Shown: one piece after another, positions 1 through 57,457 of the stretch | How the letters are laid out: every line of letters begins with the position of its first letter | Numbering within the stretch: position 1 is the stretch's first letter | Sequence record: ON113172.1 | Reading direction: 5' to 3' (one strand) | Length of the DNA: 57,457 nucleotides | From: Enterococcus phage vB_OCPT_SDS2 | Program-made: the position numbers and the translations under genes | The notes under the pieces: generated by a model | What the model was told of the DNA's origin: nothing | Databases searched by the model: none | What the model saw: only the letters and a program-made list of their open reading frames with translations

Positions 1-148
1 CTGTCTTTAAGAAACTAGATACTGCGTCTTTCGTTAAGACGTGAGGTTGGATAGCTTGTGCTAATTCTGGATTAGATTCAATAGCTCCAACGATAACCTC
101 TGGTGTCAAATCAACTTGTTGTCCTTGTCCTTGTTCTTCTGGATTCAT
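1..148 (-). CDS. N-terminal segment of the scaffolding-like protein gene. ATG at 146-148 (minus) with AAGGAG RBS. It reads through nt 1, which equals 57385, and continues at 57384 into the ORF annotated 56864..57358.
   Basis: Minus-strand reading frame is open from 148 to 1 and in frame with 57457 down to 56864. RBS GAAGGAG lies 8-10 nt upstream. No stop separates this from the MIDQSVSK... ORF. Confidence 0.55.
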   Translation of the reverse strand, partial: MNPEEQGQGQQVDLTPEVIVGAIESNPELAQAIQPHVLTKDAVSSFLKT

Positions 149-258
149 AATATAAGATTCTCCTTCTGCCCTCCACAGTTCAATTAAGCCCTGTGCGTGC
201 GTTTAGATTAGTTTGTGTAAAGTTCTTTTCCTCTTGAGCGCCCTTTAACATTACCGCT

Positions 259-1014
259 CTATAAGACGTATGGAATTAGGATGCAAACACAGTGTGGATG
301 TCTAGGTAGCAAAGGCATGGCGGCTAGGGTATATAGACCCTCATTACCAATACCTCCTTCAGCAAGCTCTCGGCAATCTGCGCAAGTACCGCTTTCAGTA
401 AGCTCTGGACGGATGCACCATTTCCATAATTCAATCTCATACTGTTTAGAAGCTTCGATAACAGCGAGGTTAATTACTGCCGACATTTGAGCCTCAATGT
501 GTCGACGTAGTGTGTAGGACAATCTATCTCGAAGCTTTTGGATAGTGGTTACGATGTCCTCTGTTGATGGAATAGTTCCAACAGCGATGGCCTCAATCTC
601 TACTAATAATTGCAAGAAGATTTCTTCAAAGTAGTCGTAAGCCTCTGCAATAACTTGTTCGATGTAGGCATTATCTGTCGCTGAAGGTATAGCCTTATTT
701 GGAAAAAGCTGTCCCAAAGTCTCTTCTAAGGTGTCTGACATGCTCTCTAAAAGCATCTCCCTGAACTCTTCTTGATAGTCTATCAATGCTGCTTGAAGCT
801 TTCTGATAGCCTCATACTGACTCACCTGAAGGATTGCAAAAGCATCCAACTTAGGGTCAGCTAGGTTTACTATAAGCTCATTAAAAAAGCCATCAAGAAG
901 GACAGTGAAGCGGTCAGTGAATCTATGGTACTTGTGGTTCTGAGCGGTCATGAGAGCAACTAAGGCGTCTTCAATTTCCTGTTGATGTTTCTCTTTATCC
1001 TTCTTGCGTGCCAT
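259..1014 (-). CDS. MuF/SPP1 gp7-like minor head morphogenesis protein
   Basis: 251-aa ORF immediately downstream of portal. C-terminal C-x2-C...HPHCVC motif is typical of the MuF-like family. GGAGG RBS. Confidence 0.55.
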   Translation of the reverse strand: MARKKDKEKHQQEIEDALVALMTAQNHKYHRFTDRFTVLLDGFFNELIVNLADPKLDAFAILQVSQYEAIRKLQAALIDYQEEFREMLLESMSDTLEETLGQLFPNKAIPSATDNAYIEQVIAEAYDYFEEIFLQLLVEIEAIAVGTIPSTEDIVTTIQKLRDRLSYTLRRHIEAQMSAVINLAVIEASKQYEIELWKWCIRPELTESGTCADCRELAEGGIGNEGLYTLAAMPLLPRHPHCVCILIPYVL

Positions 1015-1025
1015 TGTTATTCCTC

Positions 1026-2561
1026 CTAGTCAGTCTTAGGTTTCTTTTGGATAGCTTTCTCTTGTTCCTTCGCAGCCACTGGGTCAGTAGTTGTGATGGT
1101 AGATGTGTTAGCAGGGTTCTTATCTAACTTGTTAGCAGCTGCCGTTGAGGCTCCTTGTACAGCGCTAGTCTGTTTGAAGTTCTGCAAGGCGATGTCTGCT
1201 CGTTTCTGACGTTGTTCATCCGCTTTCTCTACTTCTAGTCGAGCGTCAGTAATCCATGGGAACTGATTAATGATAGTTTCGTCAGGAAGCATGTCACGAA
1301 GTTTAACGGCCATGTCAGCTAACTCTGCGTAAGATTGTGGTAAGTTACGTACAAAGACAGGTGTTACTTCATTTGGTTTCAAGTCTTTCTCTTTGCTCAT
1401 TAACTCAAGGTAGCTACAGATAAGTTCATAACGCTTAGCTAATACTTTGCGGAACTTAGATTCTTTAACAGCTGATTTATTCTCAAGCGGTTGCGTAGCT
1501 GCTTTCAAAGCTTGTCCTGAAGCTGCGGTAAAGTCTTTAGAAACCAAGTCAGGTGTTTGTGATAGGCTGAAGATGTCTAGCTTAGCACGGTTCTTAATGT
1601 TTTCGATATGCTTGTCGTTAACATCTTTCGTAATGAACTTGACATTACCAGTATCGTCTGTTACAATTACTCTGTCATTCTTCATGTTGCTAATTGAATC
1701 GCTGTCTGCACTAAGGTCAAATCCTTGTAGCCACAAGTAAGCGTCATTCCAATAAGCAATATCATTAACGCTGTCAGAAACAGCTAGGTTGTAAGCGTCG
1801 ATTAAAGATAGTTGAGCTTCAAAGTCACCTAAGCGTTCTTCATTAGCAATGATTTCTAATACAGGGAACTTTTTAAGCAGGTTAGGATGTTCTTCGTAAC
1901 CTTTAATGTCTAACACTTCTGGAATCTCTTTGTAGACGTCTCTCTCGTCGTCGGTAGAGAATTTAAGAATCTTATCCTCAGTGTAAATCTCATAAGTTCT
2001 AATTACGTGTCCTGTAATATCACTGATAACAGTATTGTAGTAGATGGCTGCTAATGGCTCTTCGTCAAGGTCTGCTGAGTAAGCAATTAAACAGTTCATT
2101 GGAGAAACGGCTTTGAAGCGATGCTTGTTGTTACGGTCAATCCAATGGATTTCGAAACAGTGACCGAAGATTCCTGAGAGCTTAATCTCCTCTGAGTTAA
2201 CGTCTGTTACATAGTTCTCTTTCATAACTGGTTGCATGGCTTTGATAGTTTTCTCATCGCCTGATTCCGTAATTGGTTCACCAGCTAAGTAAGCTGTGGA
2301 AGTGTCTACCAATAGTTTAGGGAAGTTATGAACGATTTTAGAGTTTGGTTTGTTAGCGTCGTCGAAAGTACGTGATTGGATAGCAATGTGATTGCCTTTG
2401 TAGTAGTCGTACAATATTCCATAGGCGCTTGAAGAACGAGAGTGCATTTCGGCAAGGGTTACTAATTCTCGAATATCATAGTTGCGTCTAATGAAATGTT
2501 TACGTCGGATGTTAGTAGTGATTATATCACCAGCGTTAATTTGTCCGTTTGGGATTGCCAT
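1026..2561 (-). CDS. portal protein
   Basis: 511 aa, located between terminase and the head morphogenesis gene. SPP1-type portal size and acidic C-terminus. AAGGAGG RBS. Confidence 0.8.
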   Translation of the reverse strand: MAIPNGQINAGDIITTNIRRKHFIRRNYDIRELVTLAEMHSRSSSAYGILYDYYKGNHIAIQSRTFDDANKPNSKIVHNFPKLLVDTSTAYLAGEPITESGDEKTIKAMQPVMKENYVTDVNSEEIKLSGIFGHCFEIHWIDRNNKHRFKAVSPMNCLIAYSADLDEEPLAAIYYNTVISDITGHVIRTYEIYTEDKILKFSTDDERDVYKEIPEVLDIKGYEEHPNLLKKFPVLEIIANEERLGDFEAQLSLIDAYNLAVSDSVNDIAYWNDAYLWLQGFDLSADSDSISNMKNDRVIVTDDTGNVKFITKDVNDKHIENIKNRAKLDIFSLSQTPDLVSKDFTAASGQALKAATQPLENKSAVKESKFRKVLAKRYELICSYLELMSKEKDLKPNEVTPVFVRNLPQSYAELADMAVKLRDMLPDETIINQFPWITDARLEVEKADEQRQKRADIALQNFKQTSAVQGASTAAANKLDKNPANTSTITTTDPVAAKEQEKAIQKKPKTD

Positions 2562-2619
2562 ATAGAATCCTCCTTATATTTTTCGCTGATACTTGTACCC
2601 AAGACAGATACTAGACGTC

Positions 2620-3891
2620 TTATAAGCCTAGTACCGACTTGTTGATGGTTCTTATTCTGTTACGTGGAATGAGGTCGTTGACAGCATATCGTAAGGCATC
2701 CATACAGTGGTCAAAGCCATTTTGCTTAGGCTTGTTCTCGTAGTCGTCAGAGCCTTTAGCAGGTTTCCATTCGTAGTTCTCAAGCTCTTTAATCGTGTGA
2801 ACACAGCGGGGATGAACGTAGATTGTATAGCCTTGTAGATACTGGATTCCATGAAGGACTGTGTTACGGCCTTTCTTAACAGGCTTAATCTTGCGTGCCC
2901 CTAAGCGTTTAATCTGCTCGATGGTTTCAAGGTTAGCAGAGTCAGCATAGATAAGCTGGTTGGTAAGCTTCTTATGCTTAATCACATCGAATATCTCAGG
3001 AGCTATCATACCAGTTTTAACAAACTCGTCGAATATATAAATTACACGGTCTGCTTCAGATACCAGTGTAGAAAGGATTACGGTAGGGTCGTTAGTGAAC
3101 CCGAAGTCAAGTCCGAAGCGAGCTTCGTATCCCATGTCCAATAGCTTCTTAGGGTTAAAGGTGGAGTCTATTCTCCAGTTGGTATAGATACGTTTACCTA
3201 ATGAAGCAAACTTACCAAGAGCGTAGATTTCATAATAGACTGGATTAGTGTTCTTCAAGTCTTGTAAATGGTCTAGGTAAGCTTTAGGAAGGAATCTATT
3301 ATCCTTGTATGTCGTACAGATTACCTTAGAGCCTTTAGGACGCTTAGTGGCAGGGTTGTGGAAGTATTGATATACCCAGTTGTCTTTAGAGGCAGGGTTA
3401 TACATTACAAACACTTGTTGATGTCGTGCTGTAGGATGCCGTAAACGTGTTTGAAGTTGGTCGTAATCCTCTCGAGTAAACTCTGTTGCTTCCTCCATAA
3501 TGATGTCTGTAAGACCTTGGATAGACTTGATTCGCTCAGGGTCTTCTAAACCTTTGAAGATGTATTCAGTTTTGTTAGGCAGCTTGATTGTCATGTATGA
3601 AGCTTTTACCTCGCAGAAGTCTAGCAGATTCCATTCCTCTAAGCAGACTAGAAACTCTTGGAAGATGGAGTCACGAATAGTGTTGTCAACCTTCCGAAGA
3701 ACAAGGAACTTACGTCTTTCTGATAGGCCTTTTAGAATAGCGTTTTGTACAACAAACTTAGACTTACCTGACCCAGCTCCTCCGTAAAATACCATTGTTC
3801 TATGTTGTCCTTCAGGCTGGTTGTACATGTATGGTAAATAGGCTTCGTTAAATGTTCTTTTGGTTATGGTTAATTTTATTGGTTCAGCCAT
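2620..3891 (-). CDS. terL: terminase large subunit
   Basis: 423 aa. N-terminal Walker A GGAGSGKS. C-terminal RNaseH-like nuclease with D..D motifs. GGAGG RBS. Confidence 0.85.
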   Translation of the reverse strand: MAEPIKLTITKRTFNEAYLPYMYNQPEGQHRTMVFYGGAGSGKSKFVVQNAILKGLSERRKFLVLRKVDNTIRDSIFQEFLVCLEEWNLLDFCEVKASYMTIKLPNKTEYIFKGLEDPERIKSIQGLTDIIMEEATEFTREDYDQLQTRLRHPTARHQQVFVMYNPASKDNWVYQYFHNPATKRPKGSKVICTTYKDNRFLPKAYLDHLQDLKNTNPVYYEIYALGKFASLGKRIYTNWRIDSTFNPKKLLDMGYEARFGLDFGFTNDPTVILSTLVSEADRVIYIFDEFVKTGMIAPEIFDVIKHKKLTNQLIYADSANLETIEQIKRLGARKIKPVKKGRNTVLHGIQYLQGYTIYVHPRCVHTIKELENYEWKPAKGSDDYENKPKQNGFDHCMDALRYAVNDLIPRNRIRTINKSVLGL

Positions 3892-3953
3892 TGTGTGTCC
3901 TCCTTAAAATTATGTAAAGGCCTCAAGGAAACTCCCTCAAGGCCGTGTGAAGG

Positions 3954-4202
3954 TTATTCTGCTGGAGTCTTTGTCAACTCGTAGAATCCCATTGCGGAAA
4001 GCCCTGCTACAAGTCCGCTAATAGCGCCTACATATAATGTGATTCCAAGAAGTGGTGACATAGCTAACCCAAACACCATTCCGATAGCTAGAGAAACTAG
4101 TGGTAAGTATTTAGGAGAGACTACATCCATAGACTTAACTAAGTTAACTAAGCCTGTGGTAACGCCACCTAAAACAACTGCGATAGAAATTACTACGTCC
4201 AT
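3954..4202 (-). CDS. holin-like small membrane protein (2-3 TM). Likely start is MDVVIS with GGAGG RBS; the ORF-track Met at 4220 overlaps the RBS.
   Basis: 82 aa, very hydrophobic with a charged C-terminus. Follows a coiled-coil plus TM partner. Confidence 0.45.
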   Translation of the reverse strand: MDVVISIAVVLGGVTTGLVNLVKSMDVVSPKYLPLVSLAIGMVFGLAMSPLLGITLYVGAISGLVAGLSAMGFYELTKTPAE

Positions 4203-4220
4203 TAATGCACCTCCTTTCAA

Positions 4221-4598
4221 TTAGCTCATGATTAGCTTAACAATGGTCACTAAAGCTGACCCTACTCCTGTGACAAGAGCAGTGGCCACAGCCCACATCT
4301 GCTTTTGACTAAACTCTTTATTCTTGCGGTCTGAAGCTTCGTCAGCAAGGTAGCTTTCCGTTTGTCTACGGCGCTCCTCAGTAAGCAGTTTAAGCATTTC
4401 GTCAGACTGGCCTTTGATGTGGCCGATTAGAACGTCCGAACGCTCAGTGTTTTTGATAAGCAAGTCACGAACGCTTGAAATGTCTGTTGTCATTCTGTTT
4501 AAGTCTGACTGAATAGAAGCAATCTGGTTGGCATGAGTGTTAACGTCTTTAATAAGGTCGTTGACGATAACCTCTAAGTTACTCTCTTCAAATGGCAT
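4221..4598 (-). CDS. XhlA-like lysis-associated protein (N-terminal coiled coil, single C-terminal TM)
   Basis: 125 aa. Charged helical N-terminus and a C-terminal TM (MWAVATALVTGVGSALVTIVKLI). Adjacent to the holin-like ORF. Strong AAGGAAGGAG RBS. Confidence 0.35.
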   Translation of the reverse strand: MPFEESNLEVIVNDLIKDVNTHANQIASIQSDLNRMTTDISSVRDLLIKNTERSDVLIGHIKGQSDEMLKLLTEERRRQTESYLADEASDRKNKEFSQKQMWAVATALVTGVGSALVTIVKLIMS

Positions 4599-4612
4599 TG
4601 GTATCTCCTTCC

Positions 4613-5209
4613 TTAAAATCCAGAAAGGAAGTCATAACTTACGTCACTATCCTCTTCTTCAACTTCGGTAAAGTCTCCTTCTACAAACTCTTCTTCCTCA
4701 ACCTCTTCAGCTTCATTTGGAACGTCGTCAGCAATGTCTACCACGATATTAAGAGACTGTTCTACCTTGACATCAGGGGCTAATAAGTCATGGAATTTAG
4801 CCAAGCTATTTAGTGCGCTTAATTGAACGCTTGTATCAATAGGTTTCTCTACGACATCTCCTTTTACAGTAACCGTGTAATCAGAGCTGTTTCGTAAAGC
4901 GATATTAGTAAGCTCTTCCAATACCTGTGTTGGACTCATAATAGCTGCGTCAGCATTCTCTGAAACAAGCCATTGTAAATAAGCCTTCACATCCTCACGT
5001 TTTAACACACGATAACCTGAGCTTTCATTATAGCCTACGGAACGGCAGCTTTCAGCGATATTCATAGTTTGCATATAATGTCTCGCAAAGCGTTTCATTT
5101 TAGGTTTTAATGTAGTTAAGTCAACTCCCTCGTATTCGTCTGGCTCCTTAGAAGTAGTTAAATACTTGCGTTGACGTTCTTCCAACTCTCTGTTTCCAAT
5201 TCTTACCAT
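4613..5209 (-). CDS. terS: terminase small subunit. Start taken at MVRIGN with AAAGGAGG RBS.
   Basis: HTH-like N-terminus (FARHYMQTMNIAESCRSVGY..) directly upstream of terL. Acidic C-terminal tail. Confidence 0.6.
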   Translation of the reverse strand: MVRIGNRELEERQRKYLTTSKEPDEYEGVDLTTLKPKMKRFARHYMQTMNIAESCRSVGYNESSGYRVLKREDVKAYLQWLVSENADAAIMSPTQVLEELTNIALRNSSDYTVTVKGDVVEKPIDTSVQLSALNSLAKFHDLLAPDVKVEQSLNIVVDIADDVPNEAEEVEEEEFVEGDFTEVEEEDSDVSYDFLSGF

Positions 5210-5319
5210 AAGTGCTTCCTCCTTTCTGGAGTATTTATTCAAGCTCGTTTAAGAGCCTCTTAGATTAGACCTTATCTAGCTATTTTTGTCACATTTTTTA
5301 ATTTATTGTGAAAAAGTGC

Positions 5320-5348
5320 TTGACATTTTAAGGCAACCATGTTATAGT
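5320..5348 (+). promoter_or_regulatory. sigma-A type promoter TTGACA-N17-TATAGT for the plus-strand module
   Basis: Hexamers and spacing read directly. Followed by a roughly 130-nt leader with an 8-bp perfect hairpin (AAGCTCTC/GAGAGCTT, about 5397-5416). Confidence 0.6.
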
Positions 5349-5489
5349 TATTTATGTAAAAGACAAACAGGCGCTAAAGCACACCTTAAAAGCCACATGA
5401 AGCTCTCTGAGAGCTTTTGAGTAGCTTCTAGGGTAATTATCCCTGAACACATTAGAACGCCTTACACAGGCATTTAAGGAGGAATAAAG

Positions 5490-5801
5490 ATGAGAGCAAT
5501 TAAGATGTACTCCATCAAGAGTTATCAGCAGTATTTAGAGAAGCTTGGGACAGTACGAAAAGCGGCCGCAGACTTCGAGCTTAATAATAGCTTTTCAAAG
5601 AAGGCTCATGAATTAATCGCTAACCAGTATGCAGAAGATATTGAGAAGCTTTCCCAAAAGGTTCAAGAGTACCACGAGCTTATTGAGAATATCGTTTCTG
5701 ACGAAGCAGAAGAAGACGAAAAGCAGCTTATGGAATACTTAGGAACCATTAGAAAGCAGCAGAAGATTACTGAAGAGTTAGAGTCTGGAGGTAAGGAATA
5801 A
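5490..5801 (+). CDS. hypothetical protein
   Basis: GGAGG RBS. 103-aa helical protein. Confidence 0.55.
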   Translation: MRAIKMYSIKSYQQYLEKLGTVRKAAADFELNNSFSKKAHELIANQYAEDIEKLSQKVQEYHELIENIVSDEAEEDEKQLMEYLGTIRKQQKITEELESGGKE

Positions 5802-6076
5802 TGGAAGGTATTGAATTGGATTATTACCACGACTTTATTGTAAGCAACTACTTAGGTAATGATAGAGAGTCTATCGAAAACTCATTGGAGGAATTGTTTG
5901 ATATTCTTGACAGCAAGATTGAAGACATTACTGAATCTGAGTTAGAGGCTGCTGTAGATGGAGTTAATGAATCTATTGAGAACCTTACTAATTCTTTAAG
6001 TGAGCTTTCTGATGTCTTTACCAATGCTAAGCGATACTTGGCTAAGGAAGATAAGAAGTGGGAGGAGAATGTCTAA
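5801..6076 (+). CDS. hypothetical acidic protein
   Basis: ATG overlaps the upstream stop (TAATG). 91 aa, rich in D/E. Confidence 0.5.
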   Translation: MEGIELDYYHDFIVSNYLGNDRESIENSLEELFDILDSKIEDITESELEAAVDGVNESIENLTNSLSELSDVFTNAKRYLAKEDKKWEENV

Positions 6077-6462
6077 TGATGATTGCGAGTATTGATAGAG
6101 GAGCATATACTCCAGTGAATGTGAGCATAGGTAATAAGCTTGTGTCATTAGAAAGTTATGCCAATATTATTACATTCAGTAAATCAGAAACAGAAGAACT
6201 CATCCAAGTTCTGCAACAAGCTCTTAAAAAGCTCCCAGAAGAACCTAAATACGTTGTAGTATTTCCCCAGAAATCAGGGGAATTGTTTTGGAAGTATTTC
6301 TATTTAGCCGATACTGGAGCTATTTACAATAGTAATAAACCTCAAGAAGTCTTGGGAGATGGTGCTATGACACTAGGTGAAATTAGAGCTTTTAGTGAGT
6401 ATTACGAACCATTTGCAGTTCCTGTTGAAGAGTTTAAACAAAACGAGATTGGAGAGTTTTAG
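6076..6462 (+). CDS. hypothetical protein (start MMIASIDRG)
   Basis: GGAGGA RBS, then a TAATG overlap with the previous gene. Confidence 0.5.
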   Translation: MMIASIDRGAYTPVNVSIGNKLVSLESYANIITFSKSETEELIQVLQQALKKLPEEPKYVVVFPQKSGELFWKYFYLADTGAIYNSNKPQEVLGDGAMTLGEIRAFSEYYEPFAVPVEEFKQNEIGEF

Positions 6463-6463
6463 T

Positions 6464-6859
6464 ATGAGTAACCTACCTTTTGAGAAAGAATTAAAAGAGG
6501 CTTGTGCAAAGCCTACATTGACACAACGTGAAACAGCTTTAATTGAGCTTGTAGGAAAGCTTCAAGACGCCTTAGTGGATTCCAATTATGATAAACTTTT
6601 GTATGAACAGTGGTATGAAGAGGCTACTGAAGAAGTTAGAGGACTTGACGCTGACTTTGAGGAAGCTTCTTCGGAAATTGACATCCTTGAAAAAGAGATT
6701 CAAGACTTAGAAGAACAGGTATATGACTTAGAGAACGAGCTTGAGAGCTCTGAAGAAACTGTGGCAGAGCTTACAGAAGAAGTTGACACGCTTTCAGAAC
6801 GTGTAGAAGAGCTTGAGGAAACCGTTAACGAGCTTAACAGCGCTTTAGAAATATTATAA
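6464..6859 (+). CDS. acidic coiled-coil protein (start MSNLPFEK)
   Basis: GGAGAG RBS. Heptad repeats (EELEETVNELNSALE). Confidence 0.5.
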   Translation: MSNLPFEKELKEACAKPTLTQRETALIELVGKLQDALVDSNYDKLLYEQWYEEATEEVRGLDADFEEASSEIDILEKEIQDLEEQVYDLENELESSEETVAELTEEVDTLSERVEELEETVNELNSALEIL

Positions 6860-6884
6860 ACAGATACTATTGGAGGAATTTTAA

Positions 6885-7145
6885 ATGAACCGTATTAAAG
6901 TATATACTAAAGACATGTGCCAAGCCTGTAAGATGGCTAAGAGAGTGCTTACAGAAGGCGGAGTAAGCTTTGACGAAGTGTTTGTGGACGTCCGCAATGA
7001 TACAGAGACTGTGGAGATGCTTAGATTAGCGGGTTTCCGAAGCTTTCCAGTAGTGATTTTGGACGAAGACTTCGACACAGCTATTAGTGGATTCCACCCA
7101 CCTCGTTTGAAGGCCTTTATTGAAACTGTTAAGGAGGAAGCTTAA
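6885..7145 (+). CDS. NrdH/glutaredoxin-like redoxin
   Basis: 86 aa. Has a CQAC active-site motif in a thioredoxin-fold context (VYTKDMCQACKMAK...). Confidence 0.55.
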   Translation: MNRIKVYTKDMCQACKMAKRVLTEGGVSFDEVFVDVRNDTETVEMLRLAGFRSFPVVILDEDFDTAISGFHPPRLKAFIETVKEEA

Positions 7146-7516
7146 TGAAACTAATCGATGGAGAAGCTTTATTAACCACTATGAAAAACAAATTGGAATA
7201 CCCAGAAGATGATTACGATGAGGGTTATCAGGACGCTGTAGAAACTTGTATGGACGAAATTAAAGCAGCTTTATCGGTAGCTAAGGAAGAGGCTGCACCA
7301 GAGCCTATTAAATTAGCTATTGATGGAAACATTGTAGCAGAATCCTTTACAGGAAGCTCTGTAACGCCTATTAACACCTTGCCTCATAATTATACCAAAG
7401 ACGTTTTAGAAGCTCTCCTAGAGGCTTCTGAGGACTTCTATGATGCCTCTGAGATTCAAGCCTTGTTAAAAGGAGCTATCCAAGCTATTCCAAAAGGTAA
7501 AGGAGTGATTTTATGA
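7145..7516 (+). CDS. hypothetical protein, MKLID-family paralog
   Basis: N-terminus MKLIDGEALL is shared with 7513..7818 and 15498..15821. Confidence 0.5.
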   Translation: MKLIDGEALLTTMKNKLEYPEDDYDEGYQDAVETCMDEIKAALSVAKEEAAPEPIKLAIDGNIVAESFTGSSVTPINTLPHNYTKDVLEALLEASEDFYDASEIQALLKGAIQAIPKGKGVIL

Positions 7517-7818
7517 AGCTTATTGATGCCGAAGTAGTGTTAAATCACATTGAAAAGACCAAAGAGGAATTAAATACAACCAGCAACGCTGATAATTCAG
7601 CATTCGGAAAAGGTTGGGATGAAGGTTTCCTTGACGGAATCTCCTCTATCAGAGACCTTGTAAAAGACATTATCATAGAGGATGAAATTCCTTTGGCTAA
7701 CCACTCAGACATGATTCCAAAAAGTGAGTTCTTACGCCTTTTAGAAGCTATCCAAAAGCGTACTGAAGGCTGGGACGAATGGCACTTCGTTGCTGGAATT
7801 ATGGAAGCCTATAAATAA
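7513..7818 (+). CDS. hypothetical protein, MKLID-family paralog
   Basis: N-terminus MKLIDAEVVL. Confidence 0.5.
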   Translation: MKLIDAEVVLNHIEKTKEELNTTSNADNSAFGKGWDEGFLDGISSIRDLVKDIIIEDEIPLANHSDMIPKSEFLRLLEAIQKRTEGWDEWHFVAGIMEAYK

Positions 7819-7827
7819 AGCATAAAG

Positions 7828-7862
7828 AAGGCCTTCGGGAAGCTATCCTGAAGGCTTTTCTT
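7828..7862 (+). terminator. intrinsic terminator (9-bp stem with one mismatch, plus T-run)
   Basis: AAGGCCTTC..GAAGGCTTTTCTT directly after the 7818 stop. Confidence 0.5.
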
Positions 7863-8212
7863 ATTACATATTAAAACGAGCCTCTAGGAAGCTTACTAAA
7901 AGTCGCTGCTGGCACTTTGCATTAGGTGAGGCCATACGATTTAATAAGCTTTCTACAAACTCGTCCTTAAAGTAATTAACAACTGACTCCATCCCCGACC
8001 TGTAACCTAGACGTCTCAAAGCTTTAGGAAGGCTTAGGGGAACGTTTCAGGAAGCTTTTAGGAAAGGTCAAGTAATTACTAACTCGCTGGAGACCGCTCG
8101 TTAGTAGCTTCGCTAACTAACTCTTAACTAATACGACAGTATTTCCCACATGCTTTAAATTAGTCTCACTATTTGATGGAATATTTTATAACTGTAAAGT
8201 AAATTTAATGTT

Positions 8213-8234
8213 TGTAACACAAATGTAACATAAA
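8213..8234 (+). repeat. tandem 11-bp direct repeat TGTAACAcAAA / TGTAACAtAAA abutting the -35 of the 8240 promoter
   Basis: Read directly. Candidate operator or activator site. Confidence 0.5.
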
Positions 8235-8239
8235 GGATA

Positions 8240-8268
8240 TTGACAAGGCGCCTGAAAGGTGCTACAAT
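8240..8268 (+). promoter_or_regulatory. promoter TTGACA-N17-TACAAT
   Basis: Hexamers read directly. The annotated ATG at 8269 lies upstream of the expected TSS, so the CDS start was moved to GTG 8302. Confidence 0.55.
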
Positions 8269-8301
8269 ATGCTTATAGAAGAGGACTTAGGAGGGTTTTT
8301 A

Positions 8302-9027
8302 GTGAAGCTTATAAAAGAGGTTAAATCAGTAGACGTTGAGACAGGTTTAGAAACAGTTTACAGAAGCGCCTATGCTGCTTCTAAGGATTTAGGAAAGGAT
8401 TCAACAAGCGTTCGCAACGCCTGTGCTAAAAATAAGGTGTATGCAGGGCATGTGTGGAGTTATACTGGAAGAGAGTTTAAGAAGCATACTTCAATGCAAA
8501 GTAAAAAGCCTATCCAAAAGTATCTGGAAGGGGATTGGAAGCCTATTGAGGGATTTCCTAACTACTCAGTAAGCCGAAAAGGGGAAGTAGTAAATAACCG
8601 TACTGGAAGGATGCTGAAAGCTAGAATAAGCCACAATGGTTACAAGTCACTTTCACTAGGAGCTGGAAACAGTTTCAGAGTCCATCGACTAGTCCTGTCA
8701 ACATTCAGTCCAATAGACGGATGGGAAGAGCTTACAGTAAACCATATTGACGGAGATAAGCTAAACAACTGCTTAGATAACTTGGAGTGGCTCACTTTAG
8801 AGGATAATAAGAAGCACTACTACGACAACAATAAGCGTATATTAGTCTTTGACGATGCTACTGGAGAGGTTTTAGAAGAGGTTACACGAATGGAGAAAGC
8901 TTCCACTAAGTATGGGGTACCTAAAGGGGTTATCCAAGAGCTTTGTGACCTCTATCATGAGGGCATTTACGCTCATGAGAACGGTTATGGATTCTGCCGT
9001 ATGGAAGATTTTGGATTAGATGGTTAA
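8302..9027 (+). CDS. HNH homing endonuclease with NUMOD-type DNA-binding repeats (GTG start after GGAGGG RBS)
   Basis: NUMOD4-like WKPIEGFPNYSVSRKGEV. HNH core HRLV...NHIDGDKLNN. AGG(Y/H)xW(K/S)Y repeats at both ends. Confidence 0.7.
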   Translation: MKLIKEVKSVDVETGLETVYRSAYAASKDLGKDSTSVRNACAKNKVYAGHVWSYTGREFKKHTSMQSKKPIQKYLEGDWKPIEGFPNYSVSRKGEVVNNRTGRMLKARISHNGYKSLSLGAGNSFRVHRLVLSTFSPIDGWEELTVNHIDGDKLNNCLDNLEWLTLEDNKKHYYDNNKRILVFDDATGEVLEEVTRMEKASTKYGVPKGVIQELCDLYHEGIYAHENGYGFCRMEDFGLDG

Positions 9028-9044
9028 AAAGTGTTAGAAAAGGC

Positions 9045-9073
9045 TTGACAACATGCCTCTTTTATGCTATAAT
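9045..9073 (+). promoter_or_regulatory. promoter TTGACA-N17-TATAAT with TGc extended -10
   Basis: Read directly. Confidence 0.6.
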
Positions 9074-9101
9074 AATGGAGTATTAGGAAAGGAATGGTTA
9101 A

Positions 9102-9923
9102 ATGTTTTTCAAGAAGAACGAAAACAAACTGATTAAAGAGCTTGAACAAGAGATTGAATTATTAACTAGTAGAGAAGCCGTCTACCAACTATCCTTGGGG
9201 AGGCTAGAAATTGCTAATGAAGAGCTTCAAAAAGAGGTAGACGCCTTAAAGCTTAAAGAAGCTGGCTACAAAGAGCGTCTTAAATATGCTTCTGATAAGG
9301 AAGTAGAGGCTATTGAAATGGCTAACGAGTCCGCTGAAGAGAGATTGCTTAGACAAGAGGATTATGTTAGACTTGGTAAGAAATTTGAAGAGGTTTGTCA
9401 AAAGCTTTCAGTAGAAGAGGAGCAAAACAAGCGTTGGGAACAGGAAATGGGACGCCTTCAAGAGGATTACAACGGCCTTAAAAGAGAGTATAGAGAGCTT
9501 CAAGAAGCAATTCCTAGTAAGCCCCAACTAACAGCTTCTATTAAAGTTGATACTAAAGAGATTCATGAAATGCTTGATAAAGCCTTGCAAGAGATTAAGG
9601 AAGAGTATTCCCCACGCCTTAAAGAGGAGCCTGAGTATATTTATTGGATTGAAGAAGAAGGGGATTATGGTAGACATTTTGAGAGCGACTCCCCTCAGCA
9701 GTTACTAAGAAAGGTAAACGTATTTTATTCACCTAGTGATGCAGGTATTTTAACAATTTCAGAGGGTCTTCTTGAAATGATTACTCGCAAAAAGCATAAA
9801 GACATAATTATCGAAACTTGTTCAGAGACACCTGTGGAGTTTTATTCAAAAGGTTTTGATAAAATAGTCCAAATTAAGCTTTGCAGAAAGCTTGCTAAAG
9901 GAGTTGGAAACTATATTGTCTGA
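9102..9923 (+). CDS. hypothetical coiled-coil protein
   Basis: 273 aa. N-terminal half is E/K/L-rich heptads. Confidence 0.5.
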   Translation: MFFKKNENKLIKELEQEIELLTSREAVYQLSLGRLEIANEELQKEVDALKLKEAGYKERLKYASDKEVEAIEMANESAEERLLRQEDYVRLGKKFEEVCQKLSVEEEQNKRWEQEMGRLQEDYNGLKREYRELQEAIPSKPQLTASIKVDTKEIHEMLDKALQEIKEEYSPRLKEEPEYIYWIEEEGDYGRHFESDSPQQLLRKVNVFYSPSDAGILTISEGLLEMITRKKHKDIIIETCSETPVEFYSKGFDKIVQIKLCRKLAKGVGNYIV

Positions 9924-10146
9924 GAAATTTACTAAGCGATATATCTTAGCAGCCTTTATCATAGCCTATATGGTAACTGTTGGAGTTATCATTGGAGTAC
10001 TCTGGTTAGTATCCTTAATAACTGGTTGGGAACAGCTTTTCTTCTATCTTGGAATGCTCTTCGTGATAGACCTACTTTGGGAAACTACTAAATACGCATA
10101 TAACCGCTATAACGAAGATAAACATAAGACTTGGGAGGAACTTTAA
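9892..10146 (+). CDS. small 2-TM membrane protein (non-ATG start; the true start may be TTG about 9916 after AAAGGAG)
   Basis: Hydrophobic helices (AAFIIAYMVTVGVIIGVLWLV). Confidence 0.4.
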   Translation: MLKELETILSEKFTKRYILAAFIIAYMVTVGVIIGVLWLVSLITGWEQLFFYLGMLFVIDLLWETTKYAYNRYNEDKHKTWEEL

Positions 10147-10147
10147 T

Positions 10148-10357
10148 ATGAATTGGAAAGCTTTTAGACTAGTATCATTCTCTTATTTAGTAGCATTGGT
10201 GATTGCATTTGGGCTTATTGTAGCCATTACAGCAGTATTTGGAGGAGAGGTTACAATTGCTATTGGACGGATTTTAACAAACTTAATTCTCCTTAAACTA
10301 ATCTGGGATATGCTTCATAAAGAGTACAATAAAGCTAAGCAAGACTTAGAGAAATAA
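10148..10357 (+). CDS. small 2-TM membrane protein
   Basis: GGAGGA RBS. 69 aa, hydrophobic. Confidence 0.5.
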   Translation: MNWKAFRLVSFSYLVALVIAFGLIVAITAVFGGEVTIAIGRILTNLILLKLIWDMLHKEYNKAKQDLEK

Positions 10358-10362
10358 TGTTA

Positions 10363-10399
10363 GAGGCGCCTTGACAAGGCGTCTTTTTTATGCTATAAT
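10363..10399 (+). promoter_or_regulatory. composite unit: terminator hairpin (AGGCGCC / GGCGUCU plus U-run) whose loop is the -35 TTGACA of a TTGACA-N17-TATAAT promoter
   Basis: Read directly: gaGGCGCCttgacaaGGCGtCttttttatgcTATAAT. Confidence 0.6.
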
Positions 10400-10428
10400 A
10401 AGGTATATTAAAAGCGGAGGTAAAGGAT

Positions 10429-10740
10429 ATGAATGGATTTTTAGAAGATGGTTATTACGTTGTTAAGATGAAGTATTGTGGAGTGCCTTATGAATGGGAA
10501 GGTGTAGCAGAAGACGAAGAGGATGCCTTCGACCAAGCTAAGAAAGTCATTTCTGAGGAGCTTCTCCTAAGATATTATAGAGGCTTTGAGCAACACAGGG
10601 TAACAAGACTTAAGATAGTCCATAAGAAGGCTCCAACATATGCTGCCTTAAACTTTTGGAAAGGCGTTGCAGCAGTGTCTGTGGTAGTGTCTATTGCAAT
10701 CTACCTTTTAGAGATGGTTAGAGAATCCATCTACGGCTAA
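10429..10740 (+). CDS. hypothetical protein with C-terminal TM
   Basis: GGAGG RBS. 103 aa. Confidence 0.5.
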   Translation: MNGFLEDGYYVVKMKYCGVPYEWEGVAEDEEDAFDQAKKVISEELLLRYYRGFEQHRVTRLKIVHKKAPTYAALNFWKGVAAVSVVVSIAIYLLEMVRESIYG

Positions 10741-10753
10741 AATAAACCTTCAG

Positions 10754-10788
10754 GAGGCCTTGACACGGCCTCTTTTTTATGGTATACT
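10754..10788 (+). promoter_or_regulatory. composite terminator (GAGGCC/GGCCTC plus T6) and promoter (TTGACA in the loop, N17, TATACT)
   Basis: Read directly. Only a 21-codon ORF (10823..10888) follows. Confidence 0.55.
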
Positions 10789-10899
10789 ATAATAAACGAT
10801 AAGAAAGGTGTGTTGAACAGTATGTTAGAACGCATTAAGGGAATGCTTCGGAAGATTGCCTCTTCCAACGGCCTTGCAACGGCCTGAATAAGCTTCCTA

Positions 10900-11760
10900 C
10901 AACTTAATAAACGCTTGTGTGAATACTCCACTAGAAAGAGGCAAAGCCTCTAGGGCTGCCGACAAGCGGCGCCCTCTCTATATGTGGAATCTATTCTTAA
11001 AGGACACTAAAGAAGAGGTATCAGGAAAGGTAGCTTTAAAGCTTTTGGACGTCTATTGATGGAATGCTTTTCGGATAGCTTGTCGGAATAGCCTCGGAAA
11101 GCTTGTCGGGAAGTGTGTCGGGACGCCTTATAGGGGATTTTTAGCAAAAAATAAATCGGAAGGCCTATAATGTCGCTTTTCCCAAAAACTGTGTGAGATG
11201 GACAGTCGCGCCCCCCCCGCCCACCCTCGGAAAAGCTACCCCCTGCCCTTCCCAAAGACCCCCGCCCGCCGTTGCCACGCCTGCGCCCTGCGCCTTCCTT
11301 CACGCTTCACGACGCCTTGCGAGTGCTTCGCGACGCTCTCACGTCACGCCGTCCGACACGCTCACACAAGCGACTTCACTTAGACTCTGTCTCTTTGCTG
11401 TTAACATTGCATTGAGTCAGGGTCTTTCTACTTTGGATAATGTGTATTATGTAAACTAGCGCCTTGTTAGGGCTGTTCGGATAGCTTTCGGACACCATTA
11501 GCACGCCTCTATAATGCCTGTCGTGTGCCTGTGAGTGTGGTCTTTAGTGTTAACCTGTGGTGAAAGCTATCGGACACCCTCTCGAGCCACCTCTCCCCAA
11601 AGCCCACCACACCAGCATTCCGCAAAGCCTTCTTATTTCCTTTAATAAAAACAAATCCACCACAAAGCTTTCGATTAGGCTTCTTAGATTCGCCTTGAGA
11701 TTACGCCCCTTCACGCCCTCTAGATACCCTTCAGAAAAACCCCCATAACAACGCCCTAGA
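10900..11760. repeat. non-coding GC-rich island carrying iterons and a C8 homopolymer (11211-11218). It lies in the convergence zone between the plus-strand module and the leftward early genes.
   Basis: Repeats found:
- TTCGGATAGCTT at 11060 and 11476.
- GCTTGTCGG at 11068 and 11091, with its reverse complement at 10959.
- AGCT(T/A)TCGGACACC at 11483 and 11565.
The local GC content is far above the genome average. ORFs here are Gly/Arg/Pro-rich artefacts. Confidence 0.6.
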
Positions 11761-12175
11761 AAAAGCTTTAAAATAATATTGTTAGGCGCCCTCTCATTTC
11801 CTTTAAAAATCCCCTAGGATTAAAAGGCTTTTAATAATTGTTTCTCACATTTCCGTTTCTTTCCTTGCTTTTTTGATGGATTAATAATAGCATTTAAGAA
11901 TATTCTTTGCCTATTCCTTTACCTACTACTTTAATACATGTGTGAGAGAGGGCTTCTCGTAACGTTTCAAGAAAGAAGTTGGGTAGTTAATCATTAGAAA
12001 GCTTTATAAACGTTGTAAGAAATGCCTAGGTTAGCTGGATTAGAAAAGCATTCCACAAATTAAGATGGGCAGCCTTGAGTATTACTTTTAAGAAAGCAAA
12101 AAGAAAAGCCTTCGAGAAGTTATCTCAAAAGCTTTACTGATTCCTGTTTATTAAGTTTGAAAAAATGTTTTTAAA

Positions 12176-12478
12176 TTATTTATGTGCTTCTCTATAGTTT
12201 TTAAGAAGCGTTGGCTTGTGTGCTTTATAAGCTTCGGTATATTCCTTTTGTGCTTCTTCCTCATGATTGATTAGATATGCGCCGATTACATTAGACTTAA
12301 CAGCAATATCATATTCTTGCTTGTCGGAAAGTTTTTCCAAAGCTTCCACACGTTCCGTAAGAATAGCTTTTTCATTTGCGTTTTCTACTGCCTTAAATGT
12401 TGCGATTCCTGTTGTGATAGCCAAAGCGATTGCTAAAATTGTTAAGCCTGTGATAATGTTTTTAAATTGTTTTGTCAT
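12176..12478 (-). CDS. hypothetical protein with N-terminal signal-anchor
   Basis: 100 aa. TM is ITGLTILAIALAITTGIATF. Confidence 0.45.
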   Translation of the reverse strand: MTKQFKNIITGLTILAIALAITTGIATFKAVENANEKAILTERVEALEKLSDKQEYDIAVKSNVIGAYLINHEEEAQKEYTEAYKAHKPTLLKNYREAHK

Positions 12479-12574
12479 GGTTGAAAACCTCTTTCATATA
12501 ATTTTTATTCTTGTTTTACTATACCTTTATTATAGCATGTGTATAAGCTTTTGTCAATACTTTTCTAAAACTTT

Positions 12575-12652
12575 TTAACGATTAATTTCGTGAATACTTA
12601 CTGCCAAAGTTGCTGCAAAACTAATTAAAGCGATTGCCAATGCTGTTGTCAT
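12575..12652 (-). CDS. 25-aa hydrophobic micro-protein (MTTALAIALISFAATLAVSIHEINR)
   Basis: AGGAGGTAACAATAAAATG context is identical to that of 14171..14305. It has its own promoter repeat. Confidence 0.4.
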   Translation of the reverse strand: MTTALAIALISFAATLAVSIHEINR

Positions 12653-12734
12653 TTTATTGTTACCTCCTTTCCTTACCTTATGAATTAAGTATAACAGTTT
12701 ATTAATCCTTTGTCAACACTTTATATAAACTTTT

Positions 12735-12944
12735 TTAATATTCTAGGATATAACTTTCTTGTTCCCTTGTGGATTGATTCCAGTAGCTTAATTCTAACGC
12801 TATGTTATCCCATTCAAAAACTTCAATAGTTTTCTTGTCAGTTCCCTTGAGCTTTCTCAAAACATAGTTTTCAGCTTCTTTCACACTGTCAAAAGACTTG
12901 ATAAAAGTGTCCGAGTTGCCTTTTGTAATGTTAACAATAAACAT
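12735..12944 (-). CDS. hypothetical early protein
   Basis: 69 aa. Preceded by a promoter repeat. Confidence 0.45.
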   Translation of the reverse strand: MFIVNITKGNSDTFIKSFDSVKEAENYVLRKLKGTDKKTIEVFEWDNIALELSYWNQSTREQESYILEY

Positions 12945-13365
12945 TTTTAAATTTCTCCTTAAGGCGTTTTACAATGGCTATATTATATTCTTCTTCGGCT
13001 GCCTCGTTCCATAGGTCAGTATTTCCGAAAAAGTCTTCGGATACTTCTTCTAAAATAGTATTAAATTCTAATGTATTGTTCATAAAGTTATCCCCAAGAA
13101 TGTAATAAAGCATGTTAGCAACCTCCGAAGCGTTCCCGAGGTCTGTTAAAACCTCTCCAAAGTTATCTTTTTCATACTCTTGAATTTCTCCTAGAGCATT
13201 GAAAACTCCATACTCTTCGAGGTCTTTCACGTCAGCATTTACACCATAGTTAAAAATTTCGGCATGTAAGTCGCAGTAGTAGCCTGTGAACCCATTTTCC
13301 AAAATTTCTATAATTTCATCAAAAAATCCTTTTTCATTTAAAAATACATTGCTTTCTTTTGTCAT
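12931..13365 (-). CDS. highly acidic early protein. Candidate DNA-mimic or anti-restriction protein, in the style of Ocr/ArdA.
   Basis: 144 aa, about 30% D/E with interspersed aromatics. First-expressed position in the early array. Confidence 0.35.
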   Translation of the reverse strand: MTKESNVFLNEKGFFDEIIEILENGFTGYYCDLHAEIFNYGVNADVKDLEEYGVFNALGEIQEYEKDNFGEVLTDLGNASEVANMLYYILGDNFMNNTLEFNTILEEVSEDFFGNTDLWNEAAEEEYNIAIVKRLKEKFKNVYC

Positions 13366-13465
13366 GTTAAAAACCGCCTTTTCTGTTATTTTATTTTAGG
13401 CTTTTCAAAGCCACTTCCTAACTACAATCATTGTATCATATTAATTGGATTATTGCAATACTTTT

Positions 13466-13690
13466 TTACATTTTTTGTTCTATACTTTTCAAAATGTCAA
13501 TTAGTTCAGCCTTGCTCATGTCTTCGATGCGTTGTTTTTCAGATTCTTTATTAAAAGCCTTTACTAGCGCATATAACCAACCTATAAAAGTCCATCCGAA
13601 AAAGATATTAATAAGAATAACGCTTTTCTTATTTTCAGCCTTTCTAATTAATATTATGATAGAGGGTAAAAGATATAATAGTACAGCCAT
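13466..13690 (-). CDS. small membrane protein
   Basis: 74 aa with 2 TM segments. Confidence 0.45.
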   Translation of the reverse strand: MAVLLYLLPSIIILIRKAENKKSVILINIFFGWTFIGWLYALVKAFNKESEKQRIEDMSKAELIDILKSIEQKM

Positions 13691-13823
13691 TTTATGAAAC
13701 CTCTTTTCAAGTTTTATTTTAGGCTTTTTTAAAGGATTGCCCTAACCTTATCGAATGAGTATTTGTTACTTGTTATCTTATAAATATATTTTATTACTTT
13801 TTTAACCGCTTGTCAATAACTTT

Positions 13824-14102
13824 TTATAAACTTTTTGACCAACTTAAGCCCTTGTACATATCTTTTAAGAAAAAAGGCTGTTTATTGATTAAAATAAAAG
13901 CGTTCCCTGTCTCTTCTTCCTTACGTAGTTTAGTAAAACATACCGAATGCCGTTCCCCACAATTTAAAGCATAGAATACCCGATTTTTATTTAAGTCAAT
14001 TTCTAAAATCTCGTAAATACTAAACTGTTTCTTTTCTTCCCCACTTGTTGAAATGATAGCAACTCCGATTGCTTGTTTTTTGTTTAGTTCTTTTTTTGTC
14101 AT
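13824..14102 (-). CDS. hypothetical early protein
   Basis: 92 aa. Confidence 0.45.
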   Translation of the reverse strand: MTKKELNKKQAIGVAIISTSGEEKKQFSIYEILEIDLNKNRVFYALNCGERHSVCFTKLRKEEETGNAFILINKQPFFLKDMYKGLSWSKSL

Positions 14103-14132
14103 TGTCTTTCTTCCTCTCTTTTAACTGTCTTT

Positions 14133-14161
14133 ATTATAGCATTTGTGAAAACCATTGTCAA
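14133..14161 (-). promoter_or_regulatory. minus-strand promoter TTGACA-N17-TATAAT with an upstream AT-rich UP element
   Basis: The reverse complement reads gcgTTGACAatggttttcacaaatgcTATAAT. Confidence 0.6.
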
Positions 14162-14170
14162 CGCTTTTGA

Positions 14171-14305
14171 CTAATCTTTTGTATAAATTGTTTGGATTGC
14201 AATTGTTAACGCCATTACACAAGCCATTGCATATGCTACCGTGCTATGTCCTGTGAAAAAGCTTGTCAACAATCCGCCTAGCGCCATATAAAAAGCTTTA
14301 CTCAT
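14171..14305 (-). CDS. 44-aa hydrophobic micro-protein (MSKAFYMALGGLLTSFFTGHSTVAYAMACVMALTIAIQTIYTKD)
   Basis: Same RBS context as 12575..12652. Translated by hand. Confidence 0.4.
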   Translation of the reverse strand: MSKAFYMALGGLLTSFFTGHSTVAYAMACVMALTIAIQTIYTKD

Positions 14306-14320
14306 TTTATTGTTACCTCC

Positions 14321-14572
14321 TTACATATAATCTTTTTCAATTTGTTTTTTAGTGTCTGCTTTTAGTCCATTTTGCTTAAGAAATTCCTTAATATGTCGTA
14401 ACGTTGTTTGTGAGTATGTCCCGAAAACCTTTGCTAGTCCATTAGTGTAAATTGTCGCAACTTTTGTATCATATGAATAAAGAGAAATACCATTTTCCTC
14501 TTTTACTAGGTTAGCTTTTCCATAAAAGCTCTTTCTACTGTCGTAAATACATTCTAATTCATTCATGTTCAT
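14321..14572 (-). CDS. hypothetical early protein
   Basis: 83 aa. Confidence 0.45.
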   Translation of the reverse strand: MNMNELECIYDSRKSFYGKANLVKEENGISLYSYDTKVATIYTNGLAKVFGTYSQTTLRHIKEFLKQNGLKADTKKQIEKDYM

Positions 14573-14599
14573 ATCTTCCTTTCTTTATCTTATGAATTA

Positions 14600-14628
14600 A
14601 TAATAACACTTTCAAAAGCCTTTGTCAA
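14600..14628 (-). promoter_or_regulatory. minus-strand promoter TTGACA-N17-TATTAT. The conserved UP element (ttttaaaaaagtttattaaaagtg) lies at 14629-14655.
   Basis: The same roughly 45-bp block recurs at about 12545, 12700, 13795, 14145, 14610, 15885 and 16085. Confidence 0.6.
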
Positions 14629-14646
14629 CACTTTTAATAAACTTTT

Positions 14647-15018
14647 TTAAAAAGGTTGCACGTCCGCTTCTTCGTCACTTTCTAGTTCGTCCAATGGTAT
14701 GCCGTTTTTTACGTCAGGCAATGATGAAAACTTTTCCCGAGCTTTCTCATATGAATGCCCTCCCGCTTCTTCGTAGCCGTATTCTAGCAAAGCTTTATTT
14801 GTGGCTTCGCAAACAGCTTCATCATCTTTTGAAATGGCTTTTAATAATTTTAATGTATATGCTTGTTCTTCCGTCACACGTGCAATAATAAAACGTTTTT
14901 TAGCTTTCTTTCTTGAAAACTTGATAGACTTATTAAGCCTTTTCGAAAGTAGTTTATACGCCCATTCTAATACCTTTAATACCACTACTGTTAAAACTAT
15001 CAAAATAATATTATTCAT
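14647..15018 (-). CDS. hypothetical protein with N-terminal TM and acidic C-terminus
   Basis: 123 aa. Confidence 0.45.
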   Translation of the reverse strand: MNNIILIVLTVVVLKVLEWAYKLLSKRLNKSIKFSRKKAKKRFIIARVTEEQAYTLKLLKAISKDDEAVCEATNKALLEYGYEEAGGHSYEKAREKFSSLPDVKNGIPLDELESDEEADVQPF

Positions 15019-15397
15019 TGTCTTTGTCCTCCGCTTTCATTGTACCATGTTTTAAGAAGTGGTGAATATTTCTAAAATCATTTTCTAGGCTCATAATCTC
15101 CCAAGCGCTTTTTTCTGCTTCTCTTATTGCTGTCTTTGAACAATCTTTATAAGTTTTTGAGCGACCACTTCCCGAATATTCCACACTAGCCACCATGGCG
15201 GATTTACTTAGAACAAGGCTTCTTTTACCTCTATTTAAAGTTTTGAAAATCCTTTGGCAACTATTTAATGCCTTTTGTAATTCTTTTTCGTCAAGTCCTC
15301 CGCCTAGTTTTTGGCTAGCCTTTAAAGTGGCTAGCTCTCTTTTAAGTCGTGCATTTTCTTTTTGTAAACTCTCTTTTTCAAACATTGTTAACGCCAT
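15011..15397 (-). CDS. hypothetical protein
   Basis: 128 aa with a coiled-coil N-terminus. Confidence 0.45.
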   Translation of the reverse strand: MALTMFEKESLQKENARLKRELATLKASQKLGGGLDEKELQKALNSCQRIFKTLNRGKRSLVLSKSAMVASVEYSGSGRSKTYKDCSKTAIREAEKSAWEIMSLENDFRNIHHFLKHGTMKAEDKDNE

Positions 15398-15497
15398 TTT
15401 TTAGTATTCCCCTTTCACATATTGAGTAAATGTTACCATTTCTCGAAACTCTTTGCAAGTGCTCATGTAACTTTTATATAATTTTTCAATAGTTTTC

Positions 15498-15821
15498 TTA
15501 GACATATGCCGAAACCTCCCGATAATCTTTCAATAAAGATTGGTCAAACTCTGGAAAAGTGTTTTTTGCGTTTACCTCGTTAGCAATGTTTTGAATATCT
15601 GCTAAAATGTTATAGCTTTGGATAAGATAGTAAGATTCTTCCCAAGCACCTTTTTCATAATTTCTATAAACGCTTTTTAGACGTTTAAAAGAAAAGTTTA
15701 TCGGATACACTCGATGTAGTGGGTTGCCGTAAATGTCGTTACCTCGTCTTTCAAATTGCATTAAAACATTGTTACAAAAAACTTGCTTCCGTCCGTTGTC
15801 TAAGTCGATTAATTTCATCAT
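15498..15821 (-). CDS. hypothetical protein, MKLID-family paralog (start MMKLIDLDNG with AAGAAAGAGG RBS)
   Basis: The ORF-track extension to 15905 begins at the GTG inside the -35 box (gTGTTGACA). Confidence 0.5.
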   Translation of the reverse strand: MMKLIDLDNGRKQVFCNNVLMQFERRGNDIYGNPLHRVYPINFSFKRLKSVYRNYEKGAWEESYYLIQSYNILADIQNIANEVNAKNTFPEFDQSLLKDYREVSAYV

Positions 15822-16129
15822 TTTTAAAACCTCTTTCTTATAATTTATTTTAGTAGCTCGTTGCCACACTCTTAATATACTACTTTCAAAAACCTTTGTC
15901 AACACTTTTAATAAACTTTTTTAAAATTCCATTGAAAGGCGGTAAATTGTGCTGCCGTTTTCTTTTAATAGTTTCTTTTTATTGCCTGTTAACGCTCCCT
16001 CTAATTTACTATTGGTAAGCTTTCTCTTAATGTTTTTCCCATGTCGTCTCTTCCTCTCTTTTCTTGATGGCTTAATAATAGCATGTTAGAAAATGCCTGT
16101 CAACAATAAAATACAACTTTTTAAAATTA

Positions 16130-16788
16130 TTTTTGGCAGCTTAGACACAAAAACGGCGCTTTATATAGTAGAAACTTTTAAAAACTACTCGAAAAAGCCA
16201 TTATAAAAGCGTTTCTATGGTTTTTAAGAAATAACATACAAAAATACTCGTAAAAAGAGTAAGAAAAGCCCTTAAAAAGGCGTAAAAATGCTTAAAAAGC
16301 CCCTTATAAGGCACTTCTCGTGGAAACTGGGGGGGGGAGTAGTATAGTAAGGTATAGTAACATAACCTAGGATAACCTACAATAAAACTAACTATAAAGC
16401 ATAGGGAATAGACTATAGTAAAGGCATATGTGCAACCTTATGTAACAGCATCCATCAATAATGTTTATTAAATGATATAGAAAAGCTTGTGCAACAGCAT
16501 ATATAAGGCGCCACACAACAAATATGTGGATAGTTGTGCAGAAAGCAATGCGAAATGTGCTCAGAATGCGCCTGTGCGACACGCTATTTCAATAAATATG
16601 TAAAATAAGCGCTAATAATGGAATCCAGTAGCGCTTTTAGGAAAAACTTTTAAGAAAAATTTTTTAAATTTTTTTGAAGTTTGGAAAAAATTTTTTAAAA
16701 ATTTCGCCCCTACCTTTTTGAAAACTAGAAAACAGCCCCTCGGTATTACACTTCCGAAAGGCTGTTGATATTAATTTATTTAGCTGTT
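16130..16788. other. non-coding AT-rich island, a candidate origin or cis-acting region. It contains a G9 tract (16329-16337), A5 tracts phased about 11 bp apart (16275-16305), a DnaA-box-like TGTGGATAG (16526-16534), repeated TGTGC(A/G)AC and TATAGTAA motifs, and the palindromic A/T block 16650-16720.
   Basis: No credible ORF. Repeats were read directly. Confidence 0.45.
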
Positions 16789-17112
16789 CTACAAGTCTTC
16801 GCTTTTAACGAATACTCCGTCAATCATCTTTCCTGTACGCTTAGAAATAACACCATAAGCGGTATCCAAAGCTTCGTGAGGCTCTACTCCAAGCTGTTGA
16901 CAAAGGATAATTAAAGTTACAAAAGTATCTCCAAGGCCATCAACAAGCTCTTCTCGGTCGTTACGAGCCATAGCAGCTGCTACTTCTCCAACCTCTTCAA
17001 TAACTTTTAAAAATTGTTTCTCAGGAGCAGCTTTGTCTAATCCTTTGTTAGCTGACCATTCTTGTACTTGTTCAATAAGTGTATTAAAATCCATTCTACT
17101 TGTCCTCCACAT
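16789..17112 (-). CDS. mazG: MazG-like nucleoside triphosphate pyrophosphohydrolase
   Basis: EEVGEV...E..DGLGD motif typical of the MazG/HisE fold. 107 aa. Confidence 0.65.
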   Translation of the reverse strand: MWRTSRMDFNTLIEQVQEWSANKGLDKAAPEKQFLKVIEEVGEVAAAMARNDREELVDGLGDTFVTLIILCQQLGVEPHEALDTAYGVISKRTGKMIDGVFVKSEDL

Positions 17113-17362
17113 AATTAGTTTTAAATGTTTTTAAAGCCTGCTCCACAGTGCTGTACTCAATTGCTGAAAGTGTTTCAAATACTTTCTTATGATGCTCAGG
17201 AAGCTCGTTTAAATCAGTGATTTCCTTTAAGTGATAAGCTGTTAAAACTTCTTTTGATAATGGCTCATCATAGCCCACAATGTTATGGAAAAAGCTTGTC
17301 CATCCTTTTGGATAGTTTACAGCCATGTCTGGGCTAGTGTTTGCATAGAAATGTTTAGACAT
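17096..17362 (-). CDS. hypothetical protein (start moved to MSKHFY)
   Basis: Trimmed so that it does not overlap the upstream gene. Confidence 0.4.
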   Translation of the reverse strand: MSKHFYANTSPDMAVNYPKGWTSFFHNIVGYDEPLSKEVLTAYHLKEITDLNELPEHHKKVFETLSAIEYSTVEQALKTFKTNYVEDK

Positions 17363-17663
17363 CTTGTCCCCAACTCCATTCATAATACTTTTTATTAAAT
17401 TCTTCAATTTCTTTCTTAGACATTTTAACATCGTTCATGAGAGACTGTTCGTGAAAGTTTTGTTCATACATTTTGTCCAATTCCTTATCCCAAACAACTG
17501 TCTGATAGCCTCTTACTCCTGTTCTAACGCCTACGATGTGGCCTTCGATAAGGTAGTGGTTAAGGCCTGACGAATCTTTTAAATAGGTGCCTTCTGGAAT
17601 AATGATAATTACCTCCCTAACATTTGATAAGTCTATCTTAACACCTCTTGGTGGATTTGTCAA
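17355..17663 (-). CDS. hypothetical protein
   Basis: 102 aa. Confidence 0.45.
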   Translation of the reverse strand: MTNPPRGVKIDLSNVREVIIIIPEGTYLKDSSGLNHYLIEGHIVGVRTGVRGYQTVVWDKELDKMYEQNFHEQSLMNDVKMSKKEIEEFNKKYYEWSWGQDV

Positions 17664-17665
17664 TA

Positions 17666-17839
17666 CTAAATATCAAACTTTTTAACAGTAAATTCTTTAT
17701 GCTTTTTGTAATGCTTTGGATAATGTTTCCGCCAAATATTATAAACGCGTTCCATAGCTACTGAATCTGAGTAAGAGTGGTAGGGATGCAATCCATAAAT
17801 GGTGAATAGGTAGGCTTTCTTTTCCTTTTTAATCATCAT
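17666..17839 (-). CDS. 57-aa basic, His/Tyr-rich protein (MMIKKEKKAYLFTIYGLHPYHSY...)
   Basis: AGGAGG RBS 9 nt upstream. Missed by the 60-aa cutoff. Confidence 0.45.
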   Translation of the reverse strand: MMIKKEKKAYLFTIYGLHPYHSYSDSVAMERVYNIWRKHYPKHYKKHKEFTVKKFDI

Positions 17840-18044
17840 TCGCAAAGTCCTCCTGAATCTTTTCTATCTGTAATGAAAACATTGATTTAAGCTTTAAGTT
17901 AAGCACCTGAAATTCTGTAAGGCATTCTAGTATGCTGTCAGAAGCCCCTATAGCTATGTTGGCATCAAGCATTTCCCCAAGCTCTTCAAAATCTCTTTTA
18001 AGTAGTGCTTGTAAATAATATAATTCCGCCTCATTAAATTCCAC
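17829..18044 (-). CDS. hypothetical protein
   Basis: 71 aa. Confidence 0.45.
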   Translation of the reverse strand: MEFNEAELYYLQALLKRDFEELGEMLDANIAIGASDSILECLTEFQVLNLKLKSMFSLQIEKIQEDFANDD

Positions 18045-18301
18045 TAGTAAAGTCCTCCTTCTAAAAGTCTTTCATAAGTTTCTGCAACGTCCAACTGAAA
18101 GTCCACAATATCTAAGTCAAGCTTGTCCATAAGCTGCAAAGTCTTTTTAATTGATGGATTAGCCGTCCCATTGATTGCTCTAGTGGTGTCCCCATGCTGC
18201 AAATAAGTCCATGTTACGCCTGCTCTATTTCTAGCTCTGTCTATGCAAATCCAAAAAGCTTTCAAATAAATGTCTTGGGTGTCTTGGTAAACCGTGTTCA
18301 C
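18044..18301 (-). CDS. hypothetical protein with a possible HTH segment
   Basis: RAGVTWTYLQHGDTTRAINGTANPSIKKTLQLMDKL resembles an XRE-like HTH. Weak. Confidence 0.35.
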   Translation of the reverse strand: MNTVYQDTQDIYLKAFWICIDRARNRAGVTWTYLQHGDTTRAINGTANPSIKKTLQLMDKLDLDIVDFQLDVAETYERLLEGGLY

Positions 18302-18489
18302 TAGTATTCCCCACCTTTCAACAATACTCTGTAATTAGTGTATACAAGCCATCCTAAAACAATTACAAACGCCCATGTTGGTAAAAAGGTTCCTGCCACT
18401 GCTATAATAACTAATTGAATGGCCACATACCCAGAGATTAGAACAGTCATTAACACAAGCGTGCACGCAAATTTGAATAAGTCTTCCAT
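18301..18489 (-). CDS. small 2-TM membrane protein
   Basis: 62 aa. AGGAGG RBS. Confidence 0.5.
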   Translation of the reverse strand: MEDLFKFACTLVLMTVLISGYVAIQLVIIAVAGTFLPTWAFVIVLGWLVYTNYRVLLKGGEY

Positions 18490-18519
18490 AATGTCCTCCT
18501 ATGTCTTTTCTATAGTCTT

Positions 18520-18548
18520 ACTATAGCATGAAAAAGAGGCCTTGTCAA
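18520..18548 (-). promoter_or_regulatory. minus-strand promoter TTGACA-N17-TATAGT embedded in a hairpin plus T-run unit
   Basis: aaaaaGAGGCCttgtcaaGCCCCttttt read directly. Confidence 0.55.
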
Positions 18549-18567
18549 GCCCCTTTTTGAAAGTTTA

Positions 18568-18978
18568 TTATAAGTTTTCAAGCGCCCATTCTGAAGGTGT
18601 ACTCCACTTGGGCTCATAGAAATAGATTCGCTCCTGTGAGATAACTACTTGAGCATTTGGGTTATGCTTGTTTAATAGGATTTTAGAAATAGCCTCTCCC
18701 AACTCTTCAATTGGGTAGGACTCTAAAGGCTTCTTGGAAACCTTTTTCTCACGCTCTCCTATAGACGTGTTGGCGTACTCTTCCACAAGTGGGATAAGCT
18801 CTAAAAGGCCTCCTACATGAATGTCTGTTCCATTACACCAAGTAAAAGTTTCAGAACAGCCTTTGTTAATACTTACAACAACGCCATCGTGACTTTCTAC
18901 ATAAAGCACTGAAGAGTAGCTATTATCGACCTCTAGCCCAATCTTTTCTACCGCCTTAATAAAATCTGTCGTTAACAT
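18568..18978 (-). CDS. hypothetical protein
   Basis: 136 aa. Confidence 0.45.
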   Translation of the reverse strand: MLTTDFIKAVEKIGLEVDNSYSSVLYVESHDGVVVSINKGCSETFTWCNGTDIHVGGLLELIPLVEEYANTSIGEREKKVSKKPLESYPIEELGEAISKILLNKHNPNAQVVISQERIYFYEPKWSTPSEWALENL

Positions 18979-18991
18979 GTGTAAACTCCTC

Positions 18992-19198
18992 CTAAATGCC
19001 TGTAATAAGGCTACTTTGTTTCTTATCCATTGGAATGATATTTAAAACTGTAATATCAGCAGGTGTTAAGTCTTCGCTAAGCTGTTCTGAAAGCTCTTTT
19101 TTAAGGCTTTCCACAAACTCCATTGTCATGGCTTCTGTAGAAGTAGCAAAGTTAAGCATCTTATTGCCAATCATAACGACTACTAGAAAATCTTTCAT
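18992..19198 (-). CDS. hypothetical protein
   Basis: 68 aa. Confidence 0.4.
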   Translation of the reverse strand: MKDFLVVVMIGNKMLNFATSTEAMTMEFVESLKKELSEQLSEDLTPADITVLNIIPMDKKQSSLITGI

Positions 19199-19209
19199 AA
19201 GACTGCCTC

Positions 19210-19842
19210 CTAAATGTATTTCTCGATGAGTGCTTTAGCCTCTTCTAAACGGCGTGCTTTGCTTCCTAGTTGGATAGCTTGCTTATTGATTCTGTCACGC
19301 TTTTGGAAAAGCTCTTGCTGATGATTGTTAAGCTCTCTAATTTTACTGTCTAAAGCTTTTAAAGAAGCTTTTTCTGAAGGCTCTTCTAAAAGCTCGAAGA
19401 CAAACTGGTCTTCATTAAAGATTGCACAATCCCAGATAAATCCTTCACCATCATTGTCCTCAATACCTAAGTCACCACAGTTACCCATTACAACTTCATA
19501 CTCTTTTCCAACAGTAAAGTACCGCTGTGGCTCATAAGTGCTTTTAACACACACTACTTTCATGCCCTCTTTAATTTTATCTCTAGTTAAGCGTTCCCCA
19601 GTGCTTTTCATGATGCCTTCCTCCACTACTTCCATTTTTACATAGGATTCCCCATTCAAATAATTTAAAATATCACATTCATCTCTTAAAGTTCTTCCAA
19701 GAGTATCGTCACCTTCAATAATAAGTTTTCCATCTCGTTTAATTAATTCATGCACTGAGCCTCTTTCCCATAAAGAGAAGCAGCCATCGTCAATTACACG
19801 TAATTTCATGCCTTCTTTAATGTCTTTCTTAGTGTAATTCAT
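19210..19842 (-). CDS. hypothetical protein with an internally duplicated N-terminal domain
   Basis: KDIKEGMKLRVIDDG.. is repeated as DKIKEGMKVVCVKS... C-terminal coiled coil. Confidence 0.45.
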   Translation of the reverse strand: MNYTKKDIKEGMKLRVIDDGCFSLWERGSVHELIKRDGKLIIEGDDTLGRTLRDECDILNYLNGESYVKMEVVEEGIMKSTGERLTRDKIKEGMKVVCVKSTYEPQRYFTVGKEYEVVMGNCGDLGIEDNDGEGFIWDCAIFNEDQFVFELLEEPSEKASLKALDSKIRELNNHQQELFQKRDRINKQAIQLGSKARRLEEAKALIEKYI

Positions 19843-19897
19843 TTAAAATCTCCTCCTTAATGTCTTCTACAAAACTACTATAACACACTTTAATTAA

Positions 19898-20494
19898 TTA
19901 GTCATCAAGATACTTCAAAAATTCTCCATCAAGTCCTACTCCACAACCTATAAGCTTTTCCATAAGCTTTCCTCTAGTCTTGAAGGTGTAGTTTAAATCC
20001 CATATTTCACGAAGCATAAAATCAATGTCTGGGTCATACTCTGTGGTAAGCGTAAATCCATACTCCACTGGGGAATGCTTCATGATGGCATGGATAACCT
20101 TTTTCCGAAGCTCTTCCGATTCGATATGCTTAATGTCTTCTGGAATAATTCCAACAATTGTCGAGGCTTGTCGGATAACGTCTTCTGGAAGCATATAAAC
20201 AATTTTATGGCTCTGCGTATTGATGCCGTCTTCAGGGTCTTGGATACGGACTCTCAAAGCGTCTTCTCGAAACTCTTTTCTAGCTTCATAATATAGGGCT
20301 GTACATAAAGCTATTAGTCCAGCTGTGGATAGTAAAAGAATTGTTCCAACAGTGTCCCCAAATCTTCCGTAGACGAATGTACCTACACATACAAAAGCTT
20401 TTACTAACAGGAATGTTCCGCCGATAACCACGGCTGCTATGAAAGCATATAATATATACATTGAAATAGCTTTTAGGTAGTATTTCTTAGGCAT
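19898..20494 (-). CDS. membrane protein (2-3 TM at the N-terminus)
   Basis: 198 aa. Confidence 0.45.
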   Translation of the reverse strand: MPKKYYLKAISMYILYAFIAAVVIGGTFLLVKAFVCVGTFVYGRFGDTVGTILLLSTAGLIALCTALYYEARKEFREDALRVRIQDPEDGINTQSHKIVYMLPEDVIRQASTIVGIIPEDIKHIESEELRKKVIHAIMKHSPVEYGFTLTTEYDPDIDFMLREIWDLNYTFKTRGKLMEKLIGCGVGLDGEFLKYLDD

Positions 20495-20702
20495 TTTCGA
20501 CGGCCTCCCTCACAAAGCAGATGTCAATATATTCAGCATCAACGGATTCACAAAGCTCTTCAAGGACTTTGTAACAGGCGTTCTCATAGGCATATACATT
20601 ATCTTCCACTGAAACTGTGGTAGAATTAACAATCCAGTCAGAAGTGTATCTCCAACCAACTTCTAAAAGTATTTCTTTAGGCTGCTCAACTTTAATTTCC
20701 AT
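20487..20702 (-). CDS. hypothetical protein
   Basis: 71 aa. Confidence 0.4.
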   Translation of the reverse strand: MEIKVEQPKEILLEVGWRYTSDWIVNSTTVSVEDNVYAYENACYKVLEELCESVDAEYIDICFVREAVENA

Positions 20703-21099
20703 TGATAAACTCCCCTTCCAAAAGAATACTTAATCCATCTACCACAGTGTCTGTAGAATACCATTTTACCTCTCTGTCAAAATAATCCTTTAGTTCGTCT
20801 TTGTAATAGTTTTCCGAAACAATTTTGGTAGCCTTATCCTCAAAGCTAATCTCAAGGTTTATGCTAGCATCTTCGTTAAGCTTACTTAAAAGCGTTCCCA
20901 AAGTTAGTTCAGAAGGCGTTTCTTCAGATACTCTTATATACTGGAGACTATTTACATAGTAATGCTTATGGCCACTATCAACGTATACGTGAGCCCCTCC
21001 ATCAAATTCATTGACAATCTCGTAAGCCTTCCCTAATTCTAAGAGGTCTTCATCAGGCGTGCAATCCTCAATTCTAGTAATTATAGCAAATCTTTTCAT
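20692..21099 (-). CDS. hypothetical protein
   Basis: 135 aa. Confidence 0.45.
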   Translation of the reverse strand: MKRFAIITRIEDCTPDEDLLELGKAYEIVNEFDGGAHVYVDSGHKHYYVNSLQYIRVSEETPSELTLGTLLSKLNEDASINLEISFEDKATKIVSENYYKDELKDYFDREVKWYSTDTVVDGLSILLEGEFINGN

Positions 21100-21527
21100 A
21101 AAGCATTTCCTCCTTCTCCTTTATTGGATTCTTTAGCAATTTCAACAACCTCTGGGAAATGTTTTTCTAAGAAGCTCATAGGAAACGCTTGAACAAAAAT
21201 ATCTTTAGGTTCTTCTCTACTTCTCCACAAAAAGCATGTCCATTTTCCTTCTTCATAATCGCTTCCGTAATAGCTCAGTAGGCGGCCTCCGATACTTACT
21301 TCATACAGCTTCTCGGCAGCTGGTTCCATATACTTAATAGCTCCTTCTTTAAGCCATTTAATACCTTCTCCATCAATGTCTACTTTTAAAGGTAGTGCAG
21401 GGTCTTCTGCATCAATCAATACAATTGTTCCTGTAACAGAAAACCGTTGTCCTTCCTTTAAAGTACCCTCTTTAAATTGTTCATATAAACTATTCATAAA
21501 AGATTCCTCCCTATTTAGTCTTTCCAA
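21096..21527 (-). CDS. hypothetical protein
   Basis: 143 aa. Confidence 0.45.
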   Translation of the reverse strand: MERLNREESFMNSLYEQFKEGTLKEGQRFSVTGTIVLIDAEDPALPLKVDIDGEGIKWLKEGAIKYMEPAAEKLYEVSIGGRLLSYYGSDYEEGKWTCFLWRSREEPKDIFVQAFPMSFLEKHFPEVVEIAKESNKGEGGNAL

Positions 21528-21702
21528 ATAAATCGTTGTAAGTTTCTACTGTATCTTTTCTAATCCATTTCATTCCCATTAATTGAGACTGACTCATCAT
21601 ACTTTCTGGATGTTCTTCCAAGTACTTTTCTAGCTTCTTAATATCATTATTATACCGTATTACCTTGTTCTGTAAGTATAGTTGAATCTCCTCTACTGTC
21701 AT
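21511..21702 (-). CDS. hypothetical protein
   Basis: 63 aa. Confidence 0.4.
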   Translation of the reverse strand: MTVEEIQLYLQNKVIRYNNDIKKLEKYLEEHPESMMSQSQLMGMKWIRKDTVETYNDLFGKTK

Positions 21703-21777
21703 AAGGCATTTCCTCCCTCTTCTTTATGGATTCATAATAGCATAGAAAAAGAGGTTTGTCAACCCCTTTTTCAAAGT

Positions 21778-22533
21778 TTATTTAAACCAATCTTTTCTAG
21801 CAGTCATTTTACCCCAGTTTTTACCAATCTCAATATCGGTCTTACTAGGAACTACTAGTTTCACAGTGTTAATCATAACGTCTTCGATAGCGTCTACTTC
21901 AGCTTCTGTTACGTCTTCTGGAACCTTAAATAAGATTTCATCATGTACTTGGGCAAGGAATCCAAATGAGTTAGGTTCTCCACGAGCCTCCGACAACTCT
22001 TTCAAACGGATTCTAGCAGCATTCATTACAAGCTTAGTCTGAGAGGCCGCTCCTCCTTGAATTAAAGCGTTAGTAGCTTGTCGCAAGGCTCTTGCTGCTG
22101 CTGAGCGGAGCTTCTTATCGTTTTCATCTAAGGAGTTCCAATTCTTTTTAAGGATGTCAAAGTTTTCATGCTTGAATCTACGACGCATTCCGAACAGCGT
22201 TTCAACATAGCGTTGCTTAATAACTGTCTTCTTATTGCCTTCAATCCAAGTTTCCACTTCTGGGTATACTATGAAGAAGTCGTCAATCATTTTCTGAGCT
22301 TCCTGAGCGTCGATACGAAGGATGTCGGCAAGGCTGTAAGCGCCCATTCCATACATGATAGCAAGGACAATCATCTTGGTGTTCTTACGGTAAATGGAGC
22401 CGTCCAAACACTCTTCGATAGGCTTATTAAAGATTGCTGAAGCCATTTCAGAATACAAGTCACGGCCTTCATTATAGATGTTAATAAGTTCTTGACATCC
22501 ACTTGAATGTGCAAGTAGCCTAGGTTCTTGTTG
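21778..22533 (-). CDS. polA: DNA polymerase I family (family A), exon 2: motif A tail, motif B and motif C
   Basis: In-frame upstream extension reads QQEPRLLAHSSGCQELINIYNEGRDLYSEMASAIF, which matches QIELRILAHLSGDENLIEAF. Motif B is RKNTKMIVLAIMYGMG. Motif C is QVHDEIL. Confidence 0.7.
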   Translation of the reverse strand, partial: QQEPRLLAHSSGCQELINIYNEGRDLYSEMASAIFNKPIEECLDGSIYRKNTKMIVLAIMYGMGAYSLADILRIDAQEAQKMIDDFFIVYPEVETWIEGNKKTVIKQRYVETLFGMRRRFKHENFDILKKNWNSLDENDKKLRSAAARALRQATNALIQGGAASQTKLVMNAARIRLKELSEARGEPNSFGFLAQVHDEILFKVPEDVTEAEVDAIEDVMINTVKLVVPSKTDIEIGKNWGKMTARKDWFK

Positions 22534-23281
22534 CGTTAATTTGAGGGGCGTTACTCCCTTTCCACAATTTCTTGTGTAATTGGACTATATCATATAGCTT
22601 TAAAATAAGCTATCCCACCGCTTCGACTTCACTTGAAGCCTACTCTACTAAGTTCTTGGAGAAGCAGTTAAGCCTCTCCAAGCTTTTCGATAGTCTCTGA
22701 ACTTGCGTACTTCCAGAAGAATCCTCCTGCATGTTTTCGTAAACCTCTACCAACTTTACTAATATTTTGGCGAGCTACACCAGTTTCTTTTTCAGCGTCA
22801 ATAGGACTATCAAAGCGCTTAATGAAGTTACCTTCTAAGTCATATTGGAACACTTCTTTAGCCTTACTACCTCTATTAGTTAAATACATATGTCGGTTAT
22901 TTTCAGAAACGGTTGCCCACTCTAAATTAGATTTACGATTATCATTTCTTACTCCATTTAAATGATTCACTACAGGCTTATCTTCAGGGTTAGGGATGAA
23001 GTTCTCTGCAACTAACCGATGGACTCTGTACATTTTCTTTCTAGGCAGACCTCTTTGAAGAGGTACTCTAGCGTATCCATCATGCGTTAAATGTTGCTTC
23101 ATTTCTAATCCTTCTGAGTTAAATATTCTTCCTTCTTCTGTTACAGAGTAATACTTATTTTCAATACCTTCTATAAGCATTCTGATTCCTTCCTGTAACT
23201 GTACGATTAGCTGCTGATTGGCATAGGATTTCTCCCTTAGCTTTCCAGCAATTCAATGGGTTTTACTTCAGCCAACAGTTA
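22534..23281 (-). ncRNA. group I self-splicing intron interrupting the polymerase gene, with an HNH homing-endonuclease ORF in a loop
   Basis: - The 5' exon ends with U (..GACUUCAGU).
- The intron begins UAA (in-frame stop) followed by CUGUUGGCUGAAG.
- IGS GCUGAAG pairs with exon CUUCAGU and has a terminal U.G, forming P1.
- CUGUUG pairs with the 3' exon CAACAag, forming P10.
- The intron ends in G before CAACAAGAA. Confidence 0.7.
22668..23180 (-). CDS. intron-encoded HNH homing endonuclease
   Basis: HRLV..NHLNGVRNDNRKSNLEW HNH core. C-terminal NUMOD-like ISKVGRGLRKHAGGFFWKY. Confidence 0.7.
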   Translation of the reverse strand: MLIEGIENKYYSVTEEGRIFNSEGLEMKQHLTHDGYARVPLQRGLPRKKMYRVHRLVAENFIPNPEDKPVVNHLNGVRNDNRKSNLEWATVSENNRHMYLTNRGSKAKEVFQYDLEGNFIKRFDSPIDAEKETGVARQNISKVGRGLRKHAGGFFWKYASSETIEKLGEA

Positions 23282-24877
23282 ACTGAAGTCTGCTCCAAGG
23301 ATTAATGAGCCTTCTGGAGCCTCAAACATCTTACGAGCTTTCTTGGGCTGCTGTTGTAAATTAGGGTTAGAAGCACTGAAACGACCTGTAACAGTACCAA
23401 ATTGGTTAAACTGTCCGTGGAGCTTTCCGTCAGGCGCAATGAAGGTGTCAATCTTGTTTACGAAAGCTGTCAAATGCTTTGTCAAGTCTTTATAATCAAG
23501 GATGTCCTGAACCTCGTCAACGGCCTTGGCAATCTTTTTCATAGCCTTAGCATTGGCTTGTAACTTGTTTCGGTCGTTTTTAGGAACAACCTTTCCTTCA
23601 GCGTTTACAATAGGGTCTAGGATAACACTTCCATTAGGCATTAATGCAAACAGTTTGTTATTGCTTATTCCATGCTCGTCATAACCTACGTGGCCTCTTA
23701 GAATGGATTTGTGGTCAGCTGTAACATACTTACTCCAATCATTGTCTACGTAAAGCAGTTTTAACAGCTGTGATGGAGAGCTGAAGTTAATGTCGCCAAA
23801 GCGTGCTTGAAGGCGTGCAGAAATCTCTTCTAACTCTGCCTCGCTTTCCTTACGCTGTACCTCAACCTCTTCCATGTTAATGTGGAAGCCTTCTGATTCC
23901 ATTTCAAAAGTGGCCATAATACAAGGTCGCTCAATCCGTTCATAAACCTTTTTAATCTTAGCGAATGAAGGCTTATTAAGGATGTTCAACTGCCATTCAA
24001 ACAGGAGGAATCCAACATAAGTATCCTTTCCCGCGTACCATCGAGCAATCTCAACAGCAATGTCAGCAAACTTAGCATTCTTTCCAAACATTTCCTCAAA
24101 AGTATCTGATGGAATATTCAAGAAGCGTGTTGCTAAAACTTTCAACTGGTAGCTTGGTAGGTCTTCATCTAATAAGTGCATTAAGATTAAGGTATCGTGG
24201 ACAGGCGTTCTAGGAGCGATTCCTAAAGAAGCTTTAGCAAGCCCCATATCGAAGGTTGCATTATGCCATACAGTTGCCTTATCTGACTCAAAGACTCTCT
24301 TAATTCCTTCCTCAGCCCACTTAACATTAGCAATATTTAAATGGCTTGGAGAACCATCTTCTTCACGGTGTCGCATAGGCACGTAACCATTGATGATATC
24401 ACCTTTATAACGGTATGTTAAAGAGAATCCTGAAATCTCTTCACGATACATGTCTGTTCCACCATTGTCACCGACCGTTTCAAAGTCCATCGCCAAGTAT
24501 TCATTATCACATTCAAGAGCGTTGTCAATCCAACTAGCAAGCTCTACAATATTGTTTATGATAGGGAATTTCTTCCACTCTTTCTTACGGATTTCGTCAA
24601 ACTTAGCTTCTCGTTCCATTTCTTGAACCTTTTGGTAAATACGTAGAGCCTCAGCCTTTGAGAAGTTCTTGTTTAACTTGTCTTCCTCACGGCTTACCTT
24701 ACCTTCTTCAAGGTATTCCTTAACTAATTTAAGGCGCTCCTTATCCTTAGCAGAGTTCTTCATTGAGAAGATTTTTGCCCAAGCTTCTTCCATTGTTAAT
24801 AAAGGCTTCTTGCCCTTAACTTTTTTAATTGCTTCCTTAGCTTTTTTATCATCAGGCAAGTTAACTGAAATCTTCAT
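23282..24877 (-). CDS. polA: DNA polymerase I family, exon 1 (3'-5' exo-like and N-terminal polymerase region). Start taken at MKISVNLP with AAGGAGG RBS. Ends LILGADFS at the splice site.
   Basis: Motif A (L)ILGADFS is truncated by the stop codon at the intron start. 3'-5' exo-like DFETVG. Confidence 0.7.
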
Positions 24878-24908
24878 ACAAACTTCCTCCTTGTTTATTC
24901 GATACCTT

Positions 24909-24937
24909 ATGATAACATAAAAAGAGACCTTTGTCAA
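24909..24937 (-). promoter_or_regulatory. minus-strand promoter TTGACA-N17-TATCAT
   Basis: The reverse complement reads cTTGACAaaggtctctttttatgtTATCAT. The -35 lies in a hairpin (GAGACC/GGCCTC) that is followed by a T-run. Confidence 0.5.
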
Positions 24938-24955
24938 GGCCTCTCATACAACTTT

Positions 24956-25144
24956 CTAAATTAGTCTCCCAGTATTAGCAAGTCTATTCATATCGAATTG
25001 ACCCGCCACTTGGTAAGTCTTTTTAAAGGTGCTCATTTCTTTAGCGTATTTAATAGCTTTATCTAAGCTTCTGTAACATTTTACTTGATGGAGTTTACCT
25101 GAGCCGTCGTCAAGTCTTTCCAGCACGTAATAATTATCCATCAA
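24956..25144 (-). CDS. hypothetical protein
   Basis: 62 aa. Confidence 0.4.
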   Translation of the reverse strand: MMDNYYVLERLDDGSGKLHQVKCYRSLDKAIKYAKEMSTFKKTYQVAGQFDMNRLANTGRLI

Positions 25145-25516
25145 TTATTCCTCCCAATCGTCTTCGTCAAAGCTTCCATCATCTTCCCACATGTAGTCGT
25201 CACAAGTGCATCCACAACACATGCAACAGCCACATGAATAAGTATCGTCAGCCCAGTCCATATCCTCGTCGTAGGATTCATCGTCTACAATAAGGCTTCG
25301 TGCAGCCGCCTCTATTTCAAGTGTTGTTAAGGCGTTAATGAAATCCCACTCCACAAACTTTTCATTAGGGAATGAGTCTCCTTTCTCATAGGCGTTTTCC
25401 ATGTAAGCTGTGTTTAAGATTTCTGCGTGGCGCTCTTTGATTTCAGGGTCTTCTACAACCCATCGTAAAGCGGCTAGAGCTGCTAAAAGTTCTTTGTCAA
25501 ACATCCCCATAGACAT
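25145..25516 (-). CDS. acidic protein with an unusual C-terminal cysteine cluster (CGCCMCCGCTCDD) and a poly-acidic tail
   Basis: Read from the translation. 123 aa. Confidence 0.45.
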   Translation of the reverse strand: MSMGMFDKELLAALAALRWVVEDPEIKERHAEILNTAYMENAYEKGDSFPNEKFVEWDFINALTTLEIEAAARSLIVDDESYDEDMDWADDTYSCGCCMCCGCTCDDYMWEDDGSFDEDDWEE

Positions 25517-25729
25517 TTAGATTTCCCCTTTCTTAAAGCTTTGTAATGCTTTGATAAGCTTGTCAATAGATTCTTCGTCTAAGTAAGCTTCTTTTACACT
25601 AATATAATTATCTGTTTCAGATTCTTCTATATAAAGCTCTAGGTGAACTTTTCCATTATATGTTTCAGAAAGCTCAATATATTCCTTGTATTCCTCATAA
25701 CTGTCTGCTTCGTTTACTCTAATAAGCAT
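25517..25729 (-). CDS. hypothetical protein
   Basis: 70 aa, acidic. Confidence 0.4.
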   Translation of the reverse strand: MLIRVNEADSYEEYKEYIELSETYNGKVHLELYIEESETDNYISVKEAYLDEESIDKLIKALQSFKKGEI

Positions 25730-25731
25730 AC

Positions 25732-25941
25732 CTAAATCGCACCTACCAATTCACCAAGCGTTACGTACGCTCCATACATAACTTTAATGGAGTCCATGTT
25801 ATATCCGTTTTCCTCAAGAATTGCATAAGCTTCTCCAGCTTCCCCATTTTCCCAGCCATATAGAATGCCTTCATTATTCCAACCATACCACATCTCTGAC
25901 ATTTCGTCAGTTGTTAAATTCTCTTCAAATAGTTTACGCAT
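25732..25941 (-). CDS. hypothetical protein
   Basis: 69 aa, rich in W/Y/G/E. Confidence 0.4.
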   Translation of the reverse strand: MRKLFEENLTTDEMSEMWYGWNNEGILYGWENGEAGEAYAILEENGYNMDSIKVMYGAYVTLGELVGAI

Positions 25942-26162
25942 TACTTTTTACCTCCTTTTACAACGACTCCCAAAGTTGTTTCAATACTATCTTCTGCATT
26001 ATACCAAGCTGTGTGGACGTCTACAACTTCCATCTCCAAAGCTTGTTCACGTAATACTGGAATATCTTGTGCATAAATGCCTTCTGGAGCCGTTACCTCA
26101 GCAATCTCCAAAGTAATGTCCTGCATACGGTCTACTACCTTTAATAAGTCTTTCAATTTCAT
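25941..26162 (-). CDS. hypothetical protein
   Basis: 73 aa. Confidence 0.4.
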   Translation of the reverse strand: MKLKDLLKVVDRMQDITLEIAEVTAPEGIYAQDIPVLREQALEMEVVDVHTAWYNAEDSIETTLGVVVKGGKK

Positions 26163-26175
26163 TTAAAATTCCTCC

Positions 26176-26370
26176 TTAATCTAATCCAAGAAACACTGCT
26201 AAAGCTATAAAAACGAACATTACAATACCTACTGCAACGAATATACCAGTGTCTCCTAAGCCGCTAGTCCAAACGGCTATCCAATAAATACCTGCAAAAA
26301 AGGCTCCTACTGCCAAAACTACTATAAAAGCTATAAATAAGCTGAATGCGATTCTTTCTAAAAGTTCCAT
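26176..26370 (-). CDS. small 2-TM membrane protein. It belongs to a cluster of tiny hydrophobic ORFs in 26176-26750.
   Basis: 64 aa. Additional 19-aa and roughly 36-aa hydrophobic ORFs sit at about 26389..26448 and 26650..26750. Confidence 0.45.
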   Translation of the reverse strand: MELLERIAFSLFIAFIVVLAVGAFFAGIYWIAVWTSGLGDTGIFVAVGIVMFVFIALAVFLGLD

Positions 26371-26446
26371 ATTAAAACCTCTCCTTTATAAGGCAAGTAA
26401 GAAGCATCCAAAAACAACGCCTAACAAAATTAAAATCATATTCATT

Positions 26447-26635
26447 CTAAAACCCCTCCAATTTAACTACTTTAACATTCCCATCATCATGGAAATCCTC
26501 TTCAAAAGTCTCCGAAAAGTTAATATATGCAAATGTGATGCTTATTGCTGTGACTAAGAAAACGTCAAGGCAGCCTGTGTTAGTGTTGAGGATTTGTACC
26601 TCATATACGCTTAGTGAATTATCCATGTTCCCCAA
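26447..26635 (-). CDS. hypothetical protein
   Basis: 62 aa. Confidence 0.35.
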   Translation of the reverse strand: MGNMDNSLSVYEVQILNTNTGCLDVFLVTAISITFAYINFSETFEEDFHDDGNVKVVKLEGF

Positions 26636-26751
26636 TCCTTTCTACAGCGCCCATTTTAGTAAAACAAAAGGCAATATAAATTCAATTAACCACACAGCTA
26701 CTCCAATAAGCAAAATCAAAATGGCTGCTCCTATCTTTATATATTGCTTCA

Positions 26752-27315
26752 TTAAGCCCACTCACCTTTCTTAGCTTCGGCAATACGTTGCTTCTTGCCT
26801 TCATACATACGTTTCTTAAATTGTCGCATATCATAAACACCAATTCCTAAAAGCTGTTGAATAACTTGTTCTGATAACTCGTAGTCTTTTAGAAGGTTGA
26901 TGGAATTGTCTAATCCAATTTTTTCAACAAGCCTCTCAATATGATTATTAATATCTTTCATAGAAACTTTCAGAAGCTTTGGCATGTCTGATTTCGCTAC
27001 ATCATTCGCAGCTAGCTTACCAAAGTGCCCTAAAGAAAGTTCCTCGAAAGGCTTAGCTAAAGTCTTGCCTAAAGAGTAAGCAGGGATTCGTTCAGCGTGT
27101 TCTCTAATCTGTTTACAAAGCTTGCACCGAGGATTCTTACAGGTGTCGTATGGATTGCTTGTACGCTCTTTATAAAAGGTTGCTGACTCCACATCGAAAC
27201 CAACTGTCCAAGTATGCTCTTCAATTAGCTCTGAGATAGCCGCTAATGGATTACTCCCTTCTAAATACACTTCTAGCGCTTTCTTACGGCTGATTTTATT
27301 ATTTGTTCTAGGCAT
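26752..27315 (-). CDS. hypothetical protein with a CxxC...CxxC motif (CKNPRCKLCK). Possible zinc-binding regulator.
   Basis: 187 aa. Positioned immediately downstream of the sigma-like gene. Confidence 0.4.
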   Translation of the reverse strand: MPRTNNKISRKKALEVYLEGSNPLAAISELIEEHTWTVGFDVESATFYKERTSNPYDTCKNPRCKLCKQIREHAERIPAYSLGKTLAKPFEELSLGHFGKLAANDVAKSDMPKLLKVSMKDINNHIERLVEKIGLDNSINLLKDYELSEQVIQQLLGIGVYDMRQFKKRMYEGKKQRIAEAKKGEWA

Positions 27316-27412
27316 TTATATATTCCTCCAAGTAGTTTTATTAGTTGTCTTTGTCTATGAATATAATATAGCACAAAAAAGAGGCTTCGTCAAGCCCCTT
27401 TTTGAAAGTATT

Positions 27413-28051
27413 TTAAATTTGTTGCATAATCTTTTTGCGAGCGGAGGTAAGGTGTCTACTCAAGGTGCTTCTTGAAGGCATATCTGGAAGCACTTCAATC
27501 TCACGCATAGTGTAATCGTAGATAAGATTTAGCTCAAGGACTTTCTTCTCCATCTCAGTTAAATCGGCTTTTTCCATTGCCTTTAACAAGTCAGTTCTAA
27601 GAGCTGCTCGCTCCATATCCAATGATGAGGCAATGTTATTTCGTGAATAACCATTTCCTTCCAATACTTCTAGGTTGATTGGAGATTCTTTATATAAGTC
27701 CTCAGTACGGATTCGCTTCTCCTTTTTATCAGAAGCAAAGCTATACTCCATTTTGGAACAGCGAGCGAACTTGTTAGTGCCTTCCAAATCGCCTCTAGTA
27801 TCGTCTTGCATATAATATGTTGAGAGGATGTTTGCTAGGCTATCTGGTAATGCTACGTCTCCAAAGCGTTCGTAATACATCTCTAAAACCTCTTCACAAA
27901 AAAGCTCTCTAACCTCAAGTGGTACTTTAACTTTCATAACAACTCTATTAATCAATCTTATTAAAACCATACGGAACTCATTTGCTGTTTCCGCTTCTAC
28001 TAACTTTTCGTAGTATGATTTCTCAGAGATTAATAGATTAGCCATTAGCAA
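27413..28051 (-). CDS. sigma-70 family (region 4 / ECF-like) transcription factor, a candidate late-gene sigma
   Basis: C-terminal HTH LTEMEKKVLELNLIYDYTMREIEV...STLSRHLTSARKKI resembles sigma region 4. Confidence 0.5.
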   Translation of the reverse strand: MLMANLLISEKSYYEKLVEAETANEFRMVLIRLINRVVMKVKVPLEVRELFCEEVLEMYYERFGDVALPDSLANILSTYYMQDDTRGDLEGTNKFARCSKMEYSFASDKKEKRIRTEDLYKESPINLEVLEGNGYSRNNIASSLDMERAALRTDLLKAMEKADLTEMEKKVLELNLIYDYTMREIEVLPDMPSRSTLSRHLTSARKKIMQQI

Positions 28052-28607
28052 CCTCCTGAGCCATATTAATAATTATTTCAGCGTATTTGTCCATTTGCAT
28101 TAAGTCGCTCTCCCCATTATTTAGGAAGGTCAAGTGAGGCTCAATCATCCCTACCTCAATGTCTCCCTTATTGTTTAAATCAAGTGTTTCACCTAAAGCT
28201 TCAGCACGGCCTAATCTAATAAGAGGGTCGGCATCCACCTTAACCAAGATAAATCCATAATCGTTTATAAGTGTTTTGGCCTCGTTCTCGAAACGAACGT
28301 CCGTAACTAGTGTGGAGAAGCCTTCGTCCCAGTCTTTGGCAGCCTGTATTAAAAGGTTATTAATCCAAACGTTTTCGTCAACCTCTCTCATAGCATTTCC
28401 GATGGTAACATAGGCATCTCTTGGCTTCTCTTTGTCCTCCATATAGAAGAAGTATCTTTTATATAGCTGTTTCAAAGGGTCTGCAAAGGCTATCGGCATA
28501 GCTTCTGCAAAACCCATTTCAACTAACTTTTTCTGGATAGCTTGAGCAAAGGTATCTTTACCTGCTCTGGAGGTTCCTGTTATGGCAATTCTCAACTGCT
28601 GTTTCAT
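28038..28607 (-). CDS. P-loop deoxynucleoside monophosphate kinase
   Basis: Walker A ITGTSRAGKDT at the N-terminus. Size is typical of phage dNMP kinases. Confidence 0.5.
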   Translation of the reverse strand: MKQQLRIAITGTSRAGKDTFAQAIQKKLVEMGFAEAMPIAFADPLKQLYKRYFFYMEDKEKPRDAYVTIGNAMREVDENVWINNLLIQAAKDWDEGFSTLVTDVRFENEAKTLINDYGFILVKVDADPLIRLGRAEALGETLDLNNKGDIEVGMIEPHLTFLNNGESDLMQMDKYAEIIINMAQEVANG

Positions 28608-29173
28608 TCGGTAGCCTCCTCAAGATATTTAGAAGCCTCCGCCTCTACAATCATAGCTTCTTCTTTAGCTTTCTCAACTTCACCTAATGGAACCAATACA
28701 AACTCTTTTCCAATGTGAGTTAGACAGATTGCTACAGCGTCGCTAATGTCGTCAATTACAAGGTCAATTGGCTCGTTCCAATTAATGTATTCTGTAGTGC
28801 CCATAAGGACTGCTTCTTTCGTAGCTCTTCCATGGCCTCCCACAACCTTCTTGACAGTCGTAGGAGAGTATTCGTAAATCTTTGGGAAGCCTTCGTTAGA
28901 GGCTATCATCTCAAGCACTCCAGCAAACTTCAGCAAGATGTGTTGAGTGGCCATCCGAGCAATTGTCTGCTCCTTAACAACATAGTCTGGGCGGAACGTT
29001 TCAAGAAGGATTTGAACAGCTTCTGCAAAGTCTTTTAAGCGTCGCCCTACGTTGTGTTTAGGGTTTGTGCTAATGATGTCTGTATGGACTAAGGTAAGGT
29101 ATCCAGAAGGCTCACGGTCAATCACCGCAACGCCTGTGGAAACACTACTTACATCGAAACTAATAAAGCGCAC
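28604..29173 (-). CDS. RuvC-like Holliday junction resolvase
   Basis: Catalytic residues are in canonical positions: D7 in FDVSS, E in VVKEQ, and D..D in VIDDISDAVAI. Confidence 0.7.
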   Translation of the reverse strand: MRFISFDVSSVSTGVAVIDREPSGYLTLVHTDIISTNPKHNVGRRLKDFAEAVQILLETFRPDYVVKEQTIARMATQHILLKFAGVLEMIASNEGFPKIYEYSPTTVKKVVGGHGRATKEAVLMGTTEYINWNEPIDLVIDDISDAVAICLTHIGKEFVLVPLGEVEKAKEEAMIVEAEASKYLEEATE

Positions 29174-29174
29174 A

Positions 29175-29513
29175 TTAATCTCCTCCTTCAGTCTCTGTGA
29201 AAACGTCTACCCAATCAATAAAGGTACTCCAAGAGAAGTCCATATCCGCTCTGTCAAGCTTTTTAGAGGCGTATGTCACAACATCCTGTAAGTCAAGTGC
29301 TACCCGATAGCCTGACACGTAGTCTTCTAGGATTACGTTGGAATCCTCTGCTAAACGCTCTTGGTAAATTCCATCCAAAGCTACTAAAGATGGTTCGTCC
29401 AAACGCATTACTATAGGTTTCTGACATTTGTTACAATAGAAGTTAATTACAACTCCATATATCTCAGGCTTTAAGTCAAACTCTGGAATGTCACTATAAA
29501 TGCTTTCCTTCAT
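29175..29513 (-). CDS. hypothetical protein with a CxxC motif
   Basis: 112 aa. Contains CNKC. Confidence 0.4.
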   Translation of the reverse strand: MKESIYSDIPEFDLKPEIYGVVINFYCNKCQKPIVMRLDEPSLVALDGIYQERLAEDSNVILEDYVSGYRVALDLQDVVTYASKKLDRADMDFSWSTFIDWVDVFTETEGGD

Positions 29514-30541
29514 TACTTAACATCTCCTCTAATCTTCTTGATTTCTTCCAATGCCTTCTGGTCAAACTTGCTAACAGCTTTCTTCTCAAGCTCCTCTAAC
29601 TCCTTAAATGTAAGGCTGTGAGCTAAGGCGCATTTATAATCACTGAATGTGAATCCGCTTAGGTCAAGTGGTGGAAGTGTTCCTGCATGAGCGTGTTCAA
29701 TAGCTGTGAAGAAACGATTACGAACGTCCTTCTTATCTTGCTCGGAAATGTTTACTCCGAACACTTGTAAGTCAGGGTTCTTAGTATAGTCTTCCTCAGT
29801 CATTTCCCAAGACTTATGAGCGCAGTTTACATAGACAATTAAATACATGTCTAAGTCTTTTAACATGGCGTAGTTCTTAACTTGCCAAACGTGTTTTGAG
29901 TTCGGTTGTCGCATAGAGAATGCACTAGTAGCTGCTGGAGTAGTCTGTTTAGACTTAACCTCAAGGCCTACTCGAAACTCTTCCCCAGTGGCTGGGTCAG
30001 TCCAAATCATAATGCCATCCATAGAGCCTCCTGTAATGAACTCCATACGGCCTGACTTATACTTCTTGAAGGTTGTAGAGAACTCCTCGAAGTGTGGGAA
30101 GCCTTCTTCAGTACGTTCAAAACGGAAGTGGCACTCCTCTCCAGTAAAGCGTCGGTAGTTCTTCTCCATCATCAAGACTTGCTCCTGAATCATGTCACCA
30201 ACCTTTGTGCCAATCTGTACCCAACGGCTTTGGTGAGCCTGCATTTTAGGAGGGTCTTTTCTATCGCTTCCCTCAATCTTATCAATAGCGAATAGAGTCT
30301 GCTCTCTTAAACATTTACCAGTTCCACTTGAACGGAATACTGGAACGTTTTCTGGAAAGTCCTCGAAAGGATTTCGGTCAACTATTTTAAGATAGTCTCT
30401 CATAAGCTGGTGGTGTACGTCGCTATCGTATGTATAGCCTGTTTCTCCCCACTTATTTAATTGTCGTTTAAAGTCCTCTGCGATAGTATCTACCAGAGTC
30501 TTTCCTGCTGCTTTATTAATTGCTGTTAGCCCTTTAGCCAT
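29513..30541 (-). CDS. putative PD-(D/E)XK family nuclease (recombination exonuclease)
   Basis: DGIMI...GLEVKSK matches a D-(x)n-ExK arrangement. The gene sits in the replication/recombination block next to RuvC. Confidence 0.4.
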   Translation of the reverse strand: MAKGLTAINKAAGKTLVDTIAEDFKRQLNKWGETGYTYDSDVHHQLMRDYLKIVDRNPFEDFPENVPVFRSSGTGKCLREQTLFAIDKIEGSDRKDPPKMQAHQSRWVQIGTKVGDMIQEQVLMMEKNYRRFTGEECHFRFERTEEGFPHFEEFSTTFKKYKSGRMEFITGGSMDGIMIWTDPATGEEFRVGLEVKSKQTTPAATSAFSMRQPNSKHVWQVKNYAMLKDLDMYLIVYVNCAHKSWEMTEEDYTKNPDLQVFGVNISEQDKKDVRNRFFTAIEHAHAGTLPPLDLSGFTFSDYKCALAHSLTFKELEELEKKAVSKFDQKALEEIKKIRGDVK

Positions 30542-30978
30542 TCTACATATTCCTCCATGAAATTATATTTTGCTTCAGGTGATGGAATTAGTTTTTCCAG
30601 AAGCATGTCCATTTTCTCTATCATTGAGAGGTGTTTAGATTCCTCTTCACGCAACTTTATTGAGTGGATAACATTGTCTCTTTGGGTAATCCATTCAAGA
30701 TTAGATGCTCGATTATCCTTCTTATTGCCGTTGATATGGTTGACCACATTACAGCCAGCAGGCCTTTCACAAAAGGTTTCTGCTACAATTCGATGGATTC
30801 TTGCATTATAATATTTGCCTTCAAGAGGGATTCTAACATGTAAGTAGCCAGAGTCTTGGGGCTTTAATAACCTATCAGTCAACTTGTTTTTTACTAAACC
30901 TTCAGAACTAACCTCGTAAATATCTGAGTGGATTCCCTTAAACACTAAAGGCTTCCAAAGTTCCTTAGTTGCTGTCAT
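30526..30978 (-). CDS. free-standing HNH homing endonuclease
   Basis: NUMOD4-like WKPLVFKGIHSDIYEVSSEGLV. HNH core HRIV..NHINGNKKDNRASNLEW. Confidence 0.7.
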   Translation of the reverse strand: MTATKELWKPLVFKGIHSDIYEVSSEGLVKNKLTDRLLKPQDSGYLHVRIPLEGKYYNARIHRIVAETFCERPAGCNVVNHINGNKKDNRASNLEWITQRDNVIHSIKLREEESKHLSMIEKMDMLLEKLIPSPEAKYNFMEEYVEWLKG

Positions 30979-31050
30979 TGTTTAGCTCCTTCCTACCAAA
31001 TTAGTATAACACAAAAAAGGGCTTTTGTCAAGCCCTTCTGAACATCTTTG

Positions 31051-31275
31051 TTATTTATTGCGCTCTTTCTCCAAGTCAATTAACTCTTTCTGAGCATCAT
31101 CTAACATCTTCTGGTGGATTAGTAATTCCATCTTCAAAGCGTCAGTGTAGCCTAGAGAATATTCTCCTGTAGGCTTTCCGATACGCTCAATGCTTTCTCG
31201 GATAAGCTTAACAGAAGTCTTCTCATAACGAATCTTTTCTTTAAGGTTGTTCATTTGTGATAAATAAAAGCTCAT
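31051..31275 (-). CDS. hypothetical coiled-coil protein
   Basis: 74 aa. Confidence 0.4.
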   Translation of the reverse strand: MSFYLSQMNNLKEKIRYEKTSVKLIRESIERIGKPTGEYSLGYTDALKMELLIHQKMLDDAQKELIDLEKERNK

Positions 31276-31287
31276 TTAAATTCCTCC

Positions 31288-32667
31288 TTAAAATTCAATG
31301 CCTTCAAAAACATCGGTGACAGCTTCGTCAGAGCTTTCTTCAACGTATCCGATAACTGGTAAGAAGATACCTTCTACCTGCTTACCTTCGTTGCCTGAGC
31401 GGCCTTTAACAACCTCTACAGCGAAGCGGCTATCACAGCTATCGAAAGCTAATACATAAGCGGCATCTTCAAGTAGTGACATAGTCTTTTTAACATTAGA
31501 CCGTTTTGGAATGTTTAGCTCACGCTCGTCTCCACCTTTTTCGTTGGAGTCTTCCTCAGCTTGTGTGATAGCATGGATAACCGTTTTAGTACGTCCTGCT
31601 AAAAGGCGTAATGCCTTAGATGTTTGAGAAGCATCTCCACCTGCTGTCTTAGAAGTGTTCTTCTCATAATGCAAGTAATAGAAAGGGTCGATTACAACTA
31701 CGTCGGCACCGTTTTCTACAATGTCTCGTTCAAGCTGTTTCAATGAGCGATTCATAAAGTCTTCATCATCCACTGCTCGGATTGTGATAGAGCCTTCCAA
31801 CTTGTCGTTTAAGCTGTTGATGAAATCCACAAAGTCTTGTTCTTCTTCGGCTGTATCGAAAGTTGCTTGAGTAAGGTTGGCAATGTTGAATCCTGCCAAG
31901 TAGTCAGAACCGTTGATACGGCTTTTCTTAACTTCGTCACGAGCTGAGATAAAGGAGATAGCACGTGAAGCGAACTCGTACTTAGGCATTTCAAGAACCC
32001 ACATTAAAACGTTGGCGCCTTGCACGGCTGCTTCGATAGCTTCCACTAAAGTGATTGTGGATTTACCACGGCCTGAGCGGCCATACCATGTGTATACGTT
32101 ACCTGATTGATAGCCTCCGCCAATAAGCTCTGTTAAGCTTTCAAAATGGCTATCCCAGAACTTAACTGAAAGGCCTTCTTTACGCTTGTAGAACTCTTCA
32201 AGATACCATTCTGAAGCTTTCTCTAAACGTCTTCCTGAAGCTCCTCCTACGTTGTGCTCTGCCTTAATCTGTTCTAAAGCTGCAATAGTCTGGTTAATAA
32301 ACTCCGTTGGGTCGTCACTCTTAACTGAGTTTTCCCAGAACTCTCCTAAGTCCTTGTTAATGAAAGCTGCTGTATCCACTTGTAAACGAGAGTTCTTCAA
32401 GCTTTTTGTAAGGCTTGTGAAAGACTCTTCTGTGGAACTTTGATAATCTAATTCTGGAACCTTTTGTAAAAGAGTTTGATAAGAAGGTGCATTACCTTCG
32501 TTTTCTCTACTAAATTTAATAATGAAGTTGTAAGCGTCTTTGTGGATAGGAGATTGGAATAGGTCTTCGCTAACTCCGTGACGGTTCAACGCCTGTACAT
32601 CATTTTCATTTATAACTTTTGATAATAACATCTCCGCTGTGATAGAAGCCGTGATGTCCACCTCCAA
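31288..32667 (-). CDS. DnaB-like replicative helicase. The start is uncertain: the track ORF begins at a TTG.
   Basis: Helical DnaB-type N-domain. RecA-like core with Walker A GRSGRGKST and Walker B VVVIDPF. Confidence 0.65.
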   Translation of the reverse strand: MEVDITASITAEMLLSKVINENDVQALNRHGVSEDLFQSPIHKDAYNFIIKFSRENEGNAPSYQTLLQKVPELDYQSSTEESFTSLTKSLKNSRLQVDTAAFINKDLGEFWENSVKSDDPTEFINQTIAALEQIKAEHNVGGASGRRLEKASEWYLEEFYKRKEGLSVKFWDSHFESLTELIGGGYQSGNVYTWYGRSGRGKSTITLVEAIEAAVQGANVLMWVLEMPKYEFASRAISFISARDEVKKSRINGSDYLAGFNIANLTQATFDTAEEEQDFVDFINSLNDKLEGSITIRAVDDEDFMNRSLKQLERDIVENGADVVVIDPFYYLHYEKNTSKTAGGDASQTSKALRLLAGRTKTVIHAITQAEEDSNEKGGDERELNIPKRSNVKKTMSLLEDAAYVLAFDSCDSRFAVEVVKGRSGNEGKQVEGIFLPVIGYVEESSDEAVTDVFEGIEF

Positions 32668-32672
32668 TGTGA

Positions 32673-33206
32673 TTACATACTAATTTCTACTTTGTACTTG
32701 TGGTTCTCTTTAATACCTTTGTATTTAAACACGTTTCTAAAGTAATTACTACTTTGTCCTTCGGCTAGTGAAGCTTCTGTCATTCCATTATAATAATTAA
32801 CTTCACCAGTGCTTTTACGAGTTACTTTAATATTATGTCCATTCGATTCAGCTATCCGTTTATTCCTAGTTCCATGATTGCAGTTTGATTTGAAATCTAC
32901 CCACTCAAGATTGTCAACCGCATTGTTAGTTGTATCCTCGTCTATATGATTTACAACTGGCAGGTTTTTAGGGTTTTCAATAAATGCTTTAGCTACTAAC
33001 CTATGAGCAGCTTTTCGGGATGTTTTTCCAAACATACTTAAATCATACGCTATATATCCCTTCCTGTCAAGCTTTTTTAGAACTCTTCCATTAATAGTCC
33101 TAGTTCCATTTACATTTTTTACTTTTCTAGTTACTGACCTGACGTTTCCTAGATTACTAACCTCATAGAACCTTTCGTATCCAACTACTGGTTTCCATAG
33201 TTCCAT
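32673..33206 (-). CDS. free-standing HNH homing endonuclease inserted between the helicase and loader genes
   Basis: NUMOD4-like WKPVVGYERFYEVSNLGNV. HNH core HRLV..NHIDEDTTNN..NLEW. Confidence 0.7.
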   Translation of the reverse strand: MELWKPVVGYERFYEVSNLGNVRSVTRKVKNVNGTRTINGRVLKKLDRKGYIAYDLSMFGKTSRKAAHRLVAKAFIENPKNLPVVNHIDEDTTNNAVDNLEWVDFKSNCNHGTRNKRIAESNGHNIKVTRKSTGEVNYYNGMTEASLAEGQSSNYFRNVFKYKGIKENHKYKVEISM

Positions 33207-33217
33207 TCAAATTCCTC

Positions 33218-33994
33218 CTAAAGTCCTCTGTGTGATTCACCTTTGAAATTGTAAACCATCGTACGCTCTCTAACACGGTCGGCTAATCGTTCATCAAACA
33301 CCTGTTCAAGATACTCTATTGGATGGTTGCTTGTAAAGATTGATGGAAGCTTATTGACCATTCGTTTATTAATAATGTCGTGAAGGTCTGCTCGGAAAGC
33401 TTCTGTAGCGCTCCGATTACCAATCTCGTCAAATACTACTAGTGGAGCTGTTTCCGCTAACTCCATCATTTCGTAATACTCTCGTGAAGTCTTTTCTGCA
33501 ATGTCTTTTGCGATTCCGTTTCTAGTAAACTTGTTATAAAGTGTTTGGAAACTATTCACATCTAAGAAGTACGCAGGAGGCTGTTTCATATTTGTTTTAA
33601 GGATTACCGAAGCTTGCCAAGACATGAACATATATTCGTTCAGTAAAGCAGCAGCTGTGGAAGTCTTTCCATTACCTTTATTTTCACTCCATAGATAGAT
33701 ATTTTTTATAGGTCGTTCATCTTGGTTAATGTTGCCGTCCTTCTGGAAGTCTCTCTTGAAGCTTTCCACATAAACTTCTAACTGTTTATAAACATCCTTC
33801 TGAGCATCTCTCGCAGGAGAGTTGAATAAGAAGTTGTCTGAATAGTCGTAAGGAACCTTGGCAGCTCCAAATTTACCGCCTGTTCCTGAGCCTCCGCATA
33901 ATTGGATATGTATATGGGAGAGTGTTGGATTAAGCTCTTTTTCTGTCTTTCCTGTAACTTTTTTAAGCTTTTCCAAAAGGGTCTGTTTTCTCAT
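33218..33994 (-). CDS. DnaC/IstB-like AAA+ helicase loader
   Basis: Walker A GNGKTSTAAAL and Walker B LVVFDEIG. Confidence 0.6.
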   Translation of the reverse strand: MRKQTLLEKLKKVTGKTEKELNPTLSHIHIQLCGGSGTGGKFGAAKVPYDYSDNFLFNSPARDAQKDVYKQLEVYVESFKRDFQKDGNINQDERPIKNIYLWSENKGNGKTSTAAALLNEYMFMSWQASVILKTNMKQPPAYFLDVNSFQTLYNKFTRNGIAKDIAEKTSREYYEMMELAETAPLVVFDEIGNRSATEAFRADLHDIINKRMVNKLPSIFTSNHPIEYLEQVFDERLADRVRERTMVYNFKGESHRGL

Positions 33995-34143
33995 TGGGAA
34001 TCCTCCTAAAAATTTCTACCTCACTATTGTAACACACTTGTAACTATTTGTCAAGGCCTTCATTGCCTTTATTTATTTGTTTGCTACTACTCTTATAAAA
34101 TAGCATAAAAAAGAGGCCTTGTCAAGCCCCTTTCAAAAGTTTA

Positions 34144-35088
34144 TTACTGAATATACCAAAGCTTTCTCCTAAGCAATTTAGGTTCACTTATTTTCTTTAA
34201 TGGAGGTGCCTTGTGGAACTCTTGCCAACACTGGTTTAAATCATATCCAGAAGGCATGTCATAACGGAATAGCTTATGGGTTTTCCAGAAAGCATCGTCG
34301 ATTGATTTAGCAGCAAGGTTTCCCTTTTCGTCGTTGTCAGTGCCTATAATAATATTCTTTATGTCGACTTTTTTGATAAGGTCTACTTGACGCTCAATTA
34401 AGTTAGCTGCTCCCAGAGATATTCCCACAAAGCCCATCTCATAAGCCGTCATGGCATCTATCTCCGCCTCACATATTACAAGCGTGTTTGGAAGCTTTTC
34501 GTAAATCACATGATACCCAAATAACATATTCTTCAAGTGGTTGTTACCTGCTTCGTAAAAGAAGTCTTTGTTATCCGTTCGGCGGTATTTTAAAGCCGTT
34601 GCTAATCCCATTCCATTAATGTACGGAAGACATACTTTACTCTCGTCCTCAGAGGTTCTGTAAAGCTTCTGTGTATCCTCGGATATTCCCCGACCTAGAA
34701 GGTACTTAGAAGTGTTGTGAGGAGGAATATCAAAGATTGACTTCTCCTTCTTAACACTTAGCTTAACAGATATTGCAGGAGCTTCGTAAGGCTTAATCCA
34801 AAACTCTTCCTTAAGCATTTCTAAAGCTGTTTCATAATCTGTTTCGTGAAGCTCTGCTACAAGCTGTATGAAGTTACCTGAATCGCCTGTACCAGAGTCT
34901 CCCCAAGTGCCTGCCCAGTCGTTATTATAGTTTACGAAGAACGATGGATGATTGTCGTCACGAAACGGTGAAGCAGCTATCAGACGGTCTTCAGTCCACT
35001 TTGCACGATTCCACTCGAAGCGCTCTAGGTACTCCTGAATGTCTATATGGATTTGTATGTCTTTTGTTAAGTGTATCGTGTCAAGCAT
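34144..35088 (-). CDS. DNA primase (TOPRIM domain)
   Basis: TOPRIM EAEIDAMT...GTDNDEKG. Located upstream of the loader and helicase. Confidence 0.6.
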   Translation of the reverse strand: MLDTIHLTKDIQIHIDIQEYLERFEWNRAKWTEDRLIAASPFRDDNHPSFFVNYNNDWAGTWGDSGTGDSGNFIQLVAELHETDYETALEMLKEEFWIKPYEAPAISVKLSVKKEKSIFDIPPHNTSKYLLGRGISEDTQKLYRTSEDESKVCLPYINGMGLATALKYRRTDNKDFFYEAGNNHLKNMLFGYHVIYEKLPNTLVICEAEIDAMTAYEMGFVGISLGAANLIERQVDLIKKVDIKNIIIGTDNDEKGNLAAKSIDDAFWKTHKLFRYDMPSGYDLNQCWQEFHKAPPLKKISEPKLLRRKLWYIQ

Positions 35089-35109
35089 TTAAAAACCTCC
35101 AGTTAAAAG

Positions 35110-35337
35110 TTAATTGTTGTGTTCCCAAGGCGGTTTAGGGCCAAAGTCGAAAGGAATACGCTCTGTCCAAACCTCTTTAGTAGGGGCTGAAACAGCTGTT
35201 ACAGTGTATCGGTATTCGTCAATGTCGATAGGCATTCCAATAAACAGTGCATTAGGTCTAGGAATCTTGAAGTTGCCTTCTTCACCTGTTTCTTTGTCTG
35301 TCCAATAAAGTGTCCACTGATTCCACACATTTACCAC
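35110..35337 (-). CDS. hypothetical protein
   Basis: 75 aa, W-rich. Confidence 0.4.
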   Translation of the reverse strand: MVNVWNQWTLYWTDKETGEEGNFKIPRPNALFIGMPIDIDEYRYTVTAVSAPTKEVWTERIPFDFGPKPPWEHNN

Positions 35338-35340
35338 TCC

Positions 35341-35529
35341 TTATCTAATTCTAATTGCGTAGATTATCTTCTCTGCTTTGTCTATAAACTCAATATCAAA
35401 GACTCTGGTGCCGAATGTCATAAGCTTTAATCCATCAGTTTTAGGAGCGTCCGTTAAGAAGCTTCCTCTCTCAAGTGCTGGCTCGCTTTCTACAGCGTTA
35501 TTATAAATAACTGTGTACATGGTTTCCAC
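35341..35529 (-). CDS. hypothetical protein (GTG start overlapping the upstream stop, taGTG)
   Basis: 62 aa. Confidence 0.35.
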   Translation of the reverse strand: METMYTVIYNNAVESEPALERGSFLTDAPKTDGLKLMTFGTRVFDIEFIDKAEKIIYAIRIR

Positions 35530-35703
35530 TAATCTTCCTCCAAATATATTGCACGTAGTTTGTTCATTACGTCGGCAATTTCATTCTGTAATTCAATTAT
35601 ATAACTATCCTCATGTTGGACTTTATTTAACTGATAATTTGCCTGAATAAGGTTAACTAGTGCGTTGTTAATATAGCCTTCTGATTCCTTTGTTAATTTC
35701 ATG
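35529..35703 (-). CDS. 58-aa protein MKLTKESEGYINNALVNLIQANYQLNKVQ...
   Basis: GGAGGA RBS 7 nt upstream. Hand-translated. Below the track cutoff. Confidence 0.45.
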
Positions 35704-35869
35704 CCATAATTCCTCCTTTAGCTTGAAGCCCATACAAAAACAAATAAGCATATTAAAAACCATACACATACGAAAACATCTACCATAAATACAGCTAACC
35801 ACGCTATAATAATGATTGCTACTATTGCTATGAGTATTAGAAAAGGCACATAATACTTAGTTTCTTCTA

Positions 35870-36121
35870 TTAGTCTTCCTCTTTATTAAGCATTTGAACT
35901 GCTGTGAAATGAGATGCTGGTAGCTCTTCTTCATAAGTGTATTGATTAGCTTTAAATGCTACTCTATAATAACTATCCATTCCATAAAAACTCATGTCAA
36001 CATACTCAATACTTTTACAAGGCGTTGCCTCTGTTATGCTTCCTTGGAAAAGCCATTCATCAGTGCAATATACAACCTTTCCTGTATGGATGTTGGTAAG
36101 TGCTACATATGGTTTATCCAT
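35870..36121 (-). CDS. hypothetical protein
   Basis: 83 aa. Confidence 0.45.
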   Translation of the reverse strand: MDKPYVALTNIHTGKVVYCTDEWLFQGSITEATPCKSIEYVDMSFYGMDSYYRVAFKANQYTYEEELPASHFTAVQMLNKEED

Positions 36122-36138
36122 CGCTTTACTCCTCCTAA

Positions 36139-36387
36139 TTAAAAATCAAGACTATCCTCAAGCATCTCTACTAAGCTTTGCATAGCACCTGCTGGAAGTT
36201 GCAATTCAACTGCTTCAATTTCTCCTGACAAATGAACGCTAAGTAAATAATCTATACTGGATTGACTGTTTACTCTGCTTGCAGACTTTTTGACTTTCAT
36301 CTTGTAAATACTCCCATCTCCAGTTGCTACAATTCTTTCTCGTATGTTTGTGCTGATGTTGCTATCATGTGTGATTTGAATACTCAT
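36139..36387 (-). CDS. hypothetical protein
   Basis: 82 aa. Confidence 0.45.
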   Translation of the reverse strand: MSIQITHDSNISTNIRERIVATGDGSIYKMKVKKSASRVNSQSSIDYLLSVHLSGEIEAVELQLPAGAMQSLVEMLEDSLDF

Positions 36388-36479
36388 AATAATCTCTCCT
36401 CTATCTCTTTGATGAATTAATCATACCACGTATTGAAAGTTTTGTCAAGGACTTTTTAACAAAAAAAGAACAGCCGTTA

Positions 36480-37200
36480 AGCTGCTCTAATCGAAAGGAG
36501 GTGATTCTTTATGAAAGAGGTTTTTAGAAGAGCTGATAAACAGCCAATGCCACGGAGCGGAATCGAACCGCTTCTCTAAGCTTCTCCATGAGCGTGGCCG
36601 CTGGTAGCCAACTCCAGCTTCCGAAGACTTCACTAGGGAGCTACTCTGGACTTCTTGGCTAATGCGCTGTTGGTGACCTCCCTACAGGCCTTGGTTAACA
36701 GCGTGCATTAATGTTCAACCCTTTCATAAGGTGGCTGGACACCTTGTCGTACGACGCTCTCCTAAGTGGATTACTCCACCATGGGTAATGTTTTGGCCAA
36801 GGCGCTTACCTCGCCTTCCATCACGAGTGTAGCTAGTTTTAGCTGAGGACTGCTACTGCCCTCCTATGAATCACATGTAGCTCCGCTCCTAGTCGTTAAG
36901 CACGCTACGGAATAAGCTTTACAGCAAAGGATTATTGAGCGTTCCCTTTACCAACCCTCCATGGTACACTTCCAGACGCTGTCCGAAGTGCTTTTCGGGA
37001 AGTATGTAAGGCGCCAGTAGAGGATTCGAACCTCTTTCCCAATCAGCCTCCGACAAGCGCTATAGGAAGACTGTTGTGCATTAACCTAAACTATGCTAAC
37101 TGACTGGTTAGGGATGTCGGGCGAGGCTTTGGTGAGTAGCTAGCTCTCCTTTGCAGTCGGGGACTTCCCTTATGTAACAGCAGATAAGAAATCCATCTTA
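36480..37200 (-). other. ORF-free, GC-elevated structured region. It has two tRNA-like T-arm/acceptor modules with minus-strand 3' ends near 36548 and 37010, a D-arm-like hairpin GCTGG-AGTTGGCTA-CCAGC, and many nested hairpins. No complete cloverleaf could be resolved by hand.
   Basis: - Plus-strand GGAATCGAACC at 36561-36571.
- Plus-strand GGATTCGAACC at 37022-37032, which is the reverse complement of GGTTCGA(A/T)TCC.
- Acceptor-like 3' strands follow each T-arm.
- The canonical D-loop sequence AGUUGG is present. Confidence 0.35.
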
Positions 37201-37214
37201 CCTACTTTATGGAA

Positions 37215-37340
37215 TTATTTACGTTTACTTTTGGCACGCATTTTAGCAAGGCGCTCCATCTTCTTCTTAGCAGCTTCCTGCTCAGCTTTCACAATGGCAC
37301 GGTTCCAAGCTTTCTCACTTTTCATACTTTCAGTAGTCAT
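37215..37340 (-). CDS. 41-aa lysine-rich basic protein (MTTESMKSEKAWNRAIVKAEQEAAKKKMERLAKMRAKSKRK)
   Basis: GGAGG RBS 8 nt upstream. The longer track ORF (to 37490) overlaps the tRNA and was rejected. Confidence 0.45.
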   Translation of the reverse strand: MTTESMKSEKAWNRAIVKAEQEAAKKKMERLAKMRAKSKRK

Positions 37341-37369
37341 TCCACAAACCTCCATAAGACTTATTTGAA

Positions 37370-37440
37370 CACGCTGTGAAGGAGTCGAACCCTCTCTAAT
37401 GGTTTTGGAGACCATTGTGCAGCCGTTACACTTACAACGC
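37370..37440 (-). tRNA. trnW: tRNA-Trp (anticodon CCA), 71 nt, CCA not encoded
   Basis: Hand-folded:
- 7-bp acceptor stem (GCGUUGU/ACAGCGU, 2 G.U).
- D-stem GUGU/GCAC with GG in the loop.
- Anticodon stem AUGGU/ACCAU, loop CU-CCA-AA.
- T-stem GAGGG/CCUUC with loop TTCGACT.
- Discriminator G. Confidence 0.65.
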
Positions 37441-37678
37441 ATGAACGAGGCAGTCGTCACCGCCTCTGCTACGCCCTCTCCTGCCCTCAAGGGTGGGTAC
37501 TCCTGCTATTGTTTTTACTGCCTATTACAGCAGCCCACAGGCGGGAGCAATCTGTAGCCCTAGACCGCTATAGCCGAGAAGCATCTCGAACTATGTTACG
37601 ACAAACCGTAGTAATGCCGCCTTACATATAATACTATAGCATATTTTAAAGCCTTTGTCAAGCGTTTTTGAACACTTT

Positions 37679-37879
37679 TTAAGCTTCTTTTATTTTAGCG
37701 AAGTTGAAACCCATTTGGATTAGCTTCTGGTTACCGTGTTCATCTATGATAAAGGCATGGCGAGGCTTTGAGGTAAGCTGTACAACAGTGTATGTATTGC
37801 CGTTGATAACAGTTCCTGCCCCGCAGAGTTGTCCTTGATACATTACTGTGTCGCCTAACTTAAACTTTGAGTAATCCAT
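37679..37879 (-). CDS. hypothetical protein
   Basis: 66 aa. Confidence 0.4.
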   Translation of the reverse strand: MDYSKFKLGDTVMYQGQLCGAGTVINGNTYTVVQLTSKPRHAFIIDEHGNQKLIQMGFNFAKIKEA

Positions 37880-38265
37880 TAGTATCCTTTAAAGAAGTAA
37901 TGAAGGTCGTGTTGGAATACCGACTCACTAGATTCCCACTCAACGTCTTCTACGACTCCTGTGTCAATAGCTACTTGCAAGTCTTCTGGAATAGCTTCAT
38001 ATACAAGCGTTCCTTCCATCAAGGTGTTCGGATTGAAGATTGTAATTAATACTTTTACCGACTTAGCCGTGGCCATTTCATTATGGAGTATTTCGTAAGA
38101 AGCGTTCCACAAAGTTTCTGCAATTGCCTCGTCGTAAAGCTGACTTAATGGAAAGTCGTCTTGGTAAAATGTGTCTGAAAAGGTAATTGCTAAAGGATGT
38201 ATGGGAACCTCTTGCATATCAAAAGGCATTGCAATTACTTTCGTGAAGAACTCTAATCTATCCAT
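37879..38265 (-). CDS. hypothetical protein
   Basis: 128 aa. Confidence 0.45.
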   Translation of the reverse strand: MDRLEFFTKVIAMPFDMQEVPIHPLAITFSDTFYQDDFPLSQLYDEAIAETLWNASYEILHNEMATAKSVKVLITIFNPNTLMEGTLVYEAIPEDLQVAIDTGVVEDVEWESSESVFQHDLHYFFKGY

Positions 38266-38267
38266 GG

Positions 38268-38702
38268 CTACTTGCCTCGTTTCTTCTTGGCCTTTTCAAA
38301 GTCAATTACTTCGGCTTGTGCAACCTTTTCTTCGTAAGCTTCTTTGCGAGCTTTCTCAGCAGATTCCGCAAAGTTCTTAATGGAGTTGTTGATTGACTCT
38401 AACTGAGCTTCTGATAACAAGTGCTTATACTTAGTTACAAGAACTTCTGAATCCGTGTATAAAGAGTCTAGCAACATTTCGTCGCCCCAGTCTTCACCAT
38501 TGCTTTCAGCAGATTCCATCAAGCGGTTAAGAACGAACATATTCTCAGCGATTTTAGTAATCTTCTCTAAGCGTTCTTTACCTTGGAATCCAGCCGATAG
38601 AGAGCCGATGAAAGTGTTTGTCATAACGACTGTCTGTAATAGGCGGAAGTAATCCTCTTCTGTAAACTTAATTGGATTCACTTTTGGTGTGTCTTTCTTC
38701 AT
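38268..38702 (-). CDS. hypothetical protein
   Basis: 144 aa. Confidence 0.45.
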   Translation of the reverse strand: MKKDTPKVNPIKFTEEDYFRLLQTVVMTNTFIGSLSAGFQGKERLEKITKIAENMFVLNRLMESAESNGEDWGDEMLLDSLYTDSEVLVTKYKHLLSEAQLESINNSIKNFAESAEKARKEAYEEKVAQAEVIDFEKAKKKRGK

Positions 38703-38754
38703 GCTTTATGTCCTCCCTATAATAGGAGAGAGGCCGAAGCCCCTCGTATGGTTT

Positions 38755-39615
38755 TTAGAAATCGATTCCTGAAGGGTCTACTGTACAAACTTCATCAGCG
38801 CCATTGTTAGTGGCAGCTGGTGCAGCTGTAGGTAAGTTTGGTAAACGAGTTGTGTCGAAACCAATTTTCTTCAAGTCTTCAATTTGGCGTTCAACAGAGC
38901 TTTCAAAGATTGCGTTCTCGAAATCTTCTTCAGGGACTGTAGCGCCTTCTGTAGCTTTGAACACTTCTAATTCTTCAGGCGTTAAGTCTTCGTCGTCTAA
39001 AGGTGTGAAAGTGTAACGGTTAGCCGCTTCGCAAGTAATCTCGAAGGCTTTCTTAGGGAATTTCTTAGCGTTAGTTTCTTTTGATAAGAAGTTCGTTAAG
39101 GCGTCAATGTTGGCATTGTCACGGCCTAAGTTAGTTTCTAATAAGATTGGCTCGCCAGCAGGGTAAGTGTTAGTTTTCTTAGTTCCTTGCGTGAAGTCTG
39201 CTAAAGGAATTACACCGAATAAGATAAGTGGTTTTGGAGTTAAGATACGAGCTGCTTTATAAGAGTCTTTATCAGCTTGTGAACCACGTTCGATTTCCCC
39301 TGATTCAACTTTAGCACGGTGGTCTGCTAACATGATTTCAGTTGCTTCATGATACAAGTCACGCACGTCTGTACGTCCTTCTGCATGGTATGATAATGTT
39401 GGTAACACTTGCGGTTCAAACACTGAAACGACTTGGTTAACGTGTAAGTTTTCTAAAGTATCTACAGGAATGCGTGCACGAATGCTTTGACCTTTTTTAA
39501 GATAAGTCTTTTTAGACTGCTCTCCTGAACCTTTTGATTGTGCTTGTGCTGCCTGTGCGATTGCTTCTAAACCTTTAGCCATAATTAATTTCCTCCTAAT
39601 AAGTTCTTTATTCAT
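38755..39615 (-). CDS. putative ssDNA-binding / annealing protein (SSB-like acidic C-terminal tip ..DPSGIDF)
   Basis: 286 aa. The C-terminal acidic D-(I/F)-x-F tip resembles SSB interaction tails. It has its own TTGACT-N17-TATACT promoter at about 39645-39673. Confidence 0.3.
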   Translation of the reverse strand: MNKELIRRKLIMAKGLEAIAQAAQAQSKGSGEQSKKTYLKKGQSIRARIPVDTLENLHVNQVVSVFEPQVLPTLSYHAEGRTDVRDLYHEATEIMLADHRAKVESGEIERGSQADKDSYKAARILTPKPLILFGVIPLADFTQGTKKTNTYPAGEPILLETNLGRDNANIDALTNFLSKETNAKKFPKKAFEITCEAANRYTFTPLDDEDLTPEELEVFKATEGATVPEEDFENAIFESSVERQIEDLKKIGFDTTRLPNLPTAAPAATNNGADEVCTVDPSGIDF

Positions 39616-39760
39616 CTTTACTACTTCATTAGTATAGCATATTATAAAGTATAAGTCAAGCCTTTTTGAACATTTGTTAAAGTTTATTATTACAGTTTTG
39701 TTACAATTGTTTCAACAACCTTACAATTAACGACTCCACAAAAGTTCTTGTGTAAAATCG

Positions 39761-39789
39761 CTTGACAAAAAATGGTAATTTTAGTATAC
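39761..39789 (+). promoter_or_regulatory. plus-strand promoter TTGACA-N17-TATACT driving an ORF-less transcript
   Basis: Read directly. Confidence 0.55.
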
Positions 39790-39795
39790 TGGTCT

Positions 39796-40010
39796 TAGGG
39801 GTCTTAAAGAGAGAAATAGAAGTTTACTAAAGAGTTTCACAACCGACTTTAGGAGGTTGTAGCTGAGTGTTAACGAAGCTGCTCTTGAACTTAAAGACCG
39901 TAAGGTCTTATGGTTTAAGGATAGCTATAGCATATAGTATAGGGGAAAGGCGTTCGGAAAGTTCCCTCACAGCCTAAAGACTCCTTTCAGTCGCCTTTGA
40001 AACTTTTTCG
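39796..40010 (+). ncRNA. candidate small RNA of about 210 nt. It runs from the promoter to a long hairpin (AAAGGCG...CGCCTTT) followed by a T-run. It contains a perfect hairpin AAGACC-GUAA-GGUCUU.
   Basis: There is no ATG ORF. The only candidate is a GTG-initiated 36 codons after a GGAGG. Confidence 0.3.
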
Positions 40011-40031
40011 TGAGAGCTGTTAAAAAAGGTA

Positions 40032-40060
40032 TTGACATTCCATCGAATACGTGATATGAT
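40032..40060 (+). promoter_or_regulatory. promoter TTGACA-N17-TATGAT for the 40060-41160 plus-strand module
   Basis: Read directly. Confidence 0.55.
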
Positions 40061-40296
40061 TGGTTCATCAAATAGTTAAGGGAGAGGTTATTATGAAAAC
40101 TTTGTATAAACGACAGGGAAGAGCTGTTGTAGGTTTTAATGAAAGCACAGGGGAAATGGTCAAGTATGAAAAGTCCTCTGACGCAGTGTTAGATGGATTC
40201 CATCAATCAGCAATTAGTGACTGCTGCTTAAAAAGAAGAGGTAAGCATAAGGGATTCGTTTGGAAGTATTTAGACGAGCACGAGGAGGGCATTTAA
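40060..40296 (+). CDS. free-standing NUMOD1/IENR-like DNA-binding protein, i.e. a homing-endonuclease DNA-binding module without a nuclease domain
   Basis: The K(S)SDAVLDGFHQSAISDCCLKRRGKHKGFVWKY pattern matches the C-terminal repeats of the HNH enzymes at 8302 and 22668. Confidence 0.5.
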   Translation: MVHQIVKGEVIMKTLYKRQGRAVVGFNESTGEMVKYEKSSDAVLDGFHQSAISDCCLKRRGKHKGFVWKYLDEHEEGI

Positions 40297-40297
40297 G

Positions 40298-40726
40298 ATG
40301 GCATGGATTAGAACTAAAGAGAACAAGCTTTATAAAGACGCCGAGGGGAACAAGGTTGATACAAAGGATTGGCAAAACGCTCCAGTAGAACTTTGGAATA
40401 CTACTACCTTTATGGAGTATGTTGCATACCTTAATCAACAGAAGTTTGGGAAGGTTCCTGTCAACGCTTCCCTACAGACTTTGAGAGCAATCATGAAGAA
40501 GGATATTGAACGCTTCGGTGCAGAAGCCTTGAAGATATTCTTAGAGATGGCCATTAAAGACTATCATGGAAACTCACGTTACCCAACGCTTTCTTACAGC
40601 CAAGCTAGACTTCTTTACATGGAGCGATTCATGAGCGTAGCTTTAGAAAAAGCTGAGCAGAAAGCAGTATCAGAGGCTACTCCACAAACTGAGTACGCCT
40701 TAGAGGAGGTTGTTGACTTATTTTAA
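40298..40726 (+). CDS. hypothetical protein
   Basis: 142 aa. Confidence 0.45.
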   Translation: MAWIRTKENKLYKDAEGNKVDTKDWQNAPVELWNTTTFMEYVAYLNQQKFGKVPVNASLQTLRAIMKKDIERFGAEALKIFLEMAIKDYHGNSRYPTLSYSQARLLYMERFMSVALEKAEQKAVSEATPQTEYALEEVVDLF

Positions 40727-40884
40727 ACTACCGTAATGATAACTTCATAAAGCTAGACGTACCACATGTCTATCTAAGAGACACTGACAACTGCTCTAAG
40801 ATAACCATTGAAAGTAGCTTACCGAAAGACCCTTTTGAAGTAACTGTTAGCTTACCTAAAGAACCTTCTGGCATAACCGCAGGA

Positions 40885-41160
40885 GTGATTCCAGCATCGC
40901 TTATCGAAGGGGATTTAGACGAGTATTATAAGAACTATGGTAGTGATATTACTAAGCAGTTAAATGCCTTGGCAAAGCTTAAAGAAGCTTCCCATAAGCG
41001 TGCTGTGGAATCCATTAACAAGGAGAAGGTGGCCGAGGTTGTCCTGTTTTTGAATAGCCGTTTGGAATTCTACAAGGATGATGAGTCAGACTTTTGTAAA
41101 GGCATGGCACTAGCTTTTGAAGTAGCTTTAGATAATCTTAAAGAATGCTTTGAGATGTAA
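40885..41160 (+). CDS. hypothetical protein
   Basis: 91 aa. Confidence 0.4.
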   Translation: MIPASLIEGDLDEYYKNYGSDITKQLNALAKLKEASHKRAVESINKEKVAEVVLFLNSRLEFYKDDESDFCKGMALAFEVALDNLKECFEM

Positions 41161-41208
41161 TATAAAAAGCCCTTTGGAGTAACCTTCCAAGGGGCTTTTC
41201 TTATAGGC

Positions 41209-41928
41209 TTATAACTTAACTTGTGGGTAAGCTTTCTCCATCATTGCCAATCCAAAGTTATCGTAGTTATAGGTTGTTACATTAGTGTTTCCACCATAGC
41301 GTTTGATAAGGTCGTTAGCCTCGTTTACATAAGTCATTGTTGGAAGGTAGATACGTTTGCCTCCGATTACGAACCATTGCTCAGTGTTACCTGCTTTAGT
41401 CTTCTTGTAGTAAATAAACATAATGTCATCGTCTCCTTTAAATTGTCCTAGATTTGGTTTACTTTCAGGCTTTGGTTTAGGTGCTGGAGCAGGCTTTTGC
41501 GCCGCTTCATAAGGTGGTCGGATAACTCCCCAGACACCATCCATATTGTGGTGGATAGGAGCTGCTGGACTGCCTACTTCAAGGCTTGGGTTATTCCAAT
41601 TCTGGTCGACACTGACAAAGGTTCCGTCAGCTCTTCCGTCCTCCGTTGCGATAGCTGTGTGGCCGTATTGAGCATAGTATCCTAAGCCCCATACAAGAAC
41701 GTCTCCAGCTTTAATTTGTGTAGAGCTTGTGGTACGGATTCTTTGGAAGCCAGCTGGTAAAGGCTGGTCAACTAAAGCAATCGCATTGCCATACGGACGC
41801 CATCCGAAGAAGCGTTGCATAACGTCTACTGTCAAGTCCATACATTGCGTGCCATACCAACCGTCAGCGTCTACACCTTTGCCGACAAGTCCGTTGACAT
41901 AGCTTACTACATCGTTTACTTTAACCAT
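41209..41928 (-). CDS. endolysin: N-terminal CHAP peptidase domain, Pro/Ala/Lys linker, C-terminal cell-wall-binding domain
   Basis: Catalytic Cys is in GTQCMD and catalytic His is in YGHTAIA. The linker is PAPAPKPKPESKP. Confidence 0.8.
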   Translation of the reverse strand: MVKVNDVVSYVNGLVGKGVDADGWYGTQCMDLTVDVMQRFFGWRPYGNAIALVDQPLPAGFQRIRTTSSTQIKAGDVLVWGLGYYAQYGHTAIATEDGRADGTFVSVDQNWNNPSLEVGSPAAPIHHNMDGVWGVIRPPYEAAQKPAPAPKPKPESKPNLGQFKGDDDIMFIYYKKTKAGNTEQWFVIGGKRIYLPTMTYVNEANDLIKRYGGNTNVTTYNYDNFGLAMMEKAYPQVKL

Positions 41929-41974
41929 GTATGAATCTCCTTTCTAATATTATTCCCACAACCCACCCAAAGCT

Positions 41975-42262
41975 TTATAGCAAGTCTGCTAAAAGTGCTT
42001 CTAACTTAGCAAGTCTTTCTGCCATCTCTTCCTTAGAAGGTTCAGGAGGCTTGTTAGCTTCCTCTTCTAAGAACTTCTGAAAGTCATTGTTAGTGTCTCT
42101 ATATACTTTCTCACCATCATAGTAGTAGTTGTGGAAATCAAGCATTCCACCAAGCATTTCTAAAGACTCTGAAGGGTCAATCTCCACACACTTGTAACCT
42201 TCCATAGGCTCTGTAGTGTAGCCTGTTAAGAATCCTATCTTATCCTCAATCCAAACTCTCAT
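41975..42262 (-). CDS. hypothetical protein (start MRVWIEDK with GGAGG RBS)
   Basis: No TM, so it is not an obvious holin. Confidence 0.4.
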   Translation of the reverse strand: MRVWIEDKIGFLTGYTTEPMEGYKCVEIDPSESLEMLGGMLDFHNYYYDGEKVYRDTNNDFQKFLEEEANKPPEPSKEEMAERLAKLEALLADLL

Positions 42263-42275
42263 AATAATCCCTCCT

Positions 42276-45200
42276 TTAAACTGAAAATACGCTGGTAAGA
42301 ACCCATTTAGCTCCATTACCAGTACCGTTATTGACTGTACCTGTTATAGAGTCATTAGATACGTATACATATTTATACACAGTATCATCTGCTCCTCCAC
42401 CTTTACCTGCGCCTTGTAGCCGCATATTAATACCTTTACCATTGTTAAAGTTAGCATGAGCTTTAGGAACTAAATAGTAAGTATAGTCCCATGTATAAGG
42501 CTTACCACCAGTAGTATCGTAAGGTTGCCATAAGAACAGCCATCCAATAGCGCATTTGTTCATTGTCAATGATGGTACAATTCTATCAGTGTTAGTTACC
42601 CATGAATTTCCGGGGTAAATCTTCTTGCCAGTGTTAGAGAACTGCATTAGCAACTCGGCTGATAAGTAACCACTATTTCCTAAAGAATCTTGAATAGATA
42701 ATCCATCTGAAGCAAGAGATGAAAACGAGTTAATAGTACCGTCTAGGTTAAGTAGCTGATTTTGAATACCTCTTGCATGAAGTATTGACCAACCTTTTTG
42801 ACCAGTTTCTGAAACGCTGTAGTCAATTTTAACCTGCGCTCTTTCCATAACAGTTTGACCAGCTAGTGTATATCCTTCTGAGCCTATTTCAAATGGGTTA
42901 GTAATCTTAGAACCGATTATGTCAATACCTTGGATAGTACCAGCTTTGATTTGGCTTGCGTCAATGTTTGTTACATTGATTTTAGAAGCGTCGATTACTC
43001 CAGCAGTTAGCTTAGTTGCTGACAAGTCGCTAATCATAGCATCTGTAATAACAGCGTCCTCAATGTAAGTCTTACCTGTAATCTGAACCTTCGCACCGTC
43101 GATTATAATGCCTTCTGTGGAAACGTTAATCTGATTGATAACATCGTTTTTCTCAACTCGTAAGTTAATCTGGTCTTGAAGCTGTGTGATTTGACTCTTA
43201 TCAGCTTTGTCACCAACTGTCAACTGGATTTCATCAACCGTCTGTGATATTTGGCTATAGCTTGTTTCCAATCCATCTGTCTTAGTTACTAAGGAAGTGA
43301 TTTCTCCATTGATGTTCGTAATGCTTGCGATAGCGTCTTCGGGAGCTGGTTGCCAGTCTCCTATCTTATCGCCTTCTACAAGGTATACCTCTGAAAAGTC
43401 AAAGTTATCGCCGTTCTTAACTTCTCCTACGACTCCTTGATAGATTAAAAGCGCGTTTCCGACAACTCCTGTAGTAGTGAAGTTTGCGTAGGCTACTCCC
43501 TCTTCCTTACCTTCAGTTTGAACAGTTACTAAATTAGACGCCCAAGCATTGTTAGAAGCGTTACGCACTCCAACTGTAATCCCTCTAGGAAGAGTTCCTG
43601 AAGTAAGCTTATATTTAAAACCTAACTTATAATTGGTAGAAAGTTTAGTTTCAATAGCTAATGGAATATTTTTATGCCGAGAGGTAGTGTTAGGAGCTCT
43701 ATCAGGAGTGGTAATCTTCTGAGAGTTTAGCGCAAGGTTACGGCCACTAATCATAAGGTTGTTGTATCTGTCCAAAGCTTCTTGAGCAGCCGTCTTAGCA
43801 GTGTCAGCATCAGCTACAGCTTGGTTAGCCTTATCAAGAGATTCCTCAGCGTCTTTCTTAGCAGCTTGAGCAGCTTCCTCTGCTTGGAATGCCTTCTCAG
43901 TATCCATTGAAAGCTTCCATACTTTCTCAACACCATCCCAAACTTTAATCTCATGGATTGTTTGACCAGCTTCGTTAACACGTGTAGAGAACCATGTATC
44001 GCCGTCAATAGGATTTGGCTTAGGTGTGTCTCCAATGCTTATGGAGTTCTTTCCTTTAAGGTCTGTTATGATTCCTGCCTGACCTTCTTCAAGCTTACTG
44101 ATTTGTTCTCTAGTGCTTTCAATAATAACTGTGTTAGAGCCTACTTGGTCTTTAAGGTCGTTCAAAGCGTCTCGGATACCTGCAATGTCAGAGGTGTCGT
44201 AAGTGTCTATTTCACGGAAGTTTGTAAAGGTTACTTCATCAAGGCTTGGGTCGTCTTCGTGATAAATGTATTCAATAACACGTGCTTCCAATCCAATTTC
44301 ACGAGAGCCTACACGCTCTTTCATCCAAACGGTATCGCCAAGTGCTAAGGTTTCCCCTTCCCATCCTTGGACACGATTAAGGAGGATTACATTAACAGTG
44401 TAAGTATAGATTGGAGCAATGTGTTTTAAAAGCTCTTCTACACCTTGTCGATATACTTGCTCAGGATTTGTTGATGAAGCTTTGAAAGGCATTGCTTTGA
44501 AGAAGAAAGGTTCGTCATAGTCTGCATGAGCTTGATTGTGGACTACCAAAGGGCTTTCCTTATCTTTGGTAATGCCTTCGATAGGGTTAACAGGAACCAT
44601 TCCTTTAAGCGTCCATACTTTTCCATCAACTCCTGTGTAGTAAGGTAGGATGGCTGTTTTGATTGTATCGTACTGCACGTCACGAGTGATTCCCAAAACG
44701 TCTCTGTCATAGGTGAAGTAACGGCCTGTTTGAAGACCTCTGTTTTTATACACTTTGACAATCCGTTTAGTTTGGTTGAAGGCTGTTCTCTCAGCTGTAA
44801 ATTTAAAGTCTACGTCATACGTCTTCTGAATGTTTCCAAACACTTCTCGCATGTTCGTATACTCAGCTAGTATGAAAGGCTCTTCTCCTTCTTGCCAAGT
44901 GTCTGCGGCATACTCAACTCCCCAGCCAGTTCCTTGCACGGCTTTTGTTAAAGTGTCTCCTAAGTTGTGCCCATTGAAAGGATAGATTACAGTGTCATTC
45001 ATTTCGCTAATTGAGAAGTCTTCACACTCCACTAGAATACGTGAGTCAACTTCTTGGAAAACCTCTTCCGTATGAATGATATTAAACTGTCTTAAATCTC
45101 CGTCCTTATCCTTTACTAATACTTTATTCAAGCCTTTTAGATACTGGCTTTCGTCACAGTCTAAAGGAACAGAGAAAGAGAACGTTGATACCAACGTCTC

Positions 45201-45302
45201 TATATTCTCCGTCAAAGTAGGCTCAAAGTATGGTACTCCTTCGCTAACGTTGTTGACAAAGTGTGCTACTGTTTGTCCGTTTGCGTTTAATACTGTAATC
45301 AT
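42276..45302 (-). CDS. tail-associated protein / tail fibre (Tal-like, 1008 aa), with a central coiled coil and a C-terminal beta-rich region
   Basis: Position after the distal tail protein. Size and composition are consistent. Confidence 0.55.
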   Translation of the reverse strand: MITVLNANGQTVAHFVNNVSEGVPYFEPTLTENIETLVSTFSFSVPLDCDESQYLKGLNKVLVKDKDGDLRQFNIIHTEEVFQEVDSRILVECEDFSISEMNDTVIYPFNGHNLGDTLTKAVQGTGWGVEYAADTWQEGEEPFILAEYTNMREVFGNIQKTYDVDFKFTAERTAFNQTKRIVKVYKNRGLQTGRYFTYDRDVLGITRDVQYDTIKTAILPYYTGVDGKVWTLKGMVPVNPIEGITKDKESPLVVHNQAHADYDEPFFFKAMPFKASSTNPEQVYRQGVEELLKHIAPIYTYTVNVILLNRVQGWEGETLALGDTVWMKERVGSREIGLEARVIEYIYHEDDPSLDEVTFTNFREIDTYDTSDIAGIRDALNDLKDQVGSNTVIIESTREQISKLEEGQAGIITDLKGKNSISIGDTPKPNPIDGDTWFSTRVNEAGQTIHEIKVWDGVEKVWKLSMDTEKAFQAEEAAQAAKKDAEESLDKANQAVADADTAKTAAQEALDRYNNLMISGRNLALNSQKITTPDRAPNTTSRHKNIPLAIETKLSTNYKLGFKYKLTSGTLPRGITVGVRNASNNAWASNLVTVQTEGKEEGVAYANFTTTGVVGNALLIYQGVVGEVKNGDNFDFSEVYLVEGDKIGDWQPAPEDAIASITNINGEITSLVTKTDGLETSYSQISQTVDEIQLTVGDKADKSQITQLQDQINLRVEKNDVINQINVSTEGIIIDGAKVQITGKTYIEDAVITDAMISDLSATKLTAGVIDASKINVTNIDASQIKAGTIQGIDIIGSKITNPFEIGSEGYTLAGQTVMERAQVKIDYSVSETGQKGWSILHARGIQNQLLNLDGTINSFSSLASDGLSIQDSLGNSGYLSAELLMQFSNTGKKIYPGNSWVTNTDRIVPSLTMNKCAIGWLFLWQPYDTTGGKPYTWDYTYYLVPKAHANFNNGKGINMRLQGAGKGGGADDTVYKYVYVSNDSITGTVNNGTGNGAKWVLTSVFSV

Positions 45303-45314
45303 ACTTTTTCCTCC

Positions 45315-48300
45315 TTATTTAAATCGTTCGTTATATATTATGTCAATCTTGCCTTTGAAGTTGTTTACTCCAATGTAGTTATCGCCTTTGGTAATTGGGA
45401 ACCAGTCTGTCATAGGGTCTACAAGTGATGGAGTAAGCTCTCCATTAAGGTATGTTTGAGCTTTGCTTGAGTCAATTACAACTGTGTCACCTTCATGGAA
45501 CATGATTGGAGTTCCTTCTAAAGGAGTTTCTCCATACTCCTCAAGGTTTTCCCACACAATTAGTCTACGTACTGATAAGTGGCCTAGCTTAGGTCGATGT
45601 GAATACTGTCCGAAGAAGATTCCAACCCTTGCAAACTTCTTACCCCAAGTTTCAGGAGGCAAATCGAACCAGCCTGTGTCTCTAGTATCTTTCAACATGT
45701 TTTGACCAAAGTTAAATGAAGCTTCAGGTGAAGGGCTGTATCTACGGTCTTTATACTGGCCTACGATAAGTCTCCAGCGATTGTCTCTACGCTGTACTGA
45801 AACCTTACCCCAGAAGTCTTTCCACTTAGCTCCGTTGTTAACCACTTTACGTTTGCCCCAGTCACCTGCGTAAGCTACGTAGCTGTCTAAGTTACCCTCT
45901 TGAGGACGTGTACCGACTTTAGTGTAAGCATATGGGTTATTGTCTTCGTCGTAGAATATCAAGAAAATAGCGTTAGCAGAAGTTTTAACTGGTTTTCCTG
46001 TAGCTACAATAGAAGCCTCCATATAGAAGTCGTCAAGGTTCTTTTGAAGGTTTGCTACGATACCAGCTCCATGCCATCCTCTGTGGCTAGTGTCTCCGTA
46101 ATTCCACTTGTCTTGATTGGCCATTCCATTAACTCTTTGGACAGTTCCTTGAAGCTTAGTTGAGTACCCTTCAATCTGAGGAAGTTGAGTGTCATTCATG
46201 GCCGTCCATCCAGCTCCATCAGTAGATGTAAACTTACTGTAGAACTTACGAGGACGAAGGTCTACTTTAACCTCGTCTTCAGTATCTTTAGGACGTCTTC
46301 CAATTGACACGTTGGCTGAGGTATCTGTACCAATTAGGTCAACATATCCTACAGGCTCTTCAAAGGTCAGTTGGTAGGTAGGGTAAGCGTCCGCCGTACC
46401 CATGTTCTCAAGCTCAATGAATGGAACTGAACCTGTCGTGCTGTCTATGTCAAAGCTTTCCACAACCTCTTCGCCAATAGCTGTATTCTCAAGCAGTACG
46501 AAAGTCAGTGTCAACGTACCTACGTGAAGTGTTTGGGAAAGGTCTGTTGAACCATCCAGAATCACTTTGTAGTAGCGGTCTTTGTTATCAGAGAATTGGA
46601 TTACCGTTTCTCCAACGTCTAGGAAGTCAGCAAGCTCTTCCATCAACTTAGGCATATCCTCTTCAGCAGGAGCTTTGATAAAGCAGTCCATTGAGATATA
46701 CCGAGCGTCTTCGGTAGCTCCAAAGTTATAGCGTCTAGTACCTCCGTTAATAGGAGTTAGAGTGTTTACTTTAGGGGCAAGAACGCTTCTGTTAATGTTT
46801 CTTACAAACAAGAACCAAGGCTGCTTCTGATAGTTGTATCGGAAGACTCTTGGAAGGCTGTCATACTGTCTGTCCATCATAAAGTCAAAGCTTAATTCAG
46901 ACTCCACTGAGATTCCTGTCTCTCGGTCGCTTCTAGGCATCCTAGCGAATCCTACGTAGATATAACCATTAGGATGGATAAAGTGTCCCTTAGAATTGTT
47001 AATTTGAAGCTCTACTGTTTGATTTATTTCAGAAGTTACATTGTAGTCTCTATCTGGGTTTCTAGCCTCAGCACAAATGTAGATGGTAGGGTCTCCGTCT
47101 TCCCAAGGCTCTTCTGAATAGGTGGTAGCCACAATGTTAAACTGTTTGATTCGTTCGTTTATCTTTCTAATTCTGTCATCGAACGTGTAGCAGTCTCCGT
47201 AAAACTCAGGGTAGTTGCTTTCGATAAATCCGTAAATATCATAGGCATGTGTTACCTGTACCATAGAGTTTATCATGTACTCTTCTGTACGACTTGCAGG
47301 ACGTTCTAGTGACTCTATCCGATAATCTGGTAAGTTAGGATTAAATCCCCACTCGTCCATTTGAGATTGAGTTACGATTACTGACATGTTTGTAACAAGG
47401 TAATCCGCCTCAACAAAGGCACGCTCGTTAAACTCTGCAATGTTTTCTGGAGTGTTTCCCATAAGAACATTAGAGTAAGTGATTGACCACTGGTTGTTAC
47501 GGTTATTCCACCCAGCGATTCTAACCTTGTCCTCTGGTTTTAGGAATCCTTTAAGACCTGTAAATGTAAACACTTCAGAAGTTTTATCTAAAGTGGCCTT
47601 CTTATCGACAAGCTCTCCATTAACTTCCAGCTGAAGCGTTGTTAATTTAGGGTCGTACTTACCACTTAACGTATCTGTTCCCATGTACATTGAGTTAGGA
47701 ATGATTCGATTAGAGCGTAGCGATGTGACAATTCTACCCTGTGGATTAATCCATTCTTGGTAGCTAGATGGATGGGTAACTGAAGTTAATCCCTCTCCTC
47801 TAAACTGCTTCATTGTTTGTTCTTCAATAGAGCCGTCAGGTGCCCACCGATAGAAAATCCAGTCAGCTAGGTTATTGCCTTGTCCACGTCCTCGTGCAAT
47901 CATTGTTGAATCGAATTGATAAGCAATGTCACGAAGTCTTTGTTGTCTTTCAGCATCTGTAGTAAGACCATCAAAGATGTTAGGCAAAGCTTTCTGAACA
48001 GCCTCAGCAAAGTGTAGTTCAAATTCCATTTCAACCATTTCTTTACGGTAGAATGTCTCAGCTCTGGCAGTCTTTCCATCAAGTTTTCCAGCCAAGCCAT
48101 CATACCACTCTTGACTAAACTCTGACCAATCGTTAGCAGAAGATTGTACATAGGCTTCTGTAGTGGCCTTTCCTCTTTCAGAAGTTATGTGAACACGATA
48201 GTGAGTAGCTCCAATAGGAACTTCTACTTCAGCAGCGTATCCACCATATTCTCCAGCCTCGTGGGGGAACTTCTTGTATACGTTCATATAAGAAGATTCA

Positions 48301-49307
48301 TTAGCAGCACTGTAGAATAGGATTTTACCATAGCCGTGCCCAGCATCTGTTGTTTCAGTTAAAGTAGTCTTTTTGTAGAAATGGATTCTCTCAGAGCCTT
48401 TGAAAATAGGAATGAACTCAGGCATTGCCCAGTCTTGTTTGATTCCGTTTGTGTTATACTTACCATCAAATTCATTTAAACGACCTTTAGATACGGCTTT
48501 AGACCAGTCCCATTTGTTGTTAGAGAACATGTCGTCCCCAGACTCAATATAAGCAGTCTTTCCGATAGTTGAAACCGTAGGCCGTGAGAACTCTAGTTGA
48601 ACACTTTCTTGAGCCTGAATAAAACCAACTAACTTATCCTTGTCGTATTGGAACATTGGGTAATCTGTAACAGGAACATTCTCTGCTCCCCAGAACATTC
48701 CAAAGGCTTCGTCCCATTCCCAGTCCTTAGATAGGAAACGAGTTGTGAATGAGATACGAGTAAACTCTTTTGTGATAGGCTGTTCAAGGACTTTATAGTA
48801 TTCCTCAAAGTTAGAAGTCCCTTTGAAGGCCACAGCCCCTGTCGGAATATCTTCCCCAGTGCTTCGTACATCAACTGAGAAGGTTACCATATCTCCTTCT
48901 TTAATTCTTGGGTCAGGATTGATAAAGTCTTCCCAATAGAACATCAAGCCTTGATTAACTTCTTGAGTAGAAGCAACCATAGCTCCATTGTAGACTGTCT
49001 TCTCATTGTATACAGCTCCATTAAAAAGCAAAGAAGGCTTAGAAAGGAATTGGCTACCTCTTAACACGTTCTCACGATAGATTTGACTAGCGTGGCTAAA
49101 TCCTCGTGAAGGGTTAGGTGTATTGCTTCCTTTAACCTTTCCTCTAAAGTCTACTGGAAATGTAATCTTAACTTCGTCCTCTAGCGCATGGAACTCGCTT
49201 GGGTTAAATCGTTCATAACTTGCAGAACGGCCTAATCCCCACTGCTTAGTGGGGGCTAGACCTTGTAATTTAAAAGGTGTATAATTAGGTTTATTAGAAC
49301 AGGTCAT
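45315..49307 (-). CDS. distal tail protein with large insertions (1330 aa), a baseplate/host-recognition component
   Basis: Immediately downstream of the tape measure. AGGAG RBS. Confidence 0.5.
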   Translation of the reverse strand: MTCSNKPNYTPFKLQGLAPTKQWGLGRSASYERFNPSEFHALEDEVKITFPVDFRGKVKGSNTPNPSRGFSHASQIYRENVLRGSQFLSKPSLLFNGAVYNEKTVYNGAMVASTQEVNQGLMFYWEDFINPDPRIKEGDMVTFSVDVRSTGEDIPTGAVAFKGTSNFEEYYKVLEQPITKEFTRISFTTRFLSKDWEWDEAFGMFWGAENVPVTDYPMFQYDKDKLVGFIQAQESVQLEFSRPTVSTIGKTAYIESGDDMFSNNKWDWSKAVSKGRLNEFDGKYNTNGIKQDWAMPEFIPIFKGSERIHFYKKTTLTETTDAGHGYGKILFYSAANESSYMNVYKKFPHEAGEYGGYAAEVEVPIGATHYRVHITSERGKATTEAYVQSSANDWSEFSQEWYDGLAGKLDGKTARAETFYRKEMVEMEFELHFAEAVQKALPNIFDGLTTDAERQQRLRDIAYQFDSTMIARGRGQGNNLADWIFYRWAPDGSIEEQTMKQFRGEGLTSVTHPSSYQEWINPQGRIVTSLRSNRIIPNSMYMGTDTLSGKYDPKLTTLQLEVNGELVDKKATLDKTSEVFTFTGLKGFLKPEDKVRIAGWNNRNNQWSITYSNVLMGNTPENIAEFNERAFVEADYLVTNMSVIVTQSQMDEWGFNPNLPDYRIESLERPASRTEEYMINSMVQVTHAYDIYGFIESNYPEFYGDCYTFDDRIRKINERIKQFNIVATTYSEEPWEDGDPTIYICAEARNPDRDYNVTSEINQTVELQINNSKGHFIHPNGYIYVGFARMPRSDRETGISVESELSFDFMMDRQYDSLPRVFRYNYQKQPWFLFVRNINRSVLAPKVNTLTPINGGTRRYNFGATEDARYISMDCFIKAPAEEDMPKLMEELADFLDVGETVIQFSDNKDRYYKVILDGSTDLSQTLHVGTLTLTFVLLENTAIGEEVVESFDIDSTTGSVPFIELENMGTADAYPTYQLTFEEPVGYVDLIGTDTSANVSIGRRPKDTEDEVKVDLRPRKFYSKFTSTDGAGWTAMNDTQLPQIEGYSTKLQGTVQRVNGMANQDKWNYGDTSHRGWHGAGIVANLQKNLDDFYMEASIVATGKPVKTSANAIFLIFYDEDNNPYAYTKVGTRPQEGNLDSYVAYAGDWGKRKVVNNGAKWKDFWGKVSVQRRDNRWRLIVGQYKDRRYSPSPEASFNFGQNMLKDTRDTGWFDLPPETWGKKFARVGIFFGQYSHRPKLGHLSVRRLIVWENLEEYGETPLEGTPIMFHEGDTVVIDSSKAQTYLNGELTPSLVDPMTDWFPITKGDNYIGVNNFKGKIDIIYNERFK

Positions 49308-49320
49308 TTAAACGTCTCCT

Positions 49321-52206
49321 TTACTTTTTACCGACAGCTCGGTTAGCAATCCGTTTAACACGTTGCTGTTCCTCTGTCATAGCTTTGTTAGTAGCTCTCG
49401 CAAACTCTTTATCGTTGATGTACAATGGCACGATAACTTCAGGAATGCTTCCTCCACCAAGTCCTCCACCCATTGCTTGTAGCTCGTTTGCCACAGCTGC
49501 TGCGAAAGGTCTCATGTAAGTAGCGTTTTGAATAGGCATTGTAACTTCTCTTCCTCGTTCGTTATGGATTACGCCCTGATTAATACCGCCCTGTCCTAGC
49601 TGGGTTCCTACGCCTACTGCGGTAGCCATTGGAGAGTATTGGGCATTGCCTCCGCCGATTCCGTAACCAACGCCTGAAGTAAGTCCTCCACGAGCCTTGA
49701 AGATTCCGCCAACCTTTCCTGCAACCCATTTATCCGCTTGTCTAAGCTTGCTTTCAAAGCCATCAATACCGCCTTGAATCTTTCCAGCTGTTTCTCCAAA
49801 AGCTCTGAATACGTCGTTAATTCTAGCAGCTAATTGACCGAGCTCTTCCATGGCACTTGTAGTATCAGCGTCAGCATTGATTTGAATATGCGTTCCGTCA
49901 ACTTCCTCAGACTTGTCGGCAATCTTTTGAATTTCTCCTACTGTCTGCTCTTTCTGAGTCTTAGCATGGTCTACTGTACCAACCATTTGTTGACGTGCCT
50001 TTTCGATAAGCTCGTCCCTAGTTGTTCCAGCGGCAGCTATAGACTCATCTGACATGTGGTTAATAGAACTAACAGTTTCAACGTACTGTTTAGAGGCTGC
50101 TGCTACAGTTTCAGAATACTGTTGGTTAGCTGCCGCGATAGAGTCATTGGCCATTTGTTGAGTGATTGTCCCAGTGCTACTAGCCTGCGCTCTAAGTGTT
50201 TCAACTATACTGCTTGACTCAGTTGTAGCGATATTTTGCAGGATTTCAGAGTTCTGTTGTTGCAGGGCATTTATAGCGGCGCCAGTTTCTTGACGCTGTG
50301 CATAATCCTGTTGACCCATGCTTTGATACAATTCTAAAATCTTGTTGTTATTAGTTTGAATGGTATCGGAAAGCTGTTGGCCATGAGTTAGCTCACCTTG
50401 CATCATAATAGATTTCTGCTCGTCAGTTAAAGTCTTCTCGTTAGTGAAGAATGTCTGCAAGGCATCTAAACGGCTTTGGTTAGCTGTCCCGAAAACTGCT
50501 ACTTGCTCATTTAAAGCTTCTTGCAAGGCAGGTAGATTCTCTTGGATAGTCTGGTTCATAATACCTGAAATATCAGCTTCTCCGCCATGCTTACCTTTAG
50601 CCGCTGCTGAAGCAAGTTTCAACTCCATTTGACCTACTGAGTCTTTAAGGATTGTTGAAGCCTGTCCCCACTTGCCTTCCCAGTCATCTGGTAGGAAGCT
50701 GAACTCTTGAATGCTTTTGTTAAGCTGATACATAACCTCGTTAGTTTCATAAGCTCTTTTAGAGATTCCGATTCCCCATACTTGAGATTGTGCTAAAGAC
50801 TCTTGGAAAGGAATGTTTGTAAGGTTAGTACCTGCGTCTCGAACAGCTTCTACAAACTTGTTGGCATCCTTAGTACCAGAGATTAATCCATTAGATGTTT
50901 CTAGTAAGTCGCTTGTACGTTTGAATCCTTTACCAAAGTTTGATAATCCTTCATCAACTCCATCAAGAGCCTTGTTGAATCCTTTAACAGCATCTAGTGC
51001 AAACATGTCGGTAAACGCTCTACCAATTTTTAATTTGATGGCGTCAACTGAGTCTCCTAGTTGGTCTAATTGACCTGCCATAGTTTCACGCATAGCGGCA
51101 GCTTGTTTAGCAGCTGTACCAGTAGAGTCCACTAATGCTTTTGATAAGTCTTGTACTTGCTCTTTAGTAGATTTAAGGACGAACGACATACCAGCCGCCC
51201 CAGGCTTTCCGAACAGGATTGTTGAAAGCTCTTGGATTTGAATATCATCCATACCTTTAACAGCATCTTGTAAGTCATAGATAACATCCATTGTAGGACG
51301 AGCCTTACCTTCAGCATCTTTAAATTGTACTCCTAAGCTTTCCATAGCAGCGGCCGCACCGTCTGTTGGATTGATAAGGTTTGTAAATGCTGTACGAAGT
51401 GATGTACCAGCTTTAGAGCCTTTAATACCATTGTCGGCCATGATACCTGCCATAGCTGAAAGGTCTTCCAGAGAAGCTCCTGCTAGGGAAGCTGATGAAC
51501 CAGCGTATTGTAGAACGTATCCCATGTCCTGCATGTCAGCAGCCGTTTCGTTAGCGGTCTTAGCTAAAACATCGGCAACGTGTTCTGCCTTAGAGGCTTC
51601 CAGATTCCATACGTTAAGGGCTGTTGCTACGATTCCAGCAGTTTCTTGTACTCCTGAGCCAGAAGCTTCGGCAGCATATACGATACCTTTCATGGCCTCT
51701 GAAGTTTCCTTAGCTGTAAAACCTAGCTTAGCAAAGTCAACCATGGCTTCGGCAACCTCTTGAGCACCTTTAGAAGTCTTACCTCCGATTTCAATAGCCG
51801 TGTCTCCAAGCATGTCCATGTCAGCCTGTGTACCACCTGCAATAATCTGTACTTGTTTAAGGGTTCCTTCAAAGTTAGCATAGTCCTTGATGGAATCCAT
51901 CGCAAAGCGTCCTGCAACTTTAGTAGCTTCAGCAGCGCCCATTACAGCAGCTGCCATAGGAGTAGCAGCGGCCGTTAGGGTACCGAATCCAACACTGGTT
52001 GATAGAAAGCTTTTACCAAGTCCTAGCATAGAGCTGTTAGCTAAGCTCGCTCCACCAGTTAACTTGTTGAAGAACTTACCGAAGATTCCTGTAGTCTGCT
52101 CAGTGCTTTTACCTAAGCGAGATTGAGTGCCTTCCATATCTTTCATTTTACTTGTGTAGTCAGAGTTGTCTACCCTAACCTTAATTCGCATTTCCTTATC
52201 TGCCAT
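49321..52206 (-). CDS. tape measure protein
   Basis: 961 aa, Ala/Gly/Gln-rich. C-terminal peptidase-like segment. Follows the frameshifted chaperone pair. Confidence 0.85.
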   Translation of the reverse strand: MADKEMRIKVRVDNSDYTSKMKDMEGTQSRLGKSTEQTTGIFGKFFNKLTGGASLANSSMLGLGKSFLSTSVGFGTLTAAATPMAAAVMGAAEATKVAGRFAMDSIKDYANFEGTLKQVQIIAGGTQADMDMLGDTAIEIGGKTSKGAQEVAEAMVDFAKLGFTAKETSEAMKGIVYAAEASGSGVQETAGIVATALNVWNLEASKAEHVADVLAKTANETAADMQDMGYVLQYAGSSASLAGASLEDLSAMAGIMADNGIKGSKAGTSLRTAFTNLINPTDGAAAAMESLGVQFKDAEGKARPTMDVIYDLQDAVKGMDDIQIQELSTILFGKPGAAGMSFVLKSTKEQVQDLSKALVDSTGTAAKQAAAMRETMAGQLDQLGDSVDAIKLKIGRAFTDMFALDAVKGFNKALDGVDEGLSNFGKGFKRTSDLLETSNGLISGTKDANKFVEAVRDAGTNLTNIPFQESLAQSQVWGIGISKRAYETNEVMYQLNKSIQEFSFLPDDWEGKWGQASTILKDSVGQMELKLASAAAKGKHGGEADISGIMNQTIQENLPALQEALNEQVAVFGTANQSRLDALQTFFTNEKTLTDEQKSIMMQGELTHGQQLSDTIQTNNNKILELYQSMGQQDYAQRQETGAAINALQQQNSEILQNIATTESSSIVETLRAQASSTGTITQQMANDSIAAANQQYSETVAAASKQYVETVSSINHMSDESIAAAGTTRDELIEKARQQMVGTVDHAKTQKEQTVGEIQKIADKSEEVDGTHIQINADADTTSAMEELGQLAARINDVFRAFGETAGKIQGGIDGFESKLRQADKWVAGKVGGIFKARGGLTSGVGYGIGGGNAQYSPMATAVGVGTQLGQGGINQGVIHNERGREVTMPIQNATYMRPFAAAVANELQAMGGGLGGGSIPEVIVPLYINDKEFARATNKAMTEEQQRVKRIANRAVGKK

Positions 52207-52218
52207 TTAAATTTCCTC

Positions 52219-52515
52219 CTAGTCAAAGTAGTCGAACAGGTTAGATAGCTCTTCCTCTTTAAAGGCTGCTCTATCAAGTTCATCCATTGTTTCCGCCATG
52301 TCTCTAGTAGTCTTAGGTTTATTTGTTTCGTTAACTAATTCAAAGCCTTGGTACTTCTCTAATTTGACAGGCTTCTTAGATTGCACTAGAGAAAGGAATA
52401 ACGAAGCTTCTCTTGATTGTCTTTGGTAAGCTCCTCGTAACATTCCATTAAACTCATATGGTGTACTTGTCCAAAAGTCGCTGGAAGGTATTCCTAAGTC
52501 TGTACACAATACCAT
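52219..52515 (-). CDS. tail assembly chaperone, frameshift extension (the T part of G/GT). It lies in the +1 frame relative to the upstream ORF.
   Basis: - There is no RBS before its ATG.
- The frame is open for about 40 codons overlapping 52454..52894.
- A Ty1-like CUU-AGG heptamer sits at 52493-52498. Confidence 0.55.
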   Translation of the reverse strand: MVLCTDLGIPSSDFWTSTPYEFNGMLRGAYQRQSREASLFLSLVQSKKPVKLEKYQGFELVNETNKPKTTRDMAETMDELDRAAFKEEELSNLFDYFD

Positions 52516-52894
52516 AAAGTATCTTACGTCTAGCTTCGGAAGCTCGTCCTTGTCTTCCGCCTCCTCTGGGTAATGAGCCAGTATTGTTTTTGAATAACTG
52601 TTTAACTAGAATACTAGAAGCATATGAGCTGTTAACTTTCTCGAAGTATTCTTCTAAGGTAAACTCATAGCTATCCAGAGAGTCTTGAAGAAGCTCTGCC
52701 ACATCTAGTACGGATACTCCTTCGTAATCAGACTCGTTTTGAAGCATTGCCCAGAAGATGTATAAGGACTGGTTGAAAGGCGTTTGCTCAGCAATGAAAG
52801 AAGCGTAGTCTTGGTCAAAGGCTAACTCCAGAAAGTGGATAGACTTGTATGTTAAGCGTAGGTTAAGGTCTTTGCCTTGGAATCTAATAATCAT
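52454..52894 (-). CDS. tail assembly chaperone (G-like)
   Basis: 146 aa. AAAGGAG RBS. Canonical position between the major tail protein and the tape measure. Confidence 0.65.
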   Translation of the reverse strand: MIIRFQGKDLNLRLTYKSIHFLELAFDQDYASFIAEQTPFNQSLYIFWAMLQNESDYEGVSVLDVAELLQDSLDSYEFTLEEYFEKVNSSYASSILVKQLFKNNTGSLPRGGGRQGRASEARRKILYGIVYRLRNTFQRLLDKYTI

Positions 52895-52919
52895 GTTGTA
52901 ATCTCCTTTATATTTGTTA

Positions 52920-52960
52920 TGTAAAAAGAGGGCAAGGGAATTTATCCCAAGCCCCCTCTG
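52920..52960 (-). terminator. hairpin plus U5 terminator after the major tail protein gene
   Basis: The minus strand reads GAGGGGGCUUGGGAUAAAUUCCCUUGCCCUCUUUUU. Confidence 0.5.
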
Positions 52961-53034
52961 TGCAGTCTATTTCCAAGTTAATGTTACTGAGTCTTCGCTA
53001 ACGCTACTTGCCGAAAGCTCGGTCGGGGCTTCTA

Positions 53035-53724
53035 CTACCCCGCGGGCTTTACCTCAATATCAATCAATGCTGAAACAGCTGTGTTGACATTTGAGCGAAC
53101 GTTGAATGATGCAGTACCTTCTTTAACGCCTGTGATTAAACCAGATTCATTAATTGTTGCTAAAGCTGGAGTCAAGGCAGTATAAGTTACTGATTGGTCA
53201 GAAACATTTTCAGGAGTGAATTTAATTGTAGCTTGAAGAGTTTCTCCAACTTTAACTTCCTTAGTTTCGTTTGTGAACTCAACTTTCTTAGGTAAGATTG
53301 TAGGAGCTACTTGTTGCTCTTCTAAAGCGCCTTTACCTTGGAATGTTAATGAGTAAGTCACAGCATCCTCGTAACCAAACTCGTAAGGGAAGTCAGTTAA
53401 GATTGCTTGTCCTACATAAGTTAATCCACTAGGGAATTTAACCCGAACACGTACACAATCTCCGTTAACCCAAGCTGCGTTCAATGCTTGGAAACCAGCG
53501 TTATCCTCTACAAACAATCCGTCACAGTCAATTGACCAAGACTTGTTACCTGCTTCTGCATCGTCCCATCCGAATCCTTCTTTGTTAGATACGTCTAAGG
53601 TTGCTGCTGTACGGTTTAATGTACCGCCTCGTTGTGCTGCTACTTTAATCCATTCGCCAAGGTCATTCTGAACCTCAATTAATACTGCTGTACCACGAAT
53701 GTAGCTAGATTTACATGCTTCCAT
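53035..53724 (-). CDS. major tail protein with C-terminal Ig-like (Big_2-type) domain
   Basis: 229 aa. C-terminal ...ITGVKEGTASFNV. Strong RBS. Followed by a terminator. Confidence 0.55.
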   Translation of the reverse strand: MEACKSSYIRGTAVLIEVQNDLGEWIKVAAQRGGTLNRTAATLDVSNKEGFGWDDAEAGNKSWSIDCDGLFVEDNAGFQALNAAWVNGDCVRVRVKFPSGLTYVGQAILTDFPYEFGYEDAVTYSLTFQGKGALEEQQVAPTILPKKVEFTNETKEVKVGETLQATIKFTPENVSDQSVTYTALTPALATINESGLITGVKEGTASFNVRSNVNTAVSALIDIEVKPAG

Positions 53725-53749
53725 TTGTCAGTCTCCTTTATGTGTGTTA

Positions 53750-54181
53750 TTATGGCTCTATCGTAGAGTCGATTACCTCGAAGTCTAAGAATAGATATGC
53801 ACGCTCGTTTTTATAAGTTCCATTTGCAGCTTCTGTGTAACGAACGTGGTCGAGGGATTTCTCTCCAATACAGAAGCCGTCCTCTAAGTTAAGAGGAGAG
53901 TTGATAAGTAAGTCTACAAGAAAGTCGGTTAGACTCTTAACTTCAAAAGAGCTGTCGTAGTCACTCCATATGTGAAGGGTTAGGTTGTGCATCTTCCCGA
54001 TAGCATCCTTAGAGATTGTTCTACCTGAAGTTAGCTCCTCACCAATCTTAATGAATGGATATTCTGGAAACTTATTAGTTCCGTCCCAGACATTGATTCC
54101 TTGTGCTCTAATTTCCTTTACGATAGCCCTTTGCAAAGCTACAGAGGAACTTCTTGCTCGGAAAGGCGGTCTATTGCTCAT
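53750..54181 (-). CDS. tail terminator / tail completion protein
   Basis: Position and 143-aa size. Confidence 0.4.
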   Translation of the reverse strand: MSNRPPFRARSSSVALQRAIVKEIRAQGINVWDGTNKFPEYPFIKIGEELTSGRTISKDAIGKMHNLTLHIWSDYDSSFEVKSLTDFLVDLLINSPLNLEDGFCIGEKSLDHVRYTEAANGTYKNERAYLFLDFEVIDSTIEP

Positions 54182-54193
54182 TGATAATTCCTC

Positions 54194-54574
54194 CTACACT
54201 TTGATTCTGCTAAGCTGCTCGACAAGAATATCAGAATACTCTTCTAAAGCGTCTGTAAAGTTAGGGAATGCTTGATGTCGGTAAGTTCCTTCCTCTAGGT
54301 AAACAGCGTAACCTCTGTGCCCATAAGGGTTTCCTGAAACGTCTGACTCTACAATTCCTGTAACGCTTTTACCCTTCCCTTCTACTTCCGTCTTAGACTT
54401 TATTCCATCGTAGTAAGTTCCTGTGTCTATATTACCTCTACGGACGATATTAAATCTAACAGCTGTGGCCATCTGTGCGGAGTTCTTTTCGACAACGCCT
54501 TTCACCTCATTAACAAACTCTTTCTCTAAGCCTGCGAAATCGATTCGTTTAGTTATTTCTAAGAACCCTGCCAT
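54194..54574 (-). CDS. HK97 gp10-like neck/tail completion protein
   Basis: Has the YAVYLEEGT motif characteristic of the HK97 gp10 family. Confidence 0.5.
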   Translation of the reverse strand: MAGFLEITKRIDFAGLEKEFVNEVKGVVEKNSAQMATAVRFNIVRRGNIDTGTYYDGIKSKTEVEGKGKSVTGIVESDVSGNPYGHRGYAVYLEEGTYRHQAFPNFTDALEEYSDILVEQLSRIKV

Positions 54575-54936
54575 ATAACTCCGTCCTCCTTGTCTCTTCG
54601 GATGTCTCTGTACTCAACTTTATAAGAGATTGTCTGGTCGGTTCCAGTAGTGTTGTCCCAGTAGACATTTAAAATCTCTCCTGTGGAGTGGCGTCGGACA
54701 GCGTCTACCCGAAGGTTCTTTAACTCAAATACTTTATGCTGTATCAAGTAGCGTTTCTCCCACTGTTGGTCTTGGTTTTGCAATAGCTTTCCTTGAACTC
54801 GTAGGGAGCCTACGCTTACAGGAAGGTCTTTAACAACGATTGTTCCACGAGTCTTATAAGAGATTGTTCCGTAGTCGTCGTCAGGGTCTTCCCAATCATT
54901 GAATTGGATTAAATCCACAATGTCGTTATAACGCAT
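54559..54936 (-). CDS. head closure / head-tail joining protein
   Basis: Position and size. Confidence 0.4.
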   Translation of the reverse strand: MRYNDIVDLIQFNDWEDPDDDYGTISYKTRGTIVVKDLPVSVGSLRVQGKLLQNQDQQWEKRYLIQHKVFELKNLRVDAVRRHSTGEILNVYWDNTTGTDQTISYKVEYRDIRRDKEDGVIWQGS

Positions 54937-54951
54937 TTGTAAGCTCCTTTC

Positions 54952-55356
54952 TTAAAGCATGAAGAATGCCTTGTTGCGATACTCCCCTTGCTGTTTTAGC
55001 CAGCGGTTAAGAATGGCATACCAGTTTGCGTAGATGTCGTCTTTATAGTCGTAACGAGTGATGTCAGTAGACTCTGTTTTCAGGCCTTCTGAGTTAAGCT
55101 GTGACATACGCCCTGCGGTAAGCTCGTCAGCAATGTAGTCCAACTCCATCGGAAAGTCTGTAACTTCCTTGTTAATGAATAAGCAGATATGCTGTCTAGC
55201 ACGCTTCTTCAAAACCTTCAGAACATTGTCTCGGATAGTGCTGTTACCATAACCTAGCATAAGCTTTAAGTCGGTGATGTCAATAGCTTCTGTTTCAGGC
55301 GGTAGGGTAACGTCTTCAAACGACTTGAACAACTCCGTGTTCTCAATTAGTTCCAT
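54952..55356 (-). CDS. head-tail connector (gp6-like adaptor)
   Basis: Position and size. Confidence 0.4.
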   Translation of the reverse strand: MELIENTELFKSFEDVTLPPETEAIDITDLKLMLGYGNSTIRDNVLKVLKKRARQHICLFINKEVTDFPMELDYIADELTAGRMSQLNSEGLKTESTDITRYDYKDDIYANWYAILNRWLKQQGEYRNKAFFML

Positions 55357-55416
55357 TTAGCTTCCTCCTTAAAAGAAGACCAAGGCGATTCGCCTCAGCC
55401 TCCTTGGGATAGTTTA

Positions 55417-55854
55417 TTAAACTGGTGCCTGAACAGTTACAACACAGTTTGCAGTTGCGCCTGAACCATCTTTAGCAGTTGCTGTGATAGTTGTAGTGCC
55501 TTCTGCAACAGCTGTTACTGTACCGTCTGCGTAAGTAGCAAACTCAGGGTTGCTGTTAGTGATTTCTAACTCCTTGTTAGAAGCGTCTTCAGGTGCCACT
55601 GTAAAGGTTAATGCTTTGCTTCCATCAGAAGCTAGTGACATAGTCTTTTGAGAAGCTGTTACTGTAGCTACTAAACGTGGATTAGTCTTAGCTGTAACGG
55701 CAGTTGACTTAGCACTCTCAACGCCTTCCTCAACAGCTGTTACCTCAAACTTGTATGATGTGTTTGGTGTAAGGCCTGTAATGGTTTTAGTTAACTCTGC
55801 AATGCCTTCCTGAACCTTTGCTCCATCTTGGTATATATTATAAGTCTTTGCCAT
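55417..55854 (-). CDS. Ig/FN3-like domain protein, possibly a capsid decoration protein
   Basis: LTPNTSYKFEVTAV is FN3-like. It sits between the capsid and connector genes. Confidence 0.45.
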   Translation of the reverse strand: MAKTYNIYQDGAKVQEGIAELTKTITGLTPNTSYKFEVTAVEEGVESAKSTAVTAKTNPRLVATVTASQKTMSLASDGSKALTFTVAPEDASNKELEITNSNPEFATYADGTVTAVAEGTTTITATAKDGSGATANCVVTVQAPV

Positions 55855-56008
55855 TGCTTTTCCTCCTGTTGTGTGATAAAGTAAAAGAGGCTACGGAACG
55901 TTTCCGCAACCTCTCGTTTAGCTTACTAGAGGCTTGCCCCTCCGTCTTCCCAAGTCAGAGTAACTGAGTCCTCAGTAACCCCGCTAGATTGAAGATTTTC
56001 GGGGGCTG

Positions 56009-56815
56009 CTACTTTCCCGCAGCTACCTTGTTGATGAAGATTGCGCGTTTAGCATCTTTGACGAATGCTACGTAGTGTTGGTCAGCAGTGATGTTAGTTT
56101 GACGTTTCATACCTTCACGTACTTCTTCAACCATGTAGTCACGTTTCATAATTAATGATAAAGCTCCACGTTTTAATACGAACGCTTCGTCTTCACCAAC
56201 CTTGTTAGAAACTACAATGTTCATTCCGTAGATTTCACCTAAGTGGCCTTTGATTACAGACACGCCTTGTTGAATGTGAATGAAGTCTTTAGATTTCAAA
56301 ATCGTTGCACGGCGTTTAGGTGAGATGAATAAGTAAGTTTCTTCATCAAACTCTTCGCCAAATGCTACTTGAGCATCAATAACCCACTCGTAGCTATCAG
56401 TCATTTCAACATCTGACGGAGTTAATGCACGCATAGCTGCAAACAAGTCGTTGTCAATTTTACCTGCGATAGCCATTGCTAATTGACGAACTGTTTCATC
56501 AACAGGACGAACATAAGCATTTAAAACAGCTTCATCAGTTAATGTAACTGATTTAGCAACTTTTTTAACAGTCGCTGTACGTTCAGCAGCAGTTAATTTA
56601 ACTGATTGTAATTCTGCACCTTCAGCTAAGTCTTCCGCTAATCCAATGAAGTTCCATTGTGGTACTGTTAAAGTGTCACCCGGACGTCCTTGTAATGTAC
56701 GGTCAATTTCTGCAAATGGAGCCAATACTAAGTTGTCTAACATTTTCTGGTGAAGGAATGCACCAATTACCTCGGGATTAATTAAGTCTGAAATTTTAGT
56801 TACTTCGTGTGCCAT
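56009..56815 (-). CDS. major capsid protein
   Basis: 268 aa. Follows the scaffold gene. Strong RBS. A structured 3'UTR element follows. Confidence 0.6.
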   Translation of the reverse strand: MAHEVTKISDLINPEVIGAFLHQKMLDNLVLAPFAEIDRTLQGRPGDTLTVPQWNFIGLAEDLAEGAELQSVKLTAAERTATVKKVAKSVTLTDEAVLNAYVRPVDETVRQLAMAIAGKIDNDLFAAMRALTPSDVEMTDSYEWVIDAQVAFGEEFDEETYLFISPKRRATILKSKDFIHIQQGVSVIKGHLGEIYGMNIVVSNKVGEDEAFVLKRGALSLIMKRDYMVEEVREGMKRQTNITADQHYVAFVKDAKRAIFINKVAAGK

Positions 56816-56863
56816 ATTTAATAGTCTCCTCTATTAGTTTATAGTTTATATGATTATCTGTTG

Positions 56864-57457
56864 TTATCCACGTTGAACCAACTGGCGATATTTAGCAGGG
56901 TTAGTTCGAGCAAGTTCTGTCGCTTCTTCAACAGTTAAATCTGTTAACCGTTCTACAGTTTTAGAACCGCCAATGCTAGACATGTCGTCTGAGTTTGTTG
57001 GAGCTGCTTTAGCTGCGATTCCAGCAACCTTCTGGTCAACTAGTCCTGAAACGATATTCTGGATTTCAATATCTAATTCTGAAACCTTGTGCTTAACGGC
57101 TTCGGGATTGTCTGATAAAACGTACCCAGCTAATGAGGCAGGCAACCCAGCTTTTGCTAAAGCTTCTTGAGCTACTCCACGCATTTCCAACATTTGCTTA
57201 TCTTTTTGAATAGCTGCCATTTGAGCTTGCATTTGTTTCAATTGCTTTTGCTCAGGTGTTTCAGCAGGGTTTAACTCAGCCAATCGCTCTTGAACGATAT
57301 TCTCTAAGTTCTTTTCTTTCCAAGCGTTAATGCCTTTAGAAACGCTTTGGTCAATCATAGGGGCTACTACGCCAAGACCTTCGTCTGTCTTTAAGAAACT
57401 AGATACTGCGTCTTTCGTTAAGACGTGAGGTTGGATAGCTTGTGCTAATTCTGGATT
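56864..57457 (-). CDS. scaffolding-like protein, 3' part. The gene continues past the window end into nt 74..148.
   Basis: Helical Q/A/K-rich protein. The frame is open upstream of the track Met at 57358, with no RBS there. Full gene is about 222 aa. Confidence 0.55.
   Translation of the reverse strand, partial: NPELAQAIQPHVLTKDAVSSFLKTDEGLGVVAPMIDQSVSKGINAWKEKNLENIVQERLAELNPAETPEQKQLKQMQAQMAAIQKDKQMLEMRGVAQEALAKAGLPASLAGYVLSDNPEAVKHKVSELDIEIQNIVSGLVDQKVAGIAAKAAPTNSDDMSSIGGSKTVERLTDLTVEEATELARTNPAKYRQLVQRG

What the first reader, a model, noticed from the sequence alone, without database searches (positions are those of the whole stretch)
36480..37640. tRNA-Trp plus an unexplained 0.7-kb structured non-coding block with partial tRNA-like modules
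- A clean tRNA-Trp(CCA) folds at 37370-37440 on the minus strand.
- Immediately downstream, 36480-37200 has no ORF, a higher GC content than the genome, and dense nested hairpins.
- It carries two more T-arm plus acceptor 3'-strand modules (GGTTCGATTCC and GGTTCGAATCC on the minus strand) and a canonical D-arm hairpin (AGUUGG loop).
- I could not close a standard cloverleaf around any of these. The 5' acceptor partners are missing or misplaced: one unit is a 51-nt minihelix-like element, the other would need 99 nt.
- These could be degenerate tRNAs, tRNA-like recognition elements such as an RNase P processing handle, a permuted or intron-containing tRNA, or a novel structured RNA.
Basis: seen in the sequence. 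Interest (0 to 1): 0.6.

Follow-up and report, generated by a model that had tools for sequence, protein, structure and literature searches.

The report
Large structured phage RNA with tRNA-like modules
Next to a normal tRNA-Trp gene, this Enterococcus phage carries a conserved, unannotated non-coding RNA of about 750 bases that folds extensively, contains two tRNA-shaped pieces that cannot decode, and matches no described RNA family.

Summary
The window is a Saphexavirus-type Enterococcus phage.

On the minus strand, one promoter-to-terminator unit (37661-36460) contains, in order:
- a 185-nt leader
- a canonical tRNA-Trp
- a ~750-nt ORF-free, GC-rich block

The block is present and unannotated in about 100 Saphexavirus genomes. 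It folds into about 26 helices: 98% of cells are paired, and 18 pairs changed on both sides against 1-5 in register-shifted controls. Conserved cores alternate with swapped peripheral hairpins.

It has two tRNA-like modules:
- **TL1 (37105-37011)** is tRNA-shaped, with acceptor, D and T arms, but a ~37-nt arm replaces the anticodon arm. It is the only part shared with Kochikohdavirus myophages.
- **TL2 (36598-36548)** is an acceptor/T-arm minihelix preceded by a D-arm-like hairpin.

The 3' tail carries AUCACCUCCUUUC, identical to the Bacillus-type 16S anti-Shine-Dalgarno end.

Rfam finds no GOLLD, ROOL, tmRNA or intron match. It is not a plain tRNA cluster.

Best reading: a new family of large phage non-coding RNA in a tRNA operon, analogous to GOLLD and ROOL. 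Host tRNA-processing enzymes probably handle the tRNA-like modules. Expression, processing and function are untested.

The parts
37633..37661 (-). Sigma-70-type promoter: TTGACA, 17-nt spacer, TG-n-TATAGT. Start of the transcription unit.
   Evidence: 11 of 12 consensus positions with an extended -10. The sequence is conserved in relatives. It is a consensus match only; transcription was not measured.
37442..37625 (-). Non-coding leader module of about 185 nt, upstream of tRNA-Trp.
   Evidence: It is conserved in SSsP-1, Toy, IME-EF1 and SE, partly conserved in BC-611, and absent in phage 47. Minimum free energy is -73.7 kcal/mol, z = -2.2. No Rfam match.
37369..37441 (-). Canonical tRNA-Trp(CCA), with no encoded 3' CCA.
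   Evidence: ARAGORN. Rfam RF00005 scores 49 bits against a threshold of 29.
37215..37340 (-). Small basic ORF of 41 aa (MTTESMKSEKAWNRAIVKAEQEAAKKKMERLAKMRAKSKRK), with GGAGG 8 nt upstream of the ATG.
   Evidence: The ORF is intact at the same length in 13 relatives, and residues 8-41 are nearly invariant. phrog_13247, E = 3e-26, function unknown. No Pfam match.
37179..37206 (-). Invariant 11-bp hairpin starting 9 nt after the ORF stop codon, with no U-tract after it.
   Evidence: Helix 1: 11 pairs identical in all 25 sequences, two of them G-U. There is no covariation, so the support is thermodynamic only.
37110..37170 (-). 5' domain: nested helices enclosing a hairpin (37149-37131) whose 7-nt loop C/U-UAGCUA contains the palindrome UAGCUA.
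   Evidence: Helices 2-4 contain 3 pairs changed on both sides. The hairpin stem is GGAGAG/CUCACC here and GUGUUAA/UUAACAC in BC-611 and EF_RCK, while the loop core is invariant.
37011..37105 (-). TL1, a tRNA-shaped module without an anticodon arm. Parts: acceptor GUCAGU/ACUGGC; U8 A9; D arm GCAU-AGUUUAGGUUA-AUGC (37096-37078); a ~37-nt arm (37076-37040) in place of the anticodon and variable arms; T arm AGAGG-UUCGAAU-CCUCU (37035-37019).
   Evidence: The Rfam tRNA model scores 21.6 bits, below the threshold of 29. ARAGORN does not call it here, but calls the EF24C homologue a 97-nt 'tRNA-???'. In the alignment across the two phage families, three acceptor pairs and one D-stem pair (within Saphexavirus, in BC-611 and KEN17) are changed on both sides and kept. 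Mean pairwise identity is 97% in 25 Saphexavirus sequences. It is the only sub-block shared with Kochikohdavirus.
36657..37009 (-). Central multi-helix domain. Parts: closing helix 37009-37006 with 36922-36919; swappable hairpin 36999-36955; conserved hairpin 36952-36923; branched helix 36917-36880; hairpin 36863-36845; a lineage-specific insert around 36820-36724; long hairpin 36720-36657.
   Evidence: Helices 9-17 contain 8 pairs changed on both sides. In helix 17, pairs G-C/G-U swap to G-U/G-C in relatives. Conserved cores average 91-94% identity and variable inserts 56-61%.
36622..36655 (-). Nearly invariant segment GAAGUC-N-AGAGUAGCUCCCUAGUGAAGUCUUC, including a third UAGCU. Its pairing is unresolved: it is either a local hairpin or a long-range helix with the 3' tail.
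   Evidence: Helices 18-19 do not vary. The alternative pairing with 36518-36501 came from the global consensus fold. The register of that pairing was worked out by hand. Neither version is proven.
36600..36618 (-). D-arm-like hairpin GCUGG-AGUUGGCUA-CCAGC, one nucleotide upstream of the TL2 acceptor.
   Evidence: Helix 20: C-G becomes U-A in 5 sequences. The loop is almost invariant (one G-to-U in PG9).
36548..36598 (-). TL2, an acceptor/T-arm minihelix. Parts: GCCACG(C)/(C)CGUGGC; T arm AGCGG-UUCGAUU-CCGCU; discriminator A; no CCA. In most relatives a 45-110-nt hairpin is inserted between the acceptor 5' strand and the T arm.
   Evidence: Helix 21: 4 of 7 pairs changed on both sides (GCCACG/CGUGGC, GCCUUAU/AUAAGGC, GCCUUAC/GUAAGGC). 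The inserted hairpin also covaries, ACAGAA/UUCUGU against ACAUAA/UUAUGU (helix 22). There is no tRNA or tmRNA call.
36531..36545 (-). Small hairpin GGCUG-UUUAU-CAGCU that begins the 3' tail.
   Evidence: Helix 24: 100% paired, with one one-sided change.
36493..36522 (-). CU-rich tail predicted to be mostly single-stranded, with ACCUCUUUCAUAA (36521-36509) and AUCACCUCCUUUC (36505-36493). The second motif equals 13 nt of the Bacillus-type 16S rRNA 3' end. ACCUCCUUUC is invariant in all 25 sequences.
   Evidence: The 16S tail sequence GAUCACCUCCUUUCU is quoted in PMC5427494. On the plus strand the motif reads as a ribosome-binding site, but it is followed only by non-conserved mini-ORFs of 5-22 aa (read).
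36460..36488 (-). Intrinsic terminator (9-bp stem plus U7) that ends the unit. The next promoter is at 36448-36420.
   Evidence: Helix 26: 100% paired, with one-sided changes.

Best explanation
**What it is.** The block at 37206-36460 (minus strand) is a previously undescribed, Saphexavirus-wide, multi-domain structured non-coding RNA of about 750 nt. It appears to be transcribed from a sigma-70-type promoter as the 3' two-thirds of a ~1.2-kb operon: leader, tRNA-Trp, 41-aa ORF, large RNA.

**Architecture.** Conserved helical cores carry interchangeable peripheral hairpins. Two tRNA-like modules are built in:
- TL1 keeps the acceptor, D and T arms, and therefore probably the tRNA elbow, but it has no anticodon loop and so cannot decode.
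- TL2 is an acceptor/T-arm minihelix. The D-arm-like hairpin just upstream may supply its D-loop partner.

**Most likely mechanism (inferred, not shown).**
- The host tRNA-maturation enzymes RNase P, RNase Z and CCA-adding enzyme recognise the roughly 12-bp acceptor/T-arm stacks of TL1 and TL2, as they do the neighbouring CCA-less tRNA-Trp.
- The modules would then act as punctuation and stabilising ends. Cleavage would define a 5' domain, a free TL1, a ~400-nt central RNA and an ~88-nt 3' tail.
- The tail has the layout of a Firmicute small regulatory RNA: a 5' hairpin, a CU-rich single strand with an anti-Shine-Dalgarno copy, and a terminator. It could pair with GGAGG ribosome-binding sites or with the GGAG-rich body of the RNA itself.

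**Overall.** In kind, this is a third, independent example of the large phage RNAs found at tRNA loci, alongside GOLLD and ROOL.
For: **Shown.**
- The unit is bounded by a consensus-matching promoter (not assayed) and a terminator.
- Only one canonical tRNA is present.
- The block occurs in about 100 Saphexavirus records, where it carries no tRNA or RNA-gene annotation; a few records overlay short hypothetical CDSs.
- 185 pairs in 26 helices are 98.1% paired. Eighteen pairs changed on both sides, against 1-5 when partners are slid by 1-3 columns. No shuffle of 500 reaches the observed value.
- About 22 consensus G-U pairs (tallied by hand), together with z = -3.5 on the minus strand against -1.5 on the plus strand, point to an RNA on the minus strand.
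- Conservation is a mosaic: cores average 91-98% identity, and swapped hairpins 56-74%.
- All three T-loop motifs in the 57-kb window fall in this unit.
- TL1's acceptor stem is compensated between two phage families.
- TL2's acceptor stem exists in three compensated versions.
- No match to any of 4227 Rfam families, apart from a sub-threshold tRNA hit on TL1.
- GOLLD and ROOL are described as phage RNAs near tRNA islands, with tRNAs sometimes inside GOLLD (PMC12286853; PMC5737381).
- A genuine ROOL sits beside the EF24C tRNA cluster that holds the TL1 homologue.

**Inferred from established knowledge (my own knowledge, not checked in a paper here).**
- RNase P, RNase Z and CCA-adding enzyme accept acceptor/T-arm minihelices.
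- In Firmicutes, CCA-less tRNA precursors are matured by RNase Z.
Against: - There are no expression or processing data for any Saphexavirus.
- The 25 sequences are close relatives (at least 82% identical to the window over aligned positions, with segments down to about 78% by blastn). The compensatory changes therefore trace to few independent events, some of which are whole-module swaps.
- The structure was derived from the same alignment on which it was scored, which favours it over the slid controls.
- Many helices never vary, including the TL1 long arm, the 5' hairpin and 36655-36622.
- A long-range helix between 36633-36619 and the tail (36518-36501) would make TL2 an internal junction element instead of a cleavable unit.
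- TL1 has an A-G mismatch at the top of its acceptor stem, and TL2 has a C-C mismatch at pair 7-66 in this phage.
- The family is confined to Enterococcus phages.
Confidence: 0.6

Rival explanations
1. An intact scaffold RNA that self-assembles. The ~750-nt RNA is not cut. It folds as one compact particle in which the T-loop and D-loop modules serve as tertiary-structure bricks. It oligomerises through palindromic loops, as ROOL, GOLLD and OLE form RNA-only complexes.
For: - The size, phage origin and position at a tRNA locus match GOLLD and ROOL.
- The invariant palindrome UAGCUA sits in a 7-nt hairpin loop at 37143-37137 and recurs at 36835-36830. A third UAGCU lies at 36643-36639. That is 3 UAGCU against 0.7 expected, P = 0.04.
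- AGCGCU lies in the TL1 long-arm loop.
- Possible long-range pairings tie the 5' domain, the 3' domain and the tail together.
Against: - All candidate long-range and loop-loop pairings are invariant, so no covariation supports them.
- Palindromic hexamers are common by chance.
- TL1 also exists as a stand-alone unit in a different surrounding sequence in Kochikohdavirus, which argues that it works autonomously.
- There is no similarity to the ROOL or GOLLD models.
Confidence: 0.2
2. A decaying tRNA cluster. TL1 and TL2 are tRNA pseudogenes, and the rest is spacer with no function of its own. Conservation only reflects the recent common ancestry of these phages.
For: - Relatives carry different sets of genuine tRNAs (Trp; Trp+Ser; Trp+Tyr+Ser; a 126-nt 'Lys'-like element) in the same operon. 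tRNA gain and loss is therefore ongoing.
- Overall divergence among the genomes is modest.
Against: - TL1 averages 97% pairwise identity, while the downstream genes are not even the same set among relatives.
- TL1's acceptor stem and TL2's acceptor stem are maintained by compensatory changes.
- The ~375-nt central region has no tRNA features yet contains 8 pairs changed on both sides.
- Indels fall at helix tips and replace hairpin with hairpin.
Confidence: 0.08
3. A translation-directed decoy. The RNA acts mainly on ribosomes or mRNAs. Its anti-Shine-Dalgarno copy sequesters ribosome-binding sites, or its many GGAG motifs titrate the 16S 3' end. The tRNA-like modules add ribosome or factor affinity.
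For: - AUCACCUCCUUUC is 13 of 13 identical to the Bacillus-type 16S 3' tail.
- ACCUCCUUUC is invariant in 25 genomes.
- GGAG occurs 11 times against 3.2 expected, with 0 of 2000 shuffles reaching that. This is 14.6 per kb against 5.5 per kb for the window's minus strand.
- Ribosome binding has been reported for GOLLD (PMC12286853).
Against: - Most GGAG motifs lie inside predicted helices.
- The anti-Shine-Dalgarno tract could simply pair with AAAGGAG at 37152-37146. That pairing holds in 23 of 25 sequences and is broken in the BC-611 group.
- A global blocker of ribosome-binding sites would also hit the phage's own mRNAs.
- The motif was noticed after the fact.
Confidence: 0.07
4. A DNA-level element, such as a replication origin or packaging site, whose hairpins matter in DNA and not in RNA.
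For: - The region is a GC-rich non-coding island.
- It lies just upstream of the replication module: the primase is at 35088-34144, and RecBCD-inhibitor genes are adjacent in relatives.
Against: - There are no direct or tandem repeats that could be iterons.
- The cumulative GC skew reaches its minimum near 38.4-38.7 kb (local skew changes sign near 39.7 kb), not at the block.
- The region is framed by a promoter and a terminator.
- About 12% of consensus pairs are G-U and would be A-C mismatches on the other strand (tallied by hand).
- Helix 17 is kept by G-C/G-U swaps, which only make sense in RNA.
Confidence: 0.05

Closest known systems
GOLLD RNA (Rfam RF01998)
   Same: It is a very large (often over 800 nt) structured non-coding RNA of phages and prophages, usually beside tRNA genes. 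tRNAs are sometimes embedded in a variable linker, and conserved and variable domains alternate (PMC12286853; PMC5737381).
   Different: There is no match to the Rfam GOLLD model even at E <= 10 on the isolated 761-nt block. The embedded modules here are non-decoding tRNA mimics, not real tRNAs. Oligomerisation is untested.
ROOL RNA (Rfam RF03087)
   Same: It is a ~580-nt ornate RNA of phages and Lactobacillales near tRNA islands. A genuine ROOL (265 bits) lies in Enterococcus phage EF24C, about 110 nt upstream of the tRNA cluster that contains the TL1 homologue.
   Different: No ROOL match in the window or in three Saphexavirus relatives. The consensus sequence and helices printed do not resemble this block. 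ROOL contains no tRNA-like modules.
Transfer RNA (RF00005), class II long-arm tRNAs
   Same: TL1 has a compensated acceptor stem, U8, a 4-bp D stem with a GG-containing loop, a 5-bp T stem with a UUCGAAU loop, and a length of about 95 nt.
   Different: - It has no 5-bp stem with a 7-nt anticodon loop in either phage lineage.
- The Rfam score is 21.6 bits, below the threshold of 29.
- ARAGORN does not call it here, and in EF24C assigns only a 4-base 'anticodon' with no amino acid.
- It is not visibly derived from the phage tRNA-Ser, Tyr or Leu genes.
tRNA-like processing modules in longer transcripts: the MALAT1 mascRNA element, tRNA-operon spacer RNAs such as 3'ETS-leuZ, and the stable species 1 and 2 RNAs of the phage T4 tRNA cluster (recalled from my own knowledge, not checked here)
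   Same: These are tRNA-shaped elements or tRNA neighbours that tRNA-maturation nucleases use to cut a longer RNA and release stable non-coding products. That is the mechanism proposed here for TL1 and TL2.
   Different: No cleavage data exist for this RNA. The known cases are much smaller or are eukaryotic. This is an analogy of mechanism, not of family.
tmRNA tRNA-like domain, including two-piece (permuted) tmRNAs
   Same: TL2 resembles it in having an acceptor stem plus T arm without an anticodon arm, with D-loop-like sequence supplied by an unusual connectivity.
   Different: ARAGORN finds no tmRNA. The Rfam tmRNA models match only the 17-31-nt T-arm segments, at 8.6-15.3 bits against thresholds of 70-84. 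There is no tag reading frame, no pseudoknot series and no encoded CCA.

Membership tests
tRNA (RF00005) | Covariance-model score at or above the curated threshold of 29 bits | tested here: not met
   TL1 scores 21.6 bits, E = 0.077, covering model positions 6-65 only. TL2 gets no hit. The neighbouring tRNA-Trp scores 49 bits.
tRNA (RF00005) | Anticodon arm with a 5-bp stem and a 7-nt loop containing U33 and an anticodon | tested here: not met
   The ~42 nt between the D and T arms form one long irregular arm in consensus and single-sequence folds. No register gives a conserved 5-bp stem with a 7-nt loop in both Saphexavirus and Kochikohdavirus copies.
tRNA (RF00005) | Acceptor, D and T arms with elbow-forming loops (GG in the D loop, UUCRANU in the T loop) | tested here: met
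   TL1: the acceptor has 3 pairs compensated between families, the D stem has 1 compensated pair, and the T arm is kept. TL2 has only the acceptor and T arms; a D-like hairpin lies upstream of its acceptor.
GOLLD RNA (RF01998) | Match to the conserved 3' domain of the family model | tested here: not met
   No GOLLD hit at E <= 10 with permissive filters on 1501 nt and on 761 nt. No hit at E <= 1 in three relatives.
GOLLD RNA (RF01998) | Large phage-encoded structured RNA adjacent to, or containing, tRNAs | tested here: met
   for this locus. The family description is in PMC12286853. This is a resemblance of context, not of sequence or structure.
ROOL RNA (RF03087) | Match to the family model (threshold 99.1 bits) | tested here: not met
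   No hit at E <= 10. As a positive control, the same search finds ROOL in EF24C at 264.8 bits.
ROOL / GOLLD | Homo-oligomeric RNA-only assembly (nanocage) | not testable with these tools
   This needs cryo-EM or hydrodynamic measurements. Only palindromic loop sequences were noted.
tmRNA | tRNA-like domain plus a tag-peptide reading frame and pseudoknots | tested here: not met
   ARAGORN finds no tmRNA. The Rfam tmRNA models align only to the T arms, at 8.6-15.3 bits.
Group I intron inside a tRNA gene | Match to intron models, and exons that join into a tRNA | tested here: not met
   No intron family at E <= 10. TL1's acceptor strands already enclose a complete ~95-nt unit.
Substrates of RNase P / RNase Z / CCA-adding enzyme | Cleavage or CCA addition at the acceptor/T-arm stack | not testable with these tools
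   Only the geometry can be read. TL1 has 6-7 acceptor positions plus 5 T-arm pairs. TL2 has 7 plus 5 positions here and 8 plus 5 in most relatives. Neither encodes CCA.

The most novel reading that the evidence does not exclude
This is the founding member of a new class of large phage RNAs that acts as an RNA machine or particle. A ~750-nt ornate RNA would display non-decoding tRNA mimics and a copy of the 16S anti-Shine-Dalgarno tail. It would either self-assemble like ROOL and GOLLD, or engage ribosomes and the tRNA-handling machinery to reprogram host translation or blunt tRNA-targeting defences. TL1 would be a mobile tRNA-decoy module exchanged between unrelated Enterococcus phages.
Probability: 0.25. 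Interest if true: 0.85.

Novelty: new variant of a known kind. Interest (0 to 1): 0.62.

Why it matters
Large, intricately folded bacterial and phage RNAs are rare. Each one found so far (RNase P, group I and II introns, tmRNA, OLE, GOLLD, ROOL) has exposed unusual biochemistry. The functions of GOLLD and ROOL are still unknown.

A third, unrelated large RNA in the same setting, a phage tRNA operon, strengthens the case that this association reflects function and not chance. It also offers an experimentally convenient system:
- Saphexaviruses are small, virulent and easy to grow.
- They are being developed for therapy against Enterococcus faecalis.
- More than 100 genomes leave this 0.75-kb region without any RNA-gene annotation; a few overlay short hypothetical CDSs.

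The non-decoding tRNA mimic shared by two unrelated Enterococcus phage families is a concrete candidate for a decoy or processing signal. That can be tested with standard RNase P, RNase Z and CCA-addition assays.

In practical terms, genome annotators are currently calling spurious short 'hypothetical proteins' over this RNA.

Tried and rejected
- **Rfam, four ways**. Only tRNA-Trp passes threshold. The weak hits (ncS025, ncr1241, AaHKsRNA82, cyano/beta tmRNA, SmY, CRISPR-DR25) cover the terminator, the T arms or AT-rich flanks. I rejected them as chance or partial-motif matches.
- **ROOL or GOLLD identity.** Rejected: no model match, although the same tool finds ROOL in EF24C.
- **More distant relatives.**
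  - IMG/VR pattern scan: 8 loci, all Enterococcus phages.
  - Metagenome scan: 24 loci. Only 2 are real, both Kochikohdavirus-like. The rest are chance 18-mer hits.
  - Genome scan: 5 loci, of which 4 are chance and 1 is a mislabelled Saphexavirus fragment.
  - The family could therefore not be extended, and covariation depth stays limited.
- **Profile searches of six sub-blocks against Kochikohdavirus loci**. Only TL1 is shared.
- **Derivation of TL1 from the phage tRNA-Ser, Tyr or Leu**. No convincing alignment outside the T arm.
- **All-against-all column covariation scans**. Lineage-linked co-variation swamps them, so single-pair signals were discarded and only stacked helices were kept.
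- **Global consensus fold**. It gave long-range helices (37152-37146 with 36500-36494; 37141-37134 with 36646-36639; 36633-36619 with 36518-36501) that are invariant or partly broken. These are reported as possibilities only.
- **Plus-strand coding for the ribosome-binding-site-like complement of the tail.** Rejected: the ORF is 22 aa here and 5-9 aa in relatives.
- **Iteron-type origin.** Rejected.
- **Literature searches** for a prior description or transcriptomes. Nothing relevant found.
- **Covariance models of my own.** Not built, because there was no additional sequence space to search with them.
Full report
**Identity of the window and layout of the locus**

The 1.5 kb around the finding is 96% identical to Enterococcus phage vB_OCPT_Toy. 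It is 80-95% identical to about 100 other Saphexavirus genomes, which are virulent Enterococcus siphophages of 55-59 kb.

All features lie on the minus strand, in this order:
- a near-consensus promoter at 37661-37633 (TTGACA, 17-nt spacer, TG-n-TATAGT)
- a 185-nt non-coding leader
- tRNA-Trp(CCA) at 37441-37369 (ARAGORN; Rfam 49 bits)
- a 41-aa ORF at 37340-37215 with a GGAGG ribosome-binding site
- about 750 nt without a conserved ORF
- an intrinsic terminator at 36488-36467, followed at once by the next promoter at 36448-36420

The coordinates given in the finding therefore cover almost exactly one transcription unit of about 1.2 kb.

**Check of the observation**

- The T-loop motif GGTTCRANTCC occurs three times in 57 kb. 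All three copies are on the minus strand inside this unit, against 0.13 expected.
- G+C rises to 0.48-0.51 from about 0.36-0.42.
- The minus-strand RNA folds to -248.9 kcal/mol with z = -3.5. The complementary strand gives only z = -1.5.
- ARAGORN and Rfam find no second tRNA.

Two corrections are needed. First, the block does not directly follow the tRNA: a real small gene lies in between. It belongs to phrog_13247 and is intact and 41 codons long in 13 relatives, with a nearly invariant C-terminal 33 residues. Second, the acceptor 5' strand of the '99-nt' unit is not missing (see TL1 below).

**Conservation and structure**

The 736-nt block alone matches 106 phage records. About 100 of these are Saphexavirus-type, and none annotates an RNA gene over the block. 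Several annotators placed short 'hypothetical proteins' across it.

I aligned 25 distinct copies. A consensus fold limited to a 140-nt pairing span gave 185 pairs in 26 helices. Scoring them on the alignment gave these results:
- 98.1% of cells form standard pairs.
- Eighteen pairs changed on both sides and remained paired, against 1-5 when the 3' partners are slid by 1-3 columns.
- None of 500 shuffles reaches the observed values for the paired fraction, the both-sides-changed counts or the covariation score; the count of further pair types was not above the shuffles.

Three cautions apply. The structure was derived from this same alignment. The sequences are close relatives. Some 'changes' are whole-hairpin swaps.

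The pattern is nevertheless what a functional RNA shows:
- Conserved cores average 91-98% pairwise identity. They alternate with segments at 56-74% where one hairpin is replaced by a different hairpin on a covarying base helix.
- About 22 consensus pairs are G-U by my hand tally.
- One helix (36690-36675) is kept by swapping G-C/G-U for G-U/G-C, which only works in RNA on this strand.

**TL1 (37105-37011)**

TL1 contains these elements:
- acceptor GUCAGU (37104-37099) pairing with ACUGGC (37018-37013)
- U8 and A9
- a D arm, GCAU-AGUUUAGGUUA-AUGC
- about 42 nt that form a long irregular arm
- a T arm, AGAGG-UUCGAAU-CCUCU

This is the only piece of the block that is also found outside Saphexavirus. 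An 82-nt core is about 80% identical in EF24C-like myophages of the genus Kochikohdavirus. There it sits alone between tRNA-Arg and tRNA-Leu. ARAGORN reports that copy as a 97-nt 'tRNA-???' with a four-base anticodon.

In the alignment across the two families, three acceptor pairs differ on both sides between the families and stay paired. One D-stem pair does the same within Saphexavirus, in BC-611 and KEN17. A 20-nt stretch of the long arm, CAUAGCGCUUGUCGGAGGCU, is shared by the Kochikohdavirus copies and BC-611 or KEN17. Its last 19 nt are identical in all copies of both families, including the window.

No register gives a conserved 5-bp stem with a 7-nt anticodon loop in both families. The Rfam tRNA model reaches only 21.6 bits. 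TL1 is therefore a tRNA body with its elbow elements intact but without a decoding end.

**TL2 (36598-36548) and the D-like hairpin (36618-36600)**

In this phage TL2 is a 51-nt acceptor/T-arm minihelix. Most relatives carry a 45-110-nt covarying hairpin between the acceptor 5' strand and the T arm.

The acceptor stem exists in three mutually compensated versions: GCCACG/CGUGGC, GCCUUAU/AUAAGGC and GCCUUAC/GUAAGGC. Four of its seven pairs changed on both sides.

The hairpin just upstream has an almost invariant D-loop-like loop, AGUUGGCUA (one G-to-U change in PG9), and a covarying stem. I infer that it can supply the D-loop partner for the TL2 T loop. That would give a tRNA-like elbow with non-tRNA connectivity. 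This is not a circular permutation of a cloverleaf, and it cannot be tested with these tools.

**The tail**

After TL2 come a small hairpin, about 40 nt of CU-rich sequence, and the terminator.

The CU-rich stretch includes AUCACCUCCUUUC at 36505-36493. This is identical to 13 nt of the Bacillus-type 16S rRNA 3' end, GAUCACCUCCUUUCU (PMC5427494). I assume, but did not verify, that Enterococcus has the same tail. The core ACCUCCUUUC is invariant in all 25 genomes.

The body of the RNA is enriched for GGAG: 11 copies against 3.2 expected, with 0 of 2000 shuffles reaching that. The tract could pair with AAAGGAG at 37152-37146, which holds in 23 of 25 sequences. It could also pair with ribosome-binding sites in trans. 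Neither is shown.

On the plus strand the motif reads as a ribosome-binding site, but only non-conserved 5-22-aa mini-ORFs follow it.

**What it is not**

- Rfam release 15, searched with permissive settings on the isolated block, gives no GOLLD, ROOL, tmRNA, intron, RNase P, T-box or riboswitch match. The same tool finds a 265-bit ROOL in EF24C.
- There are no direct or tandem repeats. The cumulative GC skew reaches its minimum about 1.3 kb upstream, and local skew changes sign near 39.7 kb. An iteron-type origin is therefore unlikely.
- Scans of IMG/VR, JGI metagenomes and one genome per bacterial species found only Enterococcus phages, plus chance hits.
- Full-text searches found no description of this RNA and no Saphexavirus transcriptome.

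**Interpretation**

Shown: a conserved, strand-specific, extensively base-paired non-coding region in a tRNA operon, with two non-decoding tRNA mimics, matching no described family.

Inferred:
- that it is expressed, from the promoter and terminator consensus only
- that host RNase P, RNase Z and CCA-adding enzyme act on TL1 and TL2, because these modules present acceptor/T-arm stacks of about 12 bp and lack an encoded CCA, like the adjacent tRNA-Trp
- that this cuts the precursor into stable pieces, including a tail shaped like a small regulatory RNA

The stand-alone occurrence of TL1 in another phage family favours autonomous, tRNA-like handling of that module. The main rival is an uncut scaffold or self-assembling RNA in the manner of ROOL and GOLLD. 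That would fit the palindromic loops and the candidate long-range pairings, but those lack covariation support.

In kind, the element belongs with GOLLD and ROOL as a large phage RNA at a tRNA locus (PMC12286853, PMC5737381). It fails the membership tests for both families. I therefore classify it as a new variant of a known kind.

**Confidence**

| Claim | Confidence |
|---|---|
| The block is a genuine conserved structured RNA element and not a plain tRNA cluster | about 0.85 |
| The specific processing mechanism | about 0.35-0.4 |
| The combined statement | 0.6 |

Noticed in passing
window 37442-37625 (minus strand): The 185-nt leader between the promoter and tRNA-Trp is itself a conserved non-coding module (minimum free energy z = -2.2). 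It is present in SSsP-1, Toy, IME-EF1 and SE, partly present in BC-611, and absent in phage 47, where the tRNA follows the promoter directly. No Rfam match.
   Followed up: partly
window 37215-37340 (minus strand): A conserved 41-aa, very basic, probably helical protein (phrog_13247, function unknown) is encoded between the tRNA and the large RNA in the same unit. It is a candidate RNA-binding partner.
   Followed up: partly
L002 1682-1807; L015 874-1045; L001 1933-2021: Saphexavirus relatives differ in the genuine tRNAs carried in this operon. Some add tRNA-Ser(UGA), some add tRNA-Tyr(GUA) plus Ser, and some carry a 126-nt tRNA-like element annotated 'tRNA-Lys' with a ~55-nt insertion (Rfam tRNA 38 bits). 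The large RNA is always present.
   Followed up: partly
L004 (Enterococcus phage EF24C) 265-841, 1352-1950, 2026-2745: EF24C has a genuine ROOL RNA (265 bits) just upstream of its tRNA cluster. The long spacers between its tRNAs are also unusually stable (z = -4.25 for 1352-1700, z = -2.0 for 2026-2745), so there may be further unannotated structured RNAs there.
   Followed up: partly
L058 = CP121462.1, 'Prescottella defluvii plasmid unnamed4' (24.8 kb): This record matches 688 nt of the window's tRNA operon at 92.7% identity and ends inside TL1. It looks like a Saphexavirus fragment, either contamination or a misassigned contig, and not an actinobacterial plasmid.
   Followed up: partly
phage records PP848412.1, PV874195.1, HE962497.1: Genomes labelled Escherichia phage vb_EcoB_G21-7, Enterobacter phage BHUENT5 and Streptococcus phage SP-QS1 carry this Enterococcus-phage operon at 87-90% identity. 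The host labels look doubtful.
   Followed up: no
window 36746-36755 (minus strand): A perfect 10-nt palindrome, GUCGUACGAC, lies inside the ~70-nt insert that only the window's sub-lineage carries (window, 47, Toy, SE, GiddyUp, VD13, PMBT56). It is flanked by hairpins with a GUAA loop and by AAGGUG/CACCUU.
   Followed up: no
window 36460-37215 (minus strand): GGAG is about 3.4-fold over-represented in the RNA: 11 copies, with 0 of 2000 shuffles reaching that. CCUCC occurs once, in the tail.
   Followed up: partly
one search hit list: Twenty Streptomyces phage records matched the 1.5-kb query. This is presumably through tRNA-Trp alone, because they disappear when only the block is searched.
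   Followed up: no
window about 39600-39900: G+C drops to 0.31 and GC skew changes sign here. This probably marks a switch of gene orientation or a divergent promoter or origin region.
   Followed up: no
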